Assembly: GCA_951406725.2 (NCBI GenBank)
Contig: OX597820.1
Span: 30,442,001-30,506,000, forward strand
Length of the DNA: 64,000 nucleotides
From: Octopus vulgaris
Taxonomy: Eukaryota
Direction of reading: 5' to 3'
Part shown: positions 1-64,000 of the stretch, one piece after another
How positions within the stretch are numbered: the stretch's first letter is position 1
Layout: each line of letters begins with the position of its first letter
Notes under the pieces: model-generated
Databases searched by the model: none
What the model was told of the DNA's origin: nothing
The model's input: the letters and a program-made list of their open reading frames with translations, nothing else
Made by a program: the position numbers and the translations under genes

Positions 1-69
1 CTCAATCCGTTTGTCTGTCTCCTCTATGTTTAGCCCCTTGTGGGCAATAAAGAAATAAGAAAAACAATA

Positions 70-1050
70 CCATTTTGATGTTTGTGGTAAAACATTTTTC
101 TGACAATAGTGAGTTCTCCCACCACAAACGTATTCATGCGGACCTGATGCGTGTAGTAAAAGCCTTTATTTGCAAGAATGTGCTTTTTTGTTACAAATAT
201 ATCTACAGAGAAAGAAAATTCTGTGAGTGCGGCATCTGTGATAAAGCATTTTTTAGTAATAGTGAGCTATCTTGCCTCAAAGATAATCACAGAGAGATAG
301 AGAATCCATACGGCCATGTTATCTGTGGTAAAACCTTATCTCATTGCAGTAATTTAATTTTTCTACAAACGTATTCCCATGGAAGAAAAAAAAATGTGAT
401 TGTGAAGTTTGCGGTGTTATGTAGGGAGAATTTGCCATCTTTGTTGTAGTGGTGACTTGCTGGTGTATGTTGTTAAAGATCATCGTTGTGTGGTCGCCGA
501 TCTAAGCTGGCTGTGCGTATAATAAATGAAGCAAACTCATGAACTTTTAACTTATTTATTGATGGAAATGAATTACTGTATTGCTATCTAGAAAAGAAAA
601 ACTGCTGGCTGGGATAACAGCCGCGTTGCGTCTCGTTAAAGGCTAACTCTGGTACATTGTGAGTGAGTATTTCACATGGCCTCTTGCCCAAAGTGGTCTG
701 CCTGAATGAAGTGCCAAATTGTTTTAATAGGGTGAAATGGGAGAGAATTTTAGATCATCAGTGAAGCAATATCACACCACAGCTTCATGCTGAAAACTGT
801 AATGGCTTACTTGTGATCCCAAACTGAATATTTTGTGGTTGGAGTGTGAACCCCTACAGTGGTAAGGCTTTTTCTAACAACAGTGAATTTTTCTTTTGCG
901 AACTTATTCATATGAGAGAAACCTTGATACTAGATGCCTGTGATGATTCATTTTTAGCAACAGTGAGCTAGCTAAACAAATATATTCATATAGGAGAGAA
1001 AACATACATCTGTGATGTTTCTGAGAAAGCATTTTCAGAAAGTAATTTAT
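70..1050 (+). pseudogene. Decayed C2H2 zinc-finger array interrupted by a solo LTR
   Basis: Repeated degenerate finger motifs (CECGICDKAFFSNSEL, ICGKTLSHCSNL, HKRIH, IHIGEKTYICDVSEKAFSE). Many fingers have lost Cys/His residues or are frameshifted. The finger CEVCG|KAFSNNSE is split by the 415-858 insertion. Confidence 0.8.
415..858. mobile_element. Solo LTR-like insertion, possibly with a nested second LTR at ~489-781
   Basis: Starts TG and ends CA, with terminal inverted motif TGTAGGG (420)...CCCTACA (858). Flanked by GCGG/GTGG, a possible 4-bp TSD. Removing it restores the zinc-finger frame. Confidence 0.55.
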
Positions 1051-1059
1051 TGTGCTAAA

Positions 1060-1540
1060 ATGCTTAACTGCTAAATCTCCTTCAAATTACACTAGTCTTA
1101 ATAAAGAAAGACATATCAGAAAATGTACTAGACAACCTTGAAATTATGTGATGGTCTTGGCTGGAAAACCTTGGATCAGAGATTTTCTTGATCAAGATTA
1201 ATCTCAGGCTAAGTAATGACAACTATAGGAACTAGGATCTAATGATCCAACAAGGAAGCCTATGTCTTGTAGCTGCTAGAAATCTCAACTAAATCCCCTA
1301 AATCATACCCTATCATCTTTAAAGAAAGAACACATTGGATAGCATAGTTTTAGATAAGCCTTGTCTGAAAAAAGATGGGATGATCACCATCTGAAGGGCT
1401 TTGGTCATATGTTTTAGGGATAAATAATTAGCAAAGTCCTAGATGCACTATGTCAGAAAGAAAGAAGAGATGAGAACTGGAATACCTTTGATCATAAGAT
1501 CTGCTTGATCAGTTCTGACCAGGGACTAAACAACCATACT
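1060..1540 (+). repeat. Tandem degenerate copies of a SINE-like repeat with an (AAC)-type tail
   Basis: The motif 'ctaaatctcc...acattggata...gtcctagat...ctttgatcata...ctgacc.ggg.ctaaacaac' recurs about 3 times. Related copies at ~12350-12540, 26550-26760(-), 29150-29830(-), 30390-30560, 40860-41030(-) and 61640-61820. Confidence 0.6.
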
Positions 1541-1808
1541 ACAGTGTTATCTTGGATTAAACATTTTCTGGAAACAGAGTTTTATCTCCCTACACTTGAC
1601 TAGAAAGCCATAACACTTATGCTGTCCCTTTTCAAACAGTCACAAAAACAAGATATATATTACTGTAACTGTTGAAAAATATTTCCTTTCATTTCTTCTA
1701 TTGTATTGTCACATTTCTCTGTTCTTTCTTTTTTTTTTTTTTTGCAACTTATTTGCAGAGAAATGATGCAATTGACATATGTAGTCAAAATTTTATGTGA
1801 AAATATTT

Positions 1809-2523
1809 TGTTGTGGCAAAAGTCATTGACACCTCTGGTGGATTGGAGAATGGACTAGCTGAACTCCTATAAAGAGTAGTAGTTGGAGAGAGCGTTTTTG
1901 TAGTCTTGCTAAGTACATCATGTGAACACGTTGATTAAACTTCCGTTGCATAATTTATTTACACCAACCTGTGGCAGGATATAAAAGTGGCGATGAGAAT
2001 GAGATAAAGGTTCAATTCCCCTGCTCACAATATATCAGGTGCAGCTGTGCAGTGTTAACCAGCTAGAAGAGATGTTTTCTTGGGGTTAAAAAATCACACT
2101 AATGTTTGTTTTAACAAAAAACAAGAATGCTGTGTGTAAAAAACGAACAATACTACCTAAGAGTCAGGTAACAATTATGTTACAACATCAGGCAATGAAT
2201 CATCAGGATATAAAAGTTCAAATTATTAATTCCAAATTCCAGGCCGATGATATTGTGTGAAAAAGCCAATATTGTGCAAAGATACTAGAAAAATAATAAA
2301 TACAAATATTAACTTCTAACAGAAGCCAATCTCAAAGGGGTAGATGTTATGGCAAGAGTCATTGACACCCCTGGGGGATTGGAAGAATGGACTAGCCAAA
2401 CTCTTATAAAGAGTAGTAGTTGGAAAGACCATTTTGGTGGTCTCACAGAGTACATTGTGTGAACACATTGATTTAATCTCCGCTACATAATTCATCTATA
2501 CCAACCTGTGGCAGGATATAAAA
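1809..2523 (+). mobile_element. TRIM-like miniature non-autonomous LTR retrotransposon
   Basis: Direct repeats 1809-1986 and 2345-2523 (~178 bp, start TGTT, contain TATAAA; the first has ATTAAA). PBS-like TGGCGATGAG follows LTR1, purine tract AAAGGGGTAGA precedes LTR2, 5-bp TSD TATTT on both sides. The ~360-bp interior is non-coding. Confidence 0.8.
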
Positions 2524-4019
2524 TATTTTGAAGAAAATATTTACAAGGCAGACAGATGTTTTCTCTAATATATTCTATTTAAAAGGTCTAAGATATCACC
2601 CAATGAAGAACTGAAACCATGTTCCAAGTTCTTACTTATTGAAACCACACTTGGCAGTGGTGAGAGACAAAGAAATACTTCATTGAAGTCCATGATCAGA
2701 ATGCCATTGTAAGGTAATCATTTTGTAAACCTACTGTTATTGGTTCTTTCTCTAGAAAAACAAAAAGCAAAACAATGACAGAATTGTTAGAGAATCATAC
2801 AAAATGCTTGGCATTTCATTATATCCTTTTCACATTCTGTGTTTAAATTTTTTAATTTTTTTTAAAATCCTAAATTAGTAACCTACAAATTCTATTGGGG
2901 AACAATGTTTTGAACCATTCTCAAGTGAGATGACCAAAAAACTACTACATTGTTTTCTACAAAGAGTGGTGTTCATGACTAAGGTGGCTGTTGGGGTCAT
3001 GGATCATTGTGCAAATGTTGCACAAGTCAACTAAATCCATTTGCCACAGTATATAGCTGTGAAGTACCTAAGTTATTACAACATTAGATGAAATGCCTCA
3101 CTATATTTGTTCCAATCCTCTGAGCTCTGAGTTCAAATCTCAGCAATGTTAACTTTCATCCATTCAGGGATTGATGAAAAAATATTAATCTGGAGCAGTG
3201 GATTGGAGAAACTGTCAGAACTCTAGATTAATAGGGTTGGTGTTCAGTTTAAATAGCTGTAAGTTAATTGCATAAAAAACGCAAGATAGAAAGGATTTCC
3301 AGATAGTAGATGTTCTGGGGAGAATTGATTGGAGATAAAGGTAAAGGCTAGTGTGAAGATTGAGAGATGACTAGAGGAAAGGCTGGTGTGGTGCGTGTGA
3401 TTTCCAACCTCTCCCCTCCAAAAGTTCTATGGAGGAAGGATCAGAAATAAAAGCTAATGTGGAGACTGAAAGGAGAGACAGCATGAATAATAAGAGGATA
3501 GGCTGATGTACCATGCAGGCTTAGGTAGATCAGAGTCCACAGTAGTAGTAACAAAAGGTAGAGTGAGGATACAACACATCCGTGGGCTAGGGGTTGGAGT
3601 GATTCCTTGTAAATCAGTCAGCTGTGCTGCTTTTGGCTGCAATTTTGAACGTTTTTACGAGTAGTAGCTAAATTATGTCTTACTTAAGTTTTGTAGAGAT
3701 TTAGAGCTATCTGGAGCTGATATATACAATTATGACATAATAATTCTCAGAGCTTTGTTGGTAAAGCATGAAAAATTATCTTAGGAATTCATCCTCATCA
3801 TTTTAACATCCATTTGTATGGATCAGATAGTTTACCGGGACAGATTTTCTATGCCTGGATACCCTTCCTGTTGTCAACCCTCACCTGCTTCCAAGCAAGG
3901 TAATGTTTCCGCGTGGCTGGACATGTTCTCACAGAATATTGGAAATGAACGACACTACTTGTATGACAGTGACAATTATTTTACAATGATCATGCAATGT
4001 CAAGACAAGGAGAGATATA

Positions 4020-5259
4020 TTATGTTGGCAAGAAAGTAATTTCATTTTTCGCTAATAGAGTTATGATTTTTTTTTATGACATTTGTCAATGTTATGATTT
4101 TTTCCTTTTGACATTTGATAGCCATTACTTTAAGCTTACTTTAAAAGCAAATTGTGCATAATTTTGTTTACATCTGTTAGTTCAGTGTCAATTTTAACAT
4201 GGAATTCAAAACCAAATATTTTTGCCAAATTTTGCTTTTTTTTATTTCTGTAAAGACAAGAAAGCTGCTGAGGCTTTCAAAGAGATATGTGAAGTCAATG
4301 GTGTTGATTGCTTAACAGAACACACATGTCAGAAATGGTTTAAAAAATTCTGTTCTGGAGATTTTTCACTTAAAGATGACCAAATCAAAGCTATAATTGA
4401 ATCTGATTGTGATATAACTGTGTGAGAGATTGCAGAGAGGTTAACTGTATCAGACACAATTGAAAATCATTTAAAATGTCTTGGACTCATTAAGAAGCTC
4501 AATATTTGGGTTCCACATAAATTGAAAGATTCACTTAACACAACGAATCAATATTTGCAATATGCATCTCAAGCGCAATGAAATTGACCTTTTTTTGAAA
4601 CGAATCATTACTGGTGATGAAAAATGAATTGTCTACAATAACATCAATCAAAAATGACCATGGTCCAAGTGTAATGAACCAGCACAAGTCACATTGAAAG
4701 CTGAATTGCATAAAAAAAAAAAAAAGGTCATGCAGTCAATTTGGTGGGATTATGAAGGTGTTGTGTATTTTGAGCTGCTTTCAAGGAACCAAATGATTAA
4801 TTCAAATATTTACTGTCAGCAGCTAATGAAACTGGAGGAAGCAATTAAAGAAAAACGGCCAGAATTGGCAAATCATAAAGGAATCTTGTTCCACCATGAC
4901 AACGCTAGACCACATACGTCTTTGCTAACTCGTGAAAAATTATTGGAGCTTGGTTGGGAAGTGATGTCACATCCACTGTATAGCCCTGACTCAGAAGTTA
5001 TCATTTATTTTGAAGTTTGCAAAATTCTTTGAATGATAAAACTTTAAATAACGATCATTTGAAATCACACTTGCATCAATTTTTGGATGATAAAGATCAG
5101 AAATTTTATAAGCACAGAGTCATGAACATACCAGAAAGATGGCAAAAGGTCATCAACCAAAATGGAAAATATATAATTGATTAAAGTTCATTCTTTGTAT
5201 GAAAATAAATTACTTTTATTTCACACTAAAAACCCAAATTTACTTTCTTGCCAACCCAA
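4020..5259 (+). mobile_element. Full-length decayed mariner (Tc1/mariner) transposon
   Basis: TIRs TTATGTTGGCAAGAAAGTAA / TTACTTTCTTGCCAACCCAA with TA TSDs. Transposase remnant 4199-5184 with WVPHKL, ITGDEK*, SIWWDYEGVVYFELL, HHDNARPHT and HPLYSPD, containing stops and frameshifts. Confidence 0.95.
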
Positions 5260-5391
5260 TATATATGTGTGTGTGTGTGTGTGACAGGCTTCTTTAAGTT
5301 TGTCTACCTAATCCACCCTCAAGGATTTGGTTGGCCCAAGGTGCTATGCAATGGCACTGAACTCAGAACCATGTAGTTGGGAATTTAACAT

Positions 5392-5567
5392 TTTATTTCT
5401 TTATTGCCCACATAGAAGGGACAAACGAATTAAGTTGATTAGATCGACCCCAGTGTGTAACTGGTACTTATTTAATCAACCCCAAAAGGATGGTGGAATT
5501 TGGACTCAGACAGGCGAAATAGTGCAAAGCATTTTGCCCAGCGTGCTAATATTTCTGCCAGCTCGCC
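5392..5567 (-). mobile_element. tRNA-derived SINE family B, shortened copy with TSD
   Basis: Head GGCGAGCTGGCAGAA on the minus strand and body 'cgaccccagtgtgtaactggtactta'. Perfect 12-bp TSD GGAATTTAACAT at 5380-5391 and 5568-5579. Confidence 0.8.
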
Positions 5568-5829
5568 GGAATTTAACATCTTACCACACAGCCACTCAAC
5601 AAAAACTAATATAAAACCTAAAAGAGAGAGAAAGAGAGAGATGACAAAGTTACCAATGTCACTTAAATGTTAATCAGAAAGAAATTTCAAAGGTTTCCAA
5701 TTATTTATTAAATTCTGTAGTGAGATACTTTGGTAAAATTTATTAAATGTATTTATTGTTTTTCTTTTTTCTTTTTATTCGCTTTTTTTTTACCCAAGAA
5801 ATTGAGAAAAAAAAAAAAAGAAATTGTAT

Positions 5830-6310
5830 TAAGACACAACTGGAAATTTCAAACAATTGTTCATATTGCAACTAATTTTTTGAAATTTCAGGCAATTGTT
5901 AGAATATTTGGCAATTTTTGGAGATGTTCATATTTCATTGCTGCAATCAAAGTCTGTTTCGTTTTCTTTTAATACAAATTGAAGAAAACCATGTAAACCA
6001 TCAAATGAAATTGTTAATATTAATCACAATTACTCGAGTTATTGGCAAACCATAGAAATTGTTAAAACTGCAAGCAATTGTTGGGATTCTGGCCAGTTGT
6101 TGGAATCACAGACAATGATATAACAAGGTGGGAAATTGAAGGCAATAATTAAAATTGCAACCAGTCATTGGAATTACTACAAACAACTCATAAATGTAAC
6201 CATTGTTAATTCAGGATGAAAATGTTTAACAAATTGCTTGTAAGTTACAGGAACTATAGCCAACCATAAGAATCAGTGATAATTACTGGAAATAGCCTGA
6301 ATCTGTTCCA
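5830..6310. repeat. Old degenerate minisatellite (~19-bp unit)
   Basis: Recurring 'gcaattgttrgaatt' type units throughout the interval. Confidence 0.5.
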
Positions 6311-6817
6311 ATTACTGTTATATTGCAATATTAACAACCTCTGATTATCTAAAAGAGTGGATTTTTTTTTGTGCATTTCAAGGCAACTTCTCTTTAAAGC
6401 TTGAATATTGTGTAACAAAAGTTTAGCAAAATGCAGAAAGACTTGGTGTTACCCAGGGTAAAAACTGGGATTTATATAACAACTGTATATGTATTTAAGA
6501 GCATTATATAGGTATATAAATATATGTGTGCGTGCATGTGTGTATGTATGTAAATAATTATATATATATATATTAATTCTTGATAGAATAGGTATCCAAA
6601 TGTTTAAAGGTACAAACAGTTAACAGCAACTTAGAAACTCAATATGGGAATTATGGGAATTATTAAAAAAAAAAACTATTTTACTTACTAGTTAATCTGT
6701 TCATATTGTAAAAAATCCATAGATTAATAAGATATGTAAGTAAAGGGATTTATTTAGATAACCCTTGTATATATATATTTCCATAACAAATAATAATGTA
6801 TAGTTTATTAATTAATC

Positions 6818-7030
6818 TTTACTATTATAGGTGCAAGGCCTGAAATTTAAGGGGAAGGGACTAGTTGATTTCATCGACCCCAGTGTTTCACTGGTACTTA
6901 ATTTATTGACCCCAAAAGGATGAAAGGCTAAGTCAACCTTGATGAAATTTGAACCCAGAATGTAGTGATGGGCAAAATACCGCTAAGCATTTTGCCCAGT
7001 GTGCTAACAATTCTGCCAGCTTGCTGCCTT
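6818..7030 (-). mobile_element. tRNA-derived SINE family B
   Basis: Minus-strand head with A/B-box-like motifs (..gctggcagaattgttagc..gggttcaaatt..). Other copies at 11985-12197, 27895-28105, 37310-37520, 37550-37745, 44880-45005, 47710-47845, plus the 3' tail at 1-62. Confidence 0.8.
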
Positions 7031-7834
7031 ATGCGGTTTATTGATAATGAGATTGAGAATGCAGTGTAAGGTCAAGATTTGTTGATCCCGCCTCAATGCT
7101 GATGATTTTCTTTGACCACATGCCAGCTTTACACTGAGAATAGTAACGTACATTCTTCTATTATTAATTTTTTATTGATTATATTGAACCTTATCACCTC
7201 TACTCAGGTGTCAATAAGGTAAGATTTAGGTTATTTATTATGTTCGTAAAATATCTTATAATTATTGTTGCACTCACAGCTATTTCTGGCTGATAAGTTG
7301 TGCACCAGTAGATATTTCTACTGAGGCACATTAGAGCCTCATAACCTAATTAGCTATAATGTAGTTTTAGATATATATCACCATTATCACTATTTACTTA
7401 TTTACAAATAATTCCATGGTAAAACAATTATTGAAAATAATTCGCAAATTATTAGGAAATGATACCAGTTAACTATTATTTCTTCACTGACACAGGAACC
7501 TAAAAACTTAATGTTTGTCAAAGCAGTAGTGCTAATTATAAATTTCATACATTGGTACAAGTTCAGTGAGGTATATTATCGATTTAATTACATTACTGGA
7601 GCATACTTTGTTTTATAAACATCAAAAGAATAAAAACAGTGCAGAACTACTTTGAAACAATGTAACTAAGTACTGCACTTGACTGTGTCTGTCTGTAAAT
7701 TTCACTGCTCAGAATCATAAACATTTACCATTGAACTTGCTTGTAAACATTGATGAAAGAATAAAAAAAAAAAATCTTCATTTTCAACATCTATTTAGAT
7801 TTTAATTGCTGAGGAGATGACAGGTATTTATTTA

Positions 7835-8202
7835 TCTCTCTCTATATAAAGCTGAAGTTGTCTGTGTATGGCAGGTTTGGTAGCCTTCAACTAACACTAT
7901 CTCTTCTGAGACCCTGCGGTGCAAGTTGACCAAAATTGAGAGTATGATAGAAGAAGGCTTGCTCTTCCTTCCGTAGAAGAAAAAATTCAAATCGGACCAT
8001 GTTAATACCAAAAATTATTTACATCAAAAAGGTGCTTTTTTTCTATGAGAATCCCTATTTTTTTACTGCTGTGTCACCATTTTTCTGTGTATTTCAACCA
8101 GAAAAATGTTCACTTAAAGAGAATATCAAGCTTTTTACTTTTCAAAAATTCCAATTCTTAAGGGCAGAAACAAACCCGAACAACGCTGGGCGATACTGCT
8201 AG
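7835..8202 (+). mobile_element. Non-autonomous Helitron
   Basis: Begins TC after an A and ends CTAG before a T. Subterminal GC-rich hairpin CCCGAACAACGCTGGG lies ~10 nt from the end. No TSD or TIR, retains CpGs. Confidence 0.75.
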
Positions 8203-8483
8203 TTTTGAGATATTTTTCATCTATCTATTATGGAAATCTATATACAAGGGTCATCTAGATAAATCCTTTTATTGATATAATATTATACATATATTTTGTA
8301 TTTGTATCTGGTTTGCAAGATTCTTTATATGAATTTGTGTGTTGAAACAAATTAGCATAATGACTCTCCCTAGACACAAAAAAATTATATATATATATAT
8401 ATATATAATATAGCTTTTGTCTATGTTGTGGTTTAAAAACACAAAGGTAACCAGTACAATTTTTATGTTAAAAGTGCTTAGAC

Positions 8484-8800
8484 CAGTGGCTTTCAAATGG
8501 AGCACACATGGCACACCACGAGGGGTATCCAAGTGTGCTGTGGATTTGAAAAATAAAATTTAAGGCTTTAGAAAATCCATATGAATGCTTGAGTGTCTTG
8601 AAAAATCATGCTATTCGTAATTTTGTTATACACAAGCATGATTAATTAAAAAGAAATTAAGCAAAAGGTTTTTATATTATTTTTTCTAAATAATTAACTT
8701 TAAAGCAGTTTTTGTTTTTAAGCTTTTCATGCAAAGTAAATTAGTTATTTTTTCTTCAATTTTTTGTGTACCATAATATCAGATGAACAGAGAACCATTG
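8484..8800. mobile_element. hAT-type MITE (degenerate)
   Basis: Termini CAGTGGCTTTC ... GAGAACCATTG; no convincing TSD. Confidence 0.4.
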
Positions 8801-9646
8801 GGATTTAAGCTTTATATATGTTATTTTATGTGAAATATATGGAGATGTTGATGTTAATCAATTGACCTAACAGATTGACAAACCAAAAGTTCAGGAGTAA
8901 AGAACATGTAAATTAACATATATATCACATAAATTAACATATATATATGTGTGTGTTTGTATATACACACAAGTGTTTGTATTTGTGTGCTTATATGTGT
9001 GTGTGTGTGTATACGAATGTGTGGGGGTTTATAGATAAGTTGTATATGGCATCTATTTATATAAAAAAAAAAGTTCATGTTCACCATATTGTTTCAATAC
9101 CAACAATGTGACACACACACACCCACACAAACGTGACCATATAACAGGAGGTAAAGGAAAAGTACCAGAATTTTGTATAGAAACATGTTCTGTTTGGAGC
9201 TCAATGAACAAAAGTTCCAGGCATTCAATCTGGATTCTTCAGATATTTATAAATAGGGCTTTATGTCTCTAAATCCAAGTAGCAACAATAGTAGTAATGA
9301 TAGTGTGAAGCACTTTACAATACAGTGTTACAAACAGAAGAAAAAAATGTGAATTATGTAGGCAGTTAGAAAAAACACTAATTAAAGTTTAAATGAAACA
9401 TAATTACTATTTGTTCTGTTAGGCTGAAGGTCAAGAAGACTATTTTTTTTTCCAGTTGTGCCATTGTGAAAATGTTTGGATGCAGAAGAGTGTATCCTTA
9501 TGTGGCTATCAGATGCAATTTATCTGTTGTAACCAATATCTTATCATTGGGTATTACAGTGATTGTCAGTTTACTAGATATGGTGTATATTATTTTCAGA
9601 AATAGAATGTGTTAAAAGCAGAAATATTAGTGTCATATGAAATATA

Positions 9647-9876
9647 TCAACCCTTTAGCATTTAAACTGACCATATCTGGCCCAAATATTTTACCTGTTT
9701 ATTTTGAAACCAAGTAGATCTGGCCTTTCACATCTACCCTATGATGTCATTCTAAAAGTAAACAACCACATTATTGAAATCTCAGAGCTATGAGGCAATG
9801 CATGATTAATTCAAAACAATGTGAATAATAAATAAGCATTACACTCAAGTGAGTAATCTGAATGCTAAAGGATTAA
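9647..9876. mobile_element. piggyBac-type MITE
   Basis: TCAA-CCCTTTAGCATT ... AATGCTAAAGGA-TTAA. Partial relatives at ~39800-39971 and ~59530-59645. Confidence 0.7.
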
Positions 9877-9886
9877 GCTAGTCATC

Positions 9887-9944
<58 letters not shown>

Positions 9945-10757
9945 AGCATCAAAGTTAATTCAGGTAAAGTTAGTTGTTTCTTAAACTGTATTTATATAGT
10001 TGAAGTGAAGGTGAAGAGAAAATGGTTGTTGCAAGTAAACTCTATGATAATGAAGTTGCAGTCCATGGGGGTTTTTTTCTCGGTGGTGGGGGTCTCACAT
10101 TTTACTCACTAACGAATTGAAAGATCATATGAACACTGTAGAGTGGTGGTAAGTTCTTAGCAAGCTGACAAATATTTAGTTCTTGCTTGGAGTCATTCTG
10201 CTTCGTTTATACTACTTGAATGTTTGACTAGATTAGCCAATAACTTGGGGAAAAAAACAAGTTCCAAACCTTGGCACTGGGACTTTATTTTGGGTCATCA
10301 AATTTAACATAATCATTTGTTTCCATAAAGAAGCAGCCTAAAACATAAGACATGTTATGCATTCAACACAGGCAGATTTTCTTTTAGTAGTGGCTCCTAT
10401 ATGTGACAAGGTCAGCAGCTTTATTAGAAGTGAATGCCGACAGATAGATAATTATCATTAACTTGTGAAATGCTTAGCTTCTGCAAATTCTATTATGTTC
10501 TTGAAAGCATACAATATCAATCTTCTGAGCACTTGCTTTTCCTGCCAAAATCAATACTTTGGGTTCAAAGAATAAAACAAGGGAACGTGTGAAAGTGGTA
10601 ACTAACCATGTGATAATATTGCAACAGCTGTTTCTGATAGTTTAAAAAATGTTATTCTTGAGGTATTAGACATAGTGTTATTACAATTAACAATTATAAA
10701 ATGACAAGTCTAACAAAAATGATAATAGATTGGGTATTGAAACCAAGCACGTTGAAC

Positions 10758-10916
10758 ATTAAAATAAGGTTATTGCCAACATAATTTAATAAATAAATTA
10801 CTATATACTCAACGGCGGTGCGTCAGCATGGCTGTTGAAGATTAAAATAAGGTTATTGTCATCATAATTTAATAAATGAATTACTATATACTCAACGGTG
10901 GTGCGTCAGGATGGCT
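10758..10916. repeat. Tandem duplication of a ~83-bp unit ending in a SINE tail fragment
   Basis: 'attaaaataaggttattg...ctcaacggyggtgcgtcag.atggct' occurs twice. Confidence 0.85.
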
Positions 10917-13900
10917 ACAGCTATGAGCTGAAACTACAGCAAAAAAAAAAAAATGTTGAAACAATGTATTGTAATTAAATGCCCAGAGCAGAAAATTCAA
11001 ATAATAATTTTAAAAAAAACAGGATAATTTTTTTTACCCAAAATAGCAAAACACCTTAAAAATTAATTTAAAAAAATTAATTAATTTAAAAAAAAAAAAA
11101 AAAAAAAGCAATTTCCACATCGACAGAATATAGAGAAACAATATTGAATATCTGCTTGGCTTGATTTCATGTGGTAGTGGTAAAAAGCCCGACTCCACTT
11201 CTGAAACATAACCCCTTTTTCTTGGTACTTCTATAAAAACAAATGGAGGGGGATAACTCAATCCGGCTGTATATACTAAAAAGTAAAATTTCTATTTTAA
11301 AACGTGTAAAACCTTAATTTACAGAGAATCTATAATGAATTATAAAAATTAGTAACTGGTAATTTATTTATGATTTGATAAACAATTCATACTTGTTATA
11401 AATACATTTAGTAAATCCTCATTCAGTGTTTGATAAGGTCAGGTGTTACACGTAAAGTTAAACCCAAAATATACCAGTGTCGTAAAAACCATCAGGATCG
11501 ATTGACACTGAATACACTAATGATAACTATTTATTGTTATTTATTTATTTCTTATCACAACAAGTTTCTAATGGGTCAATCACAGGTTCACCACATTTCT
11601 AAAAGTGAGAGTGACAAGAGAGTATCTATAGCTCAAGGTAGAACAAATATCATAAGGGGCTTGGTTTGAAAAGCACTTTAATTGTTCCCTCACCAAGGTT
11701 TACACATTATGAATGTGTTTGAATATTTCACTGATAAGCACCAGCAAAACACACACACACACACATGATAAACTTTCAGTTTCTCTCTATCAAATTTCAC
11801 TCACAAGATGTTAGTCAACCCAAGGTTATAGTAGAAGATGTATCACTGATGTATCATTTAGTGCAATCAAACCAGGAATCATGTGGTTGTAAAGTGAACT
11901 TTTTAAGTACACACCCAAGCTTGCATCCACAATGGACTAGATGTTTGACATACAAGTGTTACATCAAATATATAGTAATACTAGTTCAAAAATTTTGGCA
12001 TAAGGCCAGGAATTTCAGGGGAGGGGGCAAGTCAATTACATCAACCCCAGTACTCAACTGGTACTTATTTATCAACCCTGAAAGGATGAAAGGCAAAGTT
12101 GACCTTAGTGGCATTTGAACTCAGAACCTAAACACAGACAAAATACTGCTGAGTATTTTGCCTGGCATGCTTGTGGTTCTGTCAGATTGCTACCTTAAAA
12201 TATATAGTAATATTAACATAGATTAATTTTTAAAATACCAACAAACACTCTAGTTTTTAAGATAACTAAAGAAGGCAATAAACATTACTATACATTCTAG
12301 CTAGCTGATGGTAATATTAACACAAGTTAACAAGGGAGTTCCTATGTGGGAGCTCCACCTACTGCAAGTAGCAGCCAAATTTACCTTAAATTACAAACTG
12401 CTATTTAAAAAAAAAAAAAAAAAAAGGGTACACATTGGATCATGTGGCTTTAAATTCATGAAAGGCAAACTCATTCCAATTGGAACACCTTTGATCATAG
12501 GACTCAGTTTGGGCTCACCTGATGCTAAATAACAAAAACAGCAGTAACCAGGTCAGTTGCTTTTAAGTGCTTTAGTCAGTTATGGAAGAAAATATGTCTA
12601 CATCATATTATCATCATTTTTATGTGTTTCTTCCACACTGGCATTGGTTAGACAAGAATTTGAGGCTGTATTCTACAGCCTGATGCCTTTTCTGTCAACA
12701 ACTATGACTTGTTATGTATATGTATATGCACATTACATATAATGGTTAGTTTTTAAAAAGAATTAGCATCAGAAAAGTATTATAGTCCTACAGCTAAATT
12801 TTGGTAATGCAATTCCATTACTACTGCTAGTTCAGAAGTAAAGGTCCCTACATTGAATCTAATGAGGTACAATGCACATGTCCAAGAATAAGGACACCTG
12901 CTGATGATCAAAGATCAAACCAAGAGTAAAATAGTAATCTTAGACACTTACACATTTAATCAGCATTATTCAACTAGAACTATGAAAACGACTAGTTTAG
13001 GTAAAATACCATCTAACCAGCACCTTGTCCCATTCAGAACTACATATTGCACTTGCCTCTTTTTACATGTTCTTACTTATATTTTGTTTCACTTCCCAAG
13101 CTCTTGTATGTAGTCATCATCTCCAAAGTCTCAATATTTGAATGAACCACTAGCATCCAACTCTTTAGATTCTGCATTAACCAAATCAATATCACATCTC
13201 CATCTGATGTCAGTGAACCCTCAAGAAATTGAAGCAATATCACTATTCTTCAAAGGCAAAAGTTAAAGAGAAAGAAAACTAAAATCTGCTATGAGTGAGT
13301 AAATTACTACTATTGTATCTAAAACTATTCTATGTATCTACACCATTATTGCTGTGTAATAAAAGAATCATTTCAATAAGTATTCTTTACAAACTACTTC
13401 ATGAAGAAAAATGGAAACCATTGATAAAATGACTATAACTAGTTTATTGATAATGATATCATCATTATCATCATGTTAGAATGAGTTGGTTACGGTTACA
13501 TTACATTTTTTTATGCACCTCTATGAGCACACCTTCTGTGAACAGTACCAACAATAGACATTTGTTAGTTAACACAATGGGGTAAGTAGAATACCATATA
13601 AAACTGAAGAGAAATGTTGAAATTTTGTACAAGTTTGCAATCAAATTTAATTAAAGATAAATATTTTAAAATATTTGGAAACTTGTGAAACTTACCCCTG
13701 AGACATTAGTTTAAATCAAGTCATATCTGAACAAAATAACAAACACAAACAGCACTTTGATAATATAAGTGCTATAGTTAACCTATTGTAATAGGACTGT
13801 GTTAAAATCTGTTAACAGTGATTATAACCTGTAGGAAATAACAATACTGACTGCCGTACTAAATAACCAGTAGTAATTACAGCAATTAACAATTCGTTTA

Positions 13901-14349
13901 GAATGTGATGACAACTCAAGTGGTAACTAAAGCTTAATCCATATAGAAAAATATAAAAAGAAAAAAAAAAGAAAATCAATAGTTTCCTTAATACATATAC
14001 ACACAATTTGCTGCTTTAGTTAGTAGTGAAACTTCATTGAAATTGAATGAAAGTGTTATGGTAGACTTTAGTAATAACTGAAAAAATATAGGTATTCTTA
14101 TTTTGGGCAAGTTTAAAACCTCCACCTGGTCTTTCAATGCCTCTCTTAGAGCTAAGTCTGTTGCAAGCATTCAGACTAGGTCTCCAACTTGAGGATGACT
14201 TCTTTCCTTCTTCCACTCATCTTGTAGGCTCTGAACAGAGTAGTAGGTACTGTCCTTCTGCCTATGACTAAGTTATAAGACAAAAGTTACTTGGTAGTTT
14301 TTGTATTTGATTTGCAAAATTCTTTATGTGAATTCGTGTGTTGAAACAA

Positions 14350-14622
14350 AATTTATTGTGTCTAGGAAGAGTCATTATGCCAATACTAATAACACATGCA
14401 CTAGTTCAATTCCACTCCTTTATTTCTAACCAAAAATAAATAAAAAAACAAACAAACAAAAACAAAACAAATGACTGACTGTTTAACCAACAAGTTAAAC
14501 AAATGATTAATTAATTAGTTGGATAGATATTTAACCAATTGACAAATAATAAAGAAGCGAAATTGAACCAGTGTGTGTGTTATTAATAATGGTGTAATGA
14601 TTCTCCCTAGTCACAACAAAAA
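14350..14622. repeat. Foldback/inverted repeat (~62-bp arms)
   Basis: 14352-14413 is the imperfect reverse complement of 14559-14620. Related sequence at ~8295-8385. Confidence 0.75.
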
Positions 14623-16631
14623 TTACTTACATATATCTTTCAAACTGTGAAATAACATTGATTTATGTCCTTATTTCTTCAGTGATCCTTCAAATATTTC
14701 TTTGAAATTCAGTAAATATTAAAACAGTTACCATTTAATAAGCATTTCTTTTGATTAGGTTTGAAGTGAATTTTGTAGGGCAGAAAATATAGTTGACTGA
14801 GTTAATTTCTTTAAAGGGTGTCTCTCATCTATAGAAATGGAGAAACCTTCTCTTGCTAATGGCATTACCAATGTTTGTGAAAGAGGTCCCGATTTATGAT
14901 CACATCCAGATTATGTATTTGGTCTGTCAAGAACTTGCCTATTAGGACAAACATCAAAACTGATCCCTTATCAGATTTTACATAAAAACAATGGGATACA
15001 GTAGCAGGTAGAGTAATGTATCAAACCTCGCTTCCAGCAGTCTTTATCAAATCCTTCAACCTTGAAATGATAATTTTAAAAAATACATAAAATGCAAACA
15101 AAATATATATATAATGTACACATACTTTTACATAAATAAAGTAATATATATATATATATTTACTTAAAAAAAAAATTAACAAAATGTACATTTAAACATT
15201 TTACAAGCAAAACTAAAGCAAAACACAGAAACCATTGATTTACAATAAATGAGGGAGCTTTATAAATTAAGAGGAAGCGGATTAAGTCTGTAAGTGATAA
15301 ACACTTAAAGGACCCTAAACCATTTTGGGCAAACAGATCTTCACATTAAACAGAGTTTTTTTCAGGTTTATGACAACCACCCTTATAATTAAATAGCTGG
15401 ATACAATTATTATATTACTAGTACTTATATCAACCCCAGTTGATTTGAACCTCATAGCATTTGAGAATAGACCAGTACAATATGTAACTAAATGGGTTAA
15501 GCCAATTTTATAGAGGAAAGGGAGTGATGTGTTGTAATATTTATCATTCCCAAAGACATTATGAGTCGCAACTGTGTATCAGAACCATTTCAGATTAATC
15601 AGGTAAGAATTTACATGTATACCCAAACTTATTTATACACACATTCATACAATTGGTTTTGCCTGTTTTTCCTGTATCTATACACACATTCACATAATTG
15701 TTTTTTCTTGTTTTATATTTGTTTATCAAATTAGTTCATAGATACATATTCATACACAAATACCTTTATAGTTACATGTGTAACCTACACTAAGTCACTG
15801 ACAACTCAGGTAAAAAAAAAAAAAATCATGAAGTTTTGTATACTGATCAACATAAAGTTTTAGATCAGTAAGTATGTACACAAACTCCAACAAGAATGGC
15901 TTAAAATGGGTACAACCTATCACTGAGTCACAGGCCAAAAAAAAACTGATAAAGTAAACTAAGGTTTAAAATCAAAAGCAAATATGATTCAGTCAAATGT
16001 TACATCCAGCATGAGACCAGCAAAAGAGATTTAATCACAAGAGAAGATGAACTCGACACCTCATAACAAATCTCCTCAGGGGAAAAGAGGTCACTGAGCT
16101 TTGTTTTGAATCACTGACCTAAGCCTTTTATACCGACATGACATCGAGATATGTAAGTTTGATCACAAAACAGAATGCAGCCAACTTTTCATAGCAAGCT
16201 TTCTGGTTTGTGTGGTCTGCCTTAAGTCACTGGATTTTAACTTCTGAACCAGTGACTTAAGGTCTAAAACCAAATAGGTCTCATGTATTGATGTAACTGA
16301 GACTGACAAAACAGGAGAAAGAATAGAATGAGATTGCTGATTTTTTTTTTTTAATGAAAGGAAAATCTCCGTCCAGTCAATGCTACCAACATCACTAACC
16401 TTGACCTTAAGTTTGACCACCATAAACCAATAGTAGAAAACCATTATACAAAGTGAAAAAAATATATTAGGAAGAATTCTTCTGTATGTTGTATCTTGTT
16501 TCATTTCTTTTTATGTCCATTTTTCCATACCATTTATTATACAAGTATAATAATAATGAGGTATTGTTTTATAGCCTGATGCTCTTCCTGACACTAACCT
16601 TTGTTTTTCAAAACATGTATTTTATTTTAAT

Positions 16632-17850
16632 TGCATGATATCAAGGATAAACCAATGATTTCAACATGAAATCTTTGACTTTATAAAAGACTACCATTAT
16701 TTAGCTTACTCTATATTTCCTTCATGGTTTACATAAACCATTTACAACAAATCAAAAGTCATCATTGCTATCATAATCATCCACATTCTTCTTATTATTA
16801 ATATTAAGTTGGTGAAATGGTGATATGAAATGTTAGATCAATTGCCTTTCGGTATTTGGTTCTGTCCATCTACATTATGAGTTCAAATCCTGCCGGGATC
16901 AACAAAAACAAATACCAATCATATGCTACAACGATTCAATCAATTATATCTCACTCTTAAAAATTTGTGACCTTATGACAGAGGGAGAAATCATCATTAT
17001 CATTGTTGCCATCATCATCATCTTGTATTATATCTTATGTGCATGATATCAAGAACAAACCAATGATTTCAACATGAAACCTTTGACTTTATAAAATCTA
17101 AAATGATATAATTCAGGAATAGAGAATGAAGTTGGAATAATTCTACTTTGTAAAATAGCTTTAAAAAATGTTTTCTAACCACTGTCCCAAGATAATGCAG
17201 TAACTTCTGGAAAATATTTCCAGTAAACAATCTCAAATTACAAACCTAAAATCTTTTGACACCAATCCACCTGAGACCAACCCTACTTCTATGATACAAA
17301 CTTATTGTTTTAAAGCGGCCTAAATTAAAATCTTCTATCAAATTTTCACAATCATTTAAGCTCTAAACACCAGTTTAATAATGACAGAAATATAGTTACA
17401 AAGGTTAAACCATTTTACTCAATAATATTTAATATATTGGTATTCTAAATTGTTAACCTTATTATCATTTTCATTGCAGTTAATAGAGCAGAGAAAATGA
17501 AACATTAAAGAGCTTTGCTTATCTTCTGTTCAGTCAACTGAAGAGAGACCACCATTATTTAGCTTACTCTATATTTCTTTCTGTTTTACACAAACCATTT
17601 CTAACAAATCAAAAGTCATCATTGCTATTATAATCATCAACAATCTTATCATTATTAATATTAAAGTGGTGAAGTGATGATATGAAATGTCAGATCAGTA
17701 GCCTTTCATATTTGGTTCTGTCCATCTATATTATGGGTTCAAATCCTGCTAGGGTTGACAAATAACAACTACTAGCCATATGCTACAATGACTCAGTCAA
17801 TTATATCTCTCTCTTAAAAATTTGTGACAGTGGGAGAAATCATCATCATT
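16632..17850. repeat. Local duplication; second copy has ~450 bp extra including a MITE
   Basis: 16632-16688 matches 17040-17096 and 16693-17005 matches 17550-17850. A piggyBac-type MITE remnant lies at ~17250-17410. Confidence 0.75.
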
Positions 17851-18106
17851 ATCACCACCACCATTATTATCATTATCATTATTATTATTATTTGCTTCAA
17901 AAAGCAAACCAAAAGATGATCTTTCCATAAGAAAAAATATATTTGATATGTTAATGTATGAGTTAATAACATATGTTGGTCAACAACAACAACAGAAACA
18001 TTAAACATTTAAAAAACAAAACCAAAAAAATAAATAGTAGAGAGGTGGTCAAAAGTTTCTAAGACCTCACTGGGAAACTTAATTGGTTAATTAATTATGT
18101 AATTAA

Positions 18107-18340
18107 TTAATTAGTCTTCCGTAGCTTTTCACTTGACAGTTGGTTACTCTCAATCCATTTTTGTAGCTCTGGACTCACATTAGGAGGGTCTATATTTCTT
18201 CCTTCAATTTCATAAATAAGATCTTGTGGCGTGACTCCCAACAAAGCCAGATTTATATAAACAACAGCACAGATGAACTTATCTTTTTGTCGTTCAAATA
18301 CGTGTTGCAAATATATAGCTTTATTGTCCCAGCTGAGAAT
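18107..18340 (-). CDS. THEM6: THEM6-like thioesterase, coding exon 3 (last)
   Basis: Acceptor ttcttgtag|ATT. ILSWDNKAIYLQHVFERQKDKFICAVVYINLALLGVTPQDLIYEIEGRNIDPPNVSPELQKWIESNQLSSEKLRKTN*, aligning with the THEM6 C-terminus (LLGWDDRAFYLE...PPELPADLQHWI). Confidence 0.92.
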   Translation of the reverse strand: MLSWDNKAIYLQHVFERQKDKFICAVVYINLALLGVTPQDLIYEIEGRNIDPPNVSPELQKWIESNQLSSEKLRKTN

Positions 18341-18425
18341 CTACAAGAAAAAGCAAAAGATATGAGAGAGAGAGACAGAAAGGGAGTATCTGTGTTTGTT
18401 CATCACTCACTACATACATCTGTGT

Positions 18426-18745
18426 GAAGGCACATGGCTTAGTGGTTATGATATTTGGCTTGCAATTGTTAGGTCATGAGTTCAATTGCTGGCAATGCAC
18501 TGTGTCCTTGAGCAAGACATTTTATTTCACATTGCTCTAGTTCATTCAGCTGGCAAAAATGAGTAGTACCTGTATTTCAAAGGGACAGCCTTGCCATATT
18601 CAGTGTCATGCTAAATCTCCCTGAGAACTACATTAAGGGCACACATGTCTGGAATGCTCATCCATTTGCACGTTAATTTCACATTAAGCAGGTTGTTCCA
18701 TCAATCAGAGCAACTGGAACCCTTATCGTACCCAATGGAATGTCA
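18426..18745 (+). mobile_element. tRNA-derived SINE family C with a CORE/Meta-like central domain
   Basis: A box TGGCTTAGTGG, B box GAGTTCAATT, central 'gtgtccttgagcaagaca...cattcagctg'. Minus-strand relatives at ~32095-32358 and ~45420-45560. Confidence 0.7.
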
Positions 18746-19394
18746 GCTACATCCATCTCTAACCATCTACCATTCTCTGCTCACACTGTTATGATATTAC
18801 CTACCTTTCTTTCCCCACAAATTCATTGCCTATATTCTCCCTTATAATTTACCTTCTTGTACCTTGAAAGTATGCTCTGGCACCCTGTCCCCATTAACTT
18901 TATCTTCCTTTTACAATGGAGTAACCATATATCTTATCTGTAGCAAAACACCTGTGCTTGTTCCTTTATCTTTCAACACCTCTTCCTCTCTCAAATATAC
19001 TCCCACTCAATAAAGAGGGCTTTTTCTTTCTTTTCATGACTTCACTACTGCTGATGTTATGAAAAAAGTATGCAGTACACACTGTGTAGTGGTTGGCATT
19101 AAGAAGGGCGTCCAACCATTGAAACCATGCCAAAGCCAACACTGGAGCCTGATGCAGCTCTGCAGTTTGTAAGATCCTGTCAAACCATCCAACCCATGTC
19201 AAGATAGAAAACAGATATTAAATGAAGAAGATAATGATGATCTTACACATATGCATAGACATTATTCTGTAATTGTAATGTGTTCAGTCCCAGTTTAAGG
19301 CTCTTCAGGCAAGTGCCCTCTCATGTAGCCCTGTACCAACCAAAATCTTGTGACTGGATTTGGTAGAGAGAGACTGAATAAAGCCTGCCATATA

Positions 19395-19805
19395 GGCGCA
19401 GGAGTGGCTGTGTGGTAAGTAGCTTGTTTACCAACCACATGGTTCCAGGTTCAGTCCCACTGCGTGGCACCTTGGGCAAATGTCTTCTACTATAGCCTCG
19501 GGCTGACCAAAGCCTTGTGAGTGGATTTGGTAGACAGAAACTGAAAGAAGCCCGTCGTATATATGTATATATATGTATGTGCATGTATGTTTGTGTATCT
19601 GTGTTTGTCCCCCTAGCATTGCTTGACAACCGATGCTGGTGTGTTTATGACCCCGTCACTTAGCGGTTCAGCAAAAGAGGCCGATAGAATAAGTACTGGG
19701 CTTACAAAGAATAAGTCCTGGGGTCGAGTTGCTCGACTAAAGGCGGTGCTCCAGCATGGCCGCAGTCAAATGACTGAAACAAGTAAAAGAGAGTAAAAGA
19801 GAGAG
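19395..19805 (+). mobile_element. tRNA-derived SINE family A, near full length
   Basis: A box TGGCTGTGTGG, B box GGTTCAGTCC, internal (TA/TG) microsatellite, tail 'gactgaaacaagtaaaagagagtaaaaga'. Other copies at 28268-28619(+), 35297-35646(-), 30580-30755(-), 23940-24140(+), 11775-11920(-), 32535-32680(-), 40240-40370(+) and 54495-54645(-). Confidence 0.9.
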
Positions 19806-19994
19806 TATATATAAATATATATATCACACACACATGACACACAATCACACACATATACATAGAATGCCTTTGACTATAGATTAACTTATCCCTCTCCGAA
19901 ATTTTAGGACTTGTGCCTCTATTAGTAGCAATTATTGGTCTGTTGGATCAAGGCTAACCAAGGGTTGAACAACAACAGCAACAACATATTTTAC

Positions 19995-20194
19995 CTTTGT
20001 CTTAATTGTGTAAATATCAAACAACTGGATGGAGCGCCTGTATCGGATGGTTGAAGCCTTCACTAACATTCGACCTCTTGTCTTCAAGCCACTGTTACGG
20101 ATCCAGAATGAAAAGCGTGCCCAGTCACACTCACGGAGGTAACGTGCATTGTTCATATGCCATTGAAAATCCATGTCTGTAGTGAGGCAGATAG
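19995..20194 (-). CDS. THEM6: THEM6-like thioesterase, coding exon 2
   Basis: Acceptor ccctcag|CT and donor AAG|gtaaaa. (A)ICLTTDMDFQWHMNNARYLRECDWARF...ASTIRYRRSIQLFDIYTIKTK contains the hotdog-fold motif DxxxHMNNARYL. Confidence 0.95.
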
Positions 20195-20391
20195 CTGAGG
20201 GAAAGAAAACAAGAAATCAAAGATAGTGACATAAATGCTAGCAATGGTAATGGTAACGGCAGATATAGTAAATATCCATATAACTACACATACACAATCA
20301 CACAAACGGGAAGACAAAAACAGTGCAAAAGCCCATCTGATAAACTGTACCTTTTCTTGAATGGTTTAAAACCAGCACCTCACCTTTACAG

Positions 20392-20672
20392 AAGTGATAC
20401 CCAACCTATTTTGCATTATCAATTAATTTCATGCAAGACAATTTTTCCACAGACCAGGGGATCACATGCATAACAAAACACAATAAAGTGCATGATATAT
20501 AATTTAATTATTACATATATTATACATATCTATTAGATGTAAAATACATATAAAATGCAAAAACATCTGGCAAACTGCAGTAGTCAATGAAATAGAAATA
20601 AAATTTTAAAATTCATTCTTTCTGTATAGCCCAGTAGCAAATGATCCAGGGGCTGGTAGTTGAAGATCATTG
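20392..20672. mobile_element. hAT-Charlie (MER1-like) MITE
   Basis: 5' 'agtgatacccaacc...tttcatgcaagacaatttttccacagacc' resembles Charlie/MER1 ends. 3' end GTTGAAGATCATTG, with partial 8-bp TSD CTTTACAG/CTTTAATA. Confidence 0.55.
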
Positions 20673-21902
20673 CTTTAATAGAAATAACCCATAACATCTG
20701 CAAAATATTTTTTTTAAAACACTCAAGGGAAATAATCCATTTCATTATTTATGTTTACTTTGAATATTGATTTTTTGTGTGTCCAATTTCTAATTTTTGC
20801 AGACAATATCACTTTATTTGACATGTGAGTAGAACTCATGTCTGGAAACTTCATGACACTTAGATTGTTGAAAAAAAATCGATAATAGGGCTCCTCCAAT
20901 GGATCCTTCTATCTACTACATATCACTAATATTTTATTTAAACAACCCAAGGGAAATAACCCATACCACCTGCAGATTTTAGCAAAGCGATCAATATTTG
21001 ATTCTCACGAACGGCCAACCTAATTCTGCATTTCACTACTCACGGTTTTGAACTGCTAAACATTATTATTGCACTTCTTTAATTTGAATCTTAAATGTTA
21101 AAGACTTCATTCATACATTTCTATACATACATATTTTTCTGAATGCCCATTACTCTGATATTTCTGCAGTTTTACAGTTACACTTTTTCCATGACAGTAG
21201 ATAAATTTTTTTATTCCACAATGTATTTGTAGTGGCTTCATGCAGGCATAGCGAGGATTCGATCCTCAATTGCCAAATTCCACTCAACACTTCAACAGCG
21301 CTTTTCTCACAGTAAAACAATAGTTTTTCTGTGAATGACAACAGTTATACATTTCCCAGCTGCCTTCACTAAGCAGAATAATATCTTTGCTGCTTGACCC
21401 TTCTATCCTCTTCTAGGCCACCAATGGCTGGAATGAAGATAATAGACCTCCAACGAAATTATTTGTTCTCAACAATATGTCTATTCTTCTGGCTGCTTTT
21501 TGATAGTTATAAAAACCAGAACTTCATAAGCTAAAGGCATACATATATATGTATGTATGTGTATGTAATACAATTTTTCTGAATTTTCAGATTTTTATAT
21601 ATACTAGGCTACTGGTTTTAAATTGATGTTAATTAAATTAATATTCAATTTATCACCCTCATTATGTATGTATATATACATATATATATATATGTTTGTG
21701 TGTGTGTGTATATAGATATATATATATTTACTTATATATAAAGTATACTAGCCATCTCAATATGGCTAACCACTAGGGGTGGGTGTTACTGTAGCTTTTT
21801 AGCCCCAGGAGATCATCGTCTCCAGCTGGCTTTAGACACAATTTCTGTGACCTTATGATATTTGCAAAGGGAGGTCATCCCCTCTTGTAAACCTAAGTGA
21901 TA

Positions 21903-21947
21903 CGCATGGACTGCAGTTTCGAGATTATTGTCTCTTGTCAACACACG
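21903..21947 (-). ncRNA. Minimal type-I hammerhead ribozyme, U3-A8 core variant (sense to THEM6 pre-mRNA)
   Basis: Minus strand reads CGTGTG-TTGACAA-GAGA caataa TCTC-GAAA-C tgca G-TC-CATGCG: stem I, core, stem II, GAAA, palindromic stem III, GUC cleavage triplet. Confidence 0.8.
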
Positions 21948-22274
21948 ATAATCACCGGTTTTCGATGAGGAGAGACCTGTTTGCAAATATCCATTTAATG
22001 TTTTTCCCAGTAACCACTGTCACTGATTTCGAAAAACGGTCTGAAAGCAATAATAAATCTCTGAATGAGATGTAAACAGTAAGCGCTTGACAACGTAAAG
22101 TATACTAGCCATCTCAATATGGCTAACCATTAGGGGTGGGTGTTACTGTAGCTTTTTAGCCCCAGGAGATCATCGTCTCCGAGATTTATTATTGCTTTCA
22201 GACCGTTTTTTGAAATCAGTGACAGTGGTTACTGGGAAAAACATTAAATAGATATTCGCAAAACAGGTGATTAC

Positions 22275-22319
22275 CGTGTGTTGACAAGAGACAATAATCT
22301 CGAAACTGCAGTCCATGCG
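22275..22319 (+). ncRNA. Minimal type-I hammerhead ribozyme, U3-A8 core variant
   Basis: CGTGTG(22275) TTGACAA GAGA-caataa-TCTC GAAA CTGCAG TC^CATGCG, with predicted cleavage after 22313. Identical to the minus-strand copy. Confidence 0.8.
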
Positions 22320-22601
22320 TATCACTTAGGTTTACGAGAGGGGATGACCGCCCTTTGCAAATATCATAAGGTCACAGAAATTGTGTCTAAAGCCAGCTGG
22401 AGACGATGATCTCCTGGGCTAAAAAGCTACAGTAACACCCACCCCTAGTGGTTAGCCATATTAAGATGGCTAGTATACTTTACGTTGTTGAGCGCTTACT
22501 GTTTACATCTCGTTCAGAGATTTATTATTGCTTACTTATATATATTTATCTACTAATGCAGTGTGAGCACTCATTCTCATTGATGAATATTAGCATTAAT
22601 A

Positions 22602-23652
22602 TTGAGTCATCTCAAATAACGCGGGTTTTTCATTTGCATGAACTAACAGTCGGATGGGGACAGGATAAACTACCTGGACCAACTAGCTATAAAAGCAGGT
22701 AGTGACTTTACCTTGAACTTATTCTTAGTGCAAGTTTTGAAGAGTGCAGTTCGATTTTAAGTTATTTTTACAAAGCAATAATGGAAGTGACAAAGGAGCA
22801 TATTCAGCATATTTTGCTTTATGAGTTCAATAAAGGTAACTATGCAAATGAAAGTGAGACATCTGCATGCCATTGGAAAAGTCAGCAAATTGGGTCAATA
22901 GGTTCTTTACAAATTTTCTGAGTCTAACCATATGCAGAGAGCAGATGTATGCTCTTCTTTGTTGTCACGTCTCACAAATGAACTTTTTTCAACCGAATAA
23001 TGACTGGTGATGAGAAATGGGTTCTCTATAAATATGTCAAGTGCTGAAGACAGTGGGTAGAGAAAGGAGAAATACCAGCACCCCCGGCTAAAGAATGTTT
23101 TCACCCATGTAAGGTGTTGTTATCTATTTGGTGGGATATGAAAGGTTTAATCCACTTTGAGCTTTTAAGCCCAAACCAAATGATAACAAAAGGGATCTAC
23201 TGCAAGCAGCTTGAGTGGCTTAAGTCAGTGCTAGAAGGAAAATGACCATCCTTGGTTTCAAGACAAAAGGTGTTCTTCCATCAAGATAATGCTCAGCCAC
23301 ATGCAGTGAGAATGACATTACAAAGGTCGGAGCAGTTTGAATGGGAAACGATGCCCCACTTGCTACATTTACTGGACATTGCCCCATCTGATTATTGTTT
23401 ATTCCGTAGTCTTCAAAATCATTTGGATGGAAAAAAATATGATTTCTGTAGACGATGTCAGAACAGTACTGGAGGAATATTTTTCGTCATGGACAAGTGA
23501 AATTTGGAAGAGGGGCTTTGCAAGTCTACCAGAGAGATGGAAGAGCATTGTAGAAAATGAAGGAGAGCATATTTTGGACTAAAAAAGAACTTTGTTTATC
23601 TTAATTTTGAAAAATGAAAGCATAAAAAACACATTATTTATGGGATGATCCA
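22602..23652 (+). mobile_element. Internally deleted decayed mariner
   Basis: Degenerate TIRs (TTGAGTCATCTCAAATAA / TTATTTATGGGATGATCCA). Transposase remnant 22781-23582: MEVTKEHIQHILLYEFNKG, IMTGDEKWVLY, SIWWDMKG, FHQDNAQPH, DIAPSDYCLFRSLQNHL, LPERWKSIVENEGEHILD*. Confidence 0.9.
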
Positions 23653-23654
23653 CT

Positions 23655-23900
23655 CGGAGTGGTTGGTGTAAGGAAGGGCATCCAGCTGTAGAAATTCTGC
23701 CAGATCAGAGTGGAGTCTGGTGCAGCCATCTGGTTCACCAGACCTCAGTCAAATTGTCCAACCCATGCTAGCATGGAAAGTGGACGTTAAACGATGATGA
23801 TGATGATGATATATATATATATATATATAGTGTATCCCGGTCAAACCGTCCAACCCGTGCTAGCATGGAAAATGGATGTTAAACGATGATGATGATGATA
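23655..23900 (+). mobile_element. SINE 3' region with RTE-like (GAT)n tail, plus a duplicated tail
   Basis: 'gtggttggtgtaaggaagggcatccagctgtagaaa...ccaacccatgctagcatggaaagtggacgttaaacgatgatgat'. Relatives at 19070-19240(+), 30950-31110(-), 56866-57050(-), 59640-59857(+) and 62147-62325(-). Confidence 0.8.
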
Positions 23901-24604
23901 TATATATATATACTGTATATACATACACACTTATATACACGTGTATTTGTTCCCCACCTCCACTTGACAACCATTGTTCATTTGTTTACTTAGCAGCAGC
24001 TTAGTAATTTGGCATAAGAGACCAATAGAATAAATGCCAGCCTTAAGAATAAGTACTGGGGTTGGTTCATTTGACTAAGAGCCTTCAAGGTGGTACCACA
24101 GCATAACTGTAGTCCAATGACTGAAACAAGTAAAAAAGTAAAGGGTTAATGTTGAAGAGTTTTTGAAACATAATCACAGAAGAGATAATACTGTGATGGT
24201 ATAAGGAAACTATTCTCTTTACTGGAGCCTATATAACTCTTTTAATATCAACCCTATCCTGAAACTTCCCTTGTAAGGCTTTGACTGAGATTCACCAAGC
24301 AGTGATTTAACATGATTGGATGCTTAAATTTCTAATGACCATAGTGATTACATTTGTGTTATCGTTAAATTATAAATATGAGAAGTGAACATTACGTGTG
24401 TGTATATATGTGTGTGTGTGTGGGTGACTTTGCAGTTTCAGTTTGAATTCACAAATGAGAGATTTATCTAGAAACTGATTAGACATTGTGCTTCACTTAT
24501 GACTATTCCATAAAGATTTTTGGTTAAAAAAGAAATTTCAAGAAAACTCAACAAAACCATATCCTTCTTACCTTTCCAGAAAGCTGATTCTGAGAACATG
24601 CATT

Positions 24605-25055
24605 CCTCATATTGATTTGGTACCTATTACTAACAGTAGTTTAGTCTTTGAACTTACAAGTGAAATGTTCTCTATAGTACACCTGAGCATTGTATACAAT
24701 AAGATCATTATCATTATTTCTCAAATTGATTTGGTCCTCATTACTGACAGTAATAGGAATCAAATTATTGGTAGGCTGTGGTTTGAGGCCGAAAATTCTC
24801 CATATTGATCTGGTATTTATTCCAAACAGCCATTACTGGTAGACTCTTGTCTGAAAATCTACATTCCCTAGATTGATATGACAGCTTCCCTTTTAGCTAA
24901 TTTAGTGTCTGGTCTGAAACAGAATATATTGATCTTGTACCTATTCATCAAATAATCTAGTATCTATTTCTGATAGCTAGGTGAACTGACAGGTAGAATC
25001 TATTCTGAAGCTGAACAACCCCACACTGATCTTGTGTCTACACCTGACAATAAGA
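24605..25055. repeat. Degenerate dispersed tandem motif
   Basis: About 6 copies of 'attgatyt(g/t)gt.cct...ctgaca' at irregular 60-115 bp spacing. Confidence 0.45.
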
Positions 25056-25129
25056 TAATATTGTTTAGCTAGATCATCTTTGATTGAGTAGAACTGTGAG
25101 CAGAATTATGTTCCTGCTTCGTCTTTTTA

Positions 25130-27850
25130 TATATTCAGGACATTAACCAATGTGTCGTACTTTTTAGCTACAAACCCTACTTTTTAAGACAGAGAGCGAA
25201 ATTTGGGCGCTGTTTCTACCAGATGAAGCCACTGAGTAGAGACTCATTTGTTCCTCTGTGGTAATGTAGATGTAATAAGCATTCTGCTTAGACTCAATGA
25301 AAAACAGCACGATTTGAAGTTCAGAACCATGTGTGTGCATACAGTGGAAATAAACAGGTATATGAGTTGTCTGCTACATAACAAACGGCAGAAAGATGTC
25401 GAGTAGGGGTTAACAAATGAGAGCGAAAGGAGGGAAGGAAGAATAGACGTTATCAAATAAATAGAAAACAACGAAAAGTTGCATTGAACTAAATAATAAA
25501 ACGGTATATTGATCGCCTTGCCAGATATAGCCTTATATACATCCGTATGCATGCATGTATGTATGTATGTATGTATGTGTGTGTGTGAGTGTGTATGAAA
25601 GAGGGTCATCCAAGGTAAGCGTGAGAGATAAAGGAAACGAACGAAAATAGTTGATCAGTTAAAGAGAAAAACATGAATACTTGAGAAAATACGTACATTC
25701 ATACACACTCACATTTCTACACAGTTTATTGTTTATATATATATATATATATATATACATACATACATATATATATATATACATACAGGTTTATATATAT
25801 ATATATATAAAGCACCAAATGTTTTCCTTTTTATTTCTTTTTGCTACCTGCTTGATGTTTTTAGCGCAATGTTATGAGATATACCGAGTGTGCTTAGCGA
25901 GAGGGAGACAGGGTGAGAACTAAGACATGCTGCGAATGATGACTGCGACACTTACATCACCACTAAGATAACATGAGTAACAACTGATCGGGGGTTTGGG
26001 GTGCAACCTCATAACACTCTTTTTGTTACTTGTAGGTGTCTAGCAGGCCCTACTTACACCGAAATAATTCGTAGTAGTTTTTAGAGGTTACAGTTTAATT
26101 GCTTCTCTCTCCGATAATATCTGAAATAGCAACCTTCTATAATGATTTATTATTATTTTATTACATAGGCTAGCATTATAAATAGGATATGGCAAGTTCC
26201 AGCACACCTCATACCTTCTATATTTTGTTTTTATCGATCCCATCGTTTTCTGACGGAAGAAAGAGGATATAATTTCTCGGTGAGGTTTGACCGAATCAGT
26301 TGTAAAAATAAAATAAGATAAATTCAAGTCTAAGATGGGTAAATAAGGTAGTATTGAATTCATGTCCTTTCCTAAGGGCAATACAGTAGCAGGGGTAAGT
26401 AAAATGATTCTAACCAGAACTGGAAAGCACGCCGGAAGCTTTAACTTTACGCTATTGTAGAGTCGAGACGACCCTTTATGCTATGGTACAGACGATGATT
26501 TCAGCTCTAATAATAACAATATTTAAAAAATGGTGGTGATTATTTTTAACCCCCAGATCAGTCTTGATCGAGCAGACCAATGATCAAAAACATTGTAGCT
26601 ATTACCATCCTTGTAGATATGACCCTATTCTCTTTCTCTCGTTCTTTTTTTCTGTGTGTGTGTATATCGTTTATTGTCAAATGTGTCAAGTCATTATTTA
26701 AGACGGTGGGGTGTGATTTGAGGGATATTTGGCCGCTCTTTCTAGCAAATCGAGGAACCGTATTATGACGAGATTAGTAAGGAAAAAAAAAGCACTAATC
26801 AATGATAGACACTAACAACTACAGGGGTTATAAGAACAAAAAAAAAAGGTTTACTTTTTTTCTCGATACGAAACATACCTTTGTAACCATCTTCCTCCAT
26901 CACGTCTCTCCTGCCGATCAGCTTGGTAAGAAGGACATTTCCAGTGACGACCAGCACTGTCCGAATAAAATAGTGGACATCGAAGAGGACATAGGCTGCC
27001 AGCACGATGTAGCAACTGTAGTTCTTGAAAATGCCGCCGATTTTGGCAAAAGACATTTCGTAAATCATGGTCAGACGGCGATGCGAACCTGGGGCACAGG
27101 ACAGTTGGGTGGCATGGAGGGAGAAATAGAGCTGTAAATTAGAAAGGTATTAGTTATTCGTTAGCTACGGAGTGTCCGGCTGAGCTGTTCGTTCATGGCT
27201 TCTAGAGGTTGATTTACAATGAGCCGGTACTGTGAGGTGAAGGAAGAGCAGGAACGTCCGCCTGAGATAGTGTAATGATGAATGATGAATGAGAAAGAGC
27301 CATCCAGTACAATAGAGAGAGAAATACGAGAGAAGCAGATTGGTGGTGCGAGGTAACAGGCCAGCAAATGAAAGAGGCAAGAATGAGCAAATGAGGGAGA
27401 GAGACAGAGAGAAAACGAGAAATGGGGAAAGAGAGAGAAATAGACAGAGTGAAAGAGCGAGAGAGAGAAGATAGAAGTAGATTGGTGGAGATGAGAGGTA
27501 ACAGGCCGGTAAATAAAAAAGGGGGATTGGCATGAATAAAGGGAGGGAGAAGGAGAGAGAAGAAAGTGCGAAGTTGGGGAGTGCGAGTGAAAGGAAGAGA
27601 AACAGAGTAAAAGAGAGGTTAGAGAAATGCTCGGATAAGATGAAGAGAAGGCAGAGAAAATAGAAATATAGAAAGAGACGAGGGAGAGAGAGTAATACTG
27701 AGAGGTAATATACCGGCAAGTGAAGCGGTATGGAAAGGTGGGGCGGGGGAACCGCTGCGGTAAGAAAGATAATATGATAAAGGAGAGGAGTGGGAGGAGA
27801 CGGTATAAAGAGAAAGTAACTTTCCGTTTACTCCGACTGATGTACTATTG
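25130..27850 (-). promoter_or_regulatory. CpG-retaining region around the THEM6 5' end (likely promoter/first-exon region)
   Basis: Visibly more CG dinucleotides than the CpG-depleted flanks. A possible 5'-UTR acceptor (gccccag|g) lies at 27088. Confidence 0.5.
26879..27068 (-). CDS. THEM6: THEM6-like thioesterase, coding exon 1
   Basis: ACC-ATG start (alternative Met at codon 5). MIYEMSFAKIGGIFKNYSCYIVLAAYVLFDVHYFIRTVLVV...RRDVMEEDGYK with a hydrophobic N-terminus and the THEM6-like 'FDVxYFxR'. Donor G|gtatgt; 190+200+234 nt gives 207 aa plus stop. Confidence 0.9.
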
Positions 27851-28201
27851 TAGAGTTTTTTTAATAGGAAAGTGAAAGAGGAAATATTGCTTTCAACTTT
27901 TGGCACAAAGCCAGCAATTTTAGGAGAGGGTGTAGGTCAATGTAATCGACTTCAGTTCTTGACTGGTACTATATTTGATCGACTTCCATAGGATGAAGGG
28001 CAAGGTTGACCACAGGCGAATCTGGACTGAGAATGTAAAGAGCTAGAAGAAATGCTGCTAAGCATTTTCTCCAACGCGCTAACCATTCTGCCGGTTCGCC
28101 CCGCTTGAAATCGGAAATATTGTACTGTCAGTAGTTGTCCTTCAATTCAAAGTCAGCCTCAACCGAGCAGATCTACAATCCAGAATCAGACCATCACTAT
28201 T

Positions 28202-28236
<35 letters not shown>

Positions 28237-28663
28237 GCACAACTTAGCCCAATATATATTTTTCTTAGGAGTGGCTGTGTGACAAGTAGCTTGTTTACCA
28301 ACCACATGGTTCCGGGTGGCACTTTGGGCAAGTGTCTTCTACTATAGCTTCAGGTCGACCAAAGCTTTGTGAGTGGATTTGGTAGACGGAAACTGAAAGA
28401 AGCCTGTCGTATATATGTGTGCGTGTCTGTATTTGTCCCCCAACATCGCTTGGCGACCGATGCTGGTGTGATTACGTCACCATAACTTAGCGGTTGGGTA
28501 AAAAGAGACTGATAGAATAAGTACTAGGCTTACAAAGAATAAGTCCTGGGGTTGATTTGCTCGACTAAAGGCGGTGCTCCAGCATGGCCACAGTCACATG
28601 ACTGAAACAAGTAAAAGAAGGGTTTAGTAAATTGCTAATATGTATACAGAAATTAATATAAAC

Positions 28664-29059
28664 AGCCATGTGCAATGTGTTACTGTAAAGGAAAACCATA
28701 ATTGCAACTAAATGCGATGAAGGGTGTTAGAACACCTACATTGCTAGAAATAAGAGTTAAAATGTTCTAATGCTGTAGTTAAAGCACATAATTATAAACA
28801 TATATGCTGACAGGGGCTGTAATTGTCCAAAACACCAGTTGAGAGTTTCTTATACTGAGTGATCAGTTGAGCTATTTTTGTAGTGTCGTCAGTAAGGACC
28901 ACTTGCTCGGCTGATTCCAGGCTTAATTGCCTATCAGCATATATGTAATCACCATAAAAATTCATGGATGTATTTCTAGCAATGTAGGTGTTCTAACATC
29001 CTTAGCTGCATTTAGTGACAATTAGAGTTTTTCTTTATGGCAACACATTGCGCATGGCT
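28664..29059. mobile_element. Foldback element / long-TIR MITE
   Basis: 28664-28752 pairs with 28971-29059 (~89-bp imperfect arms). Inner arms ACATATATGCTGACAGG / CCTATCAGCATATATGT. Confidence 0.75.
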
Positions 29060-31299
29060 TTTTCGGCAAACCTATAATGAAAATTTGTCTCCTTTTTCTT
29101 TTTCAATATACTATATCTATGCATAATTCAATGTGTTTATAGTACAGTGTTGCTATTTAACACCAGGTCAGTGTAGACTGAGCAGCTCTATGATCAGCTG
29201 AGCTATCTTTTGTTTTCTGGCATAGTGTATTGAGGATTGCCTCACCAAATGTGTCCTTCCTATTTTTCAAGACTGGAGTTGATATAAAGGAGATTCAGCT
29301 GCTATTTGCAGTAGGTCAATCTTTTGCTCTCTGGCATAGTATATCTAGGACTTACCAAATGTGTCTTACCTTTTTTTCAAGACTGTAGACGAGATTCAGC
29401 TACTATTTCTAACAGTTTGAGTGACTATGTAGAACTTTCCTTGTTGACCTGTGTGCTGTAATCTGGTGTTGCTAATTGAGCAGACTTATGATCAACGGAA
29501 ATCCAGCCATGACCATTTCCTCCTTATTTTAGAAAGTGAATCTAGCTTTGTTGTTCAATGTGTCATAGGACTTTTTAAGCCAGTAGAGTATGATTTTGAT
29601 TTGAGGGTGATTTGAATGCTATGTCCAGCAGATTGGATGAATGTGCTTTCATAGACAGTACTTTCTTATGGTTGTTGTTTAACAACAGGTCACCCAAATG
29701 AACAGTCCTAAGTGAACAGTCCAAAGCCTTTAGCCTGTTAATCACATCTTTGTTTCAAGTAAAAACATATCCTGGATGTATGTCTTTCATTTGTAAGACT
29801 GCTGTTTCAAGCTGCTTGAGCAACCCTGTAGGCTGTTTATATACCTTGTGGAAACACTCAAATATTTTCATACAAACAATTTGATTTGTTTTTTACGTGA
29901 TATTCGTTCAATTCTGTTTAACACCTTGTGCACTCATACAGGTAGGAAAATTGCCAAATGCAGACAATGACTCTTTTCTTATCTTTTTTTGTAAGTATGT
30001 GTGCGGGTAAGATGCCAATATAAAAAAAGAAAAAAAAACCATTCTCATCTGATTTGGTGCTGGCATCACAATACTGACACCACCTCTCCACCAACTTCAA
30101 AGGAATTGATCTCAGCATTTACAAGTCAGCAAAACATTGGTAAGTTATTTAATGCCAACGTAAACAGCACTTCTCCATTAGCTAACAGCAACAGACACTT
30201 TTCCATTAGCTAATAGCCATCTTATTACTAACATTAGACCTTGGATAAAGCAATGTACTAGGGCTTATAGCATATATTTATTAACAGTAAATCACAGCAT
30301 ACATATATTAACACTGGGCCCCTGGACCTGTGGGGCTTTCAGGCAATTGCCCATGCATAAAGATGGCATTGAATGACAGCCTCTATGCAATTGTTTGATT
30401 TGCTAAATCAAAGAAAATCTCACTCTATTCACATCCTAAAGGAAAAGAAGAAACTTACTAGTTATGGATGAAAACAAAAATAGACAAAATCAAATGATCC
30501 TTGTTGAAACGTATTTGATCATAAGCCAACTTGGTTAGAGCTGATTTGGGGCTTACTAACCAATACTCCATTTTTTTAGTAAGTTACTCTTTTACTTGTT
30601 TCAGTCATGTGACTGTAGCCATGCTGGACCACCACATTTAGTCAAGCAAATCGACCCCAAGACTTATTCTTTGTAAGCCTAGTACTTATTCTATCAGTCT
30701 CTTTTGCCGAACTGCTAAGTTATGGGGAAGTAAACACACCAGCATCGGTTGTCATTTCATTTCATGTTGCTCCAGCCCATTCAGCTGTAAATAGATGTAA
30801 CCCTGTGAGGGAATAGTCATCCAATCAAGGGGAACAATGGCCTGGTGGCCTAGTTCAGAAGCTAAAGCAATGCGAAGTGCATTGTGACCATCTGATAATC
30901 TGGTTGATACCATGATTTTATAGATATGTATATATATATATTGTAATCCTCATCATCACTTAACGTCCACCTTCTCTGCTGGGATGAGCTGGAGAATTTG
31001 ATAGGTCTGAGGACTGCTGTGTACACCAATGTTTACTTTGGCATGGTTTTTACAAGTGGATACCCTTCTTAGTGCCAACAATTTCACAGAATATACTGGA
31101 TACTTTTATTGTGGAACCAGAACTAGTGAAATTGCTTTGCAGCTTGCAAGACTAATATCGCTTTCCTCTCAGTGGAGGGATAATAGAAAGTGAGGTGGCT
31201 TTATCCTATGAGATGAGGAGCTGAAATATGAATGAAGGGGTCATTGCAGAACAGTTTACTTACTGTAGAGAAGCTATATGGCTACTCACATTATGAATG

Positions 31300-31980
31300 A
31301 GTGGGTAGGAGTAACTAGGGTGGAGCTGGAGAGATGAAAATAAGGATGATAAAGTGTCAAGGTGGACCCTCAGAATATGAGCTGAGGAGAAGTGAGTGGG
31401 AACAGAACAGAGAATGTGGGTAAGTAGAGGTTGCTAGAGTGTATGGGAAGAGTGAGAGATGGATAGAGATGGGGAATAAGTGAGTGGGTGAAAATAATGA
31501 ATAAAGAAACAATGGTTGTAAGATGAAAATTATACATTGGATGACAGGCAGAGAAGAGCAGTTGATGACTAGAGATTGGTAGGGCTGAGGAGTGAATGTA
31601 ATGAATGGGGGACAAGTGTGAAGGAGTGATTGATGATATGTATGAGATGAAGGGCAGTAAGGGAGAAATGGTGATAACTGACAGTGCAGAAAGAGTTGAA
31701 GAGTAACAGAATAGAAATAATAATACAGTAAACTGAGGAAGGATGAGAGAAAGGGAGATGATGTGTGTGAGAGGAGGTTGCAAAAGTGTGAGGGAGAAGT
31801 AAGAACAGAACATAGAAGTAGTAAGAGATGAATGATAGTGGAGAAGAATTGATAATTTTGTGGCACAATAGGGAGATCAATGCAAAATGTGAGTGGAGAG
31901 GGACAATATTAAGAATGAAGGATGTATATTGAGTGAAATGGTTCCAAGAAGGGAGAAAGACAACTGGTTGAGGAAATCTC
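31300..31980. repeat. Purine-rich low-complexity tract
   Basis: Strong G/A strand skew. Similar tracts at 27290-27830 and 52430-52610, with pyrimidine-rich mirrors at 34090-34620 and 18750-19030. Confidence 0.7.
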
Positions 31981-32375
31981 ATAAAATCCACAATTAATGC
32001 AACAAAATACTGCAGTTAGGTAGGTAATAGAGCAGGTCAGTAAGGTAAAGACCCCTTCAGTCATGAATGACAATGGAACTGCACCTAGAAAGTTACCCTC
32101 TAAGGCATAAGTCTGGGAAAAGTTGTTTATGGAAGACCAGCAGTCACCCATGCATACCAACCTCCCCTCTCCATGCCACTGCTATTATCCAAGGGAAAGG
32201 CAAACACTAATACAGCTTGGCACCAGTGACATTGCAACTCATTTCTACAGCTGAGTGAACTGAAGCAACATGAAATAAAGTGTCTTGCTCAAGAACACAA
32301 CCCAGTCCAGGAATCAAACTCTCTACCTCACACTCAAACCGTTGAGCCATGCACCCAGTGATATATGTATAAGTA

Positions 32376-32533
32376 TGGAATAAACTGCCTGCGTCAGTTG
32401 TTGACTGCCATGACACTGCATCCTTTAAGGCCCTCATGCTTTCCGAAATCCGCCGAAACTACACCTGATTATATATACACTTTAGATGAGTTGTAGTGCA
32501 CCTGAGCACTGTACACAATTATTATTATTATTA
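32376..32533 (+). mobile_element. CR1/L2-type LINE 3' end
   Basis: WNKLPASVVDCHDTASFKALMLSEIRRNYT* (typical ORF2 'WNxLP...SFK' ending), followed by a short 3' hairpin and an (ATT)n tail. Confidence 0.75.
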
Positions 32534-34827
32534 TATGATGGGCTTTGTACAGTTTCTGTCTACCCACAAGGCCTTAGTTGGGCTAGAGCTATAGTAGAAG
32601 GCTCTAGCCCAAAGTATACAGTGGGACTGAACCCAAAACATTGTGATGTCAAAGCAAACTCCCTAACCACACATCCATGACACTGCCTACCATCCATATC
32701 GCAATCTTTCGCAAATGATTACCTACAGTCCTGTATGGTACACATTCCAGATCTTTATTTTTTATCACTAACATGGTGGTCAAGAACAAAACTGATCCAG
32801 TGGAGGAACAGCACCAGTTTAGAAAATACAAGTGATAAGACAAGCTATTTGGGAGCATTAAGTTTCAGGTTCAAACCCTACCATAATAAACGTCACCATT
32901 CTACATGGATAGACCTTGAGCCTATTGCAAATAAGCTACCGAATAACCACATCAGGACATCTATTTTCTTAATTGCTTTGCCAAGGAAAGATCTGGAGTA
33001 TCCTTGACTATTCCCAAGCCTTTTGAGACTAGTAGGAAAGGGAAGAGACAGGAAGTTATACTTTGACTAGAAATATGGCCTAAATGCTTGAAACAGTGAG
33101 GCAACCAAGGGACAGATTGTGGTATTAAACCAGACAACAATGGTTTATGTCTACCACAAATAATAGCTGGTGAACTGCCAATGATTCAGCTAAAGGGCCT
33201 ATAATCATACTATTACTACTACTACTGCTGCAGCTACTACTACTACAGAATACGTAGTAGTCTAGACAAGTGGATGCAGAAAAACTTTAAAAAAATGAAT
33301 AGATTTTGTAAGTCAACAAAATTACATAAGGGAAATAATTTGTATAAAATTAAGGGACGTAACTCTTTACTTTGCACGCTACATTGTGCGAAAGAACCTA
33401 CTGAAACTATTTTCTATTGTTTAAAGAAAAAAAAATAATTAAAAAATGAAATGACTCCAAAAAGCATTTAACCCAGGGAGCAGAAAGGCCACAAAAGTTT
33501 TGGAGCGATTATGTTTGGAACGCTAATCGACGGAGAAAAAGTAACTATGACCAAACTCGGAACAAAAGTTGACTCACAACAGTCCATGCTACAACTATCT
33601 CGTCCTGCAACATTAACTTGCTGTATACATGAAAGACAGGTGTATAAGGAATTACATATAATATCCACAGCACATATATAAGACACAATAAAGCACGCAA
33701 TATGCTACAGAAACGTACTTAATACACTTACAGTTACTATATTAGACCAACACAAAGAAACAAAAGTAATGATGTACAAACAAATACATTAGATCCACCA
33801 TGGATGATATCATTCTTATATGTACATTCACCCACATATAAGTAGTTGAGCATTATTAGTGTTAGTGGCTCAGAACTCTATTTAACCAACAGACCCTACA
33901 GAAGTAGAATGCATTGAGGAACTAGGCTCAATGTGTAATATGATCCTCAGATGGATGCTTAGCATTTTGGAGTAATGGATCACTCCTAACAAGCAGACTC
34001 AAAATAGCACTTGTAAAATCCACTGGAGATGGTGAGGTTTATATCTACATTTGAGTCTCTCCTGATTATTACATTCATATTAAGCTTTCATATACCCACC
34101 ACCCATCTCCTATCAAAGTACCACTCTATTATCACTGTATCTCTCTTCCATCATGCCACCATTGTAATAAGAGATGTTAAGGTATGACATTTGTTTTTAA
34201 CATCACACACATCTCTTTCCTCCACTACTGCCTGACCTATTATTGCTCATTATCAATATCCACTATGTCCACTTTCTTACCATCACTATTTACCATTCTC
34301 TCCACATTATCACTATATTACTAATTCTTAATATTCACTGCCCTCTCACTTCCACCAAACTGTATCTCACTTTGGTTCTGTCACCTCAGAACATGCAGTT
34401 TCTTTTTCTCTAACCATCACATAGCTATCCATAAACCTCTCTTTCTCTCCCCCTTTACTCTCTGCTCCAGCATTGTGGTTCTTCTCCTTTATGCTTCTAT
34501 CATTCATTCAGTTGTTTCTTCTATCCAATGGTCTTACCAACAACCATCATATAGTTGTCTAACACCTTGTTGCTTCTATCAGTTTTTTGTTTTTTACTCT
34601 TATCACCCTTAAACTCTGGCTTTCTCACTCAATTGTAGGGGAAAGAAAAAATGCATGAAGACAATGTAGGGGAAGAAGGGACTTCCTTTGGTTTTATCGG
34701 GGATGAACAATGTGTGTGTGTGTGTCTGTGCCTACATATATACTCACAAGCACACTAATTAACCACCATTTACAAAACCCAATATCTTTAATCAAATACA
34801 CTAGCATTAAGATACCTTATGCTAGAA

Positions 34828-35081
34828 CAGTGATTCCCAAACTTTTTTGGGCTGCCACCCTCTTGACACTCAGGCCGCATTCCCAGTTCCCCCACCCCAA
34901 ACATAGACCTCTTTCTGAAGCAAATTCAGAGCAACTGTATTTCACAAATAAAACTTAACCTAACAAACCCATTTTGTTTTTTTTACACGAGTCACCTTCT
35001 CATTATCGCCCCACTTTTTTCAATGCCCCCTTGGAACATCCCACCACCCCAGGGAGGCAATACTGCCCACTGTAGGAACTG
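34828..35081. mobile_element. hAT-type MITE
   Basis: 5' CAGTGATTCCCAAAC and degenerate 3' end GTAGGAACTG. 8-bp TSD TGCTAGAA/CACTAGAA. Confidence 0.55.
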
Positions 35082-36159
35082 CACTAGAATATAATACTAG
35101 TATGCCCACAGTCTTAAAGACACTGCTTTTAACAGTGACATAAGCTCATATGTATATGACAGTTATCTTGCATCTTAATGCAATAAAGTGTTCCCTGATG
35201 ATATATTGTTGTGGCTGAGTACTTGTAATAATCAATGCAGGGTGCTATTTGCTCTGTAGTTTATAATACAACTCAATATGGAAGTCACAAATATCTTTTA
35301 CTTGCTTTAGTCATTAGACTGAGTCCATGCTGGGGCACCACTTCAAAGAATTTTAGCCGAAGAATCAAGCCCAGTACTTATTCTATCAGACACTTTAGCT
35401 GAACCACTAAGTTATAGGAACGTAAACACACCAACATCAGTTGTCAAGTGGTGGTGGGGAACAAACACACACAACAGGTTTCTTTCAGTTTCTGATTTGC
35501 CAAATACACCCACAAAGTTCATTGGCCCAAGGCTGTAACAGAAGACACTGGCCCAAGGCTGTAACAGAAGACACTTGCCCAAGGGATTGAACCCAGAACC
35601 ATGTAGTTTGGAAGCAAACTTCTTACTACACAGCCACACCTGCACCTATACACACAAAGAGACTTCTGTAGTTTGTCAACCAAATTCTACTCACCAGTAT
35701 GATCCAAAGCTATAAGAGACACTTGTTCAAGATTGCACACAGTTGGACTGAACCTGGAACCACATGATTGAAAAGTGGTCTTCTTAACTACACAGCATGA
35801 TCTAAAGGAACCAATGCCACTCAACGTTGATATTAAAAATAAAAACAAATGAAAACAAAAATGCTATTTTAGTTAAGGAGAACTTAAAAAGGTTTAATAA
35901 AAGAGGGAAAAAAAGTTATTTTTATATATATTTACATGTGTATACATAGAATATATAGTTTTATATACACACTCACTGTGTGCTTGTATATACACACACA
36001 CACACATATATATATGCACACGCACACACACATTTACAATTTTGAACAAAGAGAAATATGCAAATACAAAGTATGTTCATATGATAATAAAATTCTTAAA
36101 CAGGTTTTGCTTTGTTTAAAAAATATAAACTTGTATTTGTCATTCAACTCTAAGTTAAC

Positions 36160-36199
<40 letters not shown>

Positions 36200-36987
36200 C
36201 ATATACATACATATATATATATATATATAGCTTGTCTTTTTTTCTTACAAAAATTATTTTTGGAAATTTTTCTTTTATGACTATGTACAAAATTTGAACC
36301 AATATCCACACATTATTGCTCAGATTAAAATATAGGATATATATGTATGTATCTTATTAAGGAGACAATAAAAAAAAAAGATATATATATATATATATAA
36401 ATGAAAAAAAAAATAATAGCTTCTAAGTCGAGGTGTGGAATTAAAAATTTTCAAGTTTACTATAAAAATATGTGTCCATGTCTATACATATATACATCCA
36501 CATATATGTAACACAAACACACACTCATAAATATTTCTTATTCATTCATATATCAAAAGGAGATATTCATGGTCAATGTTTTTTCAACCAGTATATTGAA
36601 GTTATATGACTAAGGGTAGAGGGATATTACATCAAAGTCTGTTTTATTTTGCCCATCACAGCATGTGATATACTTAGCACAGATTATATATATGTATATA
36701 TATATATATGCGCACACATACACATATTCATACACACAAGAACAATTCACTTTTCTTTTTGCTTTCACAAACTTGTTATTCACTGTTAACACCATTCAGG
36801 TTTTGTAGTAATACAGGGCTACCACTGCCTTTTTGCATAGAGTCTGTACCTGACTCACCCATTTTGCTTTATCAAACATTTATAAGAAAAAATTTGCCAG
36901 TGATTTTGAAGTTTTGGCTTCATCACCTTTCTCAGATAGAAAGCAATGAAGCTCTAACTTCAAACTCACTTTCAACATTTTTCTCAT

Positions 36988-37026
<39 letters not shown>

Positions 37027-37129
37027 TGTCTTGCAGGATTTGCACTGAAAGTTTTTATTACATATATTTATATATTTTGAAGAATGATTTCAAAATATTT
37101 ATATATTTTTAAATTCAAAAAAAAAAATG

Positions 37130-38400
37130 TTCATTCAGCTCTGGTGGGATTTGAACTGCAGTATGTAAAAGGATATAACTGGTCACAAGCAATTTTGTTG
37201 AACATGCTACTGATCTCACTAGCTTATAGGGATTTCTATCATTGAAGAATGTGTTTAACCAGATGGACCCTAGAAGGATGAAAGACAAAGACAACCTATA
37301 ATAATGGTTTCAAATTTGGCACAAGGCCAGCAAATTCAGGGGACGGGGCTAGTTGAATACATCAACCGCATTGCACAATTGGTACTTATATTATCTACCC
37401 TGAAAGAATGCAAGGTAAAGTCAGCCTCAGCAGAGTTAGAACAAAGAACGTAAAGACAGATGAAATGCAGCTAAACAGTTTGCCAGGCGTATTAACACTT
37501 CTGCTAGCTTACTGCCTTATGACAAACCACGATAAATAATAATATTGTTTCAAATTTTGGTGAGGCTAGTCAATTTTTAGGAACAGGGTTAGTCAATTAC
37601 ATCGACCCTGGTACTGTATTTAATCAACCTAAAAAGAATGAAAATTTTTTTACCTTGGTGGGATCTGAGCTCAGGATGTAAACAGCCAGAAGAAATGCTA
37701 AGCATTTTGTTCAATGCACTAACAATTCTGCTGGTTCACCAGTCTTGTAAATAATGATAATAATTTATAATAGAAGCTCAAAGCCAACATTTTGAGAGGA
37801 CTCTACAGCCAATTTAATTGATTTCAGTAGTCTTGGAAGGAGAAAATGCCCAGTCAATCTCAATAGCAGTTTTGAAATTAGAAGAGAAAGGGTTATAATG
37901 CCACAAAAAAAAATTTCTCAAAGCACTTCAGTTTGACAATGTACTAATTCTGCCAACCTATTACCTTAGAATATTAAGAGGGATTTCACAAGGTCAAATA
38001 TCATTATAAGTCAATGAAACCAGTTCTTATTCAACAACTCAAGAAAGATGAAAAGTTGACTTATGGCTGGATTTGAATTAAGAATGCAAATGATGAAACA
38101 AAGTACTACTTAGCATTCTATTTGCTACTTTTCTGATTCTACCATCCTTGAAGTGATTGTTTGTAATTTAGGTACATGGCCAACAAATATAAGCGGATGG
38201 GACAAGTCAATGTCATCAATCTCAGTACTTTACTTTTCCAACCCGGAAGGGATCTGAACTCATAAGGGACCAGAACAAACACATGGAATTTGTCTTACAG
38301 TTTGTGGTTTGTTAAAGTGTAAGGACATGCCTGTTATTTATTTCACATACCTCAGAGGGAAGAAAGGCAAAAAGCAATCCCAGCAAGATTTGAACTTGGA
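37130..38400 (-). mobile_element. Cluster of about 6 co-oriented degenerate SINE family B copies
   Basis: Repeated 'aaaggatgaaa...atttgaact...agcatttt...attctgc' modules, all on the same strand. Confidence 0.65.
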
Positions 38401-38439
38401 ACAGATGCATCAATCTTTAAAATACTGTAAAGAATCTAC

Positions 38440-38800
38440 AAAATAAGAGGCACTGTTTTTTGGAATACTGAAGAGCCTCTACACCACTCTTGGGTGAGCC
38501 ACAGCTCAAGATTTTCTGAATGGCATGCCAATGAAAATTACCTTAAATTTTTTTTAGTAGTGCAGCTCACCTGAAGATGCATCATCTTTCATGCAGTCTG
38601 GTTCTTGAAAAATGTTGCCAATGCCCGATTTAAAAGAACAGAGACACCATTTTTTGGCTAACTGAAGAGCATCTAAGAGAGAGGTGCCATTGCTTGAAAT
38701 ACAGAAGAGCACCTAAGAATGGAGGCTTGATTCTTTGGAAATGTAGAGCATCTAATAAAACAGAGGTATCATTATTTGGAATATTAAAGAACACGAGGAC
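38440..38800. repeat. Degenerate ~41-bp tandem repeat
   Basis: Units like 'agagrcaccattttttggaatactgaagagcatctaa' occur about 5 times. Confidence 0.6.
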
Positions 38801-41360
38801 CAATACAACTGCCTATTCCACCAGCATTGCTTTAACTCATGATACTAACCCACCCAAGACTACACTTGGTCCTATGATAGCAAACTTCCTGTTTTAAAGC
38901 GATCTAATTTAAAACCATCCATCTTTCTTGTTCTAAACACCAACTAAAGAATGACAGTTATTTTACTAAACTGAACCCCCCCCCCCAAAAAAAAACACTG
39001 AAACAAAGGCAGTGCATTCGAATACATATTTCGTAATAGCTAATGGTGATAACAAAAACCTTAGTGATTTATTAGGCACAAAAGCTTCAAAATAGGAAAG
39101 TGCAGAAGCATTCATGCCTTTTCCAAAGGCAGAGTTTACTGTCAAAATATTCCGAGCATGATGACAATAGCAAATAATAGAACGAGTGATTTAAAAGCCA
39201 AACCAGTACTTGATATAATAATAGATAGATATTGACAGTGAAGGTATAAAACACAATAGTAAAAATTACAAATTGAATAGGGGATCCAAGCAAAATTAGG
39301 GTTTCTAGTATTTTTAATCTTAGTATAAGCACCAGATTCAGAAACAATCTTGTCACTGGATCTATTTCTTTCTTCTACTTCAAATTGCTGCTCATAATGT
39401 CAAACAATCTTATGTTGTACATTATCTATTGTTTATCCTTGCACTGAATGATAACCAAAGTTAGCATCACCATACTTTGTACGAGGAGCATGAAAAATCT
39501 CTTTTTAGTAATGTTGTGATGGAGAAAAAGACCTCATTAGCACAAATCATTTTAATAATTTCAGCAAACAGGGAGATAACTCACTGTTTTAGTCTTATTA
39601 GACCTCTTCAGCAAAGCACAGACTTCACCATGCTGGAGTACAAAATCAATAAGTAGATATAAAATACTGTACACACACAGGCTTGAAAAATTAGCATATT
39701 TAAAAAGGATAAAATCACTGGTAACTATCTACCTTCATATATTATACTGCAAATAAGCAAGGCTAACAATTTTCTCTGTGTAGCCTGCAAACAGTTGGGT
39801 TGAATCTAATGCCTTGACCTTACTTTCAGGCCTCTCAAATCTCTCCTACAATGTAATTCTGGAAAGTATACTACCACATTGTTGAAACCTTGAAGCTATG
39901 TGATAATTCATGATAAATTCAAAATAATAAGCACTATATTTGACAGAGGAATCTGAATGGTAAAGGGTTAATGGAACTGCATTAAATATTACAATGCATT
40001 TAAGTAGTCAATAATTCTTGTCAATCCAATACTTGATAACTTTTTGGAACACATAGTATATATATATGCAACTAAGAATGAGCTTATTTCAGATTTAAAC
40101 GTTATGCTTTTAAAATTTTCCCTTTACATACATAGGGACGCTGAGCCCACCACTGTATTTTAGGCTACATAAATGATTTAGAGCAGCAGATTGCAGTAAA
40201 TTCATTTGGTTCACCAATTAATCCTTATAAGAATTTACAGCCATATGAATTTGGGTTCAGACCTACTCCACAGCACTTTAGATAGGTGTCTTCAACTATA
40301 GCTCACAAGCCAAACAGAGCCTTGTTTGTGGATTTGATAGAGGGAAAGTGAAAAAAACCTGTCATATACATGTTTGTATGTTCCACTATCTTAACATATT
40401 GTAATGATTATTCATTTCCAGTCTTTCGTGGTCTGAGTATAAAGAAATATTACCTAGCTTGGAAACAAGGGCACCCAGCTATAGAAACTCTGCCTCAACA
40501 AATTGTCTTCCATGGAAAAAAAAAACCCCCTTTTCTGAGTGTTCAAATTATTTTAGTCTCTTTCTCTACTCCACTACCTGGCCAGGTAAGTGAAACAAAG
40601 TAACAGGGTATCTAGATGAAACACCATTGTACCACAAACAATATGCCAACACATTATCTCCTACTGAACTAATATAATAAAAAGAAAGCTTCTTTAATAA
40701 ATAACCAGGTACTGCCAAACTAAACCTTCTTTCGTTACCAAATTTCTGTTGAAATATCTTGCCTTTTCAATTATAAAAATAAAACATTTAGTAAAATAAA
40801 TTTGCTCTTATTTAAGTCTAGACCTATACATAGGGAAAAAATTGATTAGCCACCTCTGAGCAAAACTATGTTGAAAAGCATTCCAGCAGCGATCATTTTC
40901 CTTTCCACCTCAGACATTGTGTATTTAGAACTACATTATTAAATGTATCGTTTTAAGCTTGTACAGTGTGATTTGAAAAGATTAAGTTGTTAATTCTATG
41001 AGAATGAGTAACTATGTAAGAGGCTCCCTTATTTTTCAGTTAGTTTTCAACTTTAGAAAATAGCTCCCATGACAAAATCTTCACAGGCCACAGACACACC
41101 AAATGCCTCCAGCAAGATCTTACGGCCTCAATTTTTCGATGAGTCAACCACAAACTTGACAACTTACACTATACTTACCCACATAAATCACTAGGCCTTG
41201 AACAGTTTCTATGAATAAGTGACCAAGGTTATAACCCTCTCCCTGAATGAGATGCCAATCTGTAGCAGAGCTACACATATACAGCAGGGTGGACTGAATC
41301 CCAATTCAGGAATTATAACCACCATCTGGCAATTGTGAGTTTAACACCCTAATCACCAGA

Positions 41361-41651
41361 CAGTGGCTCTCAACCATCGTTTATCTGCGGACCCCGTTGG
41401 TTACTATTTTATTCTGCGATAACCATTTGTTTATAAACTAGCTTCAAAATTCCTATTTTGCTTTTCACGTACTAACCTGTGTCGGGTTGAACTATGTAAA
41501 ATGTTAGAGAGAGAAACAGATCTTTCTTTGCAATAAATACAGCTAAAGGAAAATCTTTTCACACACAATATACTACAATGGTTCCCCAATTTACTATTCT
41601 GTTTATATGAACCCCTAAAAATCTCATATGGACTCCAGTTGAGAACCATTG
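41361..41651. mobile_element. hAT-Charlie-type MITE
   Basis: TIRs CAGTGGCTCTCAAC ... GTTGAGAACCATTG with subterminal GGACCC-type motifs. Confidence 0.6.
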
Positions 41652-44600
41652 ATTTACACGAAGGTGAAACAATAGCCTGACTGAGTTAAGACTGAAATTG
41701 AAAGCATTTTTATCGTTATATTGATGAAAAATGTGTAGAAATCACTCAACAAAACCTAAACTTTCACTTGCAGATTCAAACACGGACACACTCACTCCAA
41801 ACGAAAAAAGGTCACACCCTAACTAACGCCAACCAACTTATGTTTATATCTTTTTTAATTGCAAAACTGAAAACATGTTTCAGAAATACAACTAAATAAA
41901 TCAAATAAAAAATATTAGTTTAGAAAAAGGAAATTTTTTATATTTTGTATTTTTTATTTTTTTTTTTAAATATATATATGTATACATACATACATATATA
42001 CATTCATATATATATATACATATATATGCACACACACATATATAAAACATTTTCAAAGGAACAGAAAAAAAAAAAAACAAAATCATTTATGCAATGTTTT
42101 AAAATTATATAAAGGATAAAAATAAATAACAATGGTATGAGTGTATATAGGAAAACAGCTATAAGCAAAATGGTAGAAGGAAAAAAAAAAATCAAGAAGG
42201 GGTAAAGGATAAAAAAAAAAAAAAGCCCATCACCAAATTTAAAAATATATATTATATTCGGTATAATAATGGACTGTATCAGGCAGACAGCTGCATTTAG
42301 CCTTTTTGTTTTTCTTTTTTTAATTTTTTTTTATATTTATTACAGAATTATTTCATTTACTCACTAACTACACCACCATTCTACCTCTTAAAACAGAGGA
42401 ATAATATACACATGTGCGTTTCAATATTTTTCATGTATTAATATGTACATACAAACAAACACTCACACTCTAACAAACAAGCGTTTTCATATACATCTGG
42501 AAGATATTGACAGAATATTTACAAAACATGATTAAAAAAAAAAAAAAACCCAAAGAAGAAACTCTTTTACAGCACAAGCATTATTTTGGACAGATTTAAA
42601 CAGTATCTTTTTATTTTATACATTTGAGTATGGGTTGATATTACTCATAATAATAATAATAATAATTAAAAGAATACAAATGGAAGGTAAGTAGTAATGA
42701 TGGTGGTAGTCACAGTTAAATAACTGCTAGTAATAGTAATTCATTTTATTTTGGCAATTTATGCCAAAGATATTTAAGGGATCTGGTGTGAGAGGGGAAC
42801 AGTGAGTGGTGATATTCTGATATTATTCGAATTTTAAGGAGCATTAACAATGTCACTTAAATATAACTGATAGTTTCTACATAGTCAAAGAGAAAACTTT
42901 ATGTTTCTAAATAGGATGCCATTTGCTGTTTGGCACCACCACCACAACTACAACTAATTTTAAGGAGATTTGGCTAATTCTGATAGTCTTAGCAATCACA
43001 GAACTTCCTCTAGGTTTGTGACAAAAGTGGTGGTGGTTTTAGCAGGGAATGTAACAGGATCATGCCCTTGTTAGATCTTCTGCATGGGGATCAAGTCCCA
43101 CATGGGAACATGAAGACATGACTTTCAGAGATATCACCAAGACAAGTTGGAACTAGACTGCCAGAGCATGAAACACAGATAAGCTCAGGAGTCACCTTTC
43201 CAAAGTGCAGCAGCACAATAAGAAAAATGAAGTGGTCTAAGAAATCAAGTAAGCTAAAGATAAAACCACAGAAAACTAACAAAGAATTTCTGTTTCCTTC
43301 TCTAAAGCAACATTACTGCTTCTATCTGAAATTCCTTCTTTCCATAAAATTTCCTCTATCTCTCAATCTGCAGCAGCAGAATTCACAAATCAATATTAGG
43401 CGTCTGTTTATAGTACTTCTAACTTGGACACAAAAATTTTGAAGAGATATGAAATAATGAGCTTATTATATACATGGCTCAGGTGTGCTATGACTTACAC
43501 TAGCCTTCATTTTATCCACTGATGTAAAGCAAAATTGATGCCAGGGTATTATGGTATTTATGTAACTAAATGCCATAAGATATTTCATCTAGCTGAGCTT
43601 TATCAGACTAATAACTGATTTTTTTTTCCTTTGCAAGGGTGTTTAAGCCTCAGGAAGAACAAAATAATTGCTGGGGAAACATGATATTGTATTGATTTCT
43701 TTTGTAGCAGAAAAAGGATGAGGGCTGTAGATTCCAGTCCCTTTATTCATTTTACCAATTCAAGAGAGTAACACCAATATAAAACAGGTAAAATTTGCAC
43801 TCTGATATGCAATCATAACTCAAGAGAAAGTATGTAAAACAAATGCATATGTTTTCCAGTCAGGATAAAATATACAAATGGATTTATATACTCTGGACAA
43901 TAAACAACTCATTTCTCAGATTGTTCAGGCATTAATTTCACTGGGATCTTCAGGATATATTTGCAACTTGAAAATAATGTTGTTTAACTGCTACAAGCCA
44001 GCTTTGGTCAAGCAAATACATCTAAAGCGTTCTTGAAAAGACCATGCTATTGTTTCCCTTCCCTATCCTTCATGCTTATTTATCCTAAGCAAAAACAAGT
44101 CTTGATATGAATATCACAACTCAAATTATTACAAATGTTTTTCCATGGCTGATGTATATCAGTCTATAACAAAAATCAACTGTGACATGTAGAGCATATA
44201 TCTCTCAACTAATGAGCCTAGTGTTAGAAGAATAATAATATTTTTGGAAGTAAAGGAATTTCTGACATTTTAACCATTTGGCAAATTAACAAGCTCGCCA
44301 AATATACAACCTTAGCTTACATCTTACTAGAAACAATACTATATATTATTAATTTTTCATTCATTCATTCAGCTGTTGGCACATAACCAAAAAATTCTTA
44401 CATATGGATAATTCAAATTTTTTAACTTCATTGGTAAGTAGAAATAAAATTTAAAAAGCAAATTTTTTTTTTTTTTTTTCAATGAAGGTCACTAAGACAC
44501 TAGGGTGACATTTGACCAATGAACTTACTGTTGTTAACAGCAACAAATAAATCATCTCCCTCAGTAAATGCTTGGAAAAAAAACTTACACCACTTCTTTA

Positions 44601-46831
44601 TAAGTTATTATCAATGCTTCAAATATTGGCACAAAGCAAAAGCTGACCTAGGTGAGAAATGAACATAGAATGTAAGGAGCCAGAAAAAATACTGCAAAGC
44701 ATTTTTCTGAAAGAATTCTGCCAGCTAACCATTTAAATAATAAGTTTCTGATTTATGCACAAGATCAGCAATATTGAAGGGAAGAGGTTAGACAATAGCA
44801 TCAACCCCATTGTTTACCTTAACTCCAAAGCAGATTTCGTCATGCCCCAATGATTTCACCAGCTTGTCACCTTTTAATAATAATCCTTCCTACTACAGGC
44901 ACAAGGCCTGAAATTTTGGGAGAGGGGGCTAGTCGAATCCACTGATCCCAGTGCCGCTAAGCATTTTGCCTGGCATGTTAACGATTCTACCAGCTTGTTG
45001 CCTTGCCATCCTTTCATAATAATAATAAAAATCAATATGGTTTGTGTTTTTCCAGGTCTACTATTAACATACAGACATATCAAGGAAAGTGTGTGTAAAC
45101 AGATGCTATTTTATTTTCAGTAGGTTTTGCTGAAAGTTGTCAATGTTTAACAAATTCACACCTGTAAGCAGATTTTGTCCATGATAGGATTTTATGTATA
45201 TGTGGTGATCGACAAACTGTATTTCAAACTTCTGTAGCCTCCAAAGGGAAAGTTTAAACAAGTTGCACTTAGATTCAAGGTCTGTTACTATAAAGTTAAG
45301 CCATCACTCAATATATTTTTACAAACTGTTACAACTGTTGCAAGCAGACATCCCCTAGGCCCTCCCATTCTTGACTCAGAGCATGGAGGATGAGAGAGAG
45401 AGAGAGAGAAAGAACTGCACCAGTACTTGGTTTCCTTTTACAGCTATGTGGCTTGAATCAAACTGAAATGAAATGCCTTGCTCAAGAACAGAACACACTA
45501 CCTTGTCAGGAATAGAACCCAAGACCTTATTTATAGCTATGATCCCTAAGAAATAAACAATGCATCTTTTACTATATAGCTATTCAATTTCAATCAGGAG
45601 ATAAAAATACTTGAATGTACATGGGGTGGGTAAGTGAATCAGCCTTACACAGTTACCTCATTCATATCTCTTTACCAGTTTTATTAGTATGCATTTCAGT
45701 GGTTGTCTGAGAAGTAGAAAGATCCTTAAACTGAGGACATCACTAATTTTTACAGTACAATGAATTAAGTAACGAATGTAACAATATAATCCTTATTCAA
45801 ATAACTTTGCTAAATTTAATATGAAGAGTCTCAGTAGCTTTGTAACCAAATATCTGACAGTCAGCCCTTTAACAGGTGTCATGGTGATTAGACCCTTGCA
45901 TTTTCACTGGGCAGTAGATTGACAGAAAACATTTAAGATTAATAAACTGGTCAATGTGAGAAGCACGGTAGACTCAGAACCTTAACCGAAGTCATTCAAT
46001 ATCCTGATAGAAAAAGTTCCTGATGGATGCATAACAGTTGCATCCTTTGTCCAACTTCCTCCATCTATCCCAACATTTCAGTTTATCCTAAAAAAAATTC
46101 TTACTATTGTTAACAGTCAGCTAAAGTGGGGTTTGAAGTAAATGTTATTCAATTATTTCTAAGTTTTTATTTGGTGAGAAGTTAAAAACTAAGCAAAATG
46201 GAAGTTGTGACCCTCTTGCCTTTCCAAGTTTCATCAGCCAAGTAAACCTGAAGCCAACTAAAACTCCAAGCAAAACTGGACAACAAATTCCATTTGCAGT
46301 TGATTAATACACCCTTCACACTAATTAAATTCTTCAATTGTAAGAATGAACAGTCTACATATTCTAGGAAAAATCCATCTAAAATATCTGTTCTCAAGAC
46401 AGGCAGAACACAGGAAAGAACTGAAGCAACAGTAACTCATCTCAATCATTTGTTTTAAATAAAACCTCAAATTCCATTTGAAATGAAGGATTAAAAGAAT
46501 TTAATATTTTGTTAACACTTACAATCCAGAGCCATACATCACTATTTGGAAATGATACATACAAATAGAAGGTTTAGAGATAATAATAATAATAATATAA
46601 CTTAAACCGTTCATGTGGGTGTTTGTGAGTGCAAAGTACAATTGTGACTGATTCCATTTTGCTATCTCATTTTTCAGATACAAACTATTATACAGAAAAA
46701 CTGTAATACCATACAGCAAAATGTAAATGCTGCCAATGTATGTACAAAGGCCTTAACAAATTTAGGATATGACCTCCAAATACCTTAGAGTTCAAAATGA
46801 AGAGAAGGGAAAGAAATACAAGAATGGAAGC

Positions 46832-46864
<33 letters not shown>

Positions 46865-49643
46865 GTATACACACATACATATACATATGTATACACACAA
46901 ATATATAAACACACACACACACACATGTATGCACACTCACACAAGTAATACACCACAGTGCATGTGTGCACATGCATATATAAAAACAATGAATGTTCTT
47001 GTTAAGTACAAAAATAGAAATTTCAATACCAAAATAAGACAGATCAAATGACCAATTATAAGCTGGATTACTTTTTTTAAAATATTTTCCACATATATAT
47101 ATGTATATATATTGAAAAAAGAAAAAAAGGAATAAGATTTTTTTTTCCTTATTCTCTTTCCTCTACTAACCTCTGACTGCAATCTATATAATACAAAAGT
47201 TCCATTCATATAAATGACAGGAGGAAAAAAAATTAGTATTTTCTGTTGATTTTTTTTTCTTTTCTTTTCTGGATGATAATAGCCTGCTACCAATAACAAA
47301 GAATTAGAGAAGTCCTACCAGAATCTGGTTTGGCAACATAATTATCCCCCCCAAAATAAAATAATAAAAAGAGAGAAAACATACAAGCCCCAATAATTAC
47401 CATATTTCATTTTGCACTTGAACATCTTTTCCCCACATTTTCTTGGAGGTAGTTAGAGTATACGATGTAAGTGAAATAGGTGTGTTTGGGAGCATGTATA
47501 GTAACACAATGTTATCATATGGTTATCCACACCAGTGTTACCATGATATACTTTCAATTGTAAGGAGACAGTGAATGTCAATGAGCAGCTACAGTAAGTA
47601 CTGTGCAAAGCAGAAGCAACCAATTCAAGAAGTCTTGCTCAAATTTGTCTGTGACAACACTTCAGTCACATTAAGATTTGCTGATGCAAGCAAACCCTAA
47701 TAAATAATTGTTCCTAATATAGGGTACAAGGCCTGAAATTTGGGGGAGGGTTTAGTCAATTACACTGACACTAGTATTTCACTAGTACTTTATTCTATCA
47801 ACCCTGAAAGGATGAAAGGCAGACTTGACCTGCCAGCTTGCCATCTTCCTAATAATATTGAATTGTTGCTTATGTATAAAGGTTCATCTATCACCTTCAT
47901 GTTTTTCTTATAAATACTAACTTGTTAAAGTAATTCAGACTGGGATAATTCTAATGTAACAATCTCTTACACGTGCACCATACATATGTATGTACTCTAA
48001 AGGTGACCAATTTACAAAGCTACAAATGTTCATCTCATCAATAACTATGGAACGGTTGCTAGGGATTTCAATTTGGAAGTGTTCTTAACTGTGATGGAGA
48101 CTTTAGCAAAATTACAGGAGAGAGAAACGAGGGGAAGAGAGAGATGGGGCAGGAGAGTGAGAGAAAAATGTAAGGAAGAAAGTGCAGAATCAAGAGGAAA
48201 GAGAGAGTAAAAGAAAGAGTTCCACAGTTCCTCTTACCTATCACAGACTAGGAAATTGTTATAAAAATGGAAGTGAGGGATTTTTTCTTTGTATATAAAT
48301 TTTATTTGTTTTTGTGTAAGGAGTTGCTGAGTTTTAACTGTTTTAGGAAAAATAAATATTCCTGCTTTATTTTTGTTTTTAAAGCCATTAGAAAAGAAGA
48401 AACAAGGATGGAAGGGCTCAAGAAGCATCCTATATTAAAAAAAAAAGTCAGGGAACTGACTATTTCTAATGTTCATGCCCTTCTCAAGACAGAAAAAAAA
48501 AACAACCAAACAAAATGTTAGTAATAATAAATTAAAACAATGTAGTTGAGAGATTCAACTAATAATTGAAGAGTTTTGTTTTATACTATTTATGAATGAC
48601 TTCTTATTGGAAAAATAGTTTTCTTATAAAAAATTCTAAACAACTGGAAGCTTTCTTGAAGTTGAGTCAGCAGTAGTCCAGTGGTAAGAGAGAAAAAAGA
48701 AAGAAGAGAGAGAGAACAAAAGAGACTGTGTGTGTATGTGTGTGTGCATGTGTTTATATACATAAGTCATTTCAGTTATAAAGAAAGGTGTAAAAGTTTA
48801 GAGGGGAAAAAGAAAGTACAGTAGATGCTAGAAGGGGAAGAAAAAAAAAAAAGAAAAGAACAAAAGCAAAGTTTTAAATATCCTGAAAGACAGAAAAAGA
48901 AAACTGATGAAACCACCACCTCATTTTTTAACATCCCCTCCCCCACATATAAACAAAATTGAATTTTTTTTCTTCAAAATTAAGATTGGAAGATGGTGGG
49001 GGGATCCTCGGCCAATAATGATAATTATTATTGTAATTGTACTACTAGTAAAAATAACAGTAATAATAAATATATGCATGTATATATGAAAAAGATAGTA
49101 TATATATATATATATTATATATACACACACATCAGTATAATCAACACAAATGCACTTGCAGGGGGGAGGAAAGGTAAACTGCTATTTTATAATGCAGTTT
49201 ACTGCATAATCCTGAATAGATTTTGCATTAATGTCTGTATATATGTATTTTTTTTTTTACTGGTTTATGAGTTTGTATTTTTTTTGTACATTTTTTTTTT
49301 TAGGTTGTTAGGTTATGGTAATTTGTCTTTCCATATATGTATACATATGATATATATGTATATATTATATACACGGTAAAAAAAAAAAAAAAAGCAGAGC
49401 AGAAGACTCCCTTATCAAAATATAGCATGTTTTTCTGTTTTTTTTTTTGCTCTCATTTTTTTAGCTTTTCATTTAAAATATCTTTAGCGCCATTGCTGTT
49501 ATCATAGTTGGAGGGGGGAAAAAAAAAGTGCCTGTAATCATCATAATCATCACTGTCGTGGTTTACCCTGAATACATTTGATAATCAACAGTAGTGTAAA
49601 GCTTTGCATGAGCCACCAACAGGTTTTACACATGTGGCACAAC

Positions 49644-49775
49644 TCAGTCCCCATGGGAACTCGATGGATGCGTTGATGACGATAACGAGTGTGACAAGTG
49701 GCTGGAAGCTGGAATATCAATACCCTTCGTTGGCTTTGGTTCAGCTGATTGACTCTCAAATAAATCCGCATCAGG
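49644..49775 (-). CDS. LARP1: La-related protein 1, last coding exon
   Basis: Acceptor catttctag|CCT in phase 0. PDADLFESQSAEPKPTKGIDIPASSHLSHSLSSSTHPSSSHGD*. Low-conservation tail, assigned by splice site and phase only. Confidence 0.7.
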   Translation of the reverse strand, partial: PDADLFESQSAEPKPTKGIDIPASSHLSHSLSSSTHPSSSHGD

Positions 49776-49794
49776 CTAGAAATGTAAAGAAAAT

Positions 49795-49825
<31 letters not shown>

Positions 49826-50740
49826 CAACACAAACACTCACTCACATTGTTCCTAAAATCCACAATTTCTAAATTAGACACAAGAACTACATATATATCC
49901 ACACACCCACATATATAAATACAAATTTAATAACGACAAAGTAATTTTAATAAATTCTTCAATATCAGAATTTACTGAAACATAGGTAAGGTACTTCATG
50001 ATATTAAACTGGACAATAGTGGGTTGCACTTATGACAAACCAGCAGAAATATATAATTATATTATGTGTGTGTGTGTATATATATGTATAAATACACATA
50101 CGTACATACACACAGATATTGAAGATAGGCTCAAGAAAAACCAAAACCTCTTCAGTTAATACAGTCTTCTATCAGCAGTTGTAGATAAATCTTAGCTTTC
50201 TTGTGTAATCTATTTTTCCACACTATTGTGAATGTAATGGTATTTTGTTAGCAACTGGATAGCTTCCTGCAAATCTCGTGAAAGGAAAGAACAGTTGATG
50301 AAATCAACACCAGTATTGATGAATTGATCACAGAATGATAAAAGTTGACTTTTATCGCATCTGAATAAATATAAGGATGCAACTAAATATACTGCATTTT
50401 GTCAGATGCTCTATCCATTCTGTCATCCACTGCCTTAAGATTGAGGAAGGAGAGATAATACCAGTAAGGGATAGTGATGTTTAGTAATGCCCAAGGACAT
50501 GAAAATGTAGTTCTGGTGCCATGATAAAATGTACAGGGTAAAGTGGTTGGCAACAGGAAGAGTATCCAGTTGTTGGAATCACACCGAAAATGTAACATAT
50601 GAATGACATTTGGTATATATGTCTAAAAGTGCAGTAACTCAAAGAACCATCATGTCCACAATGATTTTCCCAATCTGTATCAGCAAGGAAAAATGAATAT
50701 AAAATGATAATGATCAAAAAGCAAATTTAAAGAAACAAAC

Positions 50741-50865
50741 CTCTTTCCGGAAATCTTCTAAGCGTTTGTATGTTGATAACCACTGTTTTAATTTGGAATC
50801 CACATCCACGTTTCTTCGAGAATATTTTAAGAATGCCCAAAATTTCTCCAAACCATACAGCTGAC
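50741..50865 (-). CDS. LARP1: LARP1 exon, DM15 repeat C
   Basis: aatcag|GT ... GAG|gtttgt. (G)QLYGLEKFWAFLKYSRRNVDVDSKLKQWLSTYKRLEDFRKE. Confidence 0.95.
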
Positions 50866-51614
50866 CTGATTTAAAAAGATAACCCATGATGATTACAGTT
50901 AAAGAGGAAAAGTTTTTGAAATGTAAGTGGAAGGGAAACAATGATGAAAATGTGACTAGAAACATTATGGAGAAGTCATCTAAGTAAATGCCACAAAACC
51001 TCCCCAAAACTAGACAGCAATATTGAAGCTTCTTAAGATTATTTATGAAAAACAACCAATATCAATGCAAGTAATCTTCACAAAACTCAGAGTAATGAAA
51101 TTAAGATACAAAAAAAATCCACAAACATAATACTGAGTTTTCAGAATATTTTAAAAATAAACACTGTTAAATCATAAATTAAGCCTTTGTTGAGAAAGCT
51201 ACCTAAATTACGATAACCTAATTAAAAATATCTAACTTAACACCTATTTTTTCAAAAATAAAAAGTAGAGGATAACTTGCTAATTCTTCCAAGGACATTT
51301 CTAGTATTTAATTATATTACAGGTAACATTTTAAATGGGTAGATCTTTATCAATCTTCCTGCCAGCAAAGTGGCAGGTATTGAACAAGTATTACAGAATC
51401 AGAAGCAGTCTCAACTAAGCTGGCACCAATGAAGCTAACGACTGAATTTTTAGCAGCAGAGATGGTAAAGAACATACACAGCAGTAAAAATATATGCCAC
51501 AAGTCAACAGAAAGTAAATGACCAATAATCTTTAGATTGGGAGAGTAATCAATTTAAATGGGGATGAAATGTAACCAACTTCAGAGAAGGTGTGCATGCA
51601 CACACACAACTTAC

Positions 51615-51724
51615 CATTTCCATAATCTCTAATAGTTTCTTCTTGAAAATCTTGATATATTTCACTTCGAAATCGTTTTTCCAAACCATAACTGTAGAAG
51701 CGAAATAAGCATTCCAAACCATAC
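51615..51724 (-). CDS. LARP1: LARP1 exon, DM15 repeat B
   Basis: ttccag|G ... G|gtaagt. [36 protein letters not shown]. Confidence 0.96.
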
Positions 51725-53476
51725 CTGGAAAAAGGAAAAAAAAAAAAAAAAATTCAATTCAGGAGAAAACTACTAACCCGACTCATTTCAACCTAAAATG
51801 TTGGAGGGGTTAATGAGGACAGAACACAATGGAGAAGGAAAGAGAGGCTAATATTTACTGTATTCCAATGACAAGCAACCTTCTATGCAGAAAATAGTGA
51901 AGTCCATTGCCTGAAATTATTGAAACGAGACCCAAAGGTGAAGGTTCCTACTGCACTAACCTATGTGTCCTAGATTCTTTTCCCCTTACTTACTAGTTGT
52001 TCCAGATGCCACGAGTAACATCCTTCATCTAAGTCTAATTAAAACCTATCTGTTTATATTTTGTGTGCACGCATGTGTGTGTGGAAAAAATTAGGATATG
52101 TGCTCTTGGCAAAAACAACTTCTTTCCACATACCAACTAGCTTAGGATTAAAACAGATCATCTATATCAAGTGGAATTTGGCATCATGTCAACAAAAAAA
52201 CTGGCATCAGCTTCTGTGTAGTCACTACTCTATGGAGAACTTAAAATCCAACACAGTAAGTCGTACCCATTCAAAACACCTTATTAGCCAACAAGAGAAC
52301 AACTACATAATCTACTAAAAGTAGCAGCAATGTCTCCCTCAAAACATTACACTGCTGCCTGGAAAAATGGCAAAACACCTAATGTAATAATGAGCGCAGG
52401 GTTTTTATATATTTGTTTGAAATCACGCAGTAGGAGGGAGTGAGAGAAAGAATAGTGCAAGTAAAGGGAGAGGAGAGAAAATAGTAATTCAGTGAAGTAG
52501 TGAGAGTAATAGCCATGACTGAGAGGGAATAAGAGAGGGGAAGTGGTAAAGAGAGTGTCGTGTCCACAAGTCATTGAGGAGGTGAAGTGAGAGTAATAGA
52601 TGTGATACAAATAGTCTGGGAGTGTGTTGAGATATATATTTTTGTCATGTATTTACAGACACACACACACATATATATTGTAATGAAGGATATATAACAC
52701 AATTAATCAAATATGTATTTTTTGTTCCAACATAAAATTTCGGGAAAGGTTCTTCAAGTAAATATTAACAAGATTATCATTAAAAAGGGTAGTCAGAAAC
52801 TGTTGATGCTATCATGTCCGGAACATCCTACTACATTATATATGCCTACGGAGACTTCCCTATAAAATAGGGTTAGGACACCCAGAAGAATAATTTCAAA
52901 GGTGAAATGTTTTGTTTACCATTTATTAAGATCATTTAGTCTAATATTTCAGTTCGAATGTGTGTGTGTATATTTACAGTATATAGTGTTTATTATCAGT
53001 TAACTAAAATTATCAGTGATCAGTAATCCCATAACTTATTTACAATATATAGTGTTTCTAAACCATTCACTGATACTCTTTCTTCTGCTATGGAGAATGA
53101 AGCAGACAGAAGGCGACAGTCAGCCAGAGAGAGACAAAGGTGAAGGACTGCCAGTCTCACTCAGGAAGAACTGGATGCGAGAAGGTTAAAAAATAAATTA
53201 AGATTATTAAATCAACCACAAGATGTTGGGAGAGGAACATCTAAAACAAGGCAACTCATTGGTGGTAGGGTTTTCACTAGAAACATGGTGCTGAAGCAAT
53301 TAATAAGATAGAGGTTGTAATCTTAATTTTATTTTCCGCATCATTTTCATGCTGTCATTTCTGATGACACAGGTACACTAGTCTTATAATAAGCACTCAC
53401 TCCACTGACAAGTTAAAAAATTAATCAGGCCACAGTGTAATTCAGACTTGTGATTGATGCCAAAAATATGACTTAC

Positions 53477-53621
53477 CGGTATCCAGCTTTAGCATCTTCA
53501 CAGGCCAATGTCTTAAATTCAATGTACATCTTTTTGTTGTAGTGTTCTCGAAGGAAGAATGACCAAAAGCGGAATAATGTGTTCATTTCTTGAGAAAGAC
53601 CAATTCCTTGCTTTTTCCTCT
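53477..53621 (-). CDS. LARP1: LARP1 exon, DM15 repeat A
   Basis: tttttag|AG ... CG|gtaagt. [49 protein letters not shown]. Confidence 0.96.
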
Positions 53622-53659
53622 CTAAAAACAGAATATAAAGGATTAGGACTGAAACACCA

Positions 53660-54045
53660 AGGGAAAACAACATAGGTATGACACCACTTTTAGTTCTTGG
53701 ATACAAATATCTTGTTCTGAAGTGACCTAATTAAAACAGTCTATCAAAACTATGTTTATTAATATTTCAAACACCAGCTTAATAATGACTAAGTTATTTT
53801 ACTAAATTCCTCACTATTTTAAAAATTAACTGAAAGCAGTAGATTTCAAAAGAAATTTGTTAAATGGGTTAAAATCCGTTTATCCCTTTTGATATCAATC
53901 TACCTCAGACCACCCCATGTCATGTGATATGAACTTTCTGAAAGTAGTTTGAACTAAAGCTATCAAAATCTCATGTCAATTCATATTCCAAACAACAGCT
54001 TAAAAACGACAAAGTTATTTTACTAAATTCATTATTTTAAAAACA
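53660..54045. mobile_element. Two tandem piggyBac-type MITE remnants filling a LARP1 intron
   Basis: Both share 'caaacaccagcttaataatgac.aagttattttactaaattc'. Ends GGGTTAA (53866-53872) and CCCTTTTGATA (53884). Same family as 63585-63739, 17250-17410 and 38845-39030. Confidence 0.6.
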
Positions 54046-54055
54046 ATAGACTAAC

Positions 54056-54189
54056 CTTTAAGACATTTGGCGTGGTACTTATGATAAACTGTCCAGACAA
54101 AGTTTTTCTCTTTCAGCAGTTCATATGATGGATGTTGGAATAGCGGGAATGTCTGGGGAGCACTTGTTGACAATGCACTATCACTAGGG
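54056..54189 (-). CDS. LARP1: LARP1 exon, start of the DM15 region
   Basis: ttccacag|C ... G|gttagt. (S)PSDSALSTSAPQTFPLFQHPSYELLKEKNFVWTVYHKYHAKCLK. Not in the ORF track. Confidence 0.93.
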
Positions 54190-55390
54190 CTGTGGAAAAA
54201 AACAAAAATTTTTACGTATAATATGCAAACACATACACGTTAATAATAGTGTAAAGAAAACTAAACCTCATCTAACTTTATGAAGCAGTAATATAGACAG
54301 CTGATAGGTGGTTCTATAATCTAATACAAAGTGAGCATTTGTAATGAATTGAAATTAATTGCATTATATCTATAAAAAAAAAGAAGTAACTTATTTACTA
54401 TAAATGAATTTAAACAATTCCATATTTCCTAACCCGAAGATTTGTCACACATACAACGTCAAGACAAGGAAGCATGTGCATGCAAACACACACTGCACTT
54501 TTAGCTTCTGCTGGGCAAAACCACCCATGAAGCTTTGTTCATCCTGAGGTTATAAAGAAAACTTGCCCATGACACCATGCAGTGGGACTGGAGCCTAAAC
54601 CATGTAGTTGAGAATCAAACATCCTAACCGCTTGACCCTGCCTATGCCAACAATGATTTCAGCTTTTGTGGCTTAATTTGAATATTTGTACATTCACAGA
54701 TAAAATTATGTGTACTAGTCACACAGTAGTCATTACACAGCTGTGCTCTTTACATAACCCTCTTGAACAGCTGGTACCATAACTCTTGATAACAACCCAC
54801 CTGCGACCACCCATGGTAACAAAATTGTTAGAAAGCCTTCTAAATCAGTTTACATAGACATCCAATGCGTTGTTTTTTACTTACAAAAAGTGAGAAAATA
54901 AATCACAGACAAGAGAAAACGTAGTTTTACTGATGCTGGCCTTGGCACATATCTGGCAAAGCCAATCCCAGAAACAGATATTCTTCCAATTACACCCAGC
55001 ATCTGACAATCAGGAATAGCATTAGATAATGAGTCCCTAGGTACGTTGTCAGAAGATACCACAGAATGGCCAAACTGGAATGACTTTGATTATAGGTCTG
55101 TTGAACACAGACTGATCTGGGTCTAAAGAATAGTATTATTGACCCCAAAAGGATGAAAAAAGTCTTATCCGAGTTGGATTTGCACATAGAACACACATCT
55201 TTTACGAATAGGCTATGTCGGTTTACAAAGTGAATACACAGTTACAACTATAATCTAATCTACCATGTTGTCTCAATTCCAGGATGAAGAGAAAAGCATA
55301 CACACACACACACACACAGAGAAAAAAGTATGTGTGAAAGAGAAGAGAAAGAGTATGCCAAGAAGAGCAACAACCAACAAGCAGTATTAC

Positions 55391-55515
55391 CTTTGAGAGT
55401 ATGAGCTGGAACTGTGTCTGGATCTTGGTCGATGTTCTTTGGCATCCATTACCCAACCAACATGGCTTTCAATTGGTGGATTATTACTATATTTGGTTTT
55501 TTGCTTTCTTGGAGT
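55391..55515 (-). CDS. LARP1: LARP1 exon
   Basis: cttttag|ACT ... AG|gtaata. TPRKQKTKYSNNPPIESHVGWVMDAKEHRPRSRHSSSSYSQ, with the conserved 'NPPxExHVGWVMD'. Confidence 0.94.
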
Positions 55516-55615
55516 CTAAAAGAGAAAAAAAGTTTGGATGAAAATATTTTGGTATCCTTTCAAAACCCGTTGCACCCACAAAGCTTTGGTCAACTCAAGG
55601 AAATTGTGAATATTA

Positions 55616-56420
55616 CCAGGTCACCCCGTAAGTTCTGTCCGAATTTTGAAAAAAAAAAAAACCCCACAAGTTATCAAATGCTACATTTAATTGAAATTAA
55701 ATTAATGTACTTTTCCTGATTATCTATGACTTCTTTCCATCTATTTACAAGCTTTTTAATCCCATCAATGTAAAACTCTGAAATGTCAGTTTCGATTCTC
55801 CTGGCTTGCAAAAGTTACGTCCACCAAATGATTCTGTAAACTAAGAAACAAATGGTAGTCTGAAGAAGCAAGGTTGGGAGAATAAGGTGGATGAGGAATT
55901 TTTTCCCAACCAAGCTCTTCGATCTTCTGTGATGTGATCTTCCCAGTGTGGGGTCACACATCGTCCTGATGAAACAACATTCCTTTTTGATTCACTAAAG
56001 CGGATCTTTTTTCTTTAATAGCTTGGTTCAAACACTAATTGCTGACAGTAGACTTGAGCAATGCTTGTTGCATTAGGTGGTAACAATTCAAAGTAAATTA
56101 CTCCTTTGCAATCCCACCAGATAGAGAGAAGAAACTTTTTCTCATGAAGTTCTCTTCTCAGCAGTGGTTGAGCTTTTTCCTCTTTACCAAGCCACTGTTT
56201 ACGAAATTAAACATTTCGATAGACGGTCCATTTTTCGTCACCAGTCTATCCAAAAAGGGTGAAATGAGTTTGCGAGAATGGAGAGAAGAGCAGATGTCAA
56301 CTCAGGATTTGCACATGCTTTTGGACAATTCATGAGGCACCCATTTTCTAAGTTTAGGGACCTTTCCAAGTTGTTGAAGATGACGATGAACAGTCGTATG
56401 GTTTGAACTAGGCTAGAATA
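55616..56420 (-). mobile_element. 5'-truncated decayed mariner in a LARP1 intron
   Basis: Minus strand: GDEKWTVYRN and GWEKIPHPPYSPNLASSDYHLFLSLQNHL. A single terminus TA|CCAGGTCACCCCGTAAG at 55614-55632. Confidence 0.85.
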
Positions 56421-56524
56421 CCTTCCATTACATATCTAAGTGAAGACACTTGACCCAGGATACCTCTAAATCCCAGGCTTGTAGAAAGCTTCAAAAGATA
56501 CTATTTACAAACTGTTGGTATTAC

Positions 56525-56697
56525 CTGGGGATCTGGAGGTCGACTGGAATCTTTCACCACAGGATAAAAGCGTGGTAACATGTCATTTCGTACATATTTT
56601 GGAGTTCGAGGACCTTCAAAGTATCCAGGTGTTTCAGGAACGTATGTCGGCAACGACCGTGATAATTCTGTCTGTGATGGTGTTTGTGGATGTCTCT
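56525..56697 (-). CDS. LARP1: LARP1 exon (Ser/Thr-Pro-rich phospho-cluster region)
   Basis: tttgcag|AG ... CAG|gtaata. ERHPQTPSQTELSRSLPTYVPETPGYFEGPRTPKYVRNDMLPRFYPVVKDSSRPPDPQ, with conserved RSLPT and RFYPVVK. Confidence 0.94.
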
Positions 56698-56865
56698 CTG
56701 CAAAACAATAATCAATAATGTTACAACACAGCTTTACAAAGTTGAAAAATATAGGGAAACTAAAACAAGTCAAACATTAAACCTTTCACAAAGTTACTTG
56801 TAATGAAAAGCAGCCTCAAGAATTTGACTTTTTATCATTAAGCTGAGACTTGGAAGATACTCTAT

Positions 56866-57290
56866 ACATCATCACCACCCTCTAACGCCCGTTTTCCATG
56901 CTGGCATGAGTTGGGCAGTTTGTCCAAAACTGGCATGCTGGAGAGATGCACTAGATTCCAACCTGATTTGGCTTGGTTTCCATGGCTGGACGCCTTTCCT
57001 AATGTCAATTACTTTACAGTGTGTGCTGGGTGCTTTTATGTGGCACTGGCACAAGAGTCTTGCAGGACCACCCTCTTCATCAGGGGGAGCAGCATTAACT
57101 GTTCTACAGTGAAAGTTGTCTTGAGTATAGCAAGGCACCAGATATCTTGGTCCTTTGTCATCTCCATAAGGTTCAATGCCCTGAAGTCATCCTTCAGTAC
57201 TTCAGCCTATGTAACCCTGGGTCTCCTTCTTCCACAAGTTCCACCCACTGAATGATCGGCATTTCTTTATGGAGCTGCCAGCACATGACC
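56866..57290 (-). mobile_element. RTE-clade LINE 3' end with (GAT)-type tail
   Basis: Minus strand 57290-57115 gives a decayed GTCGRRRPRVT*AEVLKDDFRALNLMEMTKDQDIW (RTE ORF2 C-terminal 'GRPRxTW' type), followed by the 3' tail shared with the SINEs. Confidence 0.65.
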
Positions 57291-57913
57291 AAACACTCAT
57301 GCATAAATTACAGCAGTAGATAAGTCATACTCCCCATTAAATTCATATTTTATCTTCAGTGTGATCTATACATAAATTACAATACTTTCTGTAAACACTG
57401 TTTGCATCTTAGCTGCATTTAAGTAAACGCATTTAGCTGAAAGTATTCTCCAATCAATACTTTCAGAGTAGCCAACATCCGAAACAGATAATATAAATTC
57501 TGACATATTTATCCCCTTCAACCCTTACATAAAATTTCATAATTGATAAACCAAACTCTAGTTTCAGTTAAGCTGTCATCTGGGTCAGGCACTTGTTAAA
57601 TTCACTGCCTCTAAAAATTTCTCATATAGCAATTTGACTTCTGTTTCATCTTTTGCATAGGAGATGCTACACTTACACAATCATTTGCTTCTTGTATGTA
57701 GCAAATTTCAAGCCCAGAATAAGGTCCGACAGACAAGTCATGCAGTTTCCCATAGCAATACGTGCTATCACTCTCACTCTTTCTAAATCTAACAAGCACA
57801 ATCCATATGCATCTTCAGACACCCCATTGCTTCAATTAGCAGGGATCCTGAGGAAGGAAAAGTGGCAGTGATAGTGGACAAGGTAAGAGGGTAGAGTAAA
57901 AAAAACAACTTAC

Positions 57914-58037
57914 CATGAGCAGGTGGTGGTGGTGGAGGAGGAATTTCTTGGTTTGTATCATTTGGTTTGTATGGAGCAAGACTGTCAAATTCTTCTTTGC
58001 TAATCATATTCAAAGTACGATACTCTTTGAAATCATT
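57914..58037 (-). CDS. LARP1: LARP1 exon
   Basis: cattgcag|AAT ... G|gtaagt. NDFKEYRTLNMISKEEFDSLAPYKPNDTNQEIPPPPPPPAH (compare LARP1 'VNMISREQFDTL...NQEVPPGPP'). Confidence 0.92.
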
Positions 58038-59897
58038 CTGCAATGGAAAGCAACAACATAAAAATAAGACAAAAATTATTTCTACAAGGTGTAATGGTAT
58101 GTTCCATCATGGAAAGTTACATCCTTAAAACTATATACTACAGCATAATGCAGATATGCATATAGAACATATATCCAACACAGAAACAATCTTATTGTGC
58201 ACTAGCAAGTATTCTACAGTGAAGTTGCTGGCAAGTGATAGATTATGTGAATAGAAAGCCTTCTCTTTTATAATATGAAATTGTTGTATACAGTGCTCAA
58301 GTGCACCACGACTAGTTGCACATCAGACTATGTCCCACCATTTTAAAATTTTGTCTTTCATCCTTTCAAGGTAGGAAAAAAGAAAATACAAATGCAGCCC
58401 AATGAAATAATACTAGATAAACCTCAGTAACAGTCAGGATAAGCTATTTGTTTAAAAACAAAATGTTACTTTGGGATAGCTTTGCAGATGGGAAAACAGC
58501 AATAAAGCAAACCAGAAAATTGAAGAATGTACACTTGTTTTTCAATCTAAAACCTGAAATTTTTCATTCAAAATGTATCAAAAGCTCACTCATCTGGTCA
58601 TATATGACCAAAAGGATTTAACAATTATCATCTTGATATAATCTTATATTTAACAAAAAAAAAAAAAAAGAAGATTTTTAATAAACTCAGCTTTAACAGG
58701 AAATTCAATAACTCCACATTAGATTAAAAGTAATAATAAGCTGATGAAGGATTTATGAAGGTTTCTAGTATAGACACCAAGCCAGAAATGATATCAAAGC
58801 TCAAAATATCTATATGTATGTGCATGCATTATAAATAATACAAACTCCATGACTTGAATGAGCCTTATTAAATTACCAACCAATCAACTTCCTTGCGGGA
58901 AAAACAAGACCCTTATTTTATTTTTTTTTCTTCCTGGGGTTAGACTTTACTTGATGGTCATAAAGGGTCTCAAATGTTTTTAAAAGCAAGTAATACTATG
59001 TAATAAAAACTAACAGAAAATGTCCTATTGACATCTAATCACATCTTAACCAATCACTAACCCTTTCCCTTATATCCACACACACTAACATGTCTTATAT
59101 AACACAAGCACAAGATAGTTTTCAATCTTTTCTCAAACAAACATACAAGTCTGCACCAATAACTAATACTGAATATTTCTCTGACACTCACTGACACTTG
59201 GAAAGTGAATTTAAATGGTGTGACATTAACCCGAATGTTATTAGTATATGATCTTATAATTTTTGACCTTGATTAAAGTTTGTTATTTGACATGGTTAAT
59301 GTTTAGTTGATATTAAGTCATTAAAAATGTGTAATGCACCATTTTAATCAACAGAAAGTGAATACAAAACATTAAGACGAATCAAATATCATAACAGCCA
59401 TTCCAGTTCTTACATACTCCACTAATACAACTGTCTTCTGTCCGTATACCAGTAGGTATGGTAAATAAAGGGGTTCCAATCTTACAACAAGAGAAAGGAC
59501 ATCCAAAAATTAAAATATTTGTTCAACTCTTTAGTATTCAGATGACAGTCAAATACAACACTTAATCATTTAGTGTTTTGAATTAATCTAACATTATCTT
59601 GTAGCTCTGAGATTTCAATGTGATTGTTTATTTTTAGAATGACAAAAGCACTCATGTGGTGTCATGTAAAAGCACTTGTGTGGTGCCACATAAAAGCACC
59701 CAGCAAACACTGTAAAGTGGTTGGTATTAAGAAGGGCATCCAGCAGTAGAAACCATGCCAAATCAGACTGGAGTGTGGTGCTGTCCCCCCAGCTTGCCAG
59801 CTCTGGTCACACTGTTTAACCTATGCCAGCATGAACAAAGGACGTTAAATGATGATTGCAGGGTAGTTCAAATATGAGAGAGAGAGAGAGAGCTCAC

Positions 59898-60111
59898 CAG
59901 CAGATTGGTGTCCCAACATAAGTTTTCATAATAGCGCAAGCCATCATTAATAATGTGATAGCATTCGGTATTTATTTTCACTCTTGACGTTGCCTCATTA
60001 GTCCGGTCGCCCCCTGGATGTTTTCGGAGAGCTGGGGGTGTCTGAGTAACGATGAGAATTTTGTTAATATCTGAGTCATCAATTTCATCTGGCAAATCTT
60101 CGTCATCAGAC
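59898..60111 (-). CDS. LARP1: LARP1 exon (most 5' exon found in the window)
   Basis: ctcttcag|G ... CTG|gtgagc. SDDEDLPDEIDDSDINKILIVTQTPPALRKHPGGDRTNEATSRVKINTECYHIINDGLRYYENLCWDTNLL, with conserved KILIVTQTP, HPGGDRT and INDGLxYYE. Confidence 0.95.
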
Positions 60112-63100
60112 CTGAAGAGTAAAAGACAGAAATTTATGAAAAGAAGAAAAACAAAAATAAATGTGTTAAGTAAAATTTCAAATGAACACCTTTGATTATT
60201 TTATTTAGGATATAATATCATTAGAATGTGAGTACAATCTCTAATGAATACAAAAACACCATAGACAATTAATAAACACAGTTAGTATTGTTAATAACGA
60301 ACTGCATCAATCTGTAAATTTAACCCACCTAAAGGTAAGAGTTTATATCTGAATGTAAAATGAATGCTTTTTTTTTTTTTAACATTCACTTTTTCATGCT
60401 GGCACGAGATGGACAGGATTTTATGAGGTATTATTTAACAGATAAATGCCCTTCCTTGTAACACAGGGATCCTATATATCTTCTAAAAACCAGGACTGAT
60501 ATTAAATCCTTGTACACACGCAAAAACACAAAAAGGGGGCAGGGTGAGCTCAGAAATATTTTGCTGAAAGAGTTGATGACTGAGAAAAAAGAAAAGAAAT
60601 ATCTTTCACTCGGACTCAGTCAGCAGCAGGAAAAGCACTCGGGGAATCACAGAGTCAGATGCATGCATGCAGAACAAAAGTTGCGACCAACTTCTTAAAA
60701 TATGTGCGTAACATTTTGGGTCTGATAAATTTAGCACATCTGAGTGTTGCTCAAGAAACTTAGGCTTTTTAAGTAGTATAAAAGCACCTAAAAGCCTAGA
60801 TTTTTAGATGCCATAGATAAAACTGGTAAATTATTTGGCAACTTTTAAGTTAATAAAAAATGTTTTTACAGCACAATTAATCACATTTTGAACACCTCAC
60901 TCCTATTCACATGCAACTTCTAGAGAGTAAAACATGTTAATTCTTTAAACAACAAAACTGTTAGTAAAATGAAACTAGGTGAAGAAAGTATGAGGACATG
61001 CACAATTTTGAAAACAAACAGATCTATGTAAGCATGCAGAGTGGTGTGATGCAAATTTAAGCGAAGTAGACCTAGATTAAAAATTCAAGTTTAAAAAGAA
61101 TTTTCATGCAAAACTTGAATATTTCATTGCTCTGTCTAGATACAAAGCACTTTATATAGAAATAGCTGAAGCAGTTGTTAAAAAAAAAAAAAAGACTCTT
61201 ACATATTACTATTACAAGGGAGTAAAATTGTACCAGAGATAGCTGAACCAAAAACAAAAAAAAGAGAACAAGTCTCGTCTCTTATAAATATGTAAGCCAA
61301 TAGGAATTTAGAACTTGATGCCAAGGAGCTAAACACGTTTACCCATGACACACAAATTCAAGCCAGACTTATGTCCCTCCAAAGTGGTCAGTGGTGACAT
61401 TTGGACATAAAAGGTTTAGAAAGGTCACATCATTGCACTAGGTGAAAATCATAATTTCTTAACCATTTTGTGATTATATCTTCCATAAAATATGCAGTTC
61501 ATGTGTTACCAGTAACTATGAAAATAGTCAAGAATTTCTATGGATTTGGTAAATTTTAATTAATCAGTTTTTCATTATTAAGATACAGACCACAATATAC
61601 CACTGATACAGTATGATCAAATTAAGAAACCTCTGTGTTATTAATTGTTATGCTAGAAATACAAAGATCTCTCTCAAGTCACACCCTACCACCTTAAATA
61701 ATGGAACGGCACACTGAATACTGTAGTCTTAGACACACTATGCATGAATAAAAGATAAGGTACTCAAGGATGGAATATCTGATTGTAATTCAGCCGGATC
61801 AGGGCCGACTTATAATTTAAATGACCCTTAAGAGTAAGGAGTAACTGTTGTAAAATGTAAGTCTAGGACTAAACACAGCATGGTGTTTTGTCTAGTTTGA
61901 TATTATTCCTACCAATTTGTTGCTCTAACAATAAATTTTCAGGTCTACAGAGATTAAACAATAATAACTTTCTGCAAAAAAAAAAAAAAAATTATGAAAA
62001 GAGATAAAGCTTGATTTAAGAAAAATGTCCAGATTTAGTAGACATCATATATGATAGTGTTTCTATAGCTGGTATATGTGGCAAAAGTGTACAAAATCAA
62101 GCATTTGATGTGTTCAATATGAAGAATGCATTTCTTTTGTTTGCATTCATCATCGTCTAATGTCCACTTTCCATGCTAGCATGGGTTGGACGATTTGACT
62201 GAGAGCTGGCAAACCAGATGGCTTCACAAGACTCCAATCTTGATCTGGCAGAGTTTCTACAGCTGGATGCCCTTCCTAACACCAACCACTCCGAGAGTGT
62301 AGTGGGTGCTTTTATGTGCCACCGGCAGTGATTAATACTCATTCCTCAAGCTTGATAAGCAGGATAAGACATAGATGACAGGAAGCCTGTCTATTAAAAA
62401 AGAAATCACACTCAATCACTAGCACTTTCTGACATCTTGGTAAAATTCTGTCCATTTTGTAAACTAAGCAACATGGACTGATGCAAAAAGCAAAGCACCA
62501 TATAACTGTACAGAATGTGCTGAAACCATCCACTGTTTAGTCTGAAGAGATGGAGCATACAAGGTTGACCAGTGCCAGATACACCATTTAAAAACTGTCC
62601 GTCTTCAATGATGACCCATCAACCCAATGGATTATGGGATTCAAAATAAAGTAATCTGCTCACAAGGAAACCAATTCTTTTAGCAGGGATTGAGGTTATT
62701 TACCAAGTTATACACTCAGGCCATTATGAGCTCTTAAGCTCCAGCCAATAACAGGTTCAGGCTATGAACAACAATGCCAAGGTCATCTATATATACTTCC
62801 AATTAAAAAAAAATAATTTATAAACGAAAACAAACAAAATAAAACAAATAAACCAAAACTTTATTTTTCTTTGAAAATATAATGGAAGAATAATAAAGTG
62901 ATATTTATCTCAACTGAAAAAGAAAATAACAGTGGAGGGAAGAAAGGAGCACAAGACCTTTCTGGGTCCTTTAGTGCAATAAATATATTTGAGTTTTGTT
63001 TTTGCACACAATATGTTATGCAAACAACAGTGTTGTCTCTTCACACATTAGCATCATGTGAACCATGTTGTACCCTGTGCTGTTTGCATATAAAAACACC

Positions 63101-63584
63101 AATAATTAACACCAAATTTCTTTGCCTTCACCTGTGTAAGCACAATGCAAGTCTGCTGTATTCTCATGGAAGAGAAGCTATAACCAAATGCAAGTATTTT
63201 GCAATTTATCAAAATCCATATGCAACGAAAACTGTTGAAAATATCAAGCTGAAACCAATATGACTATGCATTGTGCAATCAGTGCTGCACTGTTGCGCAT
63301 GTGATATTTCCATGTGGCATACAATTGATCCCATATTCAAGTGCACTCCAATCTTTGAAACAGCTATCTGTGCACTTGCTCTCCAAATGGGTTAATAAAC
63401 AGCATATGTATGAATGCACGTGCAAACATGCAGGTATTGTTTGTGTTCATAGAAGTTCTTTGGAAGTGTAAACTATAAAAACCACTCCAAGAGATGAAGA
63501 AATGAGAATGCACAAGAGCAAAGATGATTGAGTGTGAAAAAATGAGAGTGAGCGAGCAATGTTAGAGAGGAATAGAATGAGATG

Positions 63585-63739
63585 TTAACCCCTTTGTTAC
63601 CAAATTTCTATAGAATATACTGTCTGTTTCAATATAACTTGATGTTCTAGAGGAAAGCTTTAATTTAAATCACTTTAAAATAAAGTTTGTACCATAGAAA
63701 CAATGGTGGTCACAGGTAGGTTGGTATCAAAAGGGTTAA
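63585..63739. mobile_element. piggyBac-type MITE with intact TTAA TSDs
   Basis: TTAA-CCCCTTTGTTACC ... GGTATCAAAAGGG-TTAA; 147-bp body. Confidence 0.8.
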
Positions 63740-64000
63740 ATAAGTGAGAATGAGCATAGTGGTACAAGGAAGAGAAAGCTGAAGGTGGAGCAGAGATAAA
63801 AAGCATTTACCTCTCTATCACAGACCAAATCAACAATTTCAAAAAGAAAACCCATATTGTATAACATTGTGTGATACACTATGGGTTTATATGTATACAT
63901 ATATCAATGATTATGTTCTTCAGAAAACAGTGGAACCTCTTCTATCCCAGGCCTCACAACCAGTTAATTTTTTAAAATATTAGAAGCAGAAATATCAATC

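Follow-up and report, generated by a model that had tools for sequence, protein, structure and literature searches.

The insertion at 21728-22544 of the window, by which we mean the whole 64-kb stretch of DNA that was analysed, is best read as a dead-end copy of a non-coding hammerhead family (family A), likely inserted in trans by the reverse transcriptase (RT)-endonuclease of a Penelope-like element (PLE), and probably from a circular monomer RNA. We put the probability of this reading at about 0.6. On its sequence, the element likely represents a new family of animal (non-LTR) retrozyme, a class that is itself known.

The insertion and its ribozymes

A unit of 357 nt occupies 21739-22095, and its first 85 nt recur at 22096-22180 with 99% identity; arm 1 (21739-22180) is 442 nt long, or 1.24 units. 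Arm 2 (22178/22181-22533) is inverted and comprises ~1.05 units. Over 377 aligned columns it was 91% identical to arm 1, from which it differed by 12 substitutions, one 1-nt deletion and one 20-nt deletion. The unit repeat and the arm alignment bear out the initial annotation, which had described the unit as running ~1.24 times in one direction and then ~1.05 times in the other. The 13-bp target duplication that it had placed at both ends, TTACTTATATATA, was exact and was found in the 64-kb window only at 21728-21740 and 22532-22544. The match does not extend further, and at either end 2 nt are common to the duplication and the element. The features of the insertion are listed below, where E1 and E2 denote the two fixed 3' ends of the family.

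21728..21740, plus strand: left target-site duplication, 13 bp, exact, adjoining a (TA)n-rich tract
21739..22180, minus strand: arm 1 (1.24 units), with the hammerhead in sense orientation on this strand and E1, the first of the fixed ends, at its 3' terminus (21739)
21785..21809, plus strand: motif common to family A and its sister family B, a degenerate pattern with 3,193 exact genomic matches
21899..21951, minus strand: type-I hammerhead fold, predicted cut between 21909 and 21908
22178..22180, strandless: head-to-head junction of the two 5'-truncated arms, with a 3-nt overlap
22181..22533, plus strand: arm 2, 1.05 units, hammerhead-sense on plus, with a 20-nt deletion near 22262; its 3' end is E2
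22271..22323, plus strand: second type-I hammerhead fold, predicted cut after 22313
22483..22533, plus strand: segment of ~50 nt between E1 and E2, present at the arm-2 end only and corresponding to the 'tail' of PLEs (PMC8557442, PMC11167929)
22532..22544, plus strand: right target-site duplication, 13 bp, exact

The longest ATG open reading frame (ORF) around the unit encodes 36 aa, in agreement with the description of the unit as non-coding. Its GC content is 41%, and its predicted fold has an energy of -109 kcal/mol (z -4.9). The left end of the window copy is E1 and the right end is E2. The two arms do begin at different points of the unit, as had been noted, but at their outer ends they stop at the two 3' ends that are fixed in the family, not at free permutation points. 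Each arm differs by ~2% from the commonest letters of the family A columns, and the arms share just one rare allele. A read-through transcript of the copy was predicted to fold back on itself, with 86% of its bases paired. The copy holds fewer than two units per strand, and since each strand has a single hammerhead, neither a monomer nor a circle can be produced from it; it is a dead-end insertion.

Decayed transposase-like reading frames, presumably of mariner type from their motifs, were observed at ~22780-23600 and 4658-5032 (+) of the window, the former adjoining the retrozyme copy. A degenerate frame at 51-449 (+) is one that we take to be C2H2 zinc-finger-like.

The ribozyme lies inside both arms, as previously annotated. 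In both, the type-I hammerhead fold comprises a stem I of 6 bp, a U3/A8 core, a stem II of 4 bp and a stem III of two pairs whose loop is palindromic. A pattern scan of the 64-kb window for type-I hammerheads returned just these two, on opposite strands. A family-built hammerhead model matched only the same two window sites, but had been trained on both. Rfam at E ≤ 1 gave no hammerhead at the locus and only sub-threshold miRNA-like hairpin matches, probably because the core is the U3/A8 variant. This core variant and the folding of dimers through the palindrome have been described (PMC4209133).

Covariation was assessed in 59 of 75 distinct hammerhead sequences, after truncated and near-duplicate ones were left out. 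In the alignment 94.9% of cells were paired, versus 88.1% when shuffled and at most 56% when slid. Double-sided changes were found in 89 cells versus 28.7 in shuffles, counts that are inflated by relatedness among the sequences. The core pair 3-8 was UA in 46 sequences, CG in 8, UG in 4 and another combination in 1, with both pair types occurring within each lineage, and the palindrome of loop III covaries and remains palindromic. The ribozyme fold appears to be under selection. In Xenopus, 8 of 9 retrozyme dimers showed no cleavage in vitro (bioRxiv 10.64898/2026.07.22.740005).

Families A and B and their fixed ends

A first look at the element's own genome (2.8 Gb) gave 2,791 family A candidates, the best 40 of which were scored and had 92-98% identity. 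The 357-nt unit is therefore multi-copy and dispersed over many contigs, which bears on the copy number that the initial annotation had proposed to check. The exact pattern of the window subfamily's hammerhead had 54 genomic matches. For the motif common to both families, the reversed control gave 0 matches, a metagenome scan gave 0, and 28 of the first 100 genomic matches listed were of the A type. Family B was found via locus L011 (L011:693-1052); it has a 360-nt unit that is ~65-70% identical to that of A, and a C3/G8 core. The distance from a column's commonest letter was 3.9% for A copies and 0.27% for B copies, and family B is very young. Its inverted arrays (including L161-L180 and L212), almost all of them located in (TA)n, are dispersed and contain as many as 16 units; the longest keep intact hammerheads. 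Long arrays also occur in the A lineage: locus L231 (2264-5881) is a homogeneous 10.2-unit array of a young subfamily, 89% identical to the window unit and bounded by a target duplication of ~12 bp. The tandem arrays for which a search had been suggested thus exist in both families.

Four contig sets aligned to the locus, two of them guessed to be RNA, contain related subfamilies. Among 15 of 31 listed joints in these sets, with repeat tracts skipped, none skipped the whole insert. A further hammerhead-like motif, of another family, was seen in the flanks of L184 and L221 beside B insertions. Two family A insertions (L010 and L095) are mosaics of two subfamilies, which suggests template switching between RNAs. 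The literature searched, cephalopods included and with repeat libraries, supplements and subscription papers outside it, held no description of family A or B or of an end-pairing rule in retrozymes; the families may already be named in a repeat library. In the giant squid, 235 Rfam hammerheads have been reported (PMC6962438).

The ends were surveyed in 122 non-redundant loci, after 28 overlapping or duplicated ones were dropped; many of these loci were top matches and do not form a random sample. The 3' end lay at E1 or E2 in 110 of 122 cases in family A and in 68 of 70 in family B. E1 and E2 are spaced 44-50 nt apart, at ~173 and 221 nt past the ribozyme cut, and the 5' ends are scattered. 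Of 70 inverted inserts, 59 had E1 at one end and E2 at the other, 1 had E2 at both, 0 had E1 at both and 10 had one eroded end, so that 59 of the 60 head-to-head inserts with both ends canonical carry one of each. Target duplications span 7-15 bp; they were at least 7 bp long at 21 of 26 non-microsatellite inverted A loci, versus 20 of 650 swapped flank pairs. Arms exceeding one unit were present at 41 of 97 A loci and 30 of 40 B loci, proportions that result partly from selecting full-unit matches. Predicted cut sites coincided with 9 of 148 5' ends in A (4.6 expected) and 2 of 70 in B (2.1 expected), so 5' ends do not pile up there. No LTR-flanked internal region was seen at the examined loci.

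The end survey replaces the 'permuted' arms of the initial annotation with two fixed 3' start sites and random 5' truncation. That annotation had also proposed reverse transcription round a circular or multimeric RNA with an inversion during insertion. Seamless copies longer than a unit and the PLE-like geometry agree with the first part; the inversion is better read as two cDNAs, one primed on each target strand and joined by microhomology. The same data bear on whether a DNA-level satellite or fold-back repeat, with an incidental hammerhead-like motif, was spread by unequal crossover. Tandem arrays do exist, and some variants recur in non-adjacent units, as such a process would predict. Against it stand the target duplications, the combination of fixed 3' and random 5' ends, the spread of copies across many contigs and the compensatory changes seen in the core of the ribozyme, and we regard it as largely refuted and highly improbable.

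The probable mobilising enzyme and its template

Two PLE families resident in the genome were compared with families A and B. The one that we take to be Neptune-like, from its RT, CxC-linker and GIY-YIG motifs, had 21,214 candidates, of which 150 were scored; they were 99-100% identical, with open frames of up to 717 aa. Pfam returned no family for its ORF. It is a very young, very abundant autonomous PLE (L031-L060, for example L050-L051), with a 63-nt tail, a (TA)n target and an atypical hammerhead-like motif, and 9 of 10 pairs with both ends visible combined E1 and E2. The second, PLE-C (L111-L130), is an older family with 4,017 candidates, ~90% identity between copies, a long-stem hammerhead and a tail of ~160 nt; 5 of 6 of its pairs, read by eye, combined E1 and E2. 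An inverted copy and a one-sided tail have been described for PLEs (PMC8557442, PMC3846280). One PLE RT has been shown to start internally at two sites that bound the tail, with both target strands cut and extended; there, hammerhead cleavage was dispensable, and unprocessed RNA was the main substrate (PMC11167929).

Neither A nor B had significant similarity, relative to shuffles, to the pseudo-LTRs of these two PLE families. Both were accordingly rejected as sequence parents, the Neptune-like PLE showing no similarity above shuffles and PLE-C no significant similarity, and the partner PLE was not identified by sequence. PLE fragments near L079, L092, L196, L211 and L219 were likewise rejected as parent ORFs, none being fused in register. 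A further explanation is that the copies are pseudo-LTR fragments of an autonomous PLE that escaped the search. Their end geometry is identical to that of PLEs, and since the best 40 of 2,791 candidates were scored, a rare parent could have escaped. However, successive units follow one another head to tail without a seam or an intervening ORF, none of 58 single-orientation loci (of 137) had a same-strand PLE ORF fused upstream, and none of 40 loci from the shared-motif list had an ORF in register. Among the 58 loci only one pair shares an adjacent flank, of 78 bp. An ORF with RT and GIY-YIG in register with the repeat, the mark of an autonomous EN+ PLE, was not found at the loci examined. We consider this explanation improbable, and families A and B are, as far as their copies indicate, non-autonomous. 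The initial annotation had allowed for an ordinary pseudo-LTR fragment if all copies were attached to PLE ORFs; in the tested loci none was in register. With multiple copies, no in-register ORF, seamless copies longer than a unit, target duplications and PLE geometry, none of the testable observations that it had set against its own reading was made.

One insertion, present as six duplicated copies, is a chimera of two arms fused head to head. One is an A arm with E2 as its end, the other a 5'-truncated piece of PLE-C with the E1 of that element as its end, and ~9 nt of A sequence lie at the joint. The chimera is a single event, in which one reaction probably used two RNAs. Mobilisation by a PLE RT, as originally suggested, thus gains from the two-site end geometry and from this chimera, while no partner PLE was matched by sequence.

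Under the main reading, a tandem array would be transcribed, and adjacent hammerheads would pair via the palindromic loop III and excise a ~357-nt monomer, which would be ligated to a circle. A PLE protein would bind this RNA, make nicks ~10-13 bp apart in the two strands of an AT-rich target, and prime one cDNA at the internal site E1 and another at E2. Each cDNA would extend for a random distance, past the ribozyme cut site and often for more than one round of the unit. The two 5'-truncated cDNAs would then join head to head through a microhomology of a few bases, giving a product composed of target duplication, arm, inverted arm with tail, and target duplication.

Whether the template was circular was approached through variants within arrays. 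Of 20 B arrays, 5 had a private substitution in all or the majority of their units, on both arms (in 9 of 10, 5 of 5, 5 of 5, 5 of 6 and 4 of 5 units, respectively), and only 32 of 2,000 shuffles produced one or more arrays of this kind; the remaining 15 of 20 had no private marker and are uninformative. Minor alleles were shared within loci in 133 of 641 cases in A (null mean 7%) and 125 of 582 in B (null mean 1%). Private variants on both arms imply frequent amplification from one unit and suggest rolling copying of that unit in B arrays, for which a circular template would be a simple explanation. Because initiation is internal, no 3' end of the template is needed. In four B arrays variants were confined to a subset of units, and L162 and L172 have an end unit without the marker of the array. 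Neither observation is explained by one monomer circle. The subfamily mosaics L010 and L095, and the window arms, which differ at 12 sites plus indels and have a single rare allele in common, also count against the main reading, as do the dispensability of cleavage for a PLE (PMC11167929) and the uncleaved Xenopus dimers.

The same element and PLE enzyme could instead have used a linear template, either an uncleaved multimeric array transcript or template-jumped monomers, in which case the hammerhead would not be needed for insertion. This would fit the preference of a PLE RT for unprocessed RNA (PMC11167929), the mosaic loci and the discordant end units. Of 29 long E2 arms, 10 start -15 to +45 nt from E1, where ~5 were expected in a length-biased comparison, which is weakly twin-priming-like. 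Most E2 arms begin at unrelated positions, and classical twin priming on a single RNA is only weakly supported by the E2-arm starts. Linear cut monomers were not supported as the main template, since 5' ends do not pile up at the cut site. A linear template would also require frequent single-unit bottlenecks, because in five arrays both arms are fixed for a private variant that differs from array to array. Arrays that reach 16 units with intact hammerheads also speak against it. A linear template is thus the less likely alternative, and a circle is favoured by about two to one.

Comparison with known systems and significance

Features of retrozymes found here are a type-I hammerhead per unit (predicted fold plus covariation), a non-coding unit whose 357 nt fall within ~170-400 nt and whose 41% GC is below 50%, and genomic dimers to multimers (10 units in L231, up to 16 in B). 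Those of PLE-mobilised elements are the two fixed 3' ends, the tail at one end and the inverted 5'-truncated copy. Metazoan non-LTR retrozymes (PMC7229834; mussel, ~350-390 bp) are alike in their short non-coding unit, type-I hammerhead with a weak palindromic helix III, dimers to multimers, target duplications of >4 bp, strong self-pairing and PLEs in the same genome. Family A differs from them in its sequence, its U3/A8 core and its many inverted or <2-unit copies, and the accessible text of PMC7229834 made no mention of two-site fixed ends with inversions. Circular and linear monomer RNAs and self-cleaving transcripts are characteristic of non-LTR retrozymes and would be predicted for families A and B.

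The non-LTR retrozymes of Xenopus (bioRxiv 10.64898/2026.07.22.740005) also occur as monomers, dimers and multimers and were proposed to be non-autonomous passengers of PLEs, a proposal that family A fits. Their link to PLEs is co-occurrence and pseudo-LTR homology, whereas here it is insertion geometry and one chimera, with no homologous pseudo-LTR found. The 'active' elements of that preprint have two consecutive hammerhead units, which the window copy lacks. Canonical EN+ PLEs (PMC8557442, PMC3846280, PMC11167929) share the 5'-truncated partial tandems, adjacent inverted copy, one-end tail, AT-rich or (TA)n targets, target duplications of ~8-13 bp and a hammerhead. In contrast to them, family A has no RT or GIY-YIG ORF, has many head-to-tail units and starts ~173 and 221 nt past the cut. 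The hammerheads of the Schistosoma PLE Cercyon (PMC4209133) likewise have U3-A8 for C3-G8 and a palindromic loop III suited to dimers. The Cercyon motif was found via a PLE and is mostly single, whereas here the tandem unit that carries it encodes no protein, and one superfamily contains both pair types.

A 2020 review found no motif in animal retrozymes that revealed the mobilising element (PMC7761336), and the mechanism of retrozyme mobilisation was still to be worked out in the Xenopus preprint (bioRxiv 10.64898/2026.07.22.740005). Here a retrozyme family shows the two-start-site signature of PLEs, with a nearly strict one-of-each rule. More tentatively, and at somewhat less than even odds, families A and B may belong to a retrozyme superfamily that is still active. 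In that case their insertions would be a record of target-primed reverse transcription running by rolling circle on RNA that had cleaved itself and circularised, carried out by a PLE protein acting as a dimer. Its two halves would each prime one target strand from a separate internal start site, and together they could hold two different RNAs, as the chimera of PLE-C and family A would exemplify. If true, the genome would thereby prove which element moves animal retrozymes and how priming occurs on a template without a 3' end. Very young arrays lie beside a very young intact PLE, so that both the RNA and a candidate enzyme are available for an in vitro assay that already exists, and family B offers the best material for bench tests.
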